Source: Candidatus Omnitrophota bacterium (GTDB lineage: Bacteria > Omnitrophota > Gorgyraeia > Zapsychrales > Zapsychraceae). Taken from it: a DNA stretch of 64,000 nucleotides. The DNA is taken from NCBI GenBank assembly GCA_020632515.1, contig JACKFK010000005.1:93327-157326 (forward strand), in the 5' to 3' direction. A model generated the notes under the pieces. It did not search any database. It worked only from the letters and a program-made list of their open reading frames with translations, and had not been told where the DNA came from. The translations under genes were made by a program, and so were the position numbers. Below, piece by piece: positions 1 through 64,000 of this stretch. Every line of letters begins with the position of its first letter. Position 1 is the stretch's first letter.

Positions 1-2
1 TA

Positions 3-941
3 AAGGAAAATGGAAAAGCTGTTGGTGTAATCGCGCGGGATTTAAAAAGCGGAGAATCCATAGAAATCCGAGCGAGCAAAATTATTTGTGCAGTTGGGTC
101 GTGGACGAATGAATTTATGCGTAAGGAAATAACAAAGTTTCCAGCAAAAGTGAGAAACACTAAAGGGGTGCATATTGTCTATAAAGAAAAATTTTCAGAA
201 AGAGCTTTTTTAATTCCTTCTCATCGGGATAATCGAATATTGTTTGTTATCCCCTGGTTAAATCATTCTTTAATTGGAACAACAGATACAGATTTTACAG
301 GTTCGCCGGACAATGTTGGGGTGAAAGAAAAAGATGTGGAGTATCTTTTGGAAGAGGCTCAAAGAATTTTTTCGAAACATGATTTTTGTAAAGAAAACAT
401 TCTTTCTTCGTTTGCTGGGCTTCGGCCTCTTGTTTCTCAGGAAGGATCTCCATCGCAGGTCTCCAGAAAATATTTTATTGAAAGATCATATACCGGCATC
501 CTTTATGTTATAGGCGGAAAATTTACAACATTTCGAAAGATTGCGCAAGAATGTTTGAATTTGGTATTAAAAGAAAAGAAATCGTGGGAGGAAAATGTTT
601 ATACTGTGTATGGAAGCGGTAAGGTAAGTGTGAATATTCCAGAGATTGCGAAGACATTTCAGGTAACGGAGGCAGTCGTAAAATATTTAATTGATTTTTA
701 TGGAATCCGATATAAGGATGTTTTAGCGATTGCCGCTGGAGATTCTTATTTGAAAGAGCCTCTTATTCCTGGCTGTCAGGAAATAAAAGCCCAAGTGGTT
801 TACTCAATTAAAGTGGAAATGGCTCAAAATTTGGAAGATGTTCTGTTTCGCCGATTAAATTTGGGATATTTAGAAAAAAATAACAAACAGTGCGAAGCAA
901 CTATTAAAAAAATATTTGATCAATATTCTAACCACTTGTAA
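3..941 (+). CDS. FAD-dependent glycerol-3-phosphate dehydrogenase/oxidase family protein (C-terminal part; 5' end lies outside the window)
   Basis: The frame is open from base 3 through the first ATG at 117, so the CDS enters from upstream. The translated blocks (KENGKAVGVIARDL..ICAVGSWTNEF; LIPSHRDNRILFVIPW; LIGTTDTDF; FAGLRPL) are typical of DAO-family GlpA/GlpD enzymes with a C-terminal helical domain. Confidence 0.6.
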   Translation, partial: KENGKAVGVIARDLKSGESIEIRASKIICAVGSWTNEFMRKEITKFPAKVRNTKGVHIVYKEKFSERAFLIPSHRDNRILFVIPWLNHSLIGTTDTDFTGSPDNVGVKEKDVEYLLEEAQRIFSKHDFCKENILSSFAGLRPLVSQEGSPSQVSRKYFIERSYTGILYVIGGKFTTFRKIAQECLNLVLKEKKSWEENVYTVYGSGKVSVNIPEIAKTFQVTEAVVKYLIDFYGIRYKDVLAIAAGDSYLKEPLIPGCQEIKAQVVYSIKVEMAQNLEDVLFRRLNLGYLEKNNKQCEATIKKIFDQYSNHL

Positions 942-1159
942 TAATTAGGGTTAAAGTCTTTTTTGTCGAGGAGCTCTTAAGGACAAATCGCTTGACAAAG
1001 TAAGTCAAAATGATATATTGTTTCAGGCTACAGAAGTTTTTAGATGTTGTAATAAAGGTAGTCCTACCGAAAATCTTCAAAAAGTTAAATGTATTAATTA
1101 TTATTTATAAATGAAATATTGGTCTGTCGCATCTATTCTGATACTTAAATTCAATATTC

Positions 1160-2263
1160 ATGAGTAAAGCTATATTATATTTAGAAGACGGAGTTCATTT
1201 TTTTGGAGAAGCCCTGTCTTTTGTCGGGGAGAGTGCAGGAGAAGTTGTTTTTAATACATCTTTAAGCGGCTACCAAGAAATTCTTACAGATCCTTCCTAT
1301 GCGGGGCAGATTGTTGTTATGACGTATCCTTTAATTGGAAATTATGGCGTTAACGATGAAGACAGTGAATCCTCAAAAGTTCATGTTAAAGGATTTATAG
1401 TAAAAGAATTTTGCCGGCATCATTCCAATTTTCGGGCGACAAAAAGTTTAATTGAATATTTAAATGAGCAAAATATTTTGGCTGTAGAGGGTATTGATAC
1501 CAGGGCTCTTACGCGGCATTTACGAGTTAAAGGGGCGATGAGAGGGCTTATTTCAACAAAAGATTTTGATTTAAATAGTCTGGCGCAAAAAATTAAAAAA
1601 GTTCCTTCAATGGAGGGAGCCGACTGGGTTAAAGAAGTAACAACGAAAGAAAAATATATTTGGAAAAATAGTGAAGATAAAGAATCTAAACAAAAGTATA
1701 TCGTTGCCGCGATCGATTGTGGAATCAAATTTAATATATTAAGGATTCTAACAAACAAAGATTGTGAAGTTCATGTTTTTCCGTCTAATGCTACCGTCGA
1801 AGAAATTAATAAAATTAATCCTGACGGAATTTTTATTTCCAACGGACCAGGAGATCCAGCCGCTGTGGGGCATGTTAAGGAAACCATTAGAGCTTTTCTC
1901 GGAAAGAAACCGGTTTTTGGAATTTGTTTGGGACATCAAATAACAGGTCTCGCTTTAGGTGGAAAAACATTTAAACTAAAATTTGGGCATCATGGAGCTA
2001 ATCATCCTGTCAAAGATTTATTGGATAATAGAATCGGGATTACGTCACAAAATCATGGCTTTTGTGTCGACATAGATAGTTTAAATAAGGATGATGTTGA
2101 GTTAATCGATATTAATCTCAATGATCAGACTTTAGAAGGCATGAGACATAAAAAATTCCCAGTGCTTTCTTTTCAGCATCATCCAGAGGCAGCGCCGGGA
2201 CCTCATGATGCACAGTATTTGTTTGATTATTTTATTGAAATGATGAAAGAATACAAAAAGTAA
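1160..2263 (+). CDS. carA: Carbamoyl-phosphate synthase small (glutaminase) subunit
   Basis: 367 aa. N-terminal CPSase small-chain block (TDPSYAGQIVVMTYPLIGNYG) and class-I GATase motifs (GICLGHQ, HHPE). It sits directly upstream of carB. Confidence 0.95.
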   Translation: MSKAILYLEDGVHFFGEALSFVGESAGEVVFNTSLSGYQEILTDPSYAGQIVVMTYPLIGNYGVNDEDSESSKVHVKGFIVKEFCRHHSNFRATKSLIEYLNEQNILAVEGIDTRALTRHLRVKGAMRGLISTKDFDLNSLAQKIKKVPSMEGADWVKEVTTKEKYIWKNSEDKESKQKYIVAAIDCGIKFNILRILTNKDCEVHVFPSNATVEEINKINPDGIFISNGPGDPAAVGHVKETIRAFLGKKPVFGICLGHQITGLALGGKTFKLKFGHHGANHPVKDLLDNRIGITSQNHGFCVDIDSLNKDDVELIDINLNDQTLEGMRHKKFPVLSFQHHPEAAPGPHDAQYLFDYFIEMMKEYKK

Positions 2264-2335
2264 TACATAGCTTTTATTTGTCCGTCAGCAGTTTTGGGAA
2301 GTTGACAGGTGACGATTAAAAGCGGGTAGCTAACA

Positions 2336-5300
2336 ATGCCAAAAAGAACAGATATAAAAAAGATTTTATTGCTTGGGTCAGGGCCGATTGTGATCGGCCA
2401 GGCGTGTGAATTTGACTATTCAGGAACGCAGGCCTGTAAATCTCTTCGCGAGGAAGGGTATGAAATTGTATTAGTAAATTCTAATCCTGCCACCATTATG
2501 ACGGATCCTGAGTTTGCAGATCATACATATGTGGAGCCTCTCACACCAGAATTTGTCGAATATATTATTAAGAAAGAAAAGCCGGATGCGATTTTACCGA
2601 CATTAGGAGGACAAACCGCATTAAATATTGCTATGAAGCTTTGTGAGAATGGTGTGTTGGAAAAAAATAAAGTCAAAATGTTGGGGGCAGATTATGAAGT
2701 TATTAAAAAAGCGGAAGATAGGGAATGTTTTAAAAAAGCTGTTCAGAAAATAGGTTTAGATGTTCCTAGAAGCGCGTTTGCTTATAATATCGTCGAAGCC
2801 CGTAAGGCCGCGGAGCAAATCGGTTTTCCAGTGATCGTTCGGGCTAGTTACACTCTCGGAGGGACTGGAGGTGGTTTCGCGTATAATATGGAGGATCTTG
2901 AGAAGGTTGCGGCTTTGGGTATTGAAAGTAGTATGATTGGCGAGATTTTAATCGAAGAGTCGATTATAGGTTGGAAAGAATATGAATTAGAGGTCATGCG
3001 GGATCATAAAGACAATGTGGTCATCGTTTGTTCTATTGAAAATCTAGATCCTATGGGCGTACATACGGGGGATAGTATTACGGTTGCGCCGGCACAGACA
3101 TTGACGGATCGAGAGTATCAAAATATGCGTGATGCCGCATTAGCGATTATAAGGGAAATTGGTGTGGAAACAGGAGGCTCTAATGTTCAGTTTGCAATTA
3201 ATCCGTTAGATGGAAGAATGGTTGTTATTGAAATGAATCCTCGGGTTTCGCGTAGTTCGGCGTTAGCGAGTAAGGCAACAGGGTTTCCCATTGCAAAGTT
3301 TGCGGCTAAATTAGCGGTTGGATATTCGTTGGATGAAATTCAAAATGATATTACAAAAGAAACCCCGGCGTCATTTGAGCCGACTATCGATTATTGTGTT
3401 ATCAAAATTCCGCGATTTACTTTTGAGAAATTTCCTGAGGCGAAAGATATTTTAGGCGTACAGATGAAATCTGTTGGCGAAACCATGGCGATTGGGAGAA
3501 CGTTTAAAGAAGCTTTACAAAAAGGGTTGCGCGGATTGGAAATAGGGCATGTGGGATTGGATAACAAGTTAGACTATTCTGCTATTTCTGAAGAAAAAGT
3601 TCAACATCGTTTAGAAGAGCCTAATGCGTCGAGGATTTTTTATATCAAATATGCGTTACAAAAGGGATGGGGTGTTGAAAAAGTTGCCCAAGTCAGCAGA
3701 ATTGACATCTGGTTTATTGCCCACATAAAACAAATTCTAGATTTGGAAAATACGATTAAAGAAAGCTTTGAAAAAGAAAAAAACATTTCGACATCGTTAT
3801 TGCGCAAAGCAAAAGAATATGGGTTTAGCGATGTTCAACTAGCAAAACTTATGAAATCGTCTGAGCTTGAAATAAGGAAAGTGAGAAAAGAGCGGGGCGT
3901 TATAGCGACGTTTAAATTGGTGGATACTTGTGCGGCAGAGTTTGAAGCCTATACCCCGTATTTTTATTCAACATATGAAACAGAGGATGAGGCTGTAATT
4001 CAAATAGCGAAAACAGCAACAGAGAATGGAAAAAAGAAAAAATGTATTATGATTCTTGGCGGGGGGCCGAATCGAATTGGGCAAGGTATTGAATTTGATT
4101 ATTGTTGTTGTCATGCTGCTTTTGCTTTAAACGAATTGGGATATGACGCGATTATGGTTAATTCAAATCCTGAAACAGTTTCCACGGATTATGATATTTC
4201 TGATCGATTATATTTTGAACCATTGACGTTTGAAGATGTCATGAATATTATTGATATAGAAAAACCAGATGGCGTTATTGTTCAGTTTGGCGGACAAACA
4301 CCCTTAAATTTAGCACATAAATTAAATCAGGCGGGGGTTCCAATAATTGGGACCAGTGTAGAATCAATTGATTTAGCGGAAAATAGAGAGAAATTCTCAG
4401 AGCTTATAAATAGTTTGGGATTGAAACAACCGGCTAATGGTTCGGCGTATTCGACAGCAGAAGCGGTAACAATTGCGGAAAGAATAGGTTATCCTGTTTT
4501 AGCAAGACCATCGTATGTTCTGGGTGGGCGTGCAATGAAAATTGTTTATAATCAAAAGGCCTTGCTTTCTTTTATTGAAGAGGCTGCCGAAGTTTCCGAA
4601 GGTCAACCCATATTAATAGATAAATTTTTAAATGACGCAATTGAATTGGATGTAGATGCGATTGCTGATGGAAAAGAAACTTTTGTCGCTGGCGTTATGG
4701 AGCATATTGAGAATGCCGGAATCCATTCAGGAGACTCTGCGTGTTCTTTGCCACCACATTCTATATCGGATCATTTGATTAAACAGGTAAAAGATCATAC
4801 GTGTAAGATTGCCCAAGCTTTAAAAGTTATTGGTTTGTTAAATATCCAGTATGCCATTAAAGATGATGAGATCTATGTTTTAGAAGTAAATCCCCGGGCG
4901 TCCAGAACAGCCCCTTATGTGAGTAAGGCAACGGGAAATCCTTTGGCAAAAATTGCCGCACAGGTAATGACGGGGCGAAAATTAGCGGAATATAATCTTT
5001 CGAATGACCACATCGAAAAAATAAAACATTTTGCCGTTAAAGAATGCGTGTTACCTTTTTCAAAATTTTCCGGGGTGGATGTTGTTCTTGGGCCAGAAAT
5101 GAAATCGACGGGTGAAGTTATGGGGATAGCGGATGATTTTGGTGAAGCTTTTGCTAAATCGCAGATTGCTGCGGGGGCGAGCTTACCTAAAAAAGGAAAA
5201 GTGTTAATAAGTGTCAGAGATGAAGATAAATCTGCCGTGGTGCGGATAGCCAAAAAATTAGATGCGATGAAGTTTTCCATTGTAGCAACATTAGGAACCG

Positions 5301-5638
5301 CGAGTTTATTAAAAAAAGAGAAGATAGAAGTTGAACAGATTCAATTAACACCGGATGGAAAAACAGATTTAAATCAAATTTTAGAAATGATAAAGAATGA
5401 CCAAATAGATTTGTTAATTAACACCCCATCAGGTGAACGCAGTCAGTCACATATGGCGCTTATGCGCGCTAGTGCGAATTTACATAACGTACCAATCATT
5501 ACAACTTTACAAGGCGCGGATGCAGCTGTTAAAGGGATAGAGTTTATGCAGAATAAAGAATTTAAGGTGAAGTCTTTGCAGGAGTATTTTCAAATGAAGA
5601 ATAAAGTTAAATCTCAAGATCAGAAAGTTTGTTCGTAG
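2336..5638 (+). CDS. carB: Carbamoyl-phosphate synthase large subunit
   Basis: 1100 aa. Two ATP-grasp halves ([21 protein letters not shown].. and [19 protein letters not shown]..) and an MGS-like C-terminal domain. Confidence 0.97.
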
Positions 5639-5679
5639 AATTTTAAATTTATCCAAAATTTGTTAACAAAGGACTTTTC

Positions 5680-7086
5680 ATGTGTGGGATTGTTGGTGTT
5701 TCAAATCAACAGGAAGCTTCTAAACTAGCTTTTTTAGGGTTGTACGCGTTACAACACCGAGGAGAAGAAGCTGCTGGCATCGCAGCCTATGATGGACAGG
5801 ATATTTATATAAAAAAAGATCCAGGGCTTGTAGCAGATACTTTTGATGAAGCTATTTTAGATGGTTTAAAAGGGGGGACGGCGATTGGGCACTGTCGGTA
5901 TTCTACTACGGGGTCGAGTAACTTTAAAAATACTCAGCCCTTTCTTGTTCGTCATAAAGGAAAACCTATCGCGGTAGCGCACAATGGAAATTTAACCAAC
6001 ACCGAAGTTCTTTATAAAAAATTAGAAGAAAAAGGATCTATTTTTCAAACAACAATGGATTCTGAGATTATTATTCATCTTTTAGCTCGGGCAAAAAATG
6101 GACATATTAAAGAATCATTTGTTAACGTGCTTTCTCAATTAAAAGGGGCGTATTCATTAATATTTCTTGTTGAAGATATGATTGTTGGAGCAAGAGATCC
6201 TCAGGGGTTTCGACCGTTATGTTTAGGAAAATTAGAAGGTAAGTATATTTTGGCTAGTGAAAGTTGCGCGTTTGATTTAATGAAAGCTAAATTTATTAGG
6301 GAAGTTGAGCCCGGAGAAATTGTTTTTATTAAAGGAGAAAAAATCGAATCGGCATATTTACCTAAAAATAATAAAACAGGAACATCTCAATGCATATTTG
6401 AAAATATTTATTTTGCTCGTCCAGATAGCGATATATTTGGAGATAATGTTTATCATGTTCGAAAGAGGCTTGGAGCTCAGTTAGCGAAGGAAAGCCCTGT
6501 TAAAGATATTGATTTTGTTATGTCTATACCCGATTCAGGCAATTACGCAGCTTTGGGGTTTGCGCAAGAATTGGGACTTCCTTTAGAGATCGGAATTATT
6601 CGAAATCACTATATTGGCAGAACGTTTATCCAACCTTCCCAGTTTTTAAGAGATTTTAGAGTTCGAGTTAAATTGAACCCTATTGGGAGTGTGTTGAAAG
6701 GGAAGAAGATTGTTATTGTTGAGGATTCAATTGTTCGAGGAACAACTTCACGCAGCCGTGTGGAAGAGCTAAGAAAATCCGGTGTAAAAGAAATTCATAT
6801 GAGAATTAGTTGTCCGCCAATTAAATCGCCGTGTTTTTATGGAATAGATTTTCCGAACAAGAATGAGTTAATAGGGGCGAGTAAGTCGGTAAAGGAAATA
6901 GCAGATTTTATTAAAGTGGATTCACTTGAATATTTAAGTTTGGAAGGTATGCTTTCTGTAATGAAGAATCCAAAAAAATTCTGTCATGCTTGCTTTACTG
7001 GGAAATATCCAGTTGAAATTCCAAAAAATAAAAGTAAATATTTGTTGGAGCAGAGAAGCCCGAAATATACTTCGAAAGGGAAATAA
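5680..7086 (+). CDS. purF: Amidophosphoribosyltransferase
   Basis: Starts MCGIVGV (Ntn Cys nucleophile). PRTase loop [14 protein letters not shown]-terminal Cys residues as in the Fe-S type PurF. Confidence 0.95.
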
Positions 7087-7094
7087 GAGAGAAT

Positions 7095-8711
7095 ATGAGT
7101 AAATTTATTTTTGTTACCGGCGGGGTTGTTTCAAGTTTAGGAAAAGGTATTGCGTGTGCTTCCATAGGAAAACTGTTGGAAGTCCGGGGGTTAAAAACAA
7201 GCATAATTAAATGCGACCCTTACCTTAATGTTGATCCGGGAACCATGAATCCTTTTCAGCATGGAGAAGTTTATGTGACCGATGATGGGGCAGAAACCGA
7301 CTTAGATTTAGGACATTATGAACGTTTTACAAATGCGCATATTAATAAGGATAGTAATATTACGACGGGAAAAATTTATTATTCGGTGATTACTAAAGAG
7401 CGAAAAGGTGCTTATTTAGGTAAAACTGTGCAGATAATTCCTCATATTACGGATGAAATCAAAAGGAATATAAAAAAGATTTCTAGGGAAAGGGATGTGG
7501 ATGTTACGATTGTCGAAATCGGAGGAACTGTTGGTGATATTGAAAGTTTACCGTTTTTAGAGGCTATTCGTCAACTAAGATGGGAGTTAGGCGAATCATA
7601 TGCGTTAAATATTCATGTAACACTGCTTCCTTTTATTCGAGCGGCTGGAGAGCAGAAAACAAAGCCAACTCAGCACAGTGTTGGACGGCTTCGAGAAATC
7701 GGTATTGCACCAGATATATTGTTATGCCGCACGGAAAAACATATGACTAAAGATCAGCGGGATAAAATTGCCTTGTTTTGTAATGTCGATCGGGAATCTG
7801 TTATTGATGCGGTTGATGTAAAGCACATTTATGAAGTACCAATATCATTTAAGAAGGAAGGGTTGGACGATTTAATTTTAAAAAAATTGAATTTAAAGAG
7901 GGAAGATAAAGATTTAAAGGAATGGAGAAATTTAGTTGTTAAAAGACTGCGATCTCCAGAAAAAGAAGTAAAAATTTTCGTGGTTGGAAAATATGTCGCT
8001 TTACCAGACGCGTATAAATCTATATATGAAGCTTTAGTTCATGGCGGGATAGCGAATGATGCACGGGTTATTATTCAGAAAGTTGATTCTGAAACATTAG
8101 AAAAAGGAAAAAGTTTAAATCAGTTAACAAATGCTGATGGGATTCTTATTCCTGGCGGTTTTGGAGATCGGGGAGTAGAAGGAAAAATCAAAGCGGTTCA
8201 ATTTGCCAGAGAAAATAATATTCCTTATTTTGGAATATGTTTGGGGATGCAGATTGCAGCTATTGAGTATGCTCGAAATGTTTGTAAATTAAAAGGAGCA
8301 AATTCTACGGAGTTTGATAAGGGAACGAAAAATCCTATTATCAGTCTTTTGGAAGAACAAAAAAGTGTTAAAAATCTTGGAGCGACAATGCGTTTGGGGT
8401 CTTATCCATGTAAATTAACAAAAAGTTCTTTTAGTTTTAAAGCCTATAAAAAAGAAAACATTACTGAACGGCATCGCCATCGATATGAATTTAATAATAA
8501 ATACAAAAGCGTTCTTTCTAAAAAGGGAATGCTTTTTACAGGTGTTAATTCGAGTCAAAATTTAGTTGAGATCATTGAGTTGAAAGATCATCCGTGGTTT
8601 GTCGCGTGTCAATTCCATCCGGAATTTAAATCAAAGCCAGACAAAGCACATCCATTATTTAAAAATTTTATTGAGGCTGCCTTGGAACGAAGGGCGTCTT
8701 TAAAAAAATAA
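7095..8711 (+). CDS. pyrG: CTP synthase
   Basis: 538 aa. N-terminus [18 protein letters not shown], GATase GICLGMQ and FHPEF motifs. Confidence 0.97.
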
Positions 8712-8745
8712 AAATATTGGATTAATAGTTAAAGAGTTACGTGTA

Positions 8746-8778
8746 AGACGATGAAGGTAGTGTCGTCTATTTATTTTT
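8746..8778 (+). terminator. Possible weak intrinsic terminator after pyrG
   Basis: 6-bp stem AGACGA/TCGTCT (8746-8751 / 8763-8768) with an 11-nt loop, followed by ATTTATTTTT. The stem is short, so this is tentative. Confidence 0.35.
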
Positions 8779-8780
8779 GC

Positions 8781-8864
8781 GCGCGGATGGCGGAACTGGT
8801 AGACGCGCTACTTTGAGGGGGTAGTGGTCGCAAGGCCGTGGAGGTTCGAGTCCTCTTCCGCGCA
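8781..8864 (+). tRNA. tRNA-Leu (anticodon GAG), long variable arm, CCA not encoded
   Basis: Folded by hand. Acceptor GCGCGGA/TCCGCGC plus discriminator A. Anticodon stem CTACT/GGTAG with loop TTGAGGG. Long variable arm. T-arm GAGG-TTCGAGT-CCTC. Confidence 0.9.
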
Positions 8865-8905
8865 TAATTAGAAAAATTTAATATAAACAACTTTGGGGAA
8901 GTATA

Positions 8906-9616
8906 ATGAAAAAAGAAATAAAGGTTTCGGCTAGCATTCTATGTGCTGATTTTACAAAATTAGGGGATGAAATTAAGAAATGTGAAGACGCTGGAGTAGA
9001 TATGCTGCATGTAGATATTATGGACGGTCATTTTGTTCCGGTTACAAGTATTGGCGAAACAATTGTTCAAGCGATTCGTCCAATCACAAAGTTACAAATT
9101 GATACGCATTTGATGGTTGAAAATCCTTCTATGCAAATAGACAATTTTATTAATGCCGGAGCGGATATTGTTTCGATTCATGTGGAGTGTTATGGTAAGC
9201 GAAAAACAAATTGTCAGCGGCCGGAACAGTTTCCAAAAGAAATAGAACATTTTGATATTGAAGCTGCCACAAAGGATGTATTAAAAATTAAATCTAAGGG
9301 GAAGAAAGCCTTTATGGTGATTAATCCTGGAACCCCTCTTTGTTTGGATTCTCTTATTAAAGATATTGATGGCGTTTTAATCATGTCAGTAAATCCTGGT
9401 TTTGCCCGACAGAAATTTATGCCAGAGGTATTATCGAAAGTACAGGAATTACGTAAAATCTTTGATGGGGATATCGCAATTGATGGGGGTGTAAAAGAAG
9501 ATACGGCGCCTTTAGCAGTTAAAGCGGGAGTGAATATTTTAGCAACGGCTAGCTATTTCTTTGGAGCAACAGATCAGAAAAAAGTCGTTTCTTATTTAAG
9601 AAATCTAAAAGTATGA
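8906..9616 (+). CDS. rpe: Ribulose-phosphate 3-epimerase
   Basis: SILCADF..HVDIMDGHFVP..DTHLMV..MSVNPGF..IDGG blocks of Rpe. It carries a roughly 20-aa insertion (GKRKTNCQRPEQFPKEIEHFDIEAAT) relative to typical Rpe proteins. Confidence 0.9.
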   Translation: MKKEIKVSASILCADFTKLGDEIKKCEDAGVDMLHVDIMDGHFVPVTSIGETIVQAIRPITKLQIDTHLMVENPSMQIDNFINAGADIVSIHVECYGKRKTNCQRPEQFPKEIEHFDIEAATKDVLKIKSKGKKAFMVINPGTPLCLDSLIKDIDGVLIMSVNPGFARQKFMPEVLSKVQELRKIFDGDIAIDGGVKEDTAPLAVKAGVNILATASYFFGATDQKKVVSYLRNLKV

Positions 9617-9675
9617 GATAAGGAATTGTCTTTAATTTCGGCGCATGGTATATTTGTTATTAAGGAAGAGCAAAC

Positions 9676-9957
9676 ATGTTAATAAAAATTCAAAATTGTC
9701 AAAATAAGAAAAAATCTAAATCGGCACAATCGGCTATTGAATATTTATTATTATTAGCCGTTGTTGTCAGCATTGTCCTTGTTGGTTTTAACAAATATCT
9801 GCCGAGAACATACAATGCTGCTCAAGTTTATTTTAATAGAGCTTCTGTGGGGGTTTTAGGCGATGGGCCAAGATGTGGCGATGGAACTATTACTTTTGGA
9901 GAAACCCCAGAAACTTGTTGTGTAGATTTTGGTTCTTGCGGTTCTTTTGTAAATTAA
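9676..9957 (+). CDS. Flp / class-III-signal-peptide type pilin-like protein with Cys-rich C-terminus
   Basis: 93 aa. Basic leader MLIKIQNCQNKKKSKSA, then QSAIEYLLLLAVVVSIVLVGF. This matches the G/A|XXXXEY prepilin pattern with Glu at +5 and a hydrophobic helix. The C-terminal segment RCGDGTITFGETPETCCVDFGSCGS contains 5 Cys. An RBS-like AAGGAAGAG lies upstream. Confidence 0.55.
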   Translation: MLIKIQNCQNKKKSKSAQSAIEYLLLLAVVVSIVLVGFNKYLPRTYNAAQVYFNRASVGVLGDGPRCGDGTITFGETPETCCVDFGSCGSFVN

Positions 9958-9958
9958 A

Positions 9959-10894
9959 CTACCTACCATTTTGTCTTTTGTCTCGTACGTAATTACTTTT
10001 TTCAAAGCTTTTCGCATATTTTTTTAATTCTGCCGCAACTTCTCCAATTTGAGCTACGTGCTTAATTGACTGATTGACATTACTTACTATTCCGATAGAA
10101 ACAGCTAAGAGGCCGAATCTTTGTTCATTTCCTTGACGATCTTTTCCTAATATATAACCACGTTCATAATCTTCCTCGTTATAAAAGGAAGGGACCTTAT
10201 CGTCGAAATCCTTAACAACATTTTCACATATATTATCTATTATGGCATCATCGGCGATAAAAACAAAATCATCTCCCCCTATATGACCAACAAATGTTTC
10301 TGCATTGCCGATTTTACGGGTATCCTGAATCAAAATACGCGCGAGTTCTTTAATAACGTCATCACCTTTTTCAAATCCATATTTATCATTGTAGGCTTTG
10401 AATTTATCGAGGTCGGCGTATCCAACCGCAAAAGGTTTTTTTTCATCAATATGTCGTTGAAATTCCTCAGTAATAGAAGTGTTCCCAGGCAAATGGGTGA
10501 GTGGGCTAGCATCTAGGCTGCGAATAGTTCTCTTTAGGATCATTTTGATTCTTGCTAATAACTCATCAGGAGCAAAAGGTTTAACAATATAATCATCAGC
10601 ACCAGCCTCTATTCCGCCAATTCGATCTTGAACTTCTCCTTTACCCGTTAACATAATGACGGGTATGTGGCGTAAGAGGATGTCTTGTTTTAATGCCTTA
10701 CAAAATTCGCGTCCGTTCATAACAGGCATCATGTAATCGCAGACAATCAGATCTGGAATTTTTTGTTGAACAGCGTCTAAGCCTTCTTTCCCATTGCCAG
10801 CTTGAGAAATTTCATAATATTCAGAAAGGGTTAGGTCTAAGACGTCTAAAATATCGGGGTCATCGTCAATTGTAAGTATTTTTTCTTTTTTCAT
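9959..10894 (-). CDS. Response regulator: REC domain fused to a GGDEF-family domain with a non-canonical GGDDF motif
   Basis: N-terminal REC (ILTIDDDPD..DLIVCDYMMPVMNG..LTGKG..K). C-terminal GGDEF-type palm (PLTHLPGN..YADLDKFKAYNDKYGFEKGDDVI..VGHIGGDDFVFI..SIGIV). No RxxD I-site lies upstream of the motif. Confidence 0.85.
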   Translation of the reverse strand: MKKEKILTIDDDPDILDVLDLTLSEYYEISQAGNGKEGLDAVQQKIPDLIVCDYMMPVMNGREFCKALKQDILLRHIPVIMLTGKGEVQDRIGGIEAGADDYIVKPFAPDELLARIKMILKRTIRSLDASPLTHLPGNTSITEEFQRHIDEKKPFAVGYADLDKFKAYNDKYGFEKGDDVIKELARILIQDTRKIGNAETFVGHIGGDDFVFIADDAIIDNICENVVKDFDDKVPSFYNEEDYERGYILGKDRQGNEQRFGLLAVSIGIVSNVNQSIKHVAQIGEVAAELKKYAKSFEKSNYVRDKRQNGR

Positions 10895-10898
10895 GTTT

Positions 10899-12401
10899 TC
10901 ACACTTTCTCAGGGTTATGTTCTATAGGGAGTGTAAAGTTAAAAGTGGAGCCTTTGTTAATTTCACTTGTGATCCAAATTTTTCCTCGATGGGCCTCAAC
11001 GATTTTTTTTACTAAAGCCAAGCCGAGGCCTGTTCCTTTAACGTTTTGGTTTATTTTGTTTTCTACTCGAAAAAATTCATCGAATAAACGGTCAATATCA
11101 TTTTTTTCAATACCGATGCCAGTATCTGAAACAGAAAAATTTACATGATTGTCTTCCAAAAGAGCTTCCACGCTTATTGTTCCATTTTCCGGGGTGAACT
11201 TGATAGCGTTGCTGATGAGGTTTATAAAAACTCTATCGACTTGACTTGAATCCAAATGCATTTCCGGTATGTCCGCAGACACTTTTGCGACCCAATTGAT
11301 TTTTTTATCTTTCATTTGAGGGGTCAATAGATCGGCAACATTATCGATGATTTTTTTAATGTTACATGTTGCGATATTCATTTCTGCTTTGCCAGATTCA
11401 ATCCGGGAAATATCTAAAAGATCATTAATCAGATTAACGAGATTGTCTGAATGGGTATTGATCTTTTGAAGTCTTTCTTTAACTGATAAAGGGATTTCTC
11501 CCAGCTTACCACTCATGAGAATAGCCGCATATCCTTTTATCGATGTCAGCGGAGTTCTTAACTCGTGGGAAACGGAAGAAATAAACTCAGACTTTGTTTT
11601 GCTGATATTTTGAACTTCCGTAAGAGCCTTTTCAAGCTGTTGAGTTCGTTCTTGTACTTTTTTTTCTAATTGTTGGCTGGAGCGGTAAACTTGTTCAAAC
11701 AGCCGAGCGTTTTCTAACGATTGACCAATTTGATTCGCGAGAACAGATATTAATTCTTCATCCCCTTCGGTAATAGGAGACGCGTTTGACTTATTGCCGA
11801 CAAAATATAGTCCAACCACGCTTGTTTGGCTAAGAATAGGTGATATGATGAAGTGGTTTACATGAAACAATTCATTAAGCGCGGTTTTTTTAATTCGAGC
11901 TGCGTTAATAGAAGTAATGCTTTTTCCGTTTTTAAGTGAATCCATAAGAGACAAATCTTTTTGAAGATTTGTTAGAATTAAAGTAACTTCATCGGGTGTA
12001 AAACCTAAAGAAATTTTTTTATTTAGTTCACCGGTTTCATGAGTCAGTAATATAAGGGTTTTTTCATAATTCACATTGGTTTTTAAGGTGTTTTCGAGAC
12101 GAAGAAACAGTTCATTTTCTTCTAAGGTTGTGCTAATCAACCGAGAGATTTTTTGAAGATTATCTAAGTCATGCAATCTTTTTTCAGATTCTTCCTGCGC
12201 TTTATTAAGTTCTAAATCTGTTTTTACAATGAGCTTTGCTTGTTCGTCTAAATCATTAAAGGAGTTTCTTAGTTTAATGAAAGAATTTTGAAGTGATGTG
12301 ATTTGTTCAGATTTAGCTATTAGAAAATAAGCTAAAACAAATAATATTATTACAGCGCTTGTGGAGATTATAAAGAAAAGGCTGATAGGAACATTTATCA
12401 T
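10899..12401 (-). CDS. Sensor histidine kinase (N-terminal TM, coiled coil, GAF-like region, HisKA, HATPase_c)
   Basis: H-box SHELRTPLTSIKGY. N, G1 and G2 boxes (NLISNAIKFT, DTGIGI, GTGLGLALV). One N-terminal hydrophobic helix. Confidence 0.9.
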   Translation of the reverse strand: MINVPISLFFIISTSAVIILFVLAYFLIAKSEQITSLQNSFIKLRNSFNDLDEQAKLIVKTDLELNKAQEESEKRLHDLDNLQKISRLISTTLEENELFLRLENTLKTNVNYEKTLILLTHETGELNKKISLGFTPDEVTLILTNLQKDLSLMDSLKNGKSITSINAARIKKTALNELFHVNHFIISPILSQTSVVGLYFVGNKSNASPITEGDEELISVLANQIGQSLENARLFEQVYRSSQQLEKKVQERTQQLEKALTEVQNISKTKSEFISSVSHELRTPLTSIKGYAAILMSGKLGEIPLSVKERLQKINTHSDNLVNLINDLLDISRIESGKAEMNIATCNIKKIIDNVADLLTPQMKDKKINWVAKVSADIPEMHLDSSQVDRVFINLISNAIKFTPENGTISVEALLEDNHVNFSVSDTGIGIEKNDIDRLFDEFFRVENKINQNVKGTGLGLALVKKIVEAHRGKIWITSEINKGSTFNFTLPIEHNPEKV

Positions 12402-13589
12402 TTAACAGATTCCTGTTATGACGATGCTTTCATTAAGTAAATAAGACTTGCGGATTTTTTCTACTGTTTGAAATGGAGCGATTTCTCCATTGGTATATAT
12501 TCCAAAAATAGGAACGGAAGCGCCAAAAATATTTCTGATTTCGAGAATTTCTTGGTAAGCCATACGTCCTAACAGTTTTAATCGGGCCATAGATTCAATA
12601 ATAAAAACAAGTTTGATGTCTTGACCATTTAAGGCGTCTTGCACTTCTTGAGCAGCTCGAATAGCAGCTTGTCTACAAAAATCTTTGTTGCCAATCATAA
12701 TATGTGCTTCAGCGCCCTGAGGAACATCCCCTTGACAAACTATACTGCCGTCATCAAGAAAATCAACAGCGTTTCTTAATAAATATTCATTGCTTCCTTC
12801 GACATAAATACCCAATGGATATAAGATTTCCATCATGCCTAAATTATGTTTTCTAAAATTTTCTACTTCTTCGCCAAAATATTCTGTATATAAGTGAGCA
12901 GCAGGCTTGTTGTCGATAATGTTTATGACATTCCCTGTCGATTTATTGATTATTCTTGGTTTTCCTAAAGGTTTCCATCCGTGATAAGAACATACACCCG
13001 TAACAGAATGCCCCCCTAAAACGACTCCTGCAGCTGCTTGACGAAGAACTTGGTCTTTATAAAAAAGGAAAGTGTTTTTAAAATGAAAATCATCACAATT
13101 TCCCCCGCCTATAATAGGAAACGCGTTTCCTAAAGACGCCTGCATGCCTTTTAAAAAGGTTGAAGTATTTTTTAATAATCCATCGATAAAAAATAAGAAT
13201 AAATGTCTATTATATTGACCATAATTTTCAAGACAATTGCGAGCAAATCTGTTTCCCGAATCCATTATATCATTTTGATCAATATTATTAATAACCCCTG
13301 CACCTATTTTTAAATCATCTGAAGTGATTAGAAGCAGGGATAAACCAGATGTTTTAATATTGTCGGAAAGGATAAGGCCGGCCGTTGAACACCCGATTAG
13401 ATTGCATTGATTAAGAATTTTTTGAAGAGGAGGGAGTACTAGTTTTGGATTATAATGGGCTGTAACAAAAACGAGAGCAATGTCAACACGCTCATGGTTT
13501 AACTGCGATGTCGCCATATTGCAAGCTTCTTTGCAAGCTGTTAAAGGGTCTAGATTATCGCTAAAGCCAATACTAATATATGTTGCCAT
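12402..13589 (-). CDS. FIST-domain signal-sensing protein (FIST_N + FIST_C)
   Basis: 395 aa. The N-terminal pattern (..DIALVFVTAHYNP..LIGCSTAGLI..) and the C-terminal pattern (..IFGIYTNGEIAP) are as in FIST proteins. Its stop codon directly abuts the kinase start codon. Confidence 0.8.
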   Translation of the reverse strand: MATYISIGFSDNLDPLTACKEACNMATSQLNHERVDIALVFVTAHYNPKLVLPPLQKILNQCNLIGCSTAGLILSDNIKTSGLSLLLITSDDLKIGAGVINNIDQNDIMDSGNRFARNCLENYGQYNRHLFLFFIDGLLKNTSTFLKGMQASLGNAFPIIGGGNCDDFHFKNTFLFYKDQVLRQAAAGVVLGGHSVTGVCSYHGWKPLGKPRIINKSTGNVINIIDNKPAAHLYTEYFGEEVENFRKHNLGMMEILYPLGIYVEGSNEYLLRNAVDFLDDGSIVCQGDVPQGAEAHIMIGNKDFCRQAAIRAAQEVQDALNGQDIKLVFIIESMARLKLLGRMAYQEILEIRNIFGASVPIFGIYTNGEIAPFQTVEKIRKSYLLNESIVITGIC

Positions 13590-13809
13590 AATAAATTAAA
13601 AATTTAAATTTTAAGGATGACGGAAAATTAAAGATTAATTAGAGTATACTATAGATTCTTTTTTCTAGAAAAGAATTATTAACAAAATAACATTATTTTA
13701 AGATATTTATTAATAATTTTAGTGCGAGGGTAATATATTCATTGAAATGAAAAGATGGTTTTGTTAGTATGCCTTTTAGATTTATAATCCACTAAAGAAA
13801 AGGGTTTTT

Positions 13810-15099
13810 ATGAAATTTTATACGGATCTTCATTTACACTCCCATTATTCCCGTGCAACCAGTAAGAATTTGAATTTAGAATATTTATCGCTTTGGGCTC
13901 AACTAAAAGGTATTCAGGTCATTGGAACAGGAGATTTTACGCATCCTGGATGGATGAAAGAGTTGAAAGAAAAATTAGAGCCGGCAGAGGAAGAAGGTCT
14001 TTTTAAATTAAAGAAAAAATATGATACCGTAGCCCAGACAGAAACCCCAAAGGCATGTCAGGGGTCTGTTCGGTTTATGTTAACTTGTGAAATATCTAAT
14101 ATCTATAAACGTTTAGATAAGGTCCGTAAAGTGCATAATGTTGTTTTTGCTCCAAGTTTTTCAGCTGCGGAGAAAATTCAGCGGCAATTAGGCGATATTG
14201 GCAATATTTCTTCAGATGGAAGACCTATTTTAGGATTGGATTCGCGGGATTTGTTAGAAATCACTTTAAACTCGGATCCGTTGAGTTATTTAATTCCCGC
14301 ACATATTTGGACCCCTTGGTTTTCAGCAATGGGTTCTAAAAGTGGCTTTGACCGGATGGAAGATTGTTTCGCGGATTTGACAAAATACATTTTTGCTATT
14401 GAGACTGGGCTCTCTTCTGATCCCCCAATGAACTGGAGATTAAGTCAATTAGATCCTTATGCGTTGGTTTCTAATGGAGATGCGCATTCTCCTGCGAAAT
14501 TAGGACGGGAAGCAACAATTTATGATACACAGATGACGTATCGTCATATTTATTCAGCTTTGAAGAATTTGGATGATAAAGGGTTAATTGGAACTGTTGA
14601 ATTTTTTCCTGATGAAGGAAAATATCATTATGATGGATGCCGTAATTGTCAGATGCGTTTGCATCCACGAGAAACTATTTCCTTAAAAGGAAAGTGCCCC
14701 AAGTGCGGCAAGGCCATCACTGTTGGGGTTATGGCCAGGGTTGAAGAATTAGCTGACCATAAAGAAGGACGGAAGTCACCACGATGGCGGCCATTTTATA
14801 GTATGATTCCATTGCCAGAAATAATTGCCGATGCCAAAGGTGTTGGTTCAGCCTCTAAGGGGGTAAATCAGATTTATTTAAATATGCTTAATAATATCGG
14901 AAATGAATTTTATATTCTTATGGATGCTTCGATAGAGGAGATTGAAAAAAAAGCGGGAACCCTTATTGCTGAGGGGATTAGAAGAGTGCGAAGCGGAAAC
15001 GCTCAAATAGCACCAGGATACGACGGAGAATTTGGTAAAATTAATATTTATACGGATGAAGAACGCAAAACCTCTAAAGAACAGTTGGTATTATTCTAG
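13810..15099 (+). CDS. Endonuclease Q-like PHP-domain nuclease with Zn-ribbon (COG1379/TIGR00375 type)
   Basis: DLHLHSHYSRATS PHP start. GTGDFTHP, LTCEIS, SDGRPILGL, PAHIWTPW and SNGDAHSP..LGRE blocks. GKYHYDGCRNC...CPKCGK Zn ribbon. C-terminal PGYDGEFGKI. Collinear with archaeal EndoQ as I remember it. Confidence 0.8.
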   Translation: MKFYTDLHLHSHYSRATSKNLNLEYLSLWAQLKGIQVIGTGDFTHPGWMKELKEKLEPAEEEGLFKLKKKYDTVAQTETPKACQGSVRFMLTCEISNIYKRLDKVRKVHNVVFAPSFSAAEKIQRQLGDIGNISSDGRPILGLDSRDLLEITLNSDPLSYLIPAHIWTPWFSAMGSKSGFDRMEDCFADLTKYIFAIETGLSSDPPMNWRLSQLDPYALVSNGDAHSPAKLGREATIYDTQMTYRHIYSALKNLDDKGLIGTVEFFPDEGKYHYDGCRNCQMRLHPRETISLKGKCPKCGKAITVGVMARVEELADHKEGRKSPRWRPFYSMIPLPEIIADAKGVGSASKGVNQIYLNMLNNIGNEFYILMDASIEEIEKKAGTLIAEGIRRVRSGNAQIAPGYDGEFGKINIYTDEERKTSKEQLVLF

Positions 15100-15139
15100 A
15101 AAACATGAGACGTGAAGTTGTTTAAAAAAAGATTTTAAT

Positions 15140-16669
15140 ATGGACGATCGTCCTAAAGATTTAAATCCTTCCCAGTGGAATGTTGTAAAAAATCAAAGTC
15201 AAAATCTACTCATCGTTGCTGGTCCTGGCACTGGAAAAACTCACACCATAACTTATCGTATAGCCCATCTTTGTGATTCTTTAAATAGTAAAAATAAAAT
15301 ACTTGCCATTACGTTCACCAATAAAGCGGCACAAGAAATGCGGGAACGGTTAAGGATAAGAATTGGCCAATTTATAGAAAAAATATATATCGGAACATTT
15401 CATAGCTTTTGCTTAGAGTTGTTACAGCATTATGGTGATAGAGCTGATATTCCTCAAGGATTTCGCTTAGCTGTCGAAGAAGAGATTATGTTATCGACGG
15501 AAATATTATGGCCGAAATTAAAAAAGAAGGAAAGAATGCAAAAGATTGGAGAAATATCTAAGTTGAAGAATAATATGATTCAAGCAAATGTTTCCAGAGA
15601 TGTTCAACAATATAACCGTTGGTTAAGAGATAATGGGTTGCTGGATTTTGATGATTTGATTTTGGAATCGGTGAATCTTTTAAAAAAAGATCATATGATT
15701 CTTCAGGAGGTCCGCAATGTTTATAAATTTGTTTTTGTCGATGAATATCAAGACATTAATCATATTCAGCATGAATTTCTTAAATTGATTATAGGGGAGC
15801 AAGGAAGTTTGACAGCCATTGGTGATCCGAATCAGGCTATATACGGATTTAGAGGAGGCGACGTTGGGTTCTTTGACAGCTTTAAAAAAGACTTTCTTTT
15901 CGGAGAGGTTCTTTCGTTGGAAGATAATTATCGTTCAGCTCAAAATTTATTGACAGCAGCAACACAGATTATAAGTAAAAATAAAAGTTCATTTTTTACC
16001 CCGCTTACCGCCAACATTTATTCGCAAGGCCGGCTTGTTATTCATCAGACAGCAACAGAAAAAGGAGAGGCAGAATATGTTGTCCATCAAATTGAAAAAA
16101 TTGTTGGTGGAACAAGTATGTTCTCCCAAGACTCAGGGAGGGTTGATTCAGAAGATGGGGCTGTGCATGGATTCGGGGAAATTGCAGTTTTATTCCGGCT
16201 AAATTCTCAATGTGTAGAACTTAAGAAGGCTTTTGACCGAAGCGGGATTCCTTATCAAATAACGCAGAAAAAGAATAAGGAAAATGAGGAGGATGTTTGT
16301 CCGACGAGATACGAAGATGTTTATTTGAATTCAGAAAAAGTTTCATTGATGACGTTGCATGCTGCAAAGGGATTGGAGTTTCCTGTGATTTTTATCATTG
16401 GATGTGAAGAGCGTATTTTGCCATTAAATTTACCAGGTTTGGAGGCTGATTTACAGGAGGAGCGGAGGTTGTTTTATGTCGGAATGACTAGAGCAAAGCA
16501 TCGGTTGTATTTGGTTTGCGCGAAAAAAAGAAGGATGTTCGGCCAAACCTATCAGAATAGCATTTCTAGATTTGTGGAAGATATTGAAAAAGATTTGCGG
16601 GAGTATGAAAAAATTCAAATAAAAGAGAAGAAAAAGAAAAAAGAGGAAGATCAATTTAAATTATTTTGA
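15140..16669 (+). CDS. Compact UvrD/Rep/PcrA-family SF1 helicase
   Basis: Motifs I (AGPGTGKTHT), Ia (TFTNKAAQEM), II (VDEYQD), III (GDPNQAIYGFRG), IV (NYRS), V (TLHAAKGLEF) and VI (LFYVGMTRAK). At 509 aa it is shorter than canonical UvrD. Confidence 0.85.
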   Translation: MDDRPKDLNPSQWNVVKNQSQNLLIVAGPGTGKTHTITYRIAHLCDSLNSKNKILAITFTNKAAQEMRERLRIRIGQFIEKIYIGTFHSFCLELLQHYGDRADIPQGFRLAVEEEIMLSTEILWPKLKKKERMQKIGEISKLKNNMIQANVSRDVQQYNRWLRDNGLLDFDDLILESVNLLKKDHMILQEVRNVYKFVFVDEYQDINHIQHEFLKLIIGEQGSLTAIGDPNQAIYGFRGGDVGFFDSFKKDFLFGEVLSLEDNYRSAQNLLTAATQIISKNKSSFFTPLTANIYSQGRLVIHQTATEKGEAEYVVHQIEKIVGGTSMFSQDSGRVDSEDGAVHGFGEIAVLFRLNSQCVELKKAFDRSGIPYQITQKKNKENEEDVCPTRYEDVYLNSEKVSLMTLHAAKGLEFPVIFIIGCEERILPLNLPGLEADLQEERRLFYVGMTRAKHRLYLVCAKKRRMFGQTYQNSISRFVEDIEKDLREYEKIQIKEKKKKKEEDQFKLF

Positions 16670-17050
16670 GGATTCGTCTGTATATTTTTTGGGAATGTTA
16701 CTTAAAGCTTTACATATATGATCAAATCCTATAGAAGTATCAATTAATTCGTCTACTTTTGATAAACGTATCCTTTGGGCGTCAATTGTTTCAAGATGGT
16801 CCGTCATAATAACAATTTTTGGCAAAAATACACTTCGGCTTTTAATTTTTTTACATAGATCAAAGGCGTCAGTGCCTAAAAGCAAAGCATCAATAAAAAC
16901 AATGTCGGGTTGAATGCTTTTTGCCAGCATAAGGGCATGTTCCTCGTCAATAGCTGTTGAGACATCTTCATAGCCTCCCTTTAAAAGAGCCGAGACTATT
17001 TTTTCTTTATCTGAAAGTTTGTCTTCTATTATTAAGATTTTTTCTTTCAT
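16661..17050 (-). CDS. Stand-alone response-regulator receiver (REC) domain protein
   Basis: 129 aa. KILIIEDKLSD .. DIVFIDALL .. IVIMTD pattern of a CheY-like fold. Its 3' end overlaps the helicase 3' end by 9 nt (convergent). Confidence 0.7.
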   Translation of the reverse strand: MKEKILIIEDKLSDKEKIVSALLKGGYEDVSTAIDEEHALMLAKSIQPDIVFIDALLLGTDAFDLCKKIKSRSVFLPKIVIMTDHLETIDAQRIRLSKVDELIDTSIGFDHICKALSNIPKKYTDESSK

Positions 17051-17073
17051 TAGCAGGGTTTTTATTTTTAATT

Positions 17074-17868
17074 TTATAAAATCGCGGCAATGATTGTTAA
17101 TATGCCGAATAAAAGAACAAATAATCCGAAATTGATTTTTTCTGCGATTTTTAAAAGAATATGAATTGTGGCTAACCCGAAGATGAATGAAAAGAATAAA
17201 CCGTAGAGGTTTGTTAAAGACCAGTTCATGTCGTGAAGGTTAAGAATAATATTCCCGGCTAGTACGATAGGTAAACTCATTAAGAAGCTTAGTTTTAGCG
17301 TAGTAGCCTTATCAAATTTTCTTAAGAGTAAAGCCGAAACAGTAAGGCCTGAACGGGATAGTCCTGGAAAGGCGGCAAATCCTTGGACGATACCGAGAAT
17401 AATTCCATCAACAAGTTTTAGATTTACGATTTTTTTATAACCACCTTTTTTTGCGCGTAATTCTAAGAACGCAGTCCCTAATAAGAAAAGTCCGACAATA
17501 AATGTTAAAACTTTGCCGGAATGTTCTGTTTGTAGATCGACTCTTTCCAGAAGTTTGATGAAAGAAAATCCTAGCAGACCACTGATTAAAGTTGATAGTG
17601 TCAGGAAATTAATAAGTTGTTTTAATTCTGACGGCTGCGAAGAATATGAAAAAAGGGTTTTGAATAGTTGTTTGACATCGCCCCAAAAATAAATAAGGGC
17701 GGCCAAAAATGTTCCGAAATGTAAAAATAATGCGAGTTTTATTGTCGATTCTAGGTCTTGATGTGAATGGAAAATATTGGTTTTAGTTAAAACAATAAGG
17801 CCTTCAGAACTGACTGGAAGCCATTCGGCAATGCCCTGAATTATGCCTAAAATAATATTTTCAATCAT
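17074..17868 (-). CDS. uppP: Undecaprenyl-diphosphate phosphatase
   Basis: 264 aa polytopic membrane protein with GIIQGIAEWLPVSSEG and GLSRSG motifs of the BacA/UppP family. Confidence 0.9.
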   Translation of the reverse strand: MIENIILGIIQGIAEWLPVSSEGLIVLTKTNIFHSHQDLESTIKLALFLHFGTFLAALIYFWGDVKQLFKTLFSYSSQPSELKQLINFLTLSTLISGLLGFSFIKLLERVDLQTEHSGKVLTFIVGLFLLGTAFLELRAKKGGYKKIVNLKLVDGIILGIVQGFAAFPGLSRSGLTVSALLLRKFDKATTLKLSFLMSLPIVLAGNIILNLHDMNWSLTNLYGLFFSFIFGLATIHILLKIAEKINFGLFVLLFGILTIIAAIL

Positions 17869-18124
17869 AATAATAAATCTTTGTATAGATTAACAATAAT
17901 TGACTTCGGAGATGCTATAAAAATGCATTTTTTACTTTAGAAGTTCAGTATACTATGGAATCTAAAAATTGTAACAAGTTTAGTTGAAAAAGCAATATAT
18001 AAATATTAGGGAAAAATGTTTAAATTGTTTAATTTTGGAAAATATTATAATCTTGAGTCTCTTTTTAATTTAAGTTACAATAATTTCTTTAAAATAAATA
18101 TAAATAATTATTTTAGGAGTTTAT

Positions 18125-18592
18125 ATGAAAAAAATCTTTTTTTTGTTAATTTTTTTGTCTCTATTTACGCCTGTTTCGGCTAATGAGTCAATCCCAGCAG
18201 ATAAAGCGGCTGAAAGAGAAAGGGTAGATAAAAATAAGGACAATGAATCAGACGTGCTGTCTAAAAAGAAAGAATTAACTAACATAGATTTGATTTATGT
18301 GGGGATGACAATGGATGAAGTGGAAAAGGTTATGGGGAATACTCTAACCGTCGGCTATAAAAACGGAATTAATGATCACGAGGGAGGTTTTGTTCCGATT
18401 AATTTGGAGAATCCGCATCGCAAGGAAATTATTACGAAGCAAGATAAAGATTATACAGTATATTATTATTATACCCATATTAAACGGGGAGATGGATTAA
18501 TTGCTGAGGAAGAATTAACCCCGATAGTATTTGAAGATGGAAAAGTCAAGTCTAAGGGATGGGATGCTTTATTTAAGATTAAAAATCTTTAG
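18125..18592 (+). CDS. Secreted DUF3192/BamE-like small protein
   Basis: Signal peptide MKKIFFLLIFLSLFTPVSA|N. The C-terminal pattern ..VGMTMDEVEKVMG..YYYYT..GDGLIAEEELTPIVFEDGKV..GW resembles DUF3192 as I remember it. Confidence 0.5.
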   Translation: MKKIFFLLIFLSLFTPVSANESIPADKAAERERVDKNKDNESDVLSKKKELTNIDLIYVGMTMDEVEKVMGNTLTVGYKNGINDHEGGFVPINLENPHRKEIITKQDKDYTVYYYYTHIKRGDGLIAEEELTPIVFEDGKVKSKGWDALFKIKNL

Positions 18593-18620
18593 CGAAATTT
18601 TTAAAAGAAAATACTAATTT

Positions 18621-19595
18621 ATGGGATCCGCGTTTTGTTCTTTAATACCGTTATTTGATTATTATCAGCAGCCGCATCCGATTGCATGGTCCTCGGAGTT
18701 TTCGAATCAAGGGGCTTTATATGTTGAAATTGGGTTTGGTTTAGGAGAAGTTTTAATAAAATCAGCTTTAGAAAATCCTGATTGCAATTATATTGGACTG
18801 GAACAAAATTGGGAACGGATTTATAAAACGTTAAAAGTCATTACGGAATATAATCAGGAAACGGTATTGGAAAATATTCGGATTTTGCGGATGGATGCAC
18901 GATTAGCATTTATCCGTCTTTTCAGGGAAAAAAGCATTAAACACATTTATAGTTTGTTTCCTTGCCCGTGGCCTAAGAAATCGCATACGAAAAACAGGTT
19001 GTTCACAAATGAATTTTTAAAATTGCTGAATAGTCGGTTAGTTGATTCAGGAGAATTAAAAGTTGTTACAGATTATTATCCGTATGTTGAATGGATGAAA
19101 GAACAATGGACGGATACAGGTTTTCATGTTTATATTGAAGAAGTTTCTCCTCGATTTAATACTAAATTTGAAAAAAAATGGAGGGGCGAAGGCCAGGAAG
19201 TTTTTTATGAAATTCAATTTACTAAACGAGATCATGTTAATATCTCCGAGCCAAAGGATGTTGTGTTGAAATCTTATACTTTGAAACAATTTAATCCTGA
19301 TTTATTAAAACTTCCAGCAAGCATCACAGAAGAAATGATTTTTTCTGATAAAAAAGAAAAAGTGACAGTTGTTTTTAAGGAGAAAGTTTTTGATCCGCTT
19401 AAACAACTTTGTATAATAGAAACTTTGGTTGCAGAACAAAATTTAACACAGCCTTTTCGCATAGTTTTAAAAAAGCGAAAAGAGGATTGGTGTTTATGTA
19501 AGGCTGATAATCAAGTTTTTTTGCCGACGCCTGGGATTATGAAAACTCTTCAGATTGTCGCAGATCTTGCCAAGGGAAAATCGAGTAATAAATAA
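18621..19595 (+). CDS. trmB: tRNA (guanine46-N7)-methyltransferase with a roughly 100-aa C-terminal extension
   Basis: EIGFGLGE SAM motif, YIGLE, LFPCPWPKKSHTKNRL block. At 324 aa it is longer than typical TrmB. Confidence 0.8.
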   Translation: MGSAFCSLIPLFDYYQQPHPIAWSSEFSNQGALYVEIGFGLGEVLIKSALENPDCNYIGLEQNWERIYKTLKVITEYNQETVLENIRILRMDARLAFIRLFREKSIKHIYSLFPCPWPKKSHTKNRLFTNEFLKLLNSRLVDSGELKVVTDYYPYVEWMKEQWTDTGFHVYIEEVSPRFNTKFEKKWRGEGQEVFYEIQFTKRDHVNISEPKDVVLKSYTLKQFNPDLLKLPASITEEMIFSDKKEKVTVVFKEKVFDPLKQLCIIETLVAEQNLTQPFRIVLKKRKEDWCLCKADNQVFLPTPGIMKTLQIVADLAKGKSSNK

Positions 19596-19610
19596 CAAGA
19601 AAAATCAAAC

Positions 19611-20447
19611 ATGATGGTTAGAAAATCTTTTCAAATATTTTTGGTAATTGTTTTTACTTTTTTGAGTTTCTTGTCGCTGTGCGGAGTTGTTGGAGATGTT
19701 GAAAGCGCGGGATATAATGTTTCTTGTAAATCGGTTATTTTTTCTGACAGCACGAAAGTTAAACGGCTTTATGGAAAGAGTGTTCACAATCGTGTCTTAC
19801 CTGCCAGTACGACTAAAGTAATGACAGCGCTTTTAGTTTTGGAAAAACTGCCGTTAGATAAATATATTACGGTTAGCCATAAAGCTTCCTTGGCACAGCC
19901 TTCAAAAATAAATGCTAAGCAGGGAGAGCAATATAAAGTGCGAGATCTTTTATACGCGATCCTTTTAAAATCGGCAAATGATGCCAGTATTGTTTTGGCT
20001 GAAGCTGTCGCCGGATCAGAATGGAAGTTTGTTGAAATGATGAATCAACGCGCGAAGAAGATGGGGGCTAAACATACAAAATTTGCTAATTCTAACGGAC
20101 TTCCGACAAGAAAAACAAAACAATATACAACGGCTTATGATATGTATTTAATATTTCGACAAGCTCTCAAACATCAGTTTTTTCGAGATACTATAAAAAT
20201 GAAATATAAGACAATTTATAGTAAAGCTGGTCGGAAAATTGCTTTAAAATCACATAACAAGATTTTATTTAAAGACTGGAAACGTAAGATTTATGGCAAA
20301 ACAGGTTATACAAGAGCTGCGCAGGCTTGTTTTGTAGGTACTATTCCTAAAGGGAATAGTACTTTAATTATCGCCGTATTTGGATGTACTAAACGATGGG
20401 ATGATATTAAGCATGTTGTATCAAAGTATGGTGGGATTTCATTATAA
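19611..20447 (+). CDS. D-alanyl-D-alanine carboxypeptidase (peptidase S11, PBP5-like)
   Basis: Signal/TM N-terminus, then SxxK (ASTTK), SxN (SAND) and KTG (KTGYT) motifs. Confidence 0.85.
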   Translation: MMVRKSFQIFLVIVFTFLSFLSLCGVVGDVESAGYNVSCKSVIFSDSTKVKRLYGKSVHNRVLPASTTKVMTALLVLEKLPLDKYITVSHKASLAQPSKINAKQGEQYKVRDLLYAILLKSANDASIVLAEAVAGSEWKFVEMMNQRAKKMGAKHTKFANSNGLPTRKTKQYTTAYDMYLIFRQALKHQFFRDTIKMKYKTIYSKAGRKIALKSHNKILFKDWKRKIYGKTGYTRAAQACFVGTIPKGNSTLIIAVFGCTKRWDDIKHVVSKYGGISL

Positions 20448-20544
20448 TTATTTTATAGCTGTGCTATAATGGCGTTTGTTGTAGTGCCGATGATGAGCAG
20501 TACTAATTATGAAAATTTATAGATACTAATGAAAGGACTAATTT

Positions 20545-21390
20545 ATGGATAAGAGGATGGTCTTTCTTTTTTGTTTTGTTATCGCCGGAGTTTTATTAGG
20601 CGTCGGCATCGTTGGGAAAGAAAACGGAGATCCAATTATGAAGGAACTTTTGAATCAACAACAAGTAGTTCTTTCATCTCAAAAAAGAATAGAACAGCGA
20701 ATAGGTTCAGAAGGGTCCGTTGGAGGGAACTCATTGTTTCTTATGAAACGATTGGATGAAGTTGAAGAAAGGCTGGATTTGCTGGAAGAAAGATTAGAAA
20801 ATGCCCCAGTACAGCCTCGGGCTGCAGCTGCGCAGGCGCCAACTCAGCCATCGGATGAATTTACAAAGGTTCATCAGATTGATGTTGCGCATTCTTATGT
20901 ATACGGTAATCCAAAGGCCCCAATTACAATTGTAGAATTTGTTGATTTTGAATGTCCTTTTTGCGCGCGGTTTCATGAGCCTATGGTAGCTGCAGTAAAC
21001 GCTTATCCGAATAAAGTTAATTATATTATTAAAAATTTTCCTTTATCTTTTCATCCTAATGCTCGGCCAGCAGCAAAGGCCGCTTTGGCAGCTGGAGAAC
21101 AAGGGAAATATTTTGAAATGGCTGATGAATTGTTGAAGAATGGGCGAGCGTTAGGTGAGGCAAAATATAAAGAATTAGCCCAGAACCTTGGATTAGATGT
21201 CGATAAGTTTATGAAGGACTATAGTGAAAAAACTCCTAAGTGGGAGGATATTATTCAGAAAGATATGAATTTAGGGCAAAAAGTGGAAGTGCGGGGAACG
21301 CCTACTTTTTATATTAATGGGCAAAAAACTGTTGCGAGGGATGTTGCCGCATATAAGGCTGAAATTGAGAAAATTCTGAATGGTAAATAA
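20545..21390 (+). CDS. DsbA-family thiol:disulfide oxidoreductase (membrane-anchored, coiled-coil linker)
   Basis: N-terminal TM helix and a thioredoxin fold with a CPFC active site (FVDFECPFCARFH). C-terminal GTPTFYING. Confidence 0.8.
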   Translation: MDKRMVFLFCFVIAGVLLGVGIVGKENGDPIMKELLNQQQVVLSSQKRIEQRIGSEGSVGGNSLFLMKRLDEVEERLDLLEERLENAPVQPRAAAAQAPTQPSDEFTKVHQIDVAHSYVYGNPKAPITIVEFVDFECPFCARFHEPMVAAVNAYPNKVNYIIKNFPLSFHPNARPAAKAALAAGEQGKYFEMADELLKNGRALGEAKYKELAQNLGLDVDKFMKDYSEKTPKWEDIIQKDMNLGQKVEVRGTPTFYINGQKTVARDVAAYKAEIEKILNGK

Positions 21391-21410
21391 ATAGACAAAG
21401 AAGTTAAAAA

Positions 21411-21443
21411 GCCCTTTGCTTATTTTCGCAAAGGGCTTTTTTT
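21411..21443 (+). terminator. Rho-independent terminator after the dsbA-like gene
   Basis: Perfect 9-bp stem GCCCTTTGC / GCAAAGGGC with an 8-nt loop, followed by TTTTTTT. Confidence 0.85.
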
Positions 21444-21598
21444 CAAGATATTACAAGAATTCTAAGGGGAAAAAATTTATTTGCTAATTCGAGGAAATCA
21501 TTTTATACTTCTAAAATACTTAAATCAGGAAAAGTGCATTTAATTTAAAGGTTTTAAATAAAGCTTTTATAACTAATTCATATGGAAGGAGTTGTGAG

Positions 21599-21853
21599 AT
21601 GGTACGTGTTGGAGGGTTAACTAGTAAGTATTATAAAGAAACTCGTGGTATGAAGGTGAGTGGCGGTCAAGTTGTTAAAGCCGGAACAGTACTAACACGG
21701 CAAGGACATAAATGGCAGCCTGGAATTAATGTTGATGGTGAAATGCATTTAACAGCACATTGTGATGGAGAAGTTTATTTTACTAGAAAGAAAAATCGAT
21801 ATAAGAAAATGACAACCTATATCAATATTAAACCTGTCGAAACAAAAGAATAA
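21599..21853 (+). CDS. rpmA: Ribosomal protein L27-like protein with a divergent N-terminus
   Basis: 84 aa. The core G.KVSGGQVVKAGTVLTRQ.G.K..PG.NV......L.A..DGEVYF aligns with the L27 core. GGAAGGAG RBS 8 nt upstream. The N-terminus MVRVGGLTSKYY lacks the usual AHKK(A/G)GGS. Confidence 0.7.
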   Translation: MVRVGGLTSKYYKETRGMKVSGGQVVKAGTVLTRQGHKWQPGINVDGEMHLTAHCDGEVYFTRKKNRYKKMTTYINIKPVETKE

Positions 21854-21864
21854 CAAAAAATATT

Positions 21865-23688
21865 ATGTGTGGAATTATTGGATATATTGGTCAACAGCAA
21901 GCCGTACCTATATTGATAGGAGGCTTAAAGAAATTAGAATATCGTGGATATGATTCCAGTGGTATTGGAATTATAAATGGAAAAATTATTGTCCGTAAGA
22001 CTAATGGTAAGATCCAAAATCTACAGGATTTGATTCAAACGCATCCTGTGCCTAGCAGCACCATCGGTATTTCTCATACACGTTGGGCAACGCACGGAGC
22101 TCCTAACAAAATAAACGCTCACCCGCATAGTGATAATACCGGCAAAATAACGCTTGTCCATAATGGGATTATAGAGAATTACGAGATTCTTAAAAAAGAG
22201 TTGCAATCCAAAGGGCATAAATTTGAATCTGAAACAGATACTGAGGTTATTGTTCATCTGATTTCCGAATATTATAAGAATGATTTATTGGATGCGGTTC
22301 GTAAAGCGATTAAAAAATTAAAAGGAGCTTTTGCCCTAGGGGTGATTTGCGCAGATCATCCAGAATTATTAGTTACAGCGAGAATAGGATCGCCGTTAAT
22401 TATTGGAATCGGGAAAAATGAGAATTTTATTGCTTCCGATGTTCCTGCGATATTAGAACATACACGCAAAATAATTTATTTAAAGGATGGAGAATTAGCG
22501 TGTTTGTATAAAGACAAAGTTGATATATTTACCTTTGAAGGTAAATCAGTGAAACCGAAAATAGACGAAGTGACGTTTTCAATCGAAGCTGTTCAAAAAC
22601 AAGGGTTTGATCATTTTATGTTAAAGGAAGTTCATGAGCAGCCGGATGTGTTGCAAAAAATGATAGGTTTCAGATTGAAAAAAGGAGAGGTTGTTTTAGA
22701 AGGATTAAACTTAACTGAAAAGCAATTACAGTCGATTAAGAATATTACTATTGTGGCTTGTGGAACAGCATATCATGCTGGAATGGTGGGAAAGTATATT
22801 ATAGAGCATCTTTCTGGGCGTCCGGTGAATATTGATGTTTCCAGTGAATTCCGTTACCGTGATCCGATTGTCGATAAGCATACTTTGCTTCTTGCTATTA
22901 GTCAGTCGGGCGAAACTGCAGATACTCTTGCGGCAGTTCGTGAAGCCAAGAATAAGGGGGCAAAAGTTGTTTCTGTTTGTAACGTGATCGGTTCCTCTTT
23001 GGCTCGAGAATCTGACGGGGTTTTATATACACACGCTGGGCCTGAGATAGGAGTGGCTTCTACCAAAGCTTACACAGCGCAGGTGATGATGCTTTATTTG
23101 TTTGCGATTAAATTGGCCTCGATTTATAAAAAGGTTTCGGAGAAAGAGCTTAAAGCGATTATTTCTAAACTTAAACAGATTCCACAAGCGTATAAACAGA
23201 TTTTAGATCATAAAGAAAATATCGCAACGATGGCCAAGGCAAATTCACATTTTGGATGTTTTCTATTTTTGGGAAGGAATATCAATTATCCAACAGCTCT
23301 GGAAGGCGCCTTAAAACTTAAAGAAATTTCTTATATTCCGGCGGAAGGCTACGCAGCCGGAGAAATGAAGCATGGACCGATTGCTTTGATTGATGAATAT
23401 CGTGCGGTTGTTTGCGTCGCGGTTCAGTCTGAAACGTATGATAAAATGGTTTCTAACATTCAAGAAATTCGTTCACGCAAAGGTAAAGTCATTGCTGTCG
23501 CCACCGAAGGAGATCAAACTATCCAAGATCATGCGGAACATGTGGTTTTTGTTCCAAAAACGCATCCATTATTAACACCGTTACTTGCCGTTATTCCTCT
23601 ACAGCTTATTGCTTATTATATTTCTGTTCAACGCGGATGTGATGTCGATCAGCCGCGCAATTTAGCGAAATCTGTAACCGTTGAATAA
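21865..23688 (+). CDS. glmS: Glutamine--fructose-6-phosphate aminotransferase
   Basis: MCGIIGYIG Ntn start, two SIS domains, C-terminal ..PRNLAKSVTVE. Confidence 0.97.
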   Translation: MCGIIGYIGQQQAVPILIGGLKKLEYRGYDSSGIGIINGKIIVRKTNGKIQNLQDLIQTHPVPSSTIGISHTRWATHGAPNKINAHPHSDNTGKITLVHNGIIENYEILKKELQSKGHKFESETDTEVIVHLISEYYKNDLLDAVRKAIKKLKGAFALGVICADHPELLVTARIGSPLIIGIGKNENFIASDVPAILEHTRKIIYLKDGELACLYKDKVDIFTFEGKSVKPKIDEVTFSIEAVQKQGFDHFMLKEVHEQPDVLQKMIGFRLKKGEVVLEGLNLTEKQLQSIKNITIVACGTAYHAGMVGKYIIEHLSGRPVNIDVSSEFRYRDPIVDKHTLLLAISQSGETADTLAAVREAKNKGAKVVSVCNVIGSSLARESDGVLYTHAGPEIGVASTKAYTAQVMMLYLFAIKLASIYKKVSEKELKAIISKLKQIPQAYKQILDHKENIATMAKANSHFGCFLFLGRNINYPTALEGALKLKEISYIPAEGYAAGEMKHGPIALIDEYRAVVCVAVQSETYDKMVSNIQEIRSRKGKVIAVATEGDQTIQDHAEHVVFVPKTHPLLTPLLAVIPLQLIAYYISVQRGCDVDQPRNLAKSVTVE

Positions 23689-23785
23689 ATTTAAAAAATA
23701 CCAAGCGCAACGTCGCAAAGTAAGCAACTTTAATAATTGAGTAAATTACATGTGACCTTGTGGCTTTGGAGCTTTGTGACTTTTT

Positions 23786-24457
23786 ATGTTATATATCGTC
23801 TCCACACCCATTGGAAATCTTAAAGACATCTCATTTCGTGCTGTTGAAACTCTGCAAAATGTTGATCTTATCGCCGCGGAAGATACTCGTCATACCAAAA
23901 TTCTTTGTCAGCATTATAAAATCGAAACACCTCTAACAAGTTATTTTGAACATAATAAAATTAAAAAAGGGGAGTATTTAATAAAACTGCTTAAAGAAGG
24001 AAAAGATATTGCGTTGGTTAGCGATGCGGGTACGCCGGGTATTAGTGATCCAGGGTATCGGCTTATAAGTATGGCAAAAGAAAACGATGTTGTTGTTACG
24101 GTTGTTCCAGGCGCGACGGCTTTAATAGCGGCCTTAAATTTGTCAGGCTTGCCGACAGATAAATTTATTTTTGAAGGGTTTTTACCGGTAAAAGAGCACG
24201 CGCGGAAAAAACTATTAGAACAGTTAAAAGAAGAAAAAAGAACAATCATTTTTTATGAGTCGCCGCATCGGTTAATCAAAAGTTTGATCGATATTCGTGA
24301 TGTTTTAAATGATCCGGTCATTGTCTGCGTCCGGGAAATTACAAAAAAGTTTGAAGAGGTTCAGCAAAAAAAGACAAGTGTATTGATTGCGGATTATGAA
24401 ACAAAGTCTCCGAAGGGAGAGTTTGTTTTGGTGATGAATTTAAAGGAAAATGATTAG
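23786..24457 (+). CDS. rsmI: 16S rRNA (cytidine1402-2'-O)-methyltransferase
   Basis: LYIVSTPIGNLKDIS..AAEDTRHT..DAGTPGISDPG..FYESPHR blocks of the RsmI tetrapyrrole-methylase-fold family. Confidence 0.9.
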   Translation: MLYIVSTPIGNLKDISFRAVETLQNVDLIAAEDTRHTKILCQHYKIETPLTSYFEHNKIKKGEYLIKLLKEGKDIALVSDAGTPGISDPGYRLISMAKENDVVVTVVPGATALIAALNLSGLPTDKFIFEGFLPVKEHARKKLLEQLKEEKRTIIFYESPHRLIKSLIDIRDVLNDPVIVCVREITKKFEEVQQKKTSVLIADYETKSPKGEFVLVMNLKEND

Positions 24458-24467
24458 AATTTTATAA

Positions 24468-26354
24468 TTACTTTAGTTTAGAAGATAGTTCTTCAAATAA
24501 TAAATTTTCTTTTTCAAATGTTTGAATGTTTTCGTTCATTTTGATCTGTAAATGATCCGCAAGGGTGTTTAATGATGAAAAATTGTCTGTTATTTTTGTG
24601 TCCAGCTCTCGCAGTCCTTCAACCACTAATCCTTCAAAACCATAAATGTCCAAAGCTTTATAGCCATCCTTTTTTGTGATGACCCATTGCGGGAAAATTT
24701 TTTCAACTTCTTGAGCGATAAAACCAATTTGTTGACTTTTGCCGTATTTTTCGGGATCTTTCCAGTCAAAAGTGACAACACGTAAAGCGTTAATTTTATC
24801 AAGAGCCCCGGTAAGGGGTTGGATATCTCGTTTCAAGCGCATATCAGAAACAAAGTGAGCGTCTAGACAATTTCCACTGCCGGAACAAATATCCCCGGTA
24901 TCGCTGCGGATATAAGCGCCTGTATACAATTGTAAGGCTTTATTGCTGTCAGGAGAGTCTACGCCGATACCAACACGTGTGATACCTGCATCATCATGAA
25001 CCGTGATCACATTTCCAAAAGAGCCACCAAAATTATTGCGTAGTGCTAAGCGGTTTTCTCCTGCTCCAGCAAAACCAGTTGTAAGTTGCCAATCTAAATT
25101 ATCAGTATCTTGTAATTCCAAGTAGGGTTGGCTATGTTCTAAAGCTAAGATTTGATCCACAGAGTTTCCTGCGATATGTAAAGGGTAAGTCGGTGTAAAG
25201 TTGTTTCCTATTCCTACATATCGATTGGCTAAGTTAAAAATTAAATGATCGCTAAAAGATGATCCGGAATTTGGTTTCATTTGCATTTTAAAAAGATTGT
25301 TGTTTAAAATAAATTTTGCGCTTGCTGTTGTCACTGGATAATTCATTTCCAGAGAAGGAGATGAACTTTCCAGTTTTAGTGAGCCATTATCCGAAATATC
25401 AAGGGCAGAGTTAATGGGGGATGTTTTTGCGACTCCAATATTTCCATCTTTTTGAATCATTATACGATATTGTAAAGAGCCTTCATTGCCTCCATAGATT
25501 TTTAAAGCATTGTGAATTTGAGTAGGTCCGCTTTCCTGATCAACAGCCTGGAATTCCCAGATAGAGTGTGTACCAACAGCACCAGAAGATTCTTCCAGGC
25601 GAAGATTTGTTGAACCATCATCATCAAGTAGATGCAATTGGGTTTGAGGTGTTTTAGGTGTTGGATAACCACCAAAAGGCCCGATTCCCATTTTTCCAGG
25701 AACCCAGTTTATCATTTGATTGGCTGGATTGTCAGTGTATTCACCGGTTTGCATAAAGCTTAAAAAGAATCGAGAGCTTCCGATAGTTGTTGTTCTTCCA
25801 AAGGCCCAAAGATTGGTAAAGTTTCCACTGGTGTCAATTTCAGGAAAAAGAATTTGTGATTCTCCAACGCTGTCATTTTCTCCTACAAGAGTTAATGTCG
25901 GGTCAGAGGCAACTAGAAGGATATCTCCCGCAGTTTCGGAGCCACCATAGGATATAGAGGGCATTACGATATTCTTGTCCGAACGTATATGAAAAGGAGC
26001 TTGAGGAGTTGTTGTTCCAATACCAATTTTTATACTGGAATTAGTGTAATCTGTTAGAAAAATGTTATCACCTAATTGCCTCCAGATGCCAGGAACGGGG
26101 CCCCAAATACCAGTATTATTTCCTGAGCCATCATCATCACAATATTGTAATTCGCCATTGGGGTTTGTGTAAAATTCCCCAATATCACAGGAGCTGTTTA
26201 AAGAGGCTCCAAGAGGAGGAAGTCGTAATAAAGAATAGTTTCCTTTGGAGGAAGTATGATAAGTGCTTAAATTATAGGTGTCAGCATAAGCAAACATCGA
26301 GCAGAACCCTGTAACCAGCAATATCAGGATAACTTTTTGTATTAAAGATTTCAT
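24468..26354 (-). CDS. Secreted fibre-like protein, paralogue A: N-terminal Cys module, repeated GIG..P..LH units, C-terminal S74 intramolecular-chaperone domain, coiled-coil tail
   Basis: Signal peptide ..CSMFAYA|D. The C-terminal SDMRLKRDIQPL..L..VTFDWKD....IGFIAQEVEKIFPQWV matches the peptidase S74 / endosialidase-chaperone signature. The start ATG overlaps the stop of paralogue B (ATGA). Confidence 0.8.
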   Translation of the reverse strand: MKSLIQKVILILLVTGFCSMFAYADTYNLSTYHTSSKGNYSLLRLPPLGASLNSSCDIGEFYTNPNGELQYCDDDGSGNNTGIWGPVPGIWRQLGDNIFLTDYTNSSIKIGIGTTTPQAPFHIRSDKNIVMPSISYGGSETAGDILLVASDPTLTLVGENDSVGESQILFPEIDTSGNFTNLWAFGRTTTIGSSRFFLSFMQTGEYTDNPANQMINWVPGKMGIGPFGGYPTPKTPQTQLHLLDDDGSTNLRLEESSGAVGTHSIWEFQAVDQESGPTQIHNALKIYGGNEGSLQYRIMIQKDGNIGVAKTSPINSALDISDNGSLKLESSSPSLEMNYPVTTASAKFILNNNLFKMQMKPNSGSSFSDHLIFNLANRYVGIGNNFTPTYPLHIAGNSVDQILALEHSQPYLELQDTDNLDWQLTTGFAGAGENRLALRNNFGGSFGNVITVHDDAGITRVGIGVDSPDSNKALQLYTGAYIRSDTGDICSGSGNCLDAHFVSDMRLKRDIQPLTGALDKINALRVVTFDWKDPEKYGKSQQIGFIAQEVEKIFPQWVITKKDGYKALDIYGFEGLVVEGLRELDTKITDNFSSLNTLADHLQIKMNENIQTFEKENLLFEELSSKLK

Positions 26355-28246
26355 TTGAGCTTCCCCGTTTTTATATAATGATTTATTATAGTGTTGTTAT
26401 TTTTAATTTTTTCATTATTAATTTTAATTTCATTGTTAATTTTTTCTAATTGCTTTTGTAAAACGATAATTTGTTTTTGATGTGCAGAGGTTTTTTCTTT
26501 TATTTCTTGATCCAATAATTGAAAGCTTTTAATCGTGTGAGCTTTAAAAGTATGCAAGTGTAACTTTTTAGGTTGATTATTTTGTTCTATAACCCATTCG
26601 GGAAAGATTCTTTTTACTTCTTGGGCAATGAAGCCTGTTTGAAGTTGAGAGGATTTCATTTTAATAGGATCCTTCCAATAAAAATGAACAGGGTTTAGTT
26701 TAAGAAATTTATTTAAAGAGTTTTCCGTGTAGTTAGAAATATTTTTCTTAAGACGAAAATCTGATGTGTAAGTAGATGCGTTAAAGCATTGTAGAGAGGA
26801 GCAGATATCCCCATCTGATTTAAAATAAGAGCCACTTTCGAAATTTAAAACATTGGTTAAGGAGGCAGATCCAAGGCTGATTTCAGGATTAGGTGTGTTT
26901 TTCTTTACTGTCATGATTGTTCGGGTGGAGCCTCCATCTAAATAGCCGTTTCTTTGGATTCTGAAATTATCCCCGGATGTATTTAAATTCCAATTCATGG
27001 TTCCAACGCCTGGAGTTTGGTTATAATTTAGAGCTAGAGAAGGAGCTGTGTTTTCTATTCCTACGCTTTGGTTTTTTATATGCAAAGGATATGAAGGAGT
27101 TAAGCCTGAGTTTTTTGGAAAATTTAAGCCGATGTTATTGTTTGTGCTGATTAACATGGGTTCGATATTCCATGTGTTATCAAGCGCGGGATCGCTTTTA
27201 AAACGGAAAACAGTAGAGCCTCCCCAGTTATTGCAACAAGACATTGTATGGTTTATTTCTCCAACGCTTTCTTCTTGAAAAGTTACATATGAATTTGAAT
27301 TGACCATCAAAATGGTTCCGTTTCCTCCTACATGAAGTTGGGCTGTTGGTGTTGTGGTTGCAATGCCAACATTGCCATTTTCGGTGATTGTCAGTCTTTC
27401 TGATAAACTTCCTCCGGCCCCTCCCCATATAGAAAAATTATCAGGGGAGTTATGTGCACGTAATTCCCAAATAGAATCGGTATTATTTCTTTCTTGCAAA
27501 CGAACAGATGTTATACCATCGTTATTTTTAATATGGAGTAATTCTTGGGGGGAGCTGAAGCGCCCCATGCCGACATTTCCGTTTGGATTAATATACATAG
27601 ATAATCCCGCGTCATCATAATATTCATAAACAGATGAGTTATCTTTAAATCCAAAAAGGAATCCTCCTCCATCAGCAGTTGATTCCCTACCCCATCCCCA
27701 CATGTTGATAAAATCGCCGGGATTTCCGGGATCCGTGGCCTTAAAGACCTCTGTGTATTTGATAAGGGATTTGTTGTTGGCCTGGTTTGTGTTCATTAAA
27801 GCCATCGTGGCATAGTTTCCATGCAATACGATGTGTCCATCCATTTGTCCTCGAGTGGGAGATGCCCAATTTATTGGATTTCCTGAATTTAGATTGCTGG
27901 TTTTTATTTCAAAATCTTGATTAGGTGTGGATGTGCCAATTCCAATTTTATAAGTAGAAATGTCTGTGTTTGGAAAAATGCGGGTATTCTTCTGCGTCCA
28001 CAAACCATTTAAAGAGCCCCAAATGCCAGGAGATGAACAATAAGTTATTTTTCCAGATAAATTTACATAGATGCTACCAATTTCGCAAGACCCTGAATAA
28101 TCGCTTCGAGGAATAAGGTGAAGTTGATCGTAAGAGTTTTTTGGCGGAGAATAATATGTGGTCATAGACACCTGTCCTGCCAGTGCTGTTGAGGAAAATA
28201 GCAGGTTTAGAAGAAATAAATATAATATTTTATTTGGCTGCATCAT
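26351..28246 (-). CDS. Secreted fibre-like protein, paralogue B (same architecture)
   Basis: Signal peptide ..SSTALA|G. C-terminal SDFRLKKNISNY..L..VHFYWKD...TGFIAQEVKRIFPEWV. Start candidates are ATG 28246 or 28243, or TTG 28249. All of them overlap the 3' end of paralogue C. Confidence 0.8.
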   Translation of the reverse strand: MMQPNKILYLFLLNLLFSSTALAGQVSMTTYYSPPKNSYDQLHLIPRSDYSGSCEIGSIYVNLSGKITYCSSPGIWGSLNGLWTQKNTRIFPNTDISTYKIGIGTSTPNQDFEIKTSNLNSGNPINWASPTRGQMDGHIVLHGNYATMALMNTNQANNKSLIKYTEVFKATDPGNPGDFINMWGWGRESTADGGGFLFGFKDNSSVYEYYDDAGLSMYINPNGNVGMGRFSSPQELLHIKNNDGITSVRLQERNNTDSIWELRAHNSPDNFSIWGGAGGSLSERLTITENGNVGIATTTPTAQLHVGGNGTILMVNSNSYVTFQEESVGEINHTMSCCNNWGGSTVFRFKSDPALDNTWNIEPMLISTNNNIGLNFPKNSGLTPSYPLHIKNQSVGIENTAPSLALNYNQTPGVGTMNWNLNTSGDNFRIQRNGYLDGGSTRTIMTVKKNTPNPEISLGSASLTNVLNFESGSYFKSDGDICSSLQCFNASTYTSDFRLKKNISNYTENSLNKFLKLNPVHFYWKDPIKMKSSQLQTGFIAQEVKRIFPEWVIEQNNQPKKLHLHTFKAHTIKSFQLLDQEIKEKTSAHQKQIIVLQKQLEKINNEIKINNEKIKNNNTIINHYIKTGKLK

Positions 28247-30233
28247 CAAGATCCCTAAACGATTGAATTAGTTTTTCTTGTTTATTTAATAATTTATTTT
28301 GTTGTTTAAATATTTTTTCTTGATCATTTATGGATTCTTCCAGCGTTAATAGTTTTTCGGTTAAGTTGGTATTGCGACTCTCTAAAGTTGAATATATCTC
28401 CTGAATGCTTTTCACGGTTAAACTTTCAAATCCTTTTGGGTGAACGATCTTGTGTTCAAGGCCATTGTGAGAAATCCATTCAGGAAATATTTTCTCTACA
28501 TCCTGGGCAATCCATCCTATTTGTTTGTCTTTTTTATTTGAATGATCTTCAGGGGTTTTCCAATAAAATTCAATACCCTTTAATTTTAAAAGTTTATTTA
28601 AGGCGCCTTTTAGAGGAGTGATGTCCTTTTTTAACTTGTAGTCAGAAGGGCCGTAATCATCATTTAAACATGTGTTTGCAGAAGAACAAACGTCTCCGTC
28701 GCTTTCAATTCGTGCGGCTGAGCCACCAATAGGAACGTGAAGAGGGTATGAAACTGTTCCGGTTGTCCCTATTCCCATATAGATTTGAGAACCTGATCCG
28801 TTATCTTGCAAGATTAGACGGTTTGTAAAAGCTCCACCGTTGGAATCTTGGAAAATGAGTTGTATTTTTCCGCCAACGTAATCAGCTGTAGCTTTCCAAT
28901 CATAACTGTCAGTGTCTAGAAAGAGAAGACCAGGTTGCATGTTAACCGCGAGCCCTTCAATACCAATGCTGCTTCCTTTAATATGTAAATTGTATGCGGG
29001 TATATCGGTGTCAGCTGTTGGTTGGAAAATAATGTTGCCGGTGGAGCCAGCTATAGACATTAAAAGATCATCAGTATAAGATCCATCTAAATCGATATCG
29101 GTTCCGAAAAGTAGATTGCCAGTTAAGTTAAAAATATTGAAATCATTTTGTAATAGAGTGGTATCAACAAATTCTAAATTTGTATTTGTATTTTCAAGCT
29201 GTATACCTCCATTGTTGATTTGGAGTTGAGCCGAGAGAGGTGTTGTTCCCGTAACACCAATACCCATGTTACCGGCGGAGTTAATTGTTAGTCGGTTATT
29301 CAGAGAGCCAGAGGCTCCTCCATATATAGCGAATCCATCTGTAAGTGATGCGGGGACATTATCAAGGGCTTTGAAATCCCATATAGCATCGGTCCCGGTT
29401 GTTTCTTCCAGGCGAAGAGAAGTGTCAGGACCTTTTATATTATTTAAATGGAGTTCAGCTTCAAGAATAATATCAGTAGCTGTTTTATAAGTTCCAATAC
29501 CAATCTGGCCGCTAGGATCAAAGATTGTTGTGTGAGAGCAGGCAAACCAATATCCTGCGCTTGTAATAAAACAATCAGTAGTGGAGCTTGGTGACTGTAT
29601 ATATGAAAGTGTTAAAAGATTAAAAAAAGAAGAAGTGTTTCGCCAAAAAGCCCATTGATTTTGATAGTTACCCGAAGAAGCTAGCTCTGAAAATTGAATG
29701 ACTGCTTGTGCTGAGCTTGTATCATCTCCAATAAAATTAAAAGCAGCGTTAGGGTTTGTTATTAATAAATTCGCGTTTAAAGGATATCCTCCCAAAGCTG
29801 TTGTAATCGATCCCCAATTGATTGAGGGCATGCTTTGATCATGTATATGAATTTCTGCCTGGGGTCCTGAAGTTCCAATTCCAATTTTTAAATTAGAGTT
29901 TGTGGCTGTTTGGTTAGGATAAAGTGATGTTGTGCCTGAATTTGCAGTCCATATGTTGGATAAATATCCCCAGGATCCTGTTCCATTTCCAGAACCATCA
30001 TCTAAACAATAGCGAACGATATCTGGCGATTCAACGGTGATTGCTCCGATTTTGCAAGGATTGGAAACGGAATTTTGTGGCGATAAGAGCAAACTTTCAT
30101 AATCACCATAGGGGGCTGGATAAAAGGTGGATAAATTTGTAGAGTCAGCCCAAAGGGGATTATTTAGAGAAAATAGAAAAGCAGTATACAGAAAAGACGT
30201 AAATATAAATTTTCTAAAGTGTATTTTCATCAC
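28230..30233 (-). CDS. Secreted fibre-like protein, paralogue C (first gene of the operon)
   Basis: Signal peptide ..NNPLWA|D. C-terminal SDYKLKKDITPL..L..IEFYWK....IGWIAQDVEKIFPEWI, then a coiled coil. The start is GTG 30233 or ATG 30230. No Shine-Dalgarno sequence is visible. Confidence 0.8.
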   Translation of the reverse strand: MMKIHFRKFIFTSFLYTAFLFSLNNPLWADSTNLSTFYPAPYGDYESLLLSPQNSVSNPCKIGAITVESPDIVRYCLDDGSGNGTGSWGYLSNIWTANSGTTSLYPNQTATNSNLKIGIGTSGPQAEIHIHDQSMPSINWGSITTALGGYPLNANLLITNPNAAFNFIGDDTSSAQAVIQFSELASSGNYQNQWAFWRNTSSFFNLLTLSYIQSPSSTTDCFITSAGYWFACSHTTIFDPSGQIGIGTYKTATDIILEAELHLNNIKGPDTSLRLEETTGTDAIWDFKALDNVPASLTDGFAIYGGASGSLNNRLTINSAGNMGIGVTGTTPLSAQLQINNGGIQLENTNTNLEFVDTTLLQNDFNIFNLTGNLLFGTDIDLDGSYTDDLLMSIAGSTGNIIFQPTADTDIPAYNLHIKGSSIGIEGLAVNMQPGLLFLDTDSYDWKATADYVGGKIQLIFQDSNGGAFTNRLILQDNGSGSQIYMGIGTTGTVSYPLHVPIGGSAARIESDGDVCSSANTCLNDDYGPSDYKLKKDITPLKGALNKLLKLKGIEFYWKTPEDHSNKKDKQIGWIAQDVEKIFPEWISHNGLEHKIVHPKGFESLTVKSIQEIYSTLESRNTNLTEKLLTLEESINDQEKIFKQQNKLLNKQEKLIQSFRDLDDAAK

Positions 30234-30269
30234 AATAAAAAAGCCTATTCTCTTTATCGAAGAATAGGC
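30234..30269 (-). terminator. Intrinsic terminator inside the 5' leader of the fibre operon (putative riboswitch expression platform)
   Basis: On the minus strand, a perfect 9-bp stem GCCUAUUCU / AGAAUAGGC (30269-30261 / 30251-30243) with a 9-nt loop, then UUUUUUAUU running directly into the GUG-AUG start. Confidence 0.65.
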
Positions 30270-30284
30270 ACAAGTCCTTTTTGC

Positions 30285-30363
30285 GGCAACTGGCTGCCCT
30301 TTTTACGGGCCCTATAGTTTTGTGCCCCATTCTTACGAATGGTTTACCTTTTACACAACTACC
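30285..30363 (-). promoter_or_regulatory. Candidate GEMM-I (c-di-GMP-I) riboswitch aptamer
   Basis: The minus-strand RNA GGUAGUUGUGUAAAAGGUAAACCAUUCGUAAGAAUGGGGCACAAAACUAUAGGGCCCGUAAAAAGGGCAGCCAGUUGCC contains the GG(C/U)AAACC block, a hairpin CCAUUC-GUAA(GNRA)-GAAUGG, and a ..GCACAAAAC.. junction. It also has a second hairpin (GCCC-GUAAAAA-GGGC) and a 3' AGCC..GUUGCC that can pair with the 5' GGUAGUUG. The 36-nt core (30351-30316) matches 27/36 positions of the V. cholerae Vc2 aptamer as I remember it. Confidence 0.55.
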
Positions 30364-30382
30364 AAATTTTTATCTTGGTGAA

Positions 30383-30411
30383 AGTATAGCATATACATAA
30401 AGGGTATACAA
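30383..30411 (-). promoter_or_regulatory. Sigma70-like promoter for the riboswitch/fibre operon
   Basis: Minus strand: TTGTAT (30411-30406), 17 nt, TATACT (30388-30383). The predicted transcription start site is about 13 nt upstream of the aptamer. Confidence 0.45.
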
Positions 30412-30470
30412 AAAAATAACCAAATTTATGAAAGCGTTTGCTTTTTAAGCTTTGGGGTGATTATTTGCGC

Positions 30471-30499
30471 TTGACAAGGCGGAATAGGGGTGATATATT
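30471..30499 (+). promoter_or_regulatory. Sigma70-like promoter of the pyrR-pyrB-pyrC operon
   Basis: TTGACA (30471-30476), 17 nt, TATATT (30494-30499). Confidence 0.55.
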
Positions 30500-30511
30500 T
30501 TCATAAATTAA

Positions 30512-30619
30512 CCTTTAATTCGGTCCTGCGAGATCGGCAAGGATTTTAACGTGAAATATAAATATTTGGTGTATAGAGATTTTCAGCTCGCCTTTAAATG
30601 AAAAGGGCGGGCTTTTTTA
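30512..30619 (+). promoter_or_regulatory. PyrR-type transcription attenuator (binding-loop hairpin plus terminator)
   Basis: Hairpin CCUUUAAUUCGGUCCUGCGAGAUCGGCAAGG (30512-30542) has a UCC.G.GAG core resembling the PyrR binding loop. Downstream is an imperfect GC-rich hairpin GCTCGCCTTT / AAAGGGCGGGC (30586-30612) followed by TTTTTT. It lies immediately upstream of pyrR. Confidence 0.55.
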
Positions 30620-30654
30620 TTAAGGTTTTTTATGTAATAAAAGGACAAGTATAA

Positions 30655-32185
<1,531 letters not shown>

Positions 32186-32221
32186 ATATTTTGTAATTCT
32201 TTAAGGAAAGGTTGTTGATAA

Positions 32222-33499
32222 ATGTCTTTATTAATTAAAAACGCGGTAATTATTAATGCCGATAAAATTTATAAAAAGGCGCAAGACATATTAATTGAGA
32301 AAGGAAAAATTGTTACGATCGGCGATTCGTTGAAAAAGGATGGAGCGAAAGTTGTCGATGCAAAAAATAATTATGTTCTGCCAGGGTTGATTGATATTCA
32401 TGTGCATTTAAGAGAGCCAGGACGGGAAGACAAAGAAACGATTGAAACGGGGTCAAAGGCTGCGGTTAAAGGAGGTTTTACGACGATTATGTGTATGCCT
32501 AATACGAAGCCGGTTCTTGATAATTGTATGGTGATTGAAGCGGTTATTAAAGAAGCGAAGCGTGTTGGGTTGCTTAATGTCATTCCAATAGGGTCTATAA
32601 CAAAAGGGCAAAAGGATGAAGATCTTGTTGATATGTTTGAATTGAAAGAGGCCGGTTGTTTGGCTTTGTCTGACGATGGGAAGTCGGTTGTTAACAGCCA
32701 ATTAATGAAAATGGCTATGCAGTATTCCAAGATGACAGGGTTGCTTTTAATAGAACATTGTGAAGATCCTTTGATTAGTAGCGGCGGTGTAATGAATGAA
32801 GGAGAAACATCAACGCTGTTGGGGTTAAAAGGGGATCCGGGAATTTCGGAAACGATTATTGTTGCCCGGGATATTGAGCTGGCGAATTATCTTGACGCTA
32901 GAATTCATTTTGCGCATATGAGTTTGCGTCGTTCAGTGGAGCTGATTCGCTTTGCTAAGAGTCAGGGGATAAAGGTTACAGCTGAGGCTTGTCCACATCA
33001 TTTTACTTTAACGGATGAAGAGGTTAAAAGTTTTAATACCAATACAAAAGTGAATCCTCCTCTACGAACAAAGGATGATATTGCTGCCATTAAAGAAGCT
33101 TTAAAAGATGGAACTATTGATTGTATTGTGACCGATCACGCGCCGCATACACAAGAGGATAAAGAGGTTGATTTTGATCATGCTCCGTTTGGAATGATTG
33201 GTCTTGAAACATCGGTTGGTTTAACGGTTGCTGAATTGGTGGATGGTGGGGTTTTATCCTGGCCGCAAATGGTCGAGAAGATGGCATTTATGCCGGCAAA
33301 GATTATCGGTTTAGAAAATAAAGGAGAAATAAAGGAAGGCTTGGACGCAGACTTAACAATTATTAACCCCAATGAAGAATGGATTGTTACTGAGGAAGAT
33401 ACGGTTTCAAAGTCTAAGAATTCTCCGTTTTTCGGACGAAAATTAAAAGGAAGAGTTAAGGTCACAATTTATGGTGGAAAAGTGGTTTACGAAGAGTAG
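32222..33499 (+). CDS. pyrC: Dihydroorotase
   Basis: 425 aa amidohydrolase with DIHVHLREPG and TDHAPH motifs. Confidence 0.93.
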   Translation: MSLLIKNAVIINADKIYKKAQDILIEKGKIVTIGDSLKKDGAKVVDAKNNYVLPGLIDIHVHLREPGREDKETIETGSKAAVKGGFTTIMCMPNTKPVLDNCMVIEAVIKEAKRVGLLNVIPIGSITKGQKDEDLVDMFELKEAGCLALSDDGKSVVNSQLMKMAMQYSKMTGLLLIEHCEDPLISSGGVMNEGETSTLLGLKGDPGISETIIVARDIELANYLDARIHFAHMSLRRSVELIRFAKSQGIKVTAEACPHHFTLTDEEVKSFNTNTKVNPPLRTKDDIAAIKEALKDGTIDCIVTDHAPHTQEDKEVDFDHAPFGMIGLETSVGLTVAELVDGGVLSWPQMVEKMAFMPAKIIGLENKGEIKEGLDADLTIINPNEEWIVTEEDTVSKSKNSPFFGRKLKGRVKVTIYGGKVVYEE

Positions 33500-33567
33500 C
33501 GTCAAATCTTTAGTGTTTTCAATATGTTTTGAATCAAAATAAATATTATAAATACTATATCTGGTAT

Positions 33568-33599
33568 TTATCCACAGAATGTGCACAATATGTGGATAA
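33568..33599. promoter_or_regulatory. Pair of perfect DnaA-box consensus 9-mers in inverted orientation
   Basis: TTATCCACA at 33568-33576 and TGTGGATAA at 33591-33599, 14 bp apart with a central GTGCAC. The setting is an AT-rich 289-bp intergenic region. Confidence 0.5.
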
Positions 33600-33788
33600 G
33601 TAAAAAGATGCCGAAAAATGGGAAATGATGTTTTTTTCTCTTTACAATGAGTTTGGAGGGGTTTTAAAAGACGAATTTCATACATTCCCACAAATCTATA
33701 TTTATTTTCATTTTTGTGGGTTATTTGCCCCATATAAATAGATTTTTTTTGCTTAATACGTTATAAAGCGCCCATTTAAGAGGTTTTT

Positions 33789-34274
33789 ATGAAAAATAAT
33801 CGAAAAATTATAGTGTCAGTAATAGGTGGACACGCAACAACGGATAAAGTGGTTTATATAGCCCATGAAATTGGTAAAATTGTAGCTAAAATGGAGGCTG
33901 TATTGGTTTGTGGAGGTTTAACGGGAGTGATGGAGGCTGTTTCAAAAGGGGCTGCTGAAGCAGGAGGTTTAATAATAGGCTTACTTCCAGGAGTAGAAAA
34001 GGCAGATGCCAATCCTTATGTAAATATTCCTATAACCACAACAATTGGGTTTGCGCGTAATGCCATGGTGGCTTGTAGTGCAGATGTGATTATTGCTTTA
34101 CCCGGGAGTCATGGAACCTCGTCGGAAATATCGTATGGTTTGGTTTATAAAAAACCAATTATTGATTTTGGGAATTGGAATCGCGAAGGGATGATTAAGG
34201 TTAATGATTTAAAGGAGTTGGAAGGAGTTCTTGCAAATTTAATTAATGAAATACTTAGTAATCTTAACGGATAA
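33789..34274 (+). CDS. TIGR00725/LOG-family Rossmann-fold nucleotide-binding protein
   Basis: 161 aa. ..VCGGLTGVMEAVSKGA..GG..IGLLP.. and LPGSHGTSSE, a PGGxGTxxE-like motif. Confidence 0.7.
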   Translation: MKNNRKIIVSVIGGHATTDKVVYIAHEIGKIVAKMEAVLVCGGLTGVMEAVSKGAAEAGGLIIGLLPGVEKADANPYVNIPITTTIGFARNAMVACSADVIIALPGSHGTSSEISYGLVYKKPIIDFGNWNREGMIKVNDLKELEGVLANLINEILSNLNG

Positions 34275-34280
34275 TTATTT

Positions 34281-35108
34281 ATGCCAGAGTTGCCAGAAGT
34301 TGAAACGATTAAAAGAGATTTAGAACAAAAGATTGTTGGTTTACGAATTGATGGCATTAAGGTTTTTGATAAAAGAGTTATTCAAAATAAAAACATAAAT
34401 GTATATAAGAAGTATTTAGTTGGTGCTAATATTGAGAGAATTATCAGGCGGGGTAAAGCATTAATTATCACATTCGATAATCATTGGCATCTTTTTGTAC
34501 AGGTAAAAATGACCGGACATTTAGTTTATGGAAAATGTTTGCGTCAGCACAATGAAACTACGGAAACAAAAGTGGTCTTCAAGCTTTCCAATGGGAAATT
34601 TTTAAACTACAATGATCACAGAACCTTTGGCTGGCTTTACTTAGTTGATAATCTTAACAAGATATCTTATTTAAATAACATAGGGCCTGAACCGTTAGGG
34701 GATGTGTTTAGTTCGAAATGGTTAATGCAAGCGTTATTGAAAAGAAAATCATCGATAAAGACAATCATGATGAATCAGCATTTCGTGGCTGGAATCGGTA
34801 ATATTTATGCTTCAGAAATATTATTTGCCGCGCGTGTTAATCCACAAAAGAAAGCAAACTGTTTATCAAATAGGGAAGTTTCTTTATTATATTCAGCCAC
34901 ACAAGAGATTTTAAAAGAGGCGATTGAATGTCGAGGAACATCTATGCGTAATTATCGTGACACCAATGGAGAGAAAGGAATATATTGGAATCGAATTAAA
35001 GTATATGGACGACAAGATGAGCAGTGTTTTCGTTGTCGAAAAACCATTGTTCGAATTGTGCAAGCAGGAAGAAGTACATTTTATTGTACCCATTGTCAAA
35101 AAATATGA
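34281..35108 (+). CDS. mutM: Formamidopyrimidine-DNA glycosylase
   Basis: MPELPEVET N-terminus, H2TH region, C-terminal CxxC..CxxC zinc finger (CFRCRK...YCTHCQ). Confidence 0.9.
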   Translation: MPELPEVETIKRDLEQKIVGLRIDGIKVFDKRVIQNKNINVYKKYLVGANIERIIRRGKALIITFDNHWHLFVQVKMTGHLVYGKCLRQHNETTETKVVFKLSNGKFLNYNDHRTFGWLYLVDNLNKISYLNNIGPEPLGDVFSSKWLMQALLKRKSSIKTIMMNQHFVAGIGNIYASEILFAARVNPQKKANCLSNREVSLLYSATQEILKEAIECRGTSMRNYRDTNGEKGIYWNRIKVYGRQDEQCFRCRKTIVRIVQAGRSTFYCTHCQKI

Positions 35109-35117
35109 GAGAAAAAA

Positions 35118-35789
35118 ATGAAAAAAAGAATTAAAATTGATACAACTATTCTTGCCTTTATTATCACCTTGACGGCTGTTTTATATTATTTTCCCGGATT
35201 GTATATTCGTAGCGAAACCGTTGACACGATATTTGATTTCTTTGGATTTCTTTTGATTCTTAAAGGTGTTTTATTGCGAATGTCGGCGCGGGGACATAAA
35301 AAAGCTTTTTCTTCTAAAAGTGCGAGTTTAGTGACGACAGGCCCATATCAATTGGTCAGAAATCCAATGTATTTAGGGACGTGTTTAATTGGAGCGGGAT
35401 ATGTTTTGATGATTTGGCCATGGTGGGTTTTGCCTATTTTTATTTGGTTGTTTTACGTGCGTTTCAATAAGCAGGTTGTTATTGAGGAGGAATATCTTTT
35501 AAAGAGTTTTGGATCGGAATATGAACGATATTGTCGAAAGGTTCCGAGGATCTTTCCAGATATTACACAAGTAAGTAAAATAAAATTAAGAAAATATTTT
35601 TCTAAGGAAGAAGCCCTCAGCACAAAAGAAAAAAGAGGATTGGTTTGGTGGCCGGTATTGGCGGTTGCTTTAGAAAGTTTGCAAGAAATGTATGTTTATG
35701 GACAGACGAATGTTTTGGATACAATTATTATGCTCAGTGTTTTTGGCGGGGCTTTTTTTGTAATATTTTATTTTTATTATCGGGATTAA
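35118..35789 (+). CDS. Isoprenylcysteine carboxyl methyltransferase (ICMT)/phospholipid methyltransferase family membrane protein
   Basis: Multi-TM protein with LVTTGPYQLVRNPMYLG....EEEYLLKSFGSEYERYCRKVPR, the ICMT-family signature. Confidence 0.7.
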   Translation: MKKRIKIDTTILAFIITLTAVLYYFPGLYIRSETVDTIFDFFGFLLILKGVLLRMSARGHKKAFSSKSASLVTTGPYQLVRNPMYLGTCLIGAGYVLMIWPWWVLPIFIWLFYVRFNKQVVIEEEYLLKSFGSEYERYCRKVPRIFPDITQVSKIKLRKYFSKEEALSTKEKRGLVWWPVLAVALESLQEMYVYGQTNVLDTIIMLSVFGGAFFVIFYFYYRD

Positions 35790-35795
35790 TTTTGT

Positions 35796-36578
35796 ATGAG
35801 TGCTCTTCAAAATATTTTTAAAGTAGTCTCCAATGAACGGTTATGTCCACGTTTTTATAAATTAAGCATTGATGCTGGAGCTGTTGCGAAAAAAGTTCAG
35901 CCGGGACAATTTGTTCACATTCGTGTTAATGATAGCTTCCAGCCTTTCTTCCGTCGACCATTTAGCGTCTATCGCGCGAAAAAATATTTGGATGTGTTTT
36001 ATGAAGTTGTTGGACCAGGAACAAAAGCATTGTCTAATAAGAAAAAAGGAGATGATGTTGATGTTTTAGGCCCTGTGGGAACCCCTTTTACATTACCGTC
36101 AAAAAAGGCGAAACAAATTGTTATGATTGCGGGGGGGATAGGCGTTGCACCATTTTTAATCTTATCAGACCGATTAAAGCAACAGGGGTTCGAATTAGTT
36201 TTGTTGTATGGTGGGCGGACCAAAGGGCATGTTTATCCAATGAAAGAATTTAAGCAAAACGGCTGTAAAGTTTTTGTGGCGACAGATGACGGCAGCGTTG
36301 GTGTTAAGGGCCGGGTTTCGAATTTGTTTTCCAAGATCGTTCCAGATCCGTCGACAACAGTTATTTACACCTGCGGCCCATCACCAATGATGGCCGCGGT
36401 GCAGGCGTTTGCTAAAAGATATCATCTTTCCGGCCAGGCTGCGTGTGAAGAAGTAATGGCTTGCGCTTTAGGAGCGTGTTTAGGATGTTCCATTAAAACG
36501 ACGAGCGGATATAAAACTGTTTGTTATGACGGACCAGTGTTTAATTTACATGAAATTATTTTTGAAAACACACATTGA
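35796..36578 (+). CDS. pyrK: Dihydroorotate dehydrogenase B electron-transfer subunit
   Basis: FNR-like fold (RRPFS, GPxG, GGIGVAP) with a C-terminal 2Fe-2S Cys cluster (CEEVMACALGACLGC). Confidence 0.88.
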   Translation: MSALQNIFKVVSNERLCPRFYKLSIDAGAVAKKVQPGQFVHIRVNDSFQPFFRRPFSVYRAKKYLDVFYEVVGPGTKALSNKKKGDDVDVLGPVGTPFTLPSKKAKQIVMIAGGIGVAPFLILSDRLKQQGFELVLLYGGRTKGHVYPMKEFKQNGCKVFVATDDGSVGVKGRVSNLFSKIVPDPSTTVIYTCGPSPMMAAVQAFAKRYHLSGQAACEEVMACALGACLGCSIKTTSGYKTVCYDGPVFNLHEIIFENTH

Positions 36579-36658
36579 TTGGCAGGCATTAATAGGAATA
36601 TAAAAATAAGTTTATTTTTAAATACACGATGAGATATTGCTGATAATTAGGAGGGTGT

Positions 36659-37018
36659 ATGCAGATTTTTATATATTTACTTGTAGGTTTAGTCGGCGGA
36701 GTGGTCAGCGGTGCGTTTGGTATCGGAGGCGGAACCATTATGGTGCCTTTGTTTGTTCTTGGTTTTGGGCTTTCACAACATCAGGCGCAAGGCACAGCAT
36801 TAGCTGTGATGCTGCCACCAGTATTTTTATTAGCTGTGATGCGTTATTACACTGAGGGAAATGTAAAAGTACAAATGGCGGTTATTGTCGCTCTTGGATT
36901 TGTTTTCGGCGCGTTGTTAGGCGCACACTTTGTGCAGGATATTCCTAGTTCTCAGTTGAAGAAAATGTTTGGTGTTTTTATGATTTTGATCGGAATTAAA
37001 ATGGTGTTTTTTAAATAG
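36659..37018 (+). CDS. Half-size TSUP (TauE/SafE) family membrane protein
   Basis: 119 aa, about 4 TM helices, GIGGGTIMVPL motif. It sits between pyrK and pyrD. Confidence 0.7.
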   Translation: MQIFIYLLVGLVGGVVSGAFGIGGGTIMVPLFVLGFGLSQHQAQGTALAVMLPPVFLLAVMRYYTEGNVKVQMAVIVALGFVFGALLGAHFVQDIPSSQLKKMFGVFMILIGIKMVFFK

Positions 37019-37029
37019 GTTTAATAAAA

Positions 37030-37932
37030 ATGAATTTATCTGTAAAAATTGGAAATGTTAAATTTCTTAATCCCGTTACTGTCGCTTCAGGGACGTTTGG
37101 ACATGCGGAGAAATATTATAATTTGGAAGAAGTAAAAAAAATAGGAGCCATTGTTCCAAAAACTGTTACATTAAATGCTCAGGCGGGGAATCCACCTGTT
37201 AGGATTGCGGAAACACCGGCGGGCATGCTTAATGCGATCGGAATTGAAAATCCAGGGATTGATAAATTTATTGAAACAAAGCTTCCCGCGTTTAAGAAAA
37301 TAGGCGTACCGTTAATTATTAGTATTTTAGGGCATAATGACAAAGAGTTTAAAGAAATTGCTCGACGGATAAATAAAATTAAAGGGATTAGCGCGGTTGA
37401 ACTTAATCTCTCCTGCCCTAACTTGAAACATAAAACGTTAGTAGCGCAAGATCCCAAGGCAACAAGCAGGATTGTAAAATTAGTAAAAAAGGAATTGAAA
37501 ATTCCGGTGTTAGCAAAATTGTCGCCAAATGTTACGGATATTAGCTTGATAGCCAAAGCAGCTGAAGATGCAGGGGCTGATGGTGTTAGTCTTGTGAATA
37601 CGTTTACAGCTATGGTTATTGATATAGAAAAAAGAAAGTCTGTGTTGGGGAATTTTACAGGTGGATTAAGCGGGCCAGCTATTCGACCAATCGCTGTTTA
37701 TATGGTGCATAAAGTTTATCAAACTGTGAAAATACCCATTGTTGCTATGGGGGGGATTACTTGTGCGCAAGATGCTTTACAATTTATGATTGCGGGGGCC
37801 AGTATGGTGGCTGTTGGGACATATAATTTTGTGAATCCTCGAGCCACGTTAGAAGTATTAACTGGTATTAAAGATTATATGAAAGTGAATAAAATTAAAG
37901 ACATCAAAAAAATTATCGGGAGTTTAAAATAG
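37030..37932 (+). CDS. pyrD: Dihydroorotate dehydrogenase B catalytic subunit
   Basis: Class 1B DHOD blocks: NPV.VASGTFG, NAIGIENPG, ELNLSCPN, NT, GGLSGPAIRPIA, MGGI. Confidence 0.93.
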   Translation: MNLSVKIGNVKFLNPVTVASGTFGHAEKYYNLEEVKKIGAIVPKTVTLNAQAGNPPVRIAETPAGMLNAIGIENPGIDKFIETKLPAFKKIGVPLIISILGHNDKEFKEIARRINKIKGISAVELNLSCPNLKHKTLVAQDPKATSRIVKLVKKELKIPVLAKLSPNVTDISLIAKAAEDAGADGVSLVNTFTAMVIDIEKRKSVLGNFTGGLSGPAIRPIAVYMVHKVYQTVKIPIVAMGGITCAQDALQFMIAGASMVAVGTYNFVNPRATLEVLTGIKDYMKVNKIKDIKKIIGSLK

Positions 37933-37935
37933 GAG

Positions 37936-38685
37936 ATGAAAAAAAATACCAAAGCTCAACTTATTGTCGCGTTAGATGTTGATACATTTGAAGAAGCGAA
38001 AAAGCTTGTAGATCAGTTATCTTCAGATGTTGAAATATTTAAAGTGGGAAGTCAGTTGTTTACCTCCTGTGGTCCGATGGCGGTTCGTTATATTTTAGCT
38101 CAAGGAAGAAAAGTTTTTTTGGATTTAAAGTTTCATGATATTCCTAATACCGTAGCGAGCGCTGTCCGCTGTGCGGTTGGATTAGGTGTGACAGTCATAG
38201 ACACAGCCGCTAAAACACATCATTTAAAAAAAGAAGAAATGTGTGTTTTTATGTGTACAGTTCATGTGGTCGGCGGAGAAGAAATGTTAAAGAGTTCTGT
38301 TGAAGAAGCAACGAAACAGGCTCAAAATATTGGAGTTATAAAGCCTTTAATTGTTGGTATTACTGTCTTGACAAGCGAAGCGAAAACGGATAACATACAT
38401 CAAACTGTTGTAAATAGGGCAGTTATGGCTAAACAAGCAGGGTTAGATGGCGTGGTAGCCTCGAGTCAAGAGGCGGCGCTCATTCGAAAGGAATTAGGAG
38501 AGGATTTTATTATTGTCACACCGGGTATCCGTCCATCAGGAGTCAGTGCAGGAGATCAAAAACGAATTACGACACCTAAAGAGGCAATCAATAACGGAAG
38601 TGACTTTTTAGTTGTTGGCCGTCCGATCGTCCAAGAGGCTGATCCTTTGAAGGCTGCGAAAAAAATTCTTGCAGAAATACAATAA
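37936..38685 (+). CDS. pyrF: Orotidine 5'-phosphate decarboxylase
   Basis: LIVALDV..FKVG..FLDLKFHDIPNT..VVGRPI motifs. Confidence 0.9.
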   Translation: MKKNTKAQLIVALDVDTFEEAKKLVDQLSSDVEIFKVGSQLFTSCGPMAVRYILAQGRKVFLDLKFHDIPNTVASAVRCAVGLGVTVIDTAAKTHHLKKEEMCVFMCTVHVVGGEEMLKSSVEEATKQAQNIGVIKPLIVGITVLTSEAKTDNIHQTVVNRAVMAKQAGLDGVVASSQEAALIRKELGEDFIIVTPGIRPSGVSAGDQKRITTPKEAINNGSDFLVVGRPIVQEADPLKAAKKILAEIQ

Positions 38686-38763
38686 ATTTGATTATAATTT
38701 CATTTTTTATTTTGACTAAATAATTTAAGGAAAATTTTTTTAATAGGTGAATAGGAGATAATC

Positions 38764-39378
38764 ATGTCTCAACAAGTTCAAGAGTTGATCAATAAAATAA
38801 AAACAGAAGGGATTCAAGAGGCTGAACAAAAAGCTCAGGAAATTGAAAAAGAGGCCAATAACAAAGCGCAACAGATAATTAAAGACGCTCATCGCCAGGC
38901 TGAGAAGTTAATTGTAGACGCTAAAGAAGAGATTAAAAAAATGCAGGAAGCTACGCTTATGGCTCTTAAGCAATCTTCACGAGATGCATTATTGTCTTTA
39001 AGAAAAAGTATTGAGGCTGTTATGCAGAAAATTGTTCAAACTGAAGTAAACGACGCCTTAACTGCGGAACAATTAGCGCAAATTTTAGAAACCGTAATTA
39101 TTAAATCTTTGGAAGATCAGAAAAATGTTAATGATGTCAGGGTTTTCTTAAATAAAAAAGATTTAGATAAATTAGATAAAGATTTTACTTCCAAATTGCA
39201 AAAGAAAATTAAGACTACCTTTAAACTTCAAGCATCAGATGACATAGGTAAAGGATTTTTGATTAGTTTTGATCAAGGAAAATCAAATTTTGATTTTACC
39301 GACGAAAGTTTAGCTGAATTTTTAGGGTTGTATCTTAATGAACAAATTTCGCAATTAGTTAAAGAATCTGTTTCCTAG
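38764..39378 (+). CDS. V/A-type ATPase subunit E
   Basis: 204 aa. The N-terminal half is a long charged helix (EAEQKAQEIEKEANNKAQQII..) followed by a globular C-terminus. First gene of the V-ATPase operon. Confidence 0.75.
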   Translation: MSQQVQELINKIKTEGIQEAEQKAQEIEKEANNKAQQIIKDAHRQAEKLIVDAKEEIKKMQEATLMALKQSSRDALLSLRKSIEAVMQKIVQTEVNDALTAEQLAQILETVIIKSLEDQKNVNDVRVFLNKKDLDKLDKDFTSKLQKKIKTTFKLQASDDIGKGFLISFDQGKSNFDFTDESLAEFLGLYLNEQISQLVKESVS

Positions 39379-39392
39379 AGAAAGATTAGTTA

Positions 39393-39974
39393 ATGGGTAA
39401 AGCATATTATTATTTTGCGACAAGTCTGCCGTATATTCAATTTGATGATAAACCTCCAATGACCTGTGAAGATTATTTAGGAGAATGCCAACGTTTGCTG
39501 CCTGATGTCGATTATAAATTTATGCGAACATTATTATCTGAAAAAATTTTAGATTATGTTTTTCTTCAAAAGTTATTAGTCGAAAATAAAGGAGAGGTTC
39601 GAATAGGAAACCAAGTGTACGATAAAGGTATTCGTTTTAATCGAAGTTTTCGTAATGAAGTTGCTTGGTTTCGAGCAGAACGCGCAGGCAAAGATCCTTC
39701 TTTTTATATAAGAGGAGAGCGTGATTCTAATCCAAAGGTACTTGAATTAATCCAACAATTAGATAAAATTTCTAATCCTTTAGACGCTGAGCGGATGATC
39801 GAGAAGTTTCGATGGGAATTTGTCGATGAATTATCTGTAGGGCATTATTTTGATATTGAATTTTTGACGACGTACGGATTTAAGTTGAAAATTTTAGAAC
39901 GTTTGGAGACATTTAAATCCGATAAAGGTAGAGAAGTTTTTGAAGAAATTAAGAAAATTAAGATCGAAGTTTAA
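39393..39974 (+). CDS. DUF2764-like protein occupying the second slot of the 7-gene V-ATPase operon
   Basis: 193 aa with no motif I can name. The call rests on position: Bacteroidota/Chlamydiota-type V-ATPase operons have the order E - DUF2764 - A - B - D - I - K. Confidence 0.45.
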   Translation: MGKAYYYFATSLPYIQFDDKPPMTCEDYLGECQRLLPDVDYKFMRTLLSEKILDYVFLQKLLVENKGEVRIGNQVYDKGIRFNRSFRNEVAWFRAERAGKDPSFYIRGERDSNPKVLELIQQLDKISNPLDAERMIEKFRWEFVDELSVGHYFDIEFLTTYGFKLKILERLETFKSDKGREVFEEIKKIKIEV

Positions 39975-40009
39975 GAAAATATAGTTCCCCTGAAAATTGA
40001 TTTTGCTAG

Positions 40010-41791
40010 ATGTTTTCAAAGCAAATTAAGAAAGGGATTATTAAGGAGCATAAAGTGAAAGAGAAATTACGTGAAGGAAAAGTTCGGGGTGTTAATGGCA
40101 ACATGGTTGCTGTTGAATTTAATGAAAAAGTTATGCAGAACGAAGTGGCGTATGTTGTTGTCGGAGAAGAAAAATTAAAAGCGGAAGTTATTCGGGTTAA
40201 AGGGAAGCGCGCAGATTTACAGGTTTTTGAAGATACAACAGGTATTGAAGTAGGGCATGACGTTGAATTTACAGACGAGCTTTTAAGTGTAAAATTAGGG
40301 CCAGGGCTTTTGGGGCAGATTTTTGACGGACTGCAAAATCCTTTGCCTCAATTAGCAGAACAGCACGGATTCTTTTTAAAACGAGGAGCATACCTGCAAC
40401 CTTTAGATATGACAAAAGAATGGGATTTTACCCCGACGGTTAATGAAGGGGATAAATTGCGGGCAGGAGATCCTATTGGTACTGTTCCTGAAAATATGTT
40501 TGAACATAAAATTATGATTCCTTTTGACTCGCAAGGGGAATTAGAAGTTACAAAAATTGTTAAAGCGGGAAAATATAATATTGAACAGTCTTTAGCGACG
40601 GTTAAAGATTCATTAGGTAAAAGTATCGATGTGAAGATGGTTCAGACCTGGCCTGTAAAAATTGCGATTAAAGCTTATGTTGAAAAACTTAAGCCGACAG
40701 AACCGTTAGTTACAAAGATTCGACTGATTGATACAGTATGTCCAGTTGCTATTGGAGGAACATTTTGTACGCCAGGGCCTTTTGGGGCGGGTAAAACGGT
40801 TTTACAGCATTTATTAAGTCGCCATGCTGAAGTAGATGTTGTAATTGTTGCAGCTTGTGGTGAGCGAGCTGGTGAAGTTGTTGAAATTTTGGAAGAGTTT
40901 CCTGAGTTAATCGATCCGAAAACAAATCGAAGTTTGATGGAGCGGACAATTATTATATGTAATACAAGTTCCATGCCGGTGGCGGCGCGGGAGTCAAGCG
41001 TTTACACGGCGGTAACATTGGCGGAGTATTATCGGCAGATGGGATTAAATGTTTTATTATTGGCAGATTCAACGTCACGATGGGCGCAGGCGATGCGGGA
41101 AATGTCTGGTCGACTTGAAGAAATTCCCGGAGAAGAAGCCTTTCCAGCATATTTGGAATCACGAATTTCTTCATTTTATGAAAGGGCAGGGTTGGTTCGC
41201 CTACGGGATGGAAAAATTGGATCAGTCACGATTGGCGGGGCGGTTAGTCCAGCTGGCGGGAATTTTGAGGAACCAGTGACACAGGCAACCCTTAAAGTTG
41301 TTGGTGGCTTTTTAGGATTGTCGGCGGCTCGAGCCAACGCGCGGAAATATCCATCGATTGATCCTTTAGAAAGTTGGAGCAAATACACCAGTTTTATTGA
41401 TGCAGACAAAATCAAAAATGCTGTGGCCACCTTACGAAAAAGTAATGGTGTGGGCCAGATGATGAAAGTTGTTGGCGAAGAAGGTACATCGACGGACGAG
41501 TTTATTACATTCTTAAAAGGAGAGTTTTTCGATGCCGTTTATCTTCAACAAAATGCTTTTGATAAGACCGATGAGTCTACACCAGCGCAGCGGCAAAGAC
41601 ATGTGTTTGGTCTAATTGATGAAATTTTACGACAAGATTTTTCTTTTGAAAGTAAAGACGCGGCCAGAAGATTTTTTCAGGAACTACGGCAGTCTTTTAT
41701 CACTTGGAATTCACTAGCGTTTGATTCGGAAGATTTTAAGAAAAGGGAAGATGAATTGCGCGCTAAGATTTCCAGTGTTTGCTCTGCTTAA
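40010..41791 (+). CDS. V/A-type ATPase catalytic subunit A
   Basis: Walker A GPFGAGKTV, Walker B LLLADS, with the non-homologous insert typical of A subunits. Confidence 0.95.
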   Translation: MFSKQIKKGIIKEHKVKEKLREGKVRGVNGNMVAVEFNEKVMQNEVAYVVVGEEKLKAEVIRVKGKRADLQVFEDTTGIEVGHDVEFTDELLSVKLGPGLLGQIFDGLQNPLPQLAEQHGFFLKRGAYLQPLDMTKEWDFTPTVNEGDKLRAGDPIGTVPENMFEHKIMIPFDSQGELEVTKIVKAGKYNIEQSLATVKDSLGKSIDVKMVQTWPVKIAIKAYVEKLKPTEPLVTKIRLIDTVCPVAIGGTFCTPGPFGAGKTVLQHLLSRHAEVDVVIVAACGERAGEVVEILEEFPELIDPKTNRSLMERTIIICNTSSMPVAARESSVYTAVTLAEYYRQMGLNVLLLADSTSRWAQAMREMSGRLEEIPGEEAFPAYLESRISSFYERAGLVRLRDGKIGSVTIGGAVSPAGGNFEEPVTQATLKVVGGFLGLSAARANARKYPSIDPLESWSKYTSFIDADKIKNAVATLRKSNGVGQMMKVVGEEGTSTDEFITFLKGEFFDAVYLQQNAFDKTDESTPAQRQRHVFGLIDEILRQDFSFESKDAARRFFQELRQSFITWNSLAFDSEDFKKREDELRAKISSVCSA

Positions 41792-41857
41792 AGTATCGCG
41801 TTTTATGCGGAGAAAATTCAAAATAATCCCTACATCATAATTATAAGGACTAGAAAA

Positions 41858-43162
41858 ATGCAAAAAGTTTACAGTCAAATTTTACAAATTTCAGGAGATG
41901 TTATTACTGTCGAGGCGAAAGGGATAACGTACAAAGAATTGGCCGAAGTTAAGACGCAGCGAGGAACATCGCTTGCTCAAGTTATTCAGCTTGATGGAGA
42001 GAAAGTATCTCTTCAGGTTCTTGCCGGAAGCCGGGGGGTGTCAACGGATGATAAAGTCCGTTTTTTAAAACATCCGATTCAGGTATCTTTTTCAGATAAT
42101 TTGTTGGGACGTATTTTTACGGGAAGTGGTGATCCTAGAGATAACGGGCCTCATTTAACGGATAATATGATCAGTATCGGCGGACCGTCTGTTAATCCTT
42201 CGAAACGAATTGTTCCTAAAAATATGATTCGTACCGGGATTCCGATGATTGATATTTTTAACTCTTTGGTTGAATCTCAGAAATTACCGATTTTTTCAAT
42301 CGCGGGTGAACCTTATAACGAATTATTAGCTCGGATTGCAATGCAGGCGGAGGTTGATTTAATTATCCTGGGCGGTATGGGATTAAAATATGATGATTTT
42401 ATTTTTTTCCGGGACACTTTAGAAAAACAAGGATCGTTATCTAAATCCGTGCTTTTTATTCATACAGCTTCTGACCCAACAGTGGAATGTTTGTTAGTTC
42501 CTGACATGTGCCTGGCTACAGCTGAACAATTTGCTTTGCAGGGTAAGAGAGTTCTTGTTCTATTGACGGATATGACAAATTTCTCTGACGCTCTAAAAGA
42601 AATTGCTATTACGATGGAACAGATTCCATCAAACCGAGGATATCCTGGAGATCTTTATAGTCAGTTGGCGGCGCGTTATGAAAAAGCAGTAGATTTTGAC
42701 GGCGCTGGGTCAATTACAATTCTTGCCGTTACGACCATGCCAGGAGATGATGTTACTCATCCGGTACCGGATAACACAGGGTATATTACGGAAGGGCAGT
42801 TTTATTTACGTGGCGGGCGAATTGAACCGTTTGGTAGTTTAAGCCGGCTTAAACAGCAAGTTAACGGCAGGACGCGTTCAGATCACCGTACTATTATGGA
42901 TCGGATGATTCAGTTATTTGCCGACTATCGGGAAACTTTAGAAAAGAGATCAATGGGATTTCAAATGAGTTCGTGGGACGACAAGCTTTTAAGCTATGGA
43001 CAAAAATTTGAAAGTGAACTAATGGATTTATCCGTAAATATTCCATTAGAAGAAGCTTTAGACAGAGGTTGGCGGATTTTGGCTGAATGCTTTGAACCTG
43101 CAGAGACAGGTATTAAAGAATCATTATTAGATGAGTATTGGCCGAAAGAATCAGTGAAATAA
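41858..43162 (+). CDS. V/A-type ATPase subunit B
   Basis: 434 aa non-catalytic nucleotide-binding subunit: ..[21 protein letters not shown].., [23 protein letters not shown]. Confidence 0.95.
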
Positions 43163-43237
43163 TAATGTAAAACGTGTCATGTTGCTTGGGGTCTCTTTGA
43201 CCATGAGCTACAGGGCCCGAGAGATGATCAACGCAAA

Positions 43238-43855
43238 ATGGCTAAAATTAAATTAACAAAAGGGGAAATGAAGAAACAGCGGGATGCTTTAAAGCAGTTC
43301 CGTCGGTATCTTCCAACCTTGCAGTTAAAGAAACAACAATTACAGATGAAGATATTAGAAGCTCGCAAGGTTTTATCTGACCGTGAGCGGGTTATGAATG
43401 AAAACGCGCAAAGTATTGAGCAATGGTGCGGAGTTATGGGAGAGCAAGGCGTTGGTTTTGAAGAGTGGATCAAACCAAAGGAGATCATTACTGGCAAAAT
43501 GAATATTGCCGGAGCGAATGTTCCAGTATTTAAGGAAGTAATTTTTAATTTAGCTGAATACGATTATTATTCAACACCTTTTTGGGTAGATAAAGGGATT
43601 GAAATATTACGAATGTATATATCCAGTAAAGTCGAAGTGGAAATTGTCAAAAAACAAATTTCAATTTTACAAAAGGAATTACGAACAACGACGCAAAGAG
43701 TTAATCTTTTTGAGAAAATAAAAATTCCTGAATGTTTAGATAATATCCGTAAAATTGGTATTTATTTGGGCGACCAACAGGCAAATGCTGTTGGCGTGAG
43801 TAAAGTCGCGAAACGTAAGGTAGATGCCAAAAATTTGGAAACAGCCTTAGTGTAA
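43238..43855 (+). CDS. V/A-type ATPase subunit D
   Basis: 205 aa coiled-coil central-stalk protein (KLTKGEMKKQRDALKQFRRYLPTLQLKKQQL..). Confidence 0.88.
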   Translation: MAKIKLTKGEMKKQRDALKQFRRYLPTLQLKKQQLQMKILEARKVLSDRERVMNENAQSIEQWCGVMGEQGVGFEEWIKPKEIITGKMNIAGANVPVFKEVIFNLAEYDYYSTPFWVDKGIEILRMYISSKVEVEIVKKQISILQKELRTTTQRVNLFEKIKIPECLDNIRKIGIYLGDQQANAVGVSKVAKRKVDAKNLETALV

Positions 43856-43877
43856 TTTTGAGAAACGAAAGAAATAT

Positions 43878-45599
43878 ATGATTGTTTCAATGAAAAAAAT
43901 TCATGTGATTATACAAAAAAAAGACGAACTTTCGGCTATGGAAGAATTACGTCGGTTTGGGGCTGTTCATGTTGATCATCAAGATGAATTAAAAAATCGA
44001 GAAATCTTTGAGTTAAGAGAAGATATTACCATTTATAATCGGGTTCTTCATATTCTTAAATCAACAAAAGGAAGCTCTGCGCAAAAACAATCAGAGAATC
44101 TTGAGGCTCGCGCAAGTTTGATTTTGGATCGGTTGGCTAAATCAGACGAATTAAAGGAGACCATGGCTGCTCGAGCGAACTTGATTAAGCAGTGGGATTC
44201 TTGGGGAGATTTTGATCCAGCTGATATTGAATATTTAAAAGAAAAAGGTGTTTATATTTATTTATGTGAAATCCCCCATAATGATAAAAATCAAATTGTC
44301 AATGGGGCCGTTTTGCATGTGATTAGTGAAACAAAGAAGTCTAAACTTTGTGTTTTGATCTCGCGAGAAAAAATAGATCTTCCGTGGGAAGTTCTTAAAC
44401 CGCCGGCGGTAAGGTTAAAAGAAATGTTTGTTCTGCAGGATAAAGAAAAAGAAGAGTTGATGAACTTAGAACAAAAATTAAGGGAAAACTCACGGTATAT
44501 TGAACATTTTGAAAACGCGTTAATGGACGCTCAAGAAAAATTGAACTTTAGCGAAGTTGTTTCTGGTCTACGAAAAGAAAATCAACTGGTTGTTTTAAAA
44601 GGTTTTTGTCCCAAGGAACAATGTGAAGAACTCAAGAATTATACAAAAGATAATCAGTGGGGTGTTCTTATTGAAAATTTATCAGAGGAAGATGTTCCCC
44701 CGACGTTGTTAAAAAATCCTAAATGGCTTGATCCAATAAAACCAGTTTTTTCAATGATTAATGTTATGCCGGGATATAAAGAATTTGATATCAGTTTGTT
44801 TTTTCTGTTATTCTTTTCTTTGTTTGTAGGTATGTTAGTCGGAGATGCAGGATATGGTGTGGTAATTGCTTTTGGGGCGGCCATTGTTCATTTTAAAATG
44901 GCTAAAAAGATTAAAAGTTCTACAATTTTTCATTTGGTGTATTTATTATGTGGCTGCACTGTTTTGTGGGGAATATTAACAGGCGTATATTTTGGTCAAC
45001 AGTGGTTACCAAAAAATATTCAACCAGCGCTTCCTTGGTTGGCGGACATCAAGAATTTACAGATGTTATGTTTTCTTATCGGCGCGATTCATTTAAGTAT
45101 TGCGCATATTTGGCGAGGGATAAATAAATTACCTTCTTTGGCTATTTTATCCGACGTTGGCTGGCTGATGCTCGTTTGGGTGATGTATTGTTTAGCGAAT
45201 ATGTTAGTATTAGGCAATCCTTTATTACCAATCGCAAAATATTTACTGATGGCAGGCATTTCGTTTGTGGTTTTGTTTTCCAAACCAAATACAAATCCTT
45301 TAAAGGCTATTGGCCCGGGATTGGGAGATTTATTATTAAATATAATAAATACTTTTACGGATGTGGTTTCATATATAAGATTATATGCCGTCGGGTTGGC
45401 GACCGTTGCTGTCGCGGACGCGGCGAATTCAATGGGTATTTTCGGTGCGTTGCCTTTACATGCCTTAAATATTGTTTTAGCTGCAATGGCGATTTTAGTG
45501 CATGGATTAAGGCTGAATGTCTTGGAGTTTTCCGGACATTTAGGTATGGAATGGGCTGGTATAAAATACAACCCGTTTAAGAAAATTAAAGAAACATAA
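43878..45599 (+). CDS. V/A-type ATPase subunit I (a-subunit, stator/proton channel)
   Basis: 573 aa. Soluble coiled-coil N-terminal half and a polytopic C-terminal half containing SYIRLYAVGLA, the conserved Arg helix. Confidence 0.85.
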   Translation: MIVSMKKIHVIIQKKDELSAMEELRRFGAVHVDHQDELKNREIFELREDITIYNRVLHILKSTKGSSAQKQSENLEARASLILDRLAKSDELKETMAARANLIKQWDSWGDFDPADIEYLKEKGVYIYLCEIPHNDKNQIVNGAVLHVISETKKSKLCVLISREKIDLPWEVLKPPAVRLKEMFVLQDKEKEELMNLEQKLRENSRYIEHFENALMDAQEKLNFSEVVSGLRKENQLVVLKGFCPKEQCEELKNYTKDNQWGVLIENLSEEDVPPTLLKNPKWLDPIKPVFSMINVMPGYKEFDISLFFLLFFSLFVGMLVGDAGYGVVIAFGAAIVHFKMAKKIKSSTIFHLVYLLCGCTVLWGILTGVYFGQQWLPKNIQPALPWLADIKNLQMLCFLIGAIHLSIAHIWRGINKLPSLAILSDVGWLMLVWVMYCLANMLVLGNPLLPIAKYLLMAGISFVVLFSKPNTNPLKAIGPGLGDLLLNIINTFTDVVSYIRLYAVGLATVAVADAANSMGIFGALPLHALNIVLAAMAILVHGLRLNVLEFSGHLGMEWAGIKYNPFKKIKET

Positions 45600-45739
45600 T
45601 TGCTGCATTGGAATATAATCAACCGTTCATTTTCTATTGTTTTTATCTCGTAAAGTGTATCGAGAATATGTCACAAAAAATGAAGGTTGAATTTTGTTTC
45701 AATGTATGACAACTTTAAAAAACATAAAAGGAGAATGAT

Positions 45740-46198
45740 ATGGTGGAAGCAAGTGCATTAATGCAGTTTAAAGATTTGGGATTGGCCGCGGCATTATCTT
45801 TTGCGGCTATCGGTTCAGCTATGGGAACTGGGGCGGCTGGTATGGCTTCCGTCGGCGCTTGGAAAAAATGTTATGCGCAAAGTAAAGCAGCCCCTTTTAT
45901 GTTAATCGTTTTCGTCGGAGCCCCATTGTCACAGACAATTTATGGAATGATTTTAATGAATAAGATTGCAGAGGCAGCAATTAATGGTAGTTTTTTTTGG
46001 GGAATGGGAATTCTAGGCGGTATCGCTATGGGGTCTTCTGCTTTAATGCAAGGGAGAGCTGGGGCAGGTGCTGCCGACGCGTTAGCAGAAACAGGTAAAG
46101 GTTTTACCAATTATTTAATTGTTTTAGGGATTATTGAAACAGTTGCGCTTTTTGTGATGGTCTTTTTACTCGGTAAAATCGGAATGTTAGCCGGATAA
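45740..46198 (+). CDS. V/A-type ATPase proteolipid subunit K (4-TM c-subunit)
   Basis: 152 aa, Gly/Ala-rich, 4 TM helices, conserved carboxylate in IIETVALF. Also PLSQTIYG and LMQG. Confidence 0.88.
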   Translation: MVEASALMQFKDLGLAAALSFAAIGSAMGTGAAGMASVGAWKKCYAQSKAAPFMLIVFVGAPLSQTIYGMILMNKIAEAAINGSFFWGMGILGGIAMGSSALMQGRAGAGAADALAETGKGFTNYLIVLGIIETVALFVMVFLLGKIGMLAG

Positions 46199-46268
46199 AA
46201 TAGTTGCTTGCACAATAAAAAAACTCATACTATAATATTGCTTCTTTGAGATTGATTTTTAAGTTTTT

Positions 46269-46342
46269 GGGCGATTAGCTCAGCTGGTTAGAGCATCTGA
46301 CTTACATTCAGAAGGTCCAGGGTTCGACTCCTTGATCGCCCA
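46269..46342 (+). tRNA. tRNA-Val (anticodon TAC)
   Basis: Folded by hand. Acceptor GGGCGAT/ATCGCCC plus A. D-arm AGCTCAGCTGGTTAGAGC. Anticodon stem TCTGA/TCAGA with loop CTTACAT. T-loop GTTCGAC. Confidence 0.9.
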
Positions 46343-46404
46343 TTTTATTTTCTTCTTTACAAAAAGTTCTTTCGATATTACACTAACTTTTCAAAAATTT
46401 TTAA

Positions 46405-46479
46405 GGGCCCGTGGTGTAGTTTGGTTAACATATCTGACTGTCGATCAGAAGATCGCGAGTTCAAATCTCGTCGGGCCCG
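46405..46479 (+). tRNA. tRNA-Asp (anticodon GTC)
   Basis: Folded by hand. Acceptor GGGCCCG/CGGGCCC plus G. Anticodon stem TCTGA/TCAGA with loop CTGTCGA. T-loop GTTCAAA. Confidence 0.9.
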
Positions 46480-46486
46480 TAAATAT

Positions 46487-46517
46487 AAAAAGCCTCTCTT
46501 ATTAGAGAGGCTTTTTA
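46487..46517 (+). terminator. Bidirectional rho-independent terminator
   Basis: AAAA, then a perfect 9-bp stem AGCCTCTCT / AGAGAGGCT with a 4-nt loop, then TTTTT. It lies between the tRNA pair (+) and the convergent glycosyltransferase gene (-). Confidence 0.8.
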
Positions 46518-46587
46518 TATTTAAGGTATTCGTTTTCGAATTTTTATTTACCCGTTAATTCTTGTAGGATATTTATTAACTAAGAAA

Positions 46588-49086
46588 TCAATGTGTAGGA
46601 CGGAGGGTGTCAGGCTTGAAGCCAAACCCTCTTTTTTGTTTGAGTTTTTGAGAATTTACCCAGACTTTGTAACGGACGCGTAATTTTCGGGATAATCCGA
46701 AAAGGGACATTAGCGGGAGGGATAGCGTAATCCAGAGGAAGATTTTTAAAGAGTTTCTTCTTTTTGCTTTTTTAAGACATTTTATAAGTGCTCTAGCCGC
46801 GTAATCACTCCAAAGCTGCCTTAGGAAAGTGCTATCATTAAAATATTCAGCGATGTTGATAAGCGATTCAATAAGAAAATGAGCGCGGTAATGGGTAAGA
46901 TACTGTTTTTTTATTTCCTTATAATATTGGTTAGCAAGGTTTATTTCCCCAGCCTCCATATGATATTTTAGAGAAGCTAATTTTCCTTCAAAATTGGCAT
47001 AGAAATTATTAATCAAGTTGCAGCAAAAAATGGCAGAAATCCGATCTCTAACAACAGAGTTGTTGTTTTTGTGTCGGTATTCACCAGTGATTTCATGGAT
47101 ATGTTTAAATTTATAATATTTGGCGGCACGCAGCCAAAATTCCCAATCTTGTGACATGGTAAAATCTTCGTTAAATAATCCTACTTTTTCAAAAATGGAT
47201 TTTCGGTGGAGCATACTTACAGTAGTGATAAAAGGATCTCCAACCATACGGTCTTTATCGAAATCTTCATCCCATATATATAAATCACTAATATATTGAA
47301 ATTTACCATTTTCAATCAGACCATTAACAGCCAAGGTTGTAGAATAAACGAAGTCAACTTTAAATTTCTGTATGCTTGAAACCATGACTTGAAGGTGGTC
47401 GGGATAAAAGATGTCATCGTCATCGCAATACGCAATATAGGTTCCCCTAGCTTCTAGGATTCCACGATTTACAGCCGCAGTAACGCCAAGATTTTTAGGA
47501 AGTTTAATATACTTAATTTTTACGGAATTAATTTGACGAATAACTTTATCTAATTCATCAGAGCCCCCGTCGTTAACGATAATCAGTTCGAAATCAGTGT
47601 AGGTTTGTTGAAGAACGCTTTGGATGCTTGATTGAATTTCATCGGCGCGGTTATAGGTCGGCATAATGACAGAGACTGTGCAGAGGTTTTCTTTTAAAGG
47701 GTGAGGTAATTTATGATGAGCAAAAGGTTCTAAGGAAGACATTTTGTGAAATATGTCAGATTGTTGGTTGTTAAAGTATAACGATTGGCTATAACACATG
47801 AAGGCTAGTGAATGCTTTCCTTGGTTTTCATATAAATCACCTAATTTATTCAGGATTGGCCATTTTTCACGACTGTGATACCAGTTCAATTGTAAATACT
47901 TACATTGTTCTTGAATATCGGGATGCGGCTGTTCTTTATAGGCTTTAAAATATTGATAGACAATCGGAAGGTCATTGTATTTGCTGCATGCTAGTTTTTG
48001 TAGTTCGGTATACTTTTGCGCCTGATTGAGATTGTCTAAATTTTTTCGTTCATAAGAAGATTCATCTATTAAATTCTGGGAAACGATTGTTGCGGAAGAT
48101 GATTTGATTTTAGATTTGTTACGGATTTTAGAAATCTGTGAAGTTATTTTTGAAACGTAATATAAAGGATTTAACACATAACAGGGAGGCTGGGGATCTC
48201 TTAAATTTTTTTGGTGAGAGAAGTTGCGCAATTTACGGGATAAATTTGTTAGTAAAGATATATTCCCTGGAAGGGTAGATGTTTTGACTATAGAAATTTT
48301 TTTTAGCGAAGTTAATGCGTTGAAGGTTAAATCAAGTTGCTGAATTTCATCATCACTAAGCATCCATGAATGATAATGAAAATGAGTGAACATTTTTTTT
48401 GAAAAACTAGTTAAAGTTTTTATATGTTGCACAACTTTTAAAATATCCCCCTTATATTCATTCAAATCGCTAATCGAGGTTAAATCTTTAATATTATAAG
48501 AATTTCTTGCGCAAAGGACTTTAGTAAACCCGCATTTCGCCACAGCTTGCAGGCTTTTTCGATCTAAGCTGTTCCATGGAAAAACAAATACATCAATTGG
48601 TATCTGGAAGAGATTTTCTAGATATTTTTTGCCTTGAGAGATTTTTTCAACCATTTCAGCTTCACTTAGTCCGGAAAATTCGTTATAGCAACCAGATTTT
48701 GGGCTGTATTTTAACCATTTACGATCTATTCCTTGAAAGAAGTTTGTTTCGGTAATTTGGGTGTCTTCGCTGGGATGAAATACGTTTGTTTGATGGGTCC
48801 AACCATGCTGAGCAATTTCAATTAACCCTTTGGATAAATATTCCTTCATTAAGGCCATAATTTTGGGATTGGATTCAAGTAAATGAAAATGATTGCAAAG
48901 GTGATTATGCGGATCTTCAGTAACATTTGGGATAACACACATTACTTGAGGGATTTGATATTTTTCAAAAATTTCTAAAATTTGTCGTTCTTTGACTGGG
49001 TCGCTTAACGCGCAAATATCGTCATTACGAAAAAGTAGAGAAATCGATTTTTTCATGGATAAAGTATTCCTATGGAATTCGCACAA
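46588..49086 (-). CDS. Multidomain protein: polysaccharide-deacetylase-like N-domain, TPR-like linker, family-2 glycosyltransferase, C-terminal helical region
   Basis: 832 aa. N-terminus LLFRNDDICA...IAQHGWTHQ is deacetylase/DUF2334-like. The middle has VSVIMPTYNRADEI..QQTYTDFELIIVNDGGSD...YCDDDDIFYPDHL, a GT2 with a DxD motif. Confidence 0.8.
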   Translation of the reverse strand: MCEFHRNTLSMKKSISLLFRNDDICALSDPVKERQILEIFEKYQIPQVMCVIPNVTEDPHNHLCNHFHLLESNPKIMALMKEYLSKGLIEIAQHGWTHQTNVFHPSEDTQITETNFFQGIDRKWLKYSPKSGCYNEFSGLSEAEMVEKISQGKKYLENLFQIPIDVFVFPWNSLDRKSLQAVAKCGFTKVLCARNSYNIKDLTSISDLNEYKGDILKVVQHIKTLTSFSKKMFTHFHYHSWMLSDDEIQQLDLTFNALTSLKKISIVKTSTLPGNISLLTNLSRKLRNFSHQKNLRDPQPPCYVLNPLYYVSKITSQISKIRNKSKIKSSSATIVSQNLIDESSYERKNLDNLNQAQKYTELQKLACSKYNDLPIVYQYFKAYKEQPHPDIQEQCKYLQLNWYHSREKWPILNKLGDLYENQGKHSLAFMCYSQSLYFNNQQSDIFHKMSSLEPFAHHKLPHPLKENLCTVSVIMPTYNRADEIQSSIQSVLQQTYTDFELIIVNDGGSDELDKVIRQINSVKIKYIKLPKNLGVTAAVNRGILEARGTYIAYCDDDDIFYPDHLQVMVSSIQKFKVDFVYSTTLAVNGLIENGKFQYISDLYIWDEDFDKDRMVGDPFITTVSMLHRKSIFEKVGLFNEDFTMSQDWEFWLRAAKYYKFKHIHEITGEYRHKNNNSVVRDRISAIFCCNLINNFYANFEGKLASLKYHMEAGEINLANQYYKEIKKQYLTHYRAHFLIESLINIAEYFNDSTFLRQLWSDYAARALIKCLKKAKRRNSLKIFLWITLSLPLMSLFGLSRKLRVRYKVWVNSQKLKQKRGFGFKPDTLRPTH

Positions 49087-49295
49087 AGTGCGATGAAGTT
49101 ATAGTACGTTGTGAAATAAGCTTTGGTGAAGTCTTTAGGTAAAGATGGAATTAACGTTTTTTCTTTAACTCCTGGTAAAAAAGGGTTAAGGGGATAATTA
49201 ACGATAGATTAGCATAAAAAAAATTGAAATAGCAAGAAATTTTATTTTTTATTGGGAAAGGATTTTCAAAAAGAAGAGGCTTTTGGGGCTAGTTG

Positions 49296-50912
49296 TTATC
49301 TTCTTTTTAGAATTTTAACACCATGGTTCCATGCCCAGCCAGGATTAGGATTGTTCCAGTCTCCAAATTGTGTGACTGTCTCAAAATGATCTTCAATATA
49401 TTTGAATAAGATTTTGCAATGGGTTTCACCAAAGAATCCCATATCCGTTTCTGGAGAACGATAACGATTAGAAAGGATAATCCATTGGAGATTGTTTTGT
49501 TCAAGCTCTGTGATAATCGATTGTTCTTGTTCCGGTGGGATCATGGAATGTTCAAAAAAATCAAGTTGGCGCGTGGCTCCATCGTGGTTTGTTAGAAAAT
49601 AATAAAGGGAAGAGTGGGGAAGCGCGAGGATTTTATCATTGGCAGGAACATGTTGATTAATAAAGTCGCATGTTTGATGAACAGTTTGAAACCACTCAGG
49701 GGCTTGGGATGTGTAGATTTGATTTTTTCCAACGTTAAGCATAGTCGAGGGATGTTTGAAGCCATTAATGTAACGGGTTAGCGCGCAGGTGTGATAGAAA
49801 GAAACAGTAAAAAGCGTGATTATGCATAACCCTTTAATTAGGGGGGAGAAAATTTTTTCAGAGCTAAACTCCATAAAGTAATGAATGAGGAAGAAGATAA
49901 TTATGATGAAGATCGGTTTACCCCAATTGATTCGAAAAGTAATTCCACTTAAGAGAAATTCGTGGAGAGAAAAAAGGGAAAACATTAACAACGATGTGAA
50001 GATAAGGATTAATTCTGTACGTTTATTTGTATCAATTTTTTTTGTTATTAGTAAGTAAAAAAGTTTTACGACCGTAATACAGAGGATACCTGCCAGCAGT
50101 TTGCTTTTCCATGTGCGTAGAAAATTTTCAGCAAAGGCATCGCCGATACGGGCTAGAATCGGCCAAATGCTCGTGGAGGTGCTTTCTGCATGACGAACAA
50201 TTAAATAAGGAAAACTTTGGTTGAGCGCGTATTTGGGTAATGAATGGGCAGCCAGCCAATACGCGAAGAATGAAGTCGCAATAATGAATAAAGATAAAAG
50301 CATGCTTGTGATGAACGATGTCTTCAGACGAGGAGATTTTTTTAAAAAGTCTGTTAATAAAAGGCCGAAAATAAAGCAAAAAAGGGAAGTTATTCCTAAG
50401 TTTGGCCGGACTAACAGCAAAAGGAAAAGACTTATAAATCCAAAAATTATAAATTTTTGTTTTTGGTTTTTAATATAGCAAAAAAGGAAATAAATAGTAG
50501 CGAGCAAAACCACAATGCCGCCGGCATGATGATAGCTGTAAAAGAAATCGTAGCCGCGAAAAATCCAATACCACGAAGCGCAAACGAGCGCTAATTCTGC
50601 TGTTATAAATACATTGCATATTAAGAAGATTAATATGCCAGAAAGTAAGATTAAAATGTTTTGTCCCAACAGAGCGGTATTGATAGAAACGCCGAAAATC
50701 TTAAAAAATGTGCTGTAATAGTGAGGCATCAGTAATCCGTACATCCAGGAGAAATCTTTATAGACAGCTGCGCCATCCATTGTTTTTTTAAATGCGTAAA
50801 GTTCTCGGCCGTGGTCTCCAGGTGAGAGGAAATATTGAAAGTCTAGTAAGGGAGAAAGGATTAGAATCCCGCAGGCCAGGGTAAGTAAAAGGTAAATGAT
50901 TTTTTTGAACAT
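49296..50912 (-). CDS. Polytopic membrane protein with a C-terminal soluble domain (possible GT-C-type glycosyl/lipid transferase)
   Basis: 538 aa with at least 10 predicted hydrophobic helices, then a roughly 150-aa soluble tail. The functional call comes only from the architecture and the neighbouring GT2 gene. Confidence 0.5.
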   Translation of the reverse strand: MFKKIIYLLLTLACGILILSPLLDFQYFLSPGDHGRELYAFKKTMDGAAVYKDFSWMYGLLMPHYYSTFFKIFGVSINTALLGQNILILLSGILIFLICNVFITAELALVCASWYWIFRGYDFFYSYHHAGGIVVLLATIYFLFCYIKNQKQKFIIFGFISLFLLLLVRPNLGITSLFCFIFGLLLTDFLKKSPRLKTSFITSMLLSLFIIATSFFAYWLAAHSLPKYALNQSFPYLIVRHAESTSTSIWPILARIGDAFAENFLRTWKSKLLAGILCITVVKLFYLLITKKIDTNKRTELILIFTSLLMFSLFSLHEFLLSGITFRINWGKPIFIIIIFFLIHYFMEFSSEKIFSPLIKGLCIITLFTVSFYHTCALTRYINGFKHPSTMLNVGKNQIYTSQAPEWFQTVHQTCDFINQHVPANDKILALPHSSLYYFLTNHDGATRQLDFFEHSMIPPEQEQSIITELEQNNLQWIILSNRYRSPETDMGFFGETHCKILFKYIEDHFETVTQFGDWNNPNPGWAWNHGVKILKRR

Positions 50913-51081
50913 GGTGACAGTCTAACATAGATCCAAACTTAGAAATAGCTCTTTACATAATATTTCTTAAAAGAGAATATAATTGCAGAGGATGTGAGTT
51001 TTTTATCTATTTCAGGTGCTATGTGATATTATATTGGTTCAAAGAAATGATGATTAACAAAGAATTTAACAGGAGCTGGAT

Positions 51082-51402
51082 ATGATTACCATTGAAGAAT
51101 TTATGAAATGTGAATTTGTAGTCGCGCGGGTTATAGAAGCAAAGGAACATCCTAATGCGGACAAATTATTGGTTTTGAAAGTTGATGTTGGTGGAGAGGA
51201 GCGTCAATTGGTGGCGGGTATTCGTAAGTCATACGCGCCGGAAAATTTGATTGGCCGAAGGATTGTAATGGTTAAAAATTTGCAGCCAGCCGTAATCCGG
51301 GGAGAAGAATCTCAGGGGATGATCCTAGCGGCCTCGGATGAAGACGGTGTTTCCATTTTGCAGCCGGATCGAGAGGTTAAAATCGGCGCCCGGATTAAGT
51401 AA
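51082..51402 (+). CDS. tRNA-binding domain protein (CsaA/Trbp111-like, MetRS C-terminal-domain homologue)
   Basis: 106 aa. ..FVVARVIEAKEHPNADKLLVLKVDVGGEERQLVAGI...L.G..IV.V.NL.P....G..S.GMILAA, an OB-fold tRNA-binding signature. Confidence 0.85.
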   Translation: MITIEEFMKCEFVVARVIEAKEHPNADKLLVLKVDVGGEERQLVAGIRKSYAPENLIGRRIVMVKNLQPAVIRGEESQGMILAASDEDGVSILQPDREVKIGARIK

Positions 51403-51415
51403 AGGAAACAAAAAG

Positions 51416-51832
51416 ATGAAAGTTAAAACTGAATATTTAAAACTTTCGACAGAAGGACACGCCGATATTTTTGATATCACGGAAAGAATTGAAAAAGCTC
51501 TAAAAAATGGAAAGTTTTCGAATGGAATTGTGAATGTCAGTGTCATTGGATCAACTGGCGCGATTACGACCTGTGAATTTGAGCCAGGACTTGTGCAAGA
51601 TATTAAGGAAATTTTTGACAGATTAATTCCAGCCGGAAATTATCACCATGATCAGGCGTGGGGCGATGGTAACGGTCATTCTCACTTAAGATCATCTCTG
51701 GTTGGTCCGTCGTTAACCATTCCTTTTGCGAACAATAAATTAATTCTTGGAACATGGCAGCAAGTGATTTTTATTGATTTTGATAATCGCCCGCGGCAGC
51801 GAGAAATTGTGCTTCAGTTTTTAGGAGAATAA
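51416..51832 (+). CDS. YjbQ/UPF0047 family protein (secondary thiamine-phosphate synthase-like), copy 1
   Basis: ATG 51416 (MKVKTEYLKLSTEG..) with AAAGGAAAC upstream is preferred over the track start 51338, which overlaps the previous gene. H.H...GDGNGHSHLRSSL.G.SLTIP and GTWQ.. motifs. Confidence 0.85.
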   Translation: MKVKTEYLKLSTEGHADIFDITERIEKALKNGKFSNGIVNVSVIGSTGAITTCEFEPGLVQDIKEIFDRLIPAGNYHHDQAWGDGNGHSHLRSSLVGPSLTIPFANNKLILGTWQQVIFIDFDNRPRQREIVLQFLGE

Positions 51833-51835
51833 TAA

Positions 51836-52369
51836 ATGGTTTTTGCTGATATACCGCAGTTTGTTGAACAGAAAGTGTGTCTTTCCTGTGATGGTTGCTG
51901 CCGTTTTAGTGACGACAAGACTTTATGGAGGCCAAAAGTTTTTCCAACTGAAATTAAAGAGCTAAATAAACAAGAAACGATAGGTAAAGAAGGTTTTACG
52001 CAGGACGGATATTTAAAAACGATTGCCCATGAGCAATATCATCGCTGTACTTTTTTTAATTGTAAAGATAATACCTGCCAAATTTATTTTAATCGGCCGT
52101 TTGAATGTCAAATATATCCGGTTATTTTACATCAGCATAATCGGCGGATTTATGTTTGTGTGCATTTAAGTTGCCCATATATTTTAGAACATCATGGCAC
52201 GAAAAAGTTTGAACAATATAAGGAAGACCTTCGTCGGTATTTCTTTGATGATAATATTTATTCATTTTTGCGTGCGAATGCCTCATCGATGGGAGATTAT
52301 TCAGTTTTTAGTGATGAGCTAGAGATTTTATTTGAACTTCAAAAGGAATGTGAGCAAGATGGCTGTTGA
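51836..52369 (+). CDS. YkgJ-family cysteine-cluster (CxxCxxCC) protein
   Basis: 177 aa. CLSCDGCCRF near the N-terminus plus a second cluster C..F...DNTCQIY..RP.ECQIYP. Confidence 0.75.
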   Translation: MVFADIPQFVEQKVCLSCDGCCRFSDDKTLWRPKVFPTEIKELNKQETIGKEGFTQDGYLKTIAHEQYHRCTFFNCKDNTCQIYFNRPFECQIYPVILHQHNRRIYVCVHLSCPYILEHHGTKKFEQYKEDLRRYFFDDNIYSFLRANASSMGDYSVFSDELEILFELQKECEQDGC

Positions 52370-53252
52370 ATTGTTGGATAGAAAGAGTGAATTCGACGAA
52401 TATCTGCAAGAAAATGATGAAACCCTGTCAGCTTTTAATTTTACTAATATTTTTGTCTGGAAAGATTTTTTTACGTTTGAATTTAAGGTTTTAGATGGAA
52501 ATCTGTGTGTGTTTGCCCGGGATCAAATAGGATGTTTTCTCTATTTGCCGCCGTTAGGGCAGACCATTTCTCCGTTGGCTGTTGAGCAGAGTTTTGCGTA
52601 TATGGAGCGTGTTAACCAGGGAAGTGGTGTTTCACGAATAGAGAATGTGAGTCTAAAACAATTAAATAATTTTCCTGAGACTAACTATAAATATTTTCAG
52701 AAGGCTTATGAATATTTGTATTACCGTAAAGATTTGGCGGGTTTAGCAGGTAATGTTTATAAGTCCAAACGCTGGCTTTTGAATAATTTTCAAAAGAATA
52801 ATGAATACAGTTTTGTGTCATACTCTCCGCAGTATCAAGAAGATTGTTTGAGGTTGTTTGATCAATGGGCGCAAGAACGAACGGAAAAGTGTAGCGATGA
52901 TATTTATCAACATATGTTGAAAGAAAACCGTAATGTTCATCGGTTGATATTACAATTTGCTGATCAATTAGGATTAGTGGGTCGCGTCATTATGATTAAT
53001 AGAAAAATTGCAGCGTATAGTTTTGGTGTGGAAATTAATCGCGATACTTTCTGTGTATTAGTTGAGGTAACGGATTTAAATGTTAAAGGACTTTCTGTCG
53101 GGATTTTTCATCATCTGTGTAATGACCCCCAACTAGCTTCGTATAAATTTATTAATGTTATGGATGATTTCGAATTAGAAAACATTCAATGGACAAAAAA
53201 TTCGTTTCGACCAATTATTATGATGCCGTCTTATTCGGTTTCGAGAAAATAG
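52359..53252 (+). CDS. DUF2156 (lysyl-PG-synthase C-terminal-domain-like, GNAT-fold) protein
   Basis: ..LSAFNFTNIFVWKDFF.FEFKVLDGNLCVFA.. N-terminal pattern and overall size match stand-alone DUF2156 proteins as I remember them. The start is ATG 52359 or TTG 52332. Either one overlaps the YkgJ gene. Confidence 0.6.
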   Translation: MAVELLDRKSEFDEYLQENDETLSAFNFTNIFVWKDFFTFEFKVLDGNLCVFARDQIGCFLYLPPLGQTISPLAVEQSFAYMERVNQGSGVSRIENVSLKQLNNFPETNYKYFQKAYEYLYYRKDLAGLAGNVYKSKRWLLNNFQKNNEYSFVSYSPQYQEDCLRLFDQWAQERTEKCSDDIYQHMLKENRNVHRLILQFADQLGLVGRVIMINRKIAAYSFGVEINRDTFCVLVEVTDLNVKGLSVGIFHHLCNDPQLASYKFINVMDDFELENIQWTKNSFRPIIMMPSYSVSRK

Positions 53253-53255
53253 ATT

Positions 53256-54062
53256 ATGAAATCAATTTTAGATAAAACATTTTTAGTTTTTGACGTGGAA
53301 ACAACAGGGTTAGCTCCGCAATTAGGCGACCGGATGGTTGAAATTGCTTTGATTCAATTTAGGAATGGAAAAATTATGCGGAAGTTTGAGACATTAATTA
53401 ATCCACAACGGCCAATGTCTTATAGTGCGTATTTAGTTCATGGGATTTCTGACGATATGCTTAAAGACGCACCAACGTCACAAGAAATTTTGCCTTCTTT
53501 ATACGAATGGTTTCAGGAATCGTATGTGGTAGGGCATAACGTAAAATTTGATTTAAAATTTTTAAATCATGAATATGCTTTAGCAGGGTATGAACAAGTG
53601 GAACACGATTGTACAATTGATACGATTAAAATGGCCAGAGGTTTTATGCCGCAATTAAAGAAATTCTCGTTAGAAAGAGTGGCAAATCATTTAGGCGTTA
53701 ATGCCCGTCAATGTCATCGCGCTATGTCTGATGTAGAGATGACACATGAAGTGTTTTCTCAATTGTTAGAAGAAGCCCGTCAACGAAATCTTCATGTTGA
53801 AGAGAAGTTTTTAAATTTGTTTGGTAAAAAACGTGTTGTAAGACAAAAGAAAAGAGAGAAGTTAAAGTTGATCGAAAACGCGATCGAAAAAAAGGAAACC
53901 CTGCACCTATTATATTCAGGCAGTGTCAGCGGCACCATGTTCAGGAAAGTTTCTCCTTTGAAAATTATTGGAAAAGGGCGGCAGGCTGTTTTATCGGGGC
54001 ATTGTCATCTGCGAGAGCAAGAAAGAAATTTTATAATAGATAAGATTGTTGAGCTTGGTTAA
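53256..54062 (+). CDS. DEDDh 3'-5' exonuclease (DnaQ/epsilon-like) fused to a C-terminal WYL-like domain
   Basis: ExoI FDVETTGL, ExoII GHNVKFDLKFL, ExoIII HRAMSDVEM. The C-terminal roughly 75 aa (LHLLYSG....FRKVSPLKII..G...LSGHCHLREQERNFIIDKI) follows the WYL-domain pattern. Confidence 0.8.
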   Translation: MKSILDKTFLVFDVETTGLAPQLGDRMVEIALIQFRNGKIMRKFETLINPQRPMSYSAYLVHGISDDMLKDAPTSQEILPSLYEWFQESYVVGHNVKFDLKFLNHEYALAGYEQVEHDCTIDTIKMARGFMPQLKKFSLERVANHLGVNARQCHRAMSDVEMTHEVFSQLLEEARQRNLHVEEKFLNLFGKKRVVRQKKREKLKLIENAIEKKETLHLLYSGSVSGTMFRKVSPLKIIGKGRQAVLSGHCHLREQERNFIIDKIVELG

Positions 54063-54065
54063 TTT

Positions 54066-55475
54066 ATGAAAATGTATTGGTTTAAAAGTTATCCCTATAA
54101 TGGCAATTTTTATCGATTGATAAAAAATTTTTATGATGAGAAAAATTTTTTTGTGTTGGAGAGCAGTTTATTAGACAAAGATCGTGGGCGGTATAGTTAT
54201 TTGGGGTTTGATCCTTTTCATGTTTTTTCTCAAAATGGAAAAAATGCTTTAATCACTTTGGAAAAAGAGGTTAAACCGTTTTCTGACTTTTGCGAAATGT
54301 GTGAAAACATATCTTTGCCGGGTATTGTTGGATATTTAGGGTATAACTTTGGGTTAAAACAAGAAAACATTCCAGCCAGGGATAAGGATTCCGTGCCGGA
54401 TACATGGTTTGGTTTTTATGATTGTGTGTTGAAGATAGATCATTTCTTGAAGAAGCTTTATGTCTACTCTTCGGGTTTCCCGGAACAAAAAGAAGATCTG
54501 AGAGAGAAAAGGGCGTGGAGTCGTATAAATTATGTTGAACATAAATTAAAGAATATAAAAAATTATGCTGATGATCTTTCTTCCTCGACAATTGTCAGGG
54601 AAGGTTTTGAAACTGGCGAGGCTTTGCCGATTAGTAATTTTAACCGGGAGGAGTATTGTAGCGCGGTAAACAAGATTCTCCGTTATATTCAAGAAGGAGA
54701 TGTTTATCAAGTTAATCTTGCCCAAAAGTTTGTTCTGGATGCATCGTTGGATAAAAAGGAAATCGTGTATTTGTATCAATTGTTACAACAATTATCTCCA
54801 GGATGTTTTGGAGGGTTTTTGGACGCGGGGGATTTCCAGGTCCTTAGCAGTTCACCAGAACGCTTTTTTAAGATCGAAGGGAAACGAATCCAGGCTCGAC
54901 CGATGAAAGGAACCCGCCCTCGTGGTAAGTCGTTAATAGAAGATCAAGACTTAAAGACGCAGTTAATATCGAGTGAAAAAGATAAGGCGGAGCTTTTGAT
55001 GATTACAGATTTAATGCGTAATGATTTAGGGCGTGTTTGTCGATATGGATCGGTTAAAGTGAAAGATTTAAGAGTTCTGGAAGAATATAAAACAGTCTAT
55101 CAAACGACTTCTTGTGTTGAAGGAATTTTAGAAGAAAAACAAACTTGTTTTGAGGTTCTCAAGCAATGCTTTCCTGGAGGATCGATAACAGGATGTCCTA
55201 AAATCAGAGCCATGGAAATTATTGAAGAATTGGAACCCGCCGCTAGAGATTTGTATACAGGATGTTTTGGGTATATCAGTTTTAATGGAGACGCGGATTT
55301 TAACATTTTAATTCGGACAATACTTGCTTCACCTAATCAATTAACTTTCCACGTTGGCAGCGGTGTTGTTGCTGATTCAAGGCCAGAGATAGAATATCAG
55401 GAATCTTTAGTTAAAGCTAAAGCGATGATGGCGGCCGTGACACGCGCGATAACGCGGAAACCTATCCATATTTAA
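54066..55475 (+). CDS. pabB: Aminodeoxychorismate synthase component I (chorismate-binding enzyme)
   Basis: ..GDVYQVNL..SSSPERF....RPMKGT.PRG........L..S.K..AE.LMI.DL.RND......GS..V........Y..V.Q..S...G......FPGGSITG.PK..AMEII..LE...R..Y.G..GY chorismate-utilising enzyme blocks. Followed by pabC. Confidence 0.85.
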   Translation: MKMYWFKSYPYNGNFYRLIKNFYDEKNFFVLESSLLDKDRGRYSYLGFDPFHVFSQNGKNALITLEKEVKPFSDFCEMCENISLPGIVGYLGYNFGLKQENIPARDKDSVPDTWFGFYDCVLKIDHFLKKLYVYSSGFPEQKEDLREKRAWSRINYVEHKLKNIKNYADDLSSSTIVREGFETGEALPISNFNREEYCSAVNKILRYIQEGDVYQVNLAQKFVLDASLDKKEIVYLYQLLQQLSPGCFGGFLDAGDFQVLSSSPERFFKIEGKRIQARPMKGTRPRGKSLIEDQDLKTQLISSEKDKAELLMITDLMRNDLGRVCRYGSVKVKDLRVLEEYKTVYQTTSCVEGILEEKQTCFEVLKQCFPGGSITGCPKIRAMEIIEELEPAARDLYTGCFGYISFNGDADFNILIRTILASPNQLTFHVGSGVVADSRPEIEYQESLVKAKAMMAAVTRAITRKPIHI

Positions 55476-55486
55476 ATTTTTTCTTT

Positions 55487-56320
55487 ATGCGAAAGCCAAT
55501 TATTTTTTTAAACGGAAAATTTATTAAGGTAAAGGTATCGTTTGTGGATTTTCTTGTTCCTGGACAAATTGAGGGGCGGGGAGTTTTTGAAACTATGAAG
55601 GTGGATAGTCTCGGTATTTTGGCATGGCCGCGACATTATCAGCGTCTTAAAAAGGGATGTTTATTTTATCGAATGAAAGCAATCCCTGTTCAAAAGGAAT
55701 TTCAAAATATTATTAAAAAAATTTTACAAATGAATGAATTACGTTTCGCGAGAGTGCGGATAATGATTTTTGAGCAGCGAGATGTTCAGTATGTTTCTTT
55801 AACGGCTTTACCGATAAAAACAATTGCTGCGAAAAAATATCAACAGGGATTTAAAGTGAGTGTTGAACAAATGCCAGAGCGAAAAAAGCAACCAGCTTAT
55901 TTAAAATCTCTAGACTATCATGCTTTTCGAGAAGCTTATCAATCCGCGCGAAATCAAGGATTTGACGAAGCTGTTTTAACAAACTCTCAAAAACAAATAG
56001 TAGAAGGAACCCGTTCCAATATTTTCTTTGTTAAAGCAGACACCGTTTACACACCGTCGTTAACAAGTGGCTGTTTAGATGGGATTACACGGAATATAAT
56101 TTTAGGTTGTTTAAAGAAATTAAAAAGAAAATATGTGCAAAAACGAATTTACTTGAAAGAATTAAAAGCAGCCGATGAAATTTTTTTGACCAGCTCTGTT
56201 TTAGGCGTTATGCCGGTTACGCAAATTGAAAACAAGCGTATTTCTTCCGGGAGGATGGGCGAGATAACGCGCCAAATTTTTCTATCTTACAAAAAGATAA
56301 AACCTACTGTAATATTTTGA
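55487..56320 (+). CDS. pabC: Aminodeoxychorismate lyase / class-IV aminotransferase
   Basis: 277 aa fold-type IV PLP enzyme pattern (..GRGVFETM.., ..EGTRSNIFFV.., ..GITR..). Operon partner of pabB. Confidence 0.78.
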   Translation: MRKPIIFLNGKFIKVKVSFVDFLVPGQIEGRGVFETMKVDSLGILAWPRHYQRLKKGCLFYRMKAIPVQKEFQNIIKKILQMNELRFARVRIMIFEQRDVQYVSLTALPIKTIAAKKYQQGFKVSVEQMPERKKQPAYLKSLDYHAFREAYQSARNQGFDEAVLTNSQKQIVEGTRSNIFFVKADTVYTPSLTSGCLDGITRNIILGCLKKLKRKYVQKRIYLKELKAADEIFLTSSVLGVMPVTQIENKRISSGRMGEITRQIFLSYKKIKPTVIF

Positions 56321-56363
56321 TATTTTAATTGCCCCTTATATTTATATTCTATATAATTTTTAT

Positions 56364-57338
56364 ATGACTGATCGATTTGTGAAAATTAGCATATTATCTC
56401 TTGCCGCATTCTTTGTTAACCCCGTAATTGGTTTTACTGACGGACTTGTTTCCCGACAAGAAATGCAATCCTACCTTGAAGATAATCATATTGCTTCCCG
56501 GTATAATTCTTTGGACGGTTTAAAGGAAGAGGTTACTATTCTTCTTGATGAAAATAAAAAATTACAAGATCGATATTCTGTTATTCGGCAAGAAAGAGAT
56601 TCCTTGAAGAATTTAGTAAATCAATATAAACAACGGGTTATTGAAAGTCAGCGGCAATTTTTGTCAGTGGAAGATTCTTATCAAGATTTAGAAGGAAGTC
56701 TTTCCGATTTCACGATTGAAACCGACGAATTTGGCTCAAACAATGATGTGGGGGGTGAAGGGGCAACTTTGAAGCTGTTAAAGCTTAAGCTGGCTGACTT
56801 ACAATATACAAAAAAAGATTTGGAAATGGAGTTTAAGCTAACTAATTATTTAAAAACTAAGACGCAGAAATCATTAGCTGGATATAAAAAGGAATTAGAC
56901 TTAATTGTTCAGAAAGAGGAAATGATTAAGGGGCAGGTTTTAGCGATGCAAGATAAAATAAGCTTCCTTCCGCAGAAAATCAGTGTTTTAGAACGGGAAA
57001 ACGAAAAACTGCAAGAACAGATTGAGAAAGTCAAGATACGTAATAGTTTTAAAGAGCGCGAAGTAGCTTTAAAAAAGGATAAAAAGAAATTAGCTTTGCG
57101 ATCCAGCGAATATGGTTTTTCAGATAAGGAAAAAGTTAAAGAACAGCTTTTGGTTAGCGTCAATCAACTGCAATCGGAATATGATCAACTGCAGGAACGA
57201 TTAGAAAAATCTATGTCTAGTCAAGTGGAGAAGAAAAAGATTATTCAGAATGTGATCGAGCTTGATAAGGAAAACCAGGCGTTAAGAAATAAAATTTTGA
57301 ATTTAAAAGAGAAAATTGACAACTATCAGTATTTTTGA
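56364..57338 (+). CDS. Secreted/anchored coiled-coil protein
   Basis: 324 aa. N-terminal hydrophobic segment ISILSLAAFFVNPVIGF, then near-continuous heptad-rich Glu/Lys/Leu/Gln sequence. No catalytic motif. Confidence 0.6.
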   Translation: MTDRFVKISILSLAAFFVNPVIGFTDGLVSRQEMQSYLEDNHIASRYNSLDGLKEEVTILLDENKKLQDRYSVIRQERDSLKNLVNQYKQRVIESQRQFLSVEDSYQDLEGSLSDFTIETDEFGSNNDVGGEGATLKLLKLKLADLQYTKKDLEMEFKLTNYLKTKTQKSLAGYKKELDLIVQKEEMIKGQVLAMQDKISFLPQKISVLERENEKLQEQIEKVKIRNSFKEREVALKKDKKKLALRSSEYGFSDKEKVKEQLLVSVNQLQSEYDQLQERLEKSMSSQVEKKKIIQNVIELDKENQALRNKILNLKEKIDNYQYF

Positions 57339-57473
57339 CGTAGAAAGATGTTTCTTTAATCGCATTACAAATTGAATAAGTTATTAGAAAGTATCTCTGA
57401 CTGATTTACTAAAGAAAAGATGAATTGAATTCAACGTTTCACATTAAAATGAGTGATTTCTCAAAGACTAGTC

Positions 57474-57499
57474 CCAATCCTTTTAGGATTGGCTTTTTT
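57474..57499 (+). terminator. Rho-independent terminator
   Basis: 7-bp stem CCAATCC / GGATTGG with a 5-nt loop, followed by CTTTTTTG. Confidence 0.7.
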
Positions 57500-57561
57500 G
57501 TTTAAAATAATATAAAATAGGAACTTAAAAATTTTAATTTTTATTTAAGAGGGGATCAGGT

Positions 57562-58047
57562 ATGGATGAAATTTTAGAAATACTTTCCAATGATGCGCGA
57601 ATTACGGCGGAAGAACTCGCCAAATTAACCGGAAAATCTTTGGATTCAGTGAAAAAAACTATCGAAAAATATGAAAAAAACGGCGTGATCGTTAAATATA
57701 AAACGTTAATTAATCATGATTTAGTACGTGACGCGAATTCATTTGTGCGGGCATTAATCGAGGTTAGCGTAACGCCACAAAAAGATGTTGGGTTTGATTC
57801 CATTGCTGAACGGATTTATAGTTTTCCAGAGGTGACCAGTTGTTATTTAGTGTCAGGGAGTTATGATCTTCTGGTGGTTGTGGAAGGAGAAAATATTCAA
57901 ACCGTTTCCAATTTTGTAGCATCGAAATTGTCGTCATTGGATCAAATTCGCTCAACCACTACACACTTTTTATTAAAAAAATATAAGGAAGATGGTCAAA
58001 TATTGAAGAAAACGGAAGAAGGTAATCGTTTAAAAATATCATATTAA
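57562..58047 (+). CDS. Lrp/AsnC-family transcriptional regulator
   Basis: 161 aa. N-terminal HTH (ILEILSNDARITAEELAKLTGKSLDSVKKTI) and a C-terminal RAM/ACT-like domain. Confidence 0.88.
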   Translation: MDEILEILSNDARITAEELAKLTGKSLDSVKKTIEKYEKNGVIVKYKTLINHDLVRDANSFVRALIEVSVTPQKDVGFDSIAERIYSFPEVTSCYLVSGSYDLLVVVEGENIQTVSNFVASKLSSLDQIRSTTTHFLLKKYKEDGQILKKTEEGNRLKISY

Positions 58048-58092
58048 ATTGAAAAATAAACAGAGCATTTTATAAATTAATGACAGGAATAT

Positions 58093-59253
58093 ATGAAAAT
58101 TGAAATTTCAAAAAAAGTCGAGAAATTGGCACCTTCGGGAATTCGTGAATTTTTTGATTTGGTTTTGGGAATGAAAGATGTAATTTCTCTAGGGGTTGGG
58201 GAGCCAGATTTTGCCTCTCCATGGCTTGTTCGTGAGAAAGCGATTTACTCTTTGGAGCGAGGGTATACCTCTTATACGTCTAATAAAGGTATGCCGGAAT
58301 TGCGCAAACAGATCGCGCATTTTGTAAAAATGCGATATCAACTGGATTATGATTTTGACAATGAAATTCTTATTACTGTTGGTGTCAGTGAGGGGTTGGA
58401 TTTAGTTATGCGGGCGTTATTAAATCCTGGAGATAAAGTAATTGTGCCAGAACCGGTTTATGTTTCTTATGCGCCAGTGGTGGAATTGGCCGGAGGGAAG
58501 GCTGTTTCGTTAAAAACGGATAAAAGTAATGAATTCAAGATGACACCAGAGAATATTGAAAAGCTTTGTACCAAAGACGTTCGTGCTCTGATGATTAATT
58601 ATCCGTGCAATCCAACGGGAGCGTCTTATACCAAGCAAGAACTTGAGGCGATTGCGAAAGTTGTCAAAAAACATAATTTGCTTGTTATCAGCGATGAAGT
58701 TTATGACGAGCTTACATATGATTTTGACCATACGCCATTTGCCACTCTTCCAGGCATGAAAGAGCGGGTAATTTATTTAAATGGTTTTTCGAAAGCCTAT
58801 GCCATGACAGGTTTTCGTATAGGCTGGGCGTGTGGGCCGGAAAAAGTAATTCAAGCGATGACAAAAATTCATCAATACACTATTCTCTGCGCGTCAATTA
58901 CAGGGCAGATCGCTGCGCAGGAAGCGTTAAAGAATGGAATGAAGAGTGTTCAAGAGATGAAAAAAGAATATAAGCGTCGGCGACGATTTATTGTGGAATC
59001 ATTGAATGAAATCGGATTGGATTGTCATATGCCGCAAGGTGCCTTTTATGTATTTCCATCGATTAAAAAGCTGAAAGTACCTTCAATGGATTTTGCCAAG
59101 GGTTTATTAAAGTCTCAGAAAGTTGCTCTCGTACCGGGAGTTGCTTTTGGAAAAGCTTGGGATGATTTTATCCGAATATCGTATGCTTCTAGTTATGATA
59201 ATTTAAAGGAAGCCGTGGTTCGTATAAAGAAGTATTTAAGTAGTTCAAGGTAG
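58093..59253 (+). CDS. Class I/II PLP-dependent aminotransferase (aspartate/aromatic aminotransferase-like)
   Basis: 386 aa. ..GEPDF..P.., NPCNPTG, SDEVY, and SFSKAYAMTGFRIG (PLP-Lys). Confidence 0.9.
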   Translation: MKIEISKKVEKLAPSGIREFFDLVLGMKDVISLGVGEPDFASPWLVREKAIYSLERGYTSYTSNKGMPELRKQIAHFVKMRYQLDYDFDNEILITVGVSEGLDLVMRALLNPGDKVIVPEPVYVSYAPVVELAGGKAVSLKTDKSNEFKMTPENIEKLCTKDVRALMINYPCNPTGASYTKQELEAIAKVVKKHNLLVISDEVYDELTYDFDHTPFATLPGMKERVIYLNGFSKAYAMTGFRIGWACGPEKVIQAMTKIHQYTILCASITGQIAAQEALKNGMKSVQEMKKEYKRRRRFIVESLNEIGLDCHMPQGAFYVFPSIKKLKVPSMDFAKGLLKSQKVALVPGVAFGKAWDDFIRISYASSYDNLKEAVVRIKKYLSSSR

Positions 59254-59319
59254 TAGTTTATTGGATTCTTTTATTATAATGTAGTGCTGACAGATGGTTT
59301 TTGAGAAGAGGGAGGGCTT

Positions 59320-59715
59320 ATGGTAAAAAAAACACGAAATCGTAATATTAATTTTGAAATAGAGTTTTATGAAGGTGTTTTAAATAAAACCCCGGATTTT
59401 TTTGAAGCGCTTTGTGCGCTAGGGGATTTGTATACGAAAAAAGGGCATTATCAGAAAGGGCTGCAGATTGATAAACGCCTTGTTCGGATTAGACCCAATG
59501 ATCCGGTGGTTTTGTATAACCTGGCTTGCAGTTATTCATTGTTAAATGATGTTGATCAGGCCTTTGATAATTTACAGAGAGCGATTACACTAGGATATGA
59601 TGATTTATATCATTTAGAACATGATGACGATTTAAATAATTTGCGTAAGAATGATAAATTTCGACAATATTTGGATGGTTTAAAGAAAGAACATAAACAA
59701 CGGCAGTTTGACTAA
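59320..59715 (+). CDS. TPR-repeat protein
   Basis: 131 aa with 2-3 TPR-like units (..ALCALGDLYTKKGHYQKGLQI..; ..VLYNLACSYSLLNDVDQAFDNLQRAI..). Confidence 0.7.
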   Translation: MVKKTRNRNINFEIEFYEGVLNKTPDFFEALCALGDLYTKKGHYQKGLQIDKRLVRIRPNDPVVLYNLACSYSLLNDVDQAFDNLQRAITLGYDDLYHLEHDDDLNNLRKNDKFRQYLDGLKKEHKQRQFD

Positions 59716-59740
59716 TCGTTCTAACGGGAACAAGAACATT

Positions 59741-60208
59741 ATGGGCAAGAAAACGAACGTTATTGAAAATCGTAAATATAAACGTTTAGAAACTCATATC
59801 CCAATTGACTTTACCATTGTTCGGATTAATAGTGAGCTGCCTGGCGTGGATTGGGAGAAGGGATTGACGTGCAATGTTAGCCGCGGTGGTTTATGTCTTG
59901 AAACAGATGAGTTAAGCGAAAATACCATCAGGTTTTTAAGCAAGGAAGGTATATATTTAGACATGCGCATTCATGCGCCGATAGCCTCGGCTCCGGTTAA
60001 AGCGGTTGGAGAAATTGTTTGGCATAAATCGTTAGATCCGAAGAATTCTAAACATTACATGATCGGGGTTAAATATCAGTCTATTACCGATGAGAATCTC
60101 AATAAAATTATGGGACAGGTAATTTGTATTAAGTGTATTCGGGATAGTATTATTATCGGGTCAATTGTATTATTTATTCTGCTGGTCTTGATGAAAACAT
60201 TTTTATAA
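59741..60208 (+). CDS. PilZ-domain (c-di-GMP receptor) protein with a C-terminal TM helix
   Basis: RxxxR (RKYKR) and (D/N)xSxxG (NVSRGG) PilZ motifs. C-terminal IIIGSIVLFILLVLM helix. ATG 59741 is preferred over TTG 59708. Confidence 0.75.
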   Translation: MGKKTNVIENRKYKRLETHIPIDFTIVRINSELPGVDWEKGLTCNVSRGGLCLETDELSENTIRFLSKEGIYLDMRIHAPIASAPVKAVGEIVWHKSLDPKNSKHYMIGVKYQSITDENLNKIMGQVICIKCIRDSIIIGSIVLFILLVLMKTFL

Positions 60209-60240
60209 ACTTAGTTGTGCAATGTTATTATAACGCTAGT

Positions 60241-60273
60241 AAGGGACAGGCAGTTGCTTGTCCCTTATTTTTT
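60241..60273 (+). terminator. Rho-independent terminator
   Basis: Stem AAGGGACA / TGTCCCTT with a 10-nt loop, followed by ATTTTTT. Confidence 0.8.
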
Positions 60274-60290
60274 AAAATGGAGGATGTGTT

Positions 60291-60710
60291 ATGAAATCAT
60301 TTCGAAAAGAATTGTGGTTTAATACTAAAACACGACGAGATTATATTAATATTTCTTCAAATGTTCAGACAGCGATCAATGAAAGTGGCATCAAAGAAGG
60401 GTTGTGTCTGGTCAACGCCATGCACATTTCCGCGAGTGTTTACATTAATGACGATGAGCCAGGGTTGCTTGGTGATTACGATAAATGGTTGGAAAAATTA
60501 GCGCCGCATGAACCGGTAAAACAATATCGGCACAATGACACAGGCGAAGACAACGCGGACGCGCATTTGAAACGTCAAATTATGGGACGAGAGGCCGTTG
60601 TTGCTGTTACCAATGGAAGGTTAGATTTTGGACCATGGGAGCAAATATTTTATGGTGAATTTGATGGTCGCCGTAAGAAGCGGGTGTTGGTTAAGATTAT
60701 TGGAGAATGA
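60291..60710 (+). CDS. YjbQ/UPF0047 family protein, copy 2
   Basis: 139 aa. ..[23 protein letters not shown]...WLEKLAP....[38 protein letters not shown]. Confidence 0.85.
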
Positions 60711-60881
60711 GCGGTTTTAATAAAAATGAAAAGTTCCCTGCTTGTGTCTTTGCGAGGAATGATTTATAATGAACCGCTTTTAAGGGTTGTGAAGAGGTGT
60801 ATCGGGAAGGTGTTATTTCTGAGCTATTAGTTTTCGCCCGTCAGCTAAGAATAGTTAAATATTTACTTAAAGGAGTTGCAA

Positions 60882-61784
60882 ATGAGTCTAATCGTTTTAG
60901 GAACAGTAGCGCTTGATAATATTAAAACCTCCTCGGGAATGAAGAAAGATTTGCTGGGAGGCTCAGCCGCACATTTTTCGATGAGCGCGCGGCTTTTTAC
61001 TATAGTGCATCTCGTTGGAATTATTGGTGCAGATTTTCCTAAGCGGCATATTCAATTTTTACGGAAAAAAGGAATTGATTTAACGTCTTTGACAGTGGGT
61101 AATGAAAAGTCTTTTCGGTGGACAGGTGAATATAAAAAAGGTGATTATAATAATGCGATTACATTAGCGACTGAGCTTGGAGTTTTATTGAACTATACGC
61201 CGGAAATTGCGCATCATCAGCGCAATCTTGATAATGTGTTTTTGGCGAATATCGATCCTGATGTGCAGATGAAACTGCTGGAACTTATGGGAAAGCCAAA
61301 ATTAATCGGGCTGGATAGCATGAATTTATGGATTGAGCATAAACGGCAATCGTTATTTAAATTGATGAAGAAGGTTGATCTTTTTGTCGCCAACGATGGT
61401 GAGGCTTGCGCGATTACAAAAGAATCAAATTTAGTTAAAGCAGCCAAAGCGTTAAGAAAAATGGGGCCTAAGTTAATTGTCGTGAAAAAAGGTGAGCATG
61501 GTGTTTTGTTTTACTCAGATAATTTCATGTTTTCTTTTCCTGCGTATCCAGTTGATCATGTGGTAGATCCGACGGGTGCTGGTGATACTTTTGCCGGAGG
61601 GTTGATGGGGTATTTGACAAAGACAAAAAAGATTAATGATAAAAATTTACGGAAAGCCGTGCTTTATGCGACCACATTGGCATCATTTAATGTTGAAGGG
61701 TTTGGCATGGCGAAAACCGCGCCGTTAACTATGGCAAAAGTTAATGAACGGATGAAGGAATTGGTTAAGTTTATAGCAATCTAG
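60882..61784 (+). CDS. PfkB-family carbohydrate/nucleoside kinase
   Basis: ..GGSA.. N-terminal motif and C-terminal DPTGAGDTFAGG signature. ATG 60882 lies 6 nt after AGGAG (60871-60875). Confidence 0.85.
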   Translation: MSLIVLGTVALDNIKTSSGMKKDLLGGSAAHFSMSARLFTIVHLVGIIGADFPKRHIQFLRKKGIDLTSLTVGNEKSFRWTGEYKKGDYNNAITLATELGVLLNYTPEIAHHQRNLDNVFLANIDPDVQMKLLELMGKPKLIGLDSMNLWIEHKRQSLFKLMKKVDLFVANDGEACAITKESNLVKAAKALRKMGPKLIVVKKGEHGVLFYSDNFMFSFPAYPVDHVVDPTGAGDTFAGGLMGYLTKTKKINDKNLRKAVLYATTLASFNVEGFGMAKTAPLTMAKVNERMKELVKFIAI

Positions 61785-61899
61785 TCACTCGTTGCTAAGT
61801 TGCTCGTTGCTGGTAAGTCAAGAATTGAGTTTAAAAGCTGTTAGATATTGTTAGGAAATAAGATCTTAGCAGCAAAACACATTAAACAAGGAATAGTAT

Positions 61900-62181
61900 A
61901 TGACTTATTCTATTTTAGAGAAAATCGGAGTTGTGGCTGCGGTGATTTTGCCGTTGTTTAATATTCCTTTAATTACAAAAATTGTTCAAAGACGTTCTTC
62001 TAAGGATATTAGTTTATCATGGGCATTAGGAGTTTGGATTTGTTTTTTGTTTATGCTGCCGTCGGGGTTAAATACAGAGGATATTGTCTGGAAGATTTTT
62101 AACATTGCTAATATAACAATGTTTTCTGTGGTAGTTTTTTTTACAGTGAAGTATAGAAAAGGAGATTTAGGTGACAGATAA
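61900..62181 (+). CDS. Small 3-TM membrane protein, PQ-loop/SemiSWEET-like
   Basis: 93 aa with three hydrophobic helices. ..LPLFNIPLITKIVQRRSSKDISLSW.. resembles the PQ-loop motif region, with L in place of Q. Confidence 0.4.
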   Translation: MTYSILEKIGVVAAVILPLFNIPLITKIVQRRSSKDISLSWALGVWICFLFMLPSGLNTEDIVWKIFNIANITMFSVVVFFTVKYRKGDLGDR

Positions 62182-63091
62182 AAAAGGGTTTAAGTGCGGT
62201 ATGGTTTCGATTGTTGGACGGCCGAATGTTGGTAAATCGACGTTATTAAATAGTATTGTTGGGGAAAAGATTGCTATCGTCTCGACGGTTCCGCAGACTA
62301 CGCGTCAGCAGATTCGGGGGATTTATAATGATAAGCGAGGGCAAATTGTGTTTATCGATACTCCGGGGTTGCATATGGCTAAAGATAAGCTTGATCAGTT
62401 TATGAATAAAGCTTCGGCTGCTACGGTGGATGAAGTGGATTGTCTTATTTATCTGGTGGACACCAGCCGCAAGATCGGTAGAGAAGAAGAGAGTATCGCG
62501 CAAAATTTAAAAACAGTTAAAAAACCGATAATTTTTGGTTTAAATAAAGTGGATTTGAAGGGAAAGTATTTGAGTGAATATATTGAATTTTGGGAAAAAG
62601 TAAAGGAAGAAAAAGTCGAACAGATGAAAAATTTTTCTATGATAGCTTTGTCAGGCGAAAAGGAACGTAATGTGGAAAAATTAGTGGATATTTTGTTCGA
62701 TTTTCTGCCGGAGGGCCCAGCGTTGTATCCGGAAGATATTATTTCAGATTTTCCACAAAAGCTGGCGATTGCAGATATTATTCGAGAAAAGTTGTTGAAG
62801 ATTCTCCGTCAAGAGATTCCTCATTCTGTTGGGGTTGTTATTGAGCATATGCAGCCCGTTAAGAAAAAAACAATGCATATTAAGGGGTTGATTTTGGTCG
62901 AAAAAGAGACGCAGAAAGAAATTGTTATTGGAAAACAGGGAAGAGTTCTAAAACAGGTTGGAACAGAAGCAAGAAAAGAATTGGAAGATCTTTTAGAAAC
63001 AAAAGTGTTTTTAGAGCTGCATGTGAAATATCAAAAGCGTTGGAGAGATAATATTAGTTTATTGCAAGAGTTAGGATATGGTCAGTCTTAA
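62171..63091 (+). CDS. era: GTPase Era
   Basis: G1 GRPNVGKS, G2 T.TT, G3 DTPG, G4 NKVD, C-terminal KH domain. The GTG start at 62171 lies 6 nt after AAGGAG and overlaps the upstream small ORF by 11 nt. Confidence 0.95.
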   Translation: MTDKKGFKCGMVSIVGRPNVGKSTLLNSIVGEKIAIVSTVPQTTRQQIRGIYNDKRGQIVFIDTPGLHMAKDKLDQFMNKASAATVDEVDCLIYLVDTSRKIGREEESIAQNLKTVKKPIIFGLNKVDLKGKYLSEYIEFWEKVKEEKVEQMKNFSMIALSGEKERNVEKLVDILFDFLPEGPALYPEDIISDFPQKLAIADIIREKLLKILRQEIPHSVGVVIEHMQPVKKKTMHIKGLILVEKETQKEIVIGKQGRVLKQVGTEARKELEDLLETKVFLELHVKYQKRWRDNISLLQELGYGQS

Positions 63092-63160
63092 TAAAGGCAG
63101 CATTTATGTCAGGATATTTTTCTTAAGGCGTATAAACGGTGAGTTGCTTTATTGAACGTT

Positions 63161-63823
63161 ATGAAAGTTGTTACCGTAAAACAAATTCAAAAGCTCGATG
63201 ATCTGGCAATTTATCGATACGGAATTCCTTCGTTGGTGTTGATGGAGAATGCCGGGCGGGCCGTGGCGGAGGAAGTCTTTCGAATGATAAAAAGTCGTCC
63301 TAAGCCTATGGTTGGAATTGTTTGTGGCTTGGGCAATAACGCGGGGGATGGATTTGTTGTGGCGCGGCATTTAATTCAGGGCGGTGTTTCAACGAAAATA
63401 TTTTTAGTAGGAAAAGGAAATCAACTAAAGCATGATGCTGCGGTTAATTATCAGATTTTAAAGCGATTGAAGTTTGAGATTGTTGAAAACGTAAAAACAG
63501 GCAACATCAAATCTATATTAGAAAAATTTGATGTCGTTGTCGACGCTATTTTTGGAGTCGGGCTTAATCGGGATATCGAAGAACCTTTTCGCGAAATTAT
63601 TAATACACTCAATACGAAAGCGAAACGAATTGTGGCGGTTGATATTCCGTCAGGACTTGATGGAACAACGGGAAAAATTCACGGTGTTTGCATTAAAGCG
63701 CATACGACGGTTACTTTTAGCTTCGCGAAAAAAGGGTTTTATAAAGCTCAAGGCTTGAAACATGTCGGAAGAATTGTTGTCGCAGATATCGGGATTCCAA
63801 AAAAAGTGTTAGCTATTAAATGA
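63161..63823 (+). CDS. nnrE: NAD(P)H-hydrate epimerase (YjeF N-terminal domain)
   Basis: ..LMENAGRAVA..CG.GNNAGDGFV.AR.L...G......DAIFG.GL.R......VDIPSG.D..TG. ATG 63161 is preferred over TTG 63152. Confidence 0.85.
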   Translation: MKVVTVKQIQKLDDLAIYRYGIPSLVLMENAGRAVAEEVFRMIKSRPKPMVGIVCGLGNNAGDGFVVARHLIQGGVSTKIFLVGKGNQLKHDAAVNYQILKRLKFEIVENVKTGNIKSILEKFDVVVDAIFGVGLNRDIEEPFREIINTLNTKAKRIVAVDIPSGLDGTTGKIHGVCIKAHTTVTFSFAKKGFYKAQGLKHVGRIVVADIGIPKKVLAIK

Positions 63824-63824
63824 T

Positions 63825-64000
63825 ATGACAGTCACTAATAAGAATATTGATCAAGTTGTTAAAAATATCCGTACGCAAATGAAAGATTTGCCGGATCCAT
63901 CAGTGACGCTTGTTGGAAAACGGTGGAAAAGTCCGTTTTTAGTTTTGATTTCTTGTATTATGAGTTTACGGACGAAGGATGAAACAACCTTACCAGCAAG
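63825..64000 (+). CDS. nth: Endonuclease III-like HhH-GPD DNA glycosylase (N-terminal part; continues beyond the window)
   Basis: The ORF is open to the window end. ..SPFLVLISCIMSLRTKDETT.. matches the N-terminal helix block of Nth/HhH-GPD enzymes. Confidence 0.65.
   Translation, partial: MTVTNKNIDQVVKNIRTQMKDLPDPSVTLVGKRWKSPFLVLISCIMSLRTKDETTLPA

Follow-up and report, generated by a model that had tools for sequence, protein, structure and literature searches.

The leader of a three-gene operon for probable secreted fibre proteins, on the minus strand of a 64-kb stretch of Candidatus Omnitrophota DNA (64,000 nucleotides, hereafter the window), carries a class I c-di-GMP riboswitch. The element is a genuine member of its class and ordinary in kind, and we hold with high confidence that it is a canonical c-di-GMP sensor whose most likely role is to switch transcription of the operon OFF. 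Both the class and the mechanism are already textbook matter; the finding is of value for annotation and for the context that it supplies. A particular operon of an uncultured and little-understood phylum is linked by it to c-di-GMP signaling, and an uncharacterized family of secreted fibre proteins is marked out as belonging to a c-di-GMP regulon; its members share a new N-terminal domain, and a phage-type S74 chaperone is present in some. Our literature search, which was limited and therefore says little, found no account of Omnitrophota with c-di-GMP riboswitches, nor of such riboswitches ahead of genes for tail-fibre-like or S74 proteins.

The whole 64-kb window was searched with cmscan against the 4227 families of Rfam 15. 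The only riboswitch match was at positions 30281 to 30357 of the minus strand, a 77-nt element that matched the c-di-GMP-I-GGC family RF03167 with 63.4 bits (gathering score 59, E = 1.3e-12). A second family of the same clan, CL00126, also exceeded its own gathering score on this element, although the clan filter displays the top family only. The score for the canonical family RF01051 comes from a 5'-cut copy, as the full-length value is masked by the clan filter: on L024, a Logan contig from the same organism that begins inside the aptamer, RF01051 is the winning family with 43.3 bits, where gathering requires 35. The leader in L024 equals that of the window except for one C-to-U change, which turns a G-C pair into a G.U pair. 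When the window element itself was shortened at its 5' end, RF03167 was still the top family. No match to the class II family (RF01786) was found in 30150 to 30480, even at E ≤ 10. The preliminary description had proposed, from the letters alone, that the leader of the downstream gene holds a GEMM-I (c-di-GMP-I) aptamer and, behind it, an intrinsic terminator, and had named a covariance-model search as its check; the score above gathering, together with a conserved leader in a related genome, bears this reading out. The covariance model also supersedes the 27/36 match to Vc2 given there.

The family model gives the fold in detail. P1 pairs UGUG (30357-30354) with CGCA (30285-30282), P1a (30347-30322) consists of a GU..AC segment and a CCAUUC-GUAA-GAAUGG hairpin, an AA junction holds the equivalent of A47 at 30321, and P1b spans 30319-30288. 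The equivalents of G20 and C92 lie at 30348 and 30286, and the interhelical C and G at 30324 and 30294, all on the minus strand. Standard pairing is present at all 21 of the 21 aptamer pairs. In type 1 GEMM RNAs, a GNRA tetraloop on P1a docks into a receptor in P1b. The window has such a tetraloop, GUAA, on P1a, and a P1b receptor would not be recognizable from sequence; the P1a of the related locus L001 is long and ends in GGUA, and hence is not that of a type 1 GEMM RNA. The RNA quoted in the earlier reading and its CCAUUC-GUAA-GAAUGG hairpin are indeed found on the minus strand, and the extent given for the aptamer was right in sequence but 4 nt short at its 3' end, which reaches 30281. The P1 that had been drawn by hand, GGUAGU with GUUGCC, is wrong: the family model has UGUG/CGCA and assigns the AGUU for which the hand-drawn P1 and P2 competed to the 3' strand of P1b and the GC to the junction that carries C92.

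In Vc2, the ligand is contacted by G20, A47, and C92 (PMC4744006, PMC5888326), and the equivalents in Vc1 are G12, A39, and C104, with C36 pairing with G90 (PMC4744006; PMC5888326). A Watson-Crick C-G pair between the helices is universal in GEMM RNAs (PMC4744006). In both Vc2 and Vc1, 24 nt separate this bulged C from the G20 equivalent before it and 3 nt from the A47 equivalent after it. Using the Rfam alignments and these spacings, we placed the pocket of the window aptamer at G10, A37, and C72 and the interhelical pair at C34 and G64 (numbered within the aptamer), and the distances equal those of Vc2 and Vc1 (G20 to C44, 24 nt; C44 to A47, 3 nt). P1a has C34 in its GGC bulge, P1b has G64 in its AG bulge, and C72 sits in the GC junction before the 3' strand of P1; the interhelical C and G are found in L001 as well. 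The element thus resembles Vc2 and Vc1 (RF01051) in its P1, GNRA-looped P1a, and P1b, in its GGYAAACC and ACRCAAAR junctions, in G20, A47, C92, and the interhelical C-G at equal spacings, and in its position in a 5' leader ahead of an expression platform. It differs from RF01051 in being short (77 nt) with a minimal P1b, for which reason it scores better on RF03167, in a P1a closing pair that is U-A rather than C-G, in a GGC rather than a GAC bulge, and in its host and targets, which are Candidatus Omnitrophota and secreted fibre proteins with an S74 chaperone domain.

The top Rfam label has to be weighed against this pocket. RF03167 is the best-scoring family both for the window, where its 63.4 bits exceed the gathering score of 59, and for L001, and the window element shares the fold and the short P1b of that family, which would make it a member of an orphan class sensing something other than c-di-GMP. 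The consensus sequences of the two families, ACGCAAAgC for RF01051 and ACGCGAAgC for RF03167, differ in their conserved core at the A47 column only, and there the window (CACAAAAC) and L001 (GCGCAAAGC) both carry the A of the canonical family and not the G of the variant. In the variant described by Weinberg et al. 2017, the letters GGC presumably stand for G20/G47/C92, which fits the comparison of the consensus sequences. With this diagnostic column being A in both genomes, we rejected the assignment to the GGC variant and consider a ligand other than c-di-GMP on that ground very improbable; the RF03167 label is probably a by-product of the short P1b of that model and no ligand prediction. 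The variants that recognize c-AMP-GMP (GEMM-Ib) have the same fold and typically a G20 to A change. That a nucleotide of their ligand pocket is altered is documented (PMC9481103). The G20 column is G in the window and L001, and GEMM-Ib was accordingly rejected, as was class II in view of the missing RF01786 match at E ≤ 10; both searches had been suggested in the preliminary description. From its G20/A47/C92 pocket, canonical G/A/C, the aptamer is predicted to bind c-di-GMP. The top label within a clan, here an orphan GGC variant, can therefore mislead for an aptamer with a canonical pocket, and pipelines that follow it would misassign the ligand class, which matters for automated prediction of regulons and ligands.

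The leader is conserved beyond the window. The PyrG encoded in the window is 100% identical to a protein of an NCBI "Candidatus Omnitrophica bacterium" MAG, and its next relatives, at 79 to 85%, are nearly all from Omnitrophota. A genome scan with the three fibre paralogues returned two syntenic loci, L001 (labeled Planctomycetales) and L016 (Omnitrophota), in which pyrR, pyrB, and pyrC are 66 to 76% identical to those of the window (69 to 76% in L001 alone) and diverge from paralogues in tandem with the same N-terminal domain as the window proteins. With the window aptamer as its sole input, a covariance model located an aptamer at the same place in L001 (L001:2639-2783; 43 bits, E = 6e-10 in 771 kb). 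Compared with the window, L001 keeps all 21 of 21 pairs, which are standard in every sequence, and 7 of them are changed on both sides (2 in P1, 4 in P1a, and 1 in P1b). In this sample of three sequences from two lineages, as much covariation was reached by 2 of 500 shuffles, and registers slid along the alignment gave 0 to 1. The comparison with homologous leaders that had been proposed at the outset thus finds the aptamer conserved in the L001 operon with compensatory changes. The hairpins of L001 are lengthened by 36 nt and 41 nt, and these long extensions explain why its Rfam score of 41 bits falls below gathering. They lie at L001 2655-2702 and 2716-2768 as near-perfect hairpins on P1a and P1b, both with GCUUCG...CGAAGC, and have the look of a related palindromic element inserted into the two hairpin tips.

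Outside L001 and the same-organism copy L024, the aptamer was not recovered. Exact-sequence look-ups with a fibre protein and PyrB of the window gave no hits. The syntenic L016 lacks it by both Rfam and the window-aptamer model, and that model found nothing in about 100 other loci. Beyond L001 and L016, the loci returned by the genome scan with the three paralogues match the S74 domain only, and a metagenome scan returned 80 loci, all through the ubiquitous S74 domain and none with the aptamer. In a word-indexed database, a profile of the N-terminal domain gave one protein, with no aptamer upstream, and no aptamer was found with the family members P0154, P0014, P0156, P0157, and P0159, which lie on short contigs. 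The riboswitch is therefore no general companion of S74 proteins or of the N-terminal domain. Its absence from L016 is also the one observation in favor of a chance or decayed resemblance without regulatory function, to which we give a next to negligible probability: an E-value of 1e-12 speaks against chance, the element has the right strand and the right place between promoter and gene, and compensatory changes have accumulated in a genome whose neighboring pyr proteins are only 69 to 76% identical.

The aptamer occupies the sense strand of the 5' leader, with a candidate promoter on one side and the operon's first gene on the other, within a 463-nt intergenic gap that separates the divergent pyrR (start 30697, plus strand) from the ORF at 28230-30233. 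On reading the sequence, we located the candidate promoter at 30383-30411 of the minus strand, with TTGTAT at 30411-30406, a 17-nt spacer, and an extended -10 element, TGcTATACT, at 30391-30383, in which TG-C precedes TATACT. These hexamers and their spacing are those given in the preliminary description. TTGTAT agrees with TTGACA at only 3 of 6 positions, and this weak -35 accounts for the absence of the promoter from our consensus scan. From these motifs, transcription is predicted to start near 30376. The candidate promoter and the divergent pyrR promoter (30471-30499, plus strand) stand back to back, which is a sensible arrangement. The distance of about 13 nt previously given between promoter and aptamer is obtained only by counting from the presumed start site; it is 19 nt from the -10 element to GGUAG and 25 nt to the start of the aptamer in the covariance model. 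Read along the minus strand, a leader of about 25 nt is followed by the 77-nt element (30357-30281), a spacer of 11 to 12 nt, the terminator, U6, AUU, GUG, and AUG.

The terminator was identified by a terminator scan at 30237-30269 of the minus strand. Its stem, GCCUAUUCU(U)...(G)AGAAUAGGC, comprises 9 Watson-Crick pairs and one U.G pair around a 7-nt loop (30269-30243) and runs into the six U residues at 30242-30237. Only three stems of at least 10 pairs occur in 20 kb, this one among them, and it contributes about -13.5 kcal/mol, taken as the energy of the aptamer-plus-terminator state minus that of the aptamer alone. No gene lies upstream on the minus strand, which makes this terminator a leader attenuator. 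The 15 nt earlier reported between GUUGCC and the terminator was reproduced. The perfect 9-bp stem with U6 described before stands for its 9 Watson-Crick pairs and is extended by the U.G pair to 10, and the terminator does abut the start of the gene, although not at the 2 to 5 nt first given, as the U-tract ends 3 nt before the GUG and 6 nt before the AUG.

A competing pairing links the terminator to the aptamer. The segment AAGAAUGGGGCACAA (30320-30334, minus strand), which comprises the 3' strand of P1a with the interhelical C, the closing pair, and A47, is complementary to UUGUGCCUAUUCUU (30260-30273, minus strand), which consists of UUGU, the 4 nt just ahead of the terminator, and the 10-nt 5' arm of the terminator, GCCUAUUCUU. 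The duplex of 30334-30320 with 30273-30260 has an energy of -16.9 kcal/mol, compared with -9.5 ± 2.5 kcal/mol for shuffled sequences, of which 10 of 2000 were as good; this antiterminator is known from one species, the window sequence alone. It uses bases that the folded aptamer requires and so excludes the aptamer fold. In snapshots of the growing transcript, no fold has a lower energy than the antiterminator (-29.3 kcal/mol) in the interval after synthesis of the terminator's 5' arm and loop and before that of its 3' arm. The consensus aptamer with the terminator has -26.5 kcal/mol, a value that contains neither ligand nor tertiary energy. For the full-length leader, the minimum-energy fold contains the terminator and has -36.2 kcal/mol, versus -29.3 kcal/mol for the best antiterminator. 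Since the terminator fold is the more stable one at full length, ligand-free read-through must be kinetic.

These alternative structures suggest how the switch would operate. Without ligand, UUGUGCCUAUUCUU would pair with AAGAAUGGGGCACAA inside the aptamer to form the antiterminator, which would sequester the 5' arm of the terminator and allow the operon to be transcribed. With c-di-GMP bound, P1, P1a, P1b, and the junctions would be locked and the 5' arm left free to form the 10-bp terminator with U6, and transcription would halt 3 to 6 nt before the start codon. We infer from this arrangement that the switch is OFF. c-di-GMP-I riboswitches of both the ON and the OFF type are known, and high c-di-GMP usually induces adhesins, so that OFF control of surface fibres would run in a non-textbook direction. 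That usual induction would suit an ON switch, in which binding of c-di-GMP stops termination, and so would the finding that the terminator is thermodynamically favored even without the aptamer fold. The layout of the leader argues the other way. The aptamer, which reaches to 30281, and the terminator, which begins at 30269, have no bases in common, so the bound aptamer cannot block the terminator, and the only strong alternative partner of the terminator's 5' arm is made up of bases that the folded aptamer needs. The platform of L001 reads OFF as well: its P1 is CCAUUG/CAAUGG, and the CAAUGG 3' strand overlaps a GGAG Shine-Dalgarno sequence 7 nt before the AUG, from which an OFF switch is predicted there too; no terminator was found in the L001 leader. 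On this evidence an ON switch is distinctly unlikely.

The proposed OFF switch has counterparts in Firmicutes. Cd1 of Clostridioides difficile is a terminator-type c-di-GMP-I riboswitch. Bc1 of Bacillus thuringiensis is another (PMC11218506). The window element resembles the two in the order of aptamer and rho-independent terminator and in the ligand-dependent premature termination that it would bring about. It differs from them in having a single terminator whose U-tract ends 3 to 6 nt before the start codon, and in an antiterminator that would use the internal 3' half of P1a and the junction and not the 3' strand of P1. Related genomes carry one aptamer on two platforms, a terminator in the window and Shine-Dalgarno sequestration in L001.

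The position of the terminator directly ahead of the start codon had been read earlier as a sign of dual control, in which the hairpin also gates translation at a start that lacks a Shine-Dalgarno sequence behind the U-tract. The AUG at 30230 is backed by a public gene call (P0001) and a good signal peptide, and the GUG at 30233 is in frame with it. No Shine-Dalgarno-like core lies within -18 to -4 of the start of this first fibre gene. The geometry would suit a second layer of control: the stem ends 12 nt ahead of the AUG and the U6 tract 6 nt ahead of it, everything upstream of the AUG is unpaired and rich in A and U when the antiterminator forms, and -39 to -13 is a hairpin in the terminator fold. 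We surveyed 52 non-overlapping ORFs of at least 150 codons, taking for each the best Shine-Dalgarno match at any start within its first 50 codons. Any 4-mer core was found in 30 of the 52, a 5-mer such as AGGAG in 10, and no core at all in 22; as this procedure is biased towards finding such sites, at least 22 of 52 lack one. The premise that most other genes in the window have clear AGGAG-type sites therefore falls, and with it the use of the start as a sign of dual control, as starts of this kind are common and imply no second layer by themselves. Starts that are A/U-rich and lack a Shine-Dalgarno sequence are ordinary here, and a missing one needs no special explanation. Moreover, only the margin of the ribosome footprint would be reached by a hairpin ending 12 nt upstream, a normal GGAG precedes the orthologous gene in L001, and nothing was found that points to a translational effect apart from termination. 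We therefore regard translational gating by the terminator hairpin as unlikely.

The operon controlled by the predicted OFF switch consists of three overlapping paralogues on the minus strand. The first gene, taken from the ORF list at 28230-30233, encodes 666 residues from the AUG at 30230 and matches PF13884 (E = 7.6e-15). Its product begins with a signal peptide (MKIHFRKFIFTSFLYTAFLFSLNNPLWA/DS) and a conserved N-terminal domain and continues through a beta-rich body to a C-terminal Peptidase_S74 intramolecular chaperone and then a coiled coil. The second paralogue (26351-28249, about 630 residues) overlaps the end of the first gene, the third (24468-26354, 628 residues) overlaps the end of the second by 4 nt, and both have the same architecture. 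The three are 31 to 35% identical to one another. An AlphaFold model of the third paralogue reached a pLDDT of 62.5, with only the S74 domain and the C-terminal helix being confident, and a fold search returned only the phage K1F endosialidase chaperone 3gw6, with weak E-values. NCBIfam has no model for the fibre proteins. The products are secreted and probably trimeric fibre proteins. As the flanks are housekeeping genes (the pyr operon, glmS, and a methyltransferase), the locus is not a prophage.

The N-terminal domain of these proteins is an undescribed one for which neither Pfam nor NCBIfam has a model. It is encoded at 29826-30146, 27875-28174, and 25965-26279 of the minus strand and occurs also in L001, L016, and L025. 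About 100 residues long and with two cysteines, it follows the motif T.YYP.P.G.Y..LRL.P...C.IG..Y...G.L.YC...G.W...G.WTQ...IYP.DT...KIGIGT..P. We found it in 306 cluster representatives at E ≤ 1e-10 and in 3123 at E ≤ 1e-3, nearly always directly after a signal peptide. Its partners vary and include the S74 chaperone, a beta-roll, and very long repeat proteins; in L001 and L016, beta-roll repeats take the place of S74. A broader picture can be sketched from these parts, namely a c-di-GMP-controlled fibre switch in Omnitrophota in which low c-di-GMP would induce a set of paralogous, self-cleaving, tailspike-like fibres carried on an undescribed secretion or anchor domain, perhaps for attachment to other cells, with the hairpin before the start codon adding a translational layer. 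Taken as a whole, we think this unlikely to be correct.

The fibre operon diverges from pyrR-pyrB-pyrC, and a second leader regulator stands on the other side of the same intergenic region. At 30471-30621 of the plus strand lies a PyrR attenuator for these three genes, which scored 51.3 bits on RF00515, just under the gathering score of 54; a strong terminator at 30585-30613 is part of it. The site ahead of it (TTGACA, 17 nt, TATATT, with TG) is the most promoter-like in 20 kb. Two divergent leader regulators therefore lie back to back. The PyrR site of L016 is above gathering, with 64 bits. Farther away, a minus-strand operon at 9959-13589 encodes a FIST-domain sensor (12402-13589), a histidine kinase (10899-12401), and a response regulator with REC and GGDEF-like domains (9959-10894). 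This REC-GGDEF-like protein, 20 kb from the riboswitch, provides a c-di-GMP context, and it may be inactive as a cyclase, its signature being GGDDF and not GG(D/E)EF.

The GC skew is strongly positive throughout the 64 kb (0.10 to 0.30 in each 4-kb segment) at a G+C content of about 36 to 37%. Genes lie mostly on the plus strand, and the fibre operon is among the few minus-strand blocks. Finally, a 14-bp palindromic hairpin between A5 and T5 was found at 21406-21441, after a DsbA-like gene (20545-21390). It is among only three strong terminator-like stems between 20 and 40 kb and looks like a bidirectional intrinsic terminator.
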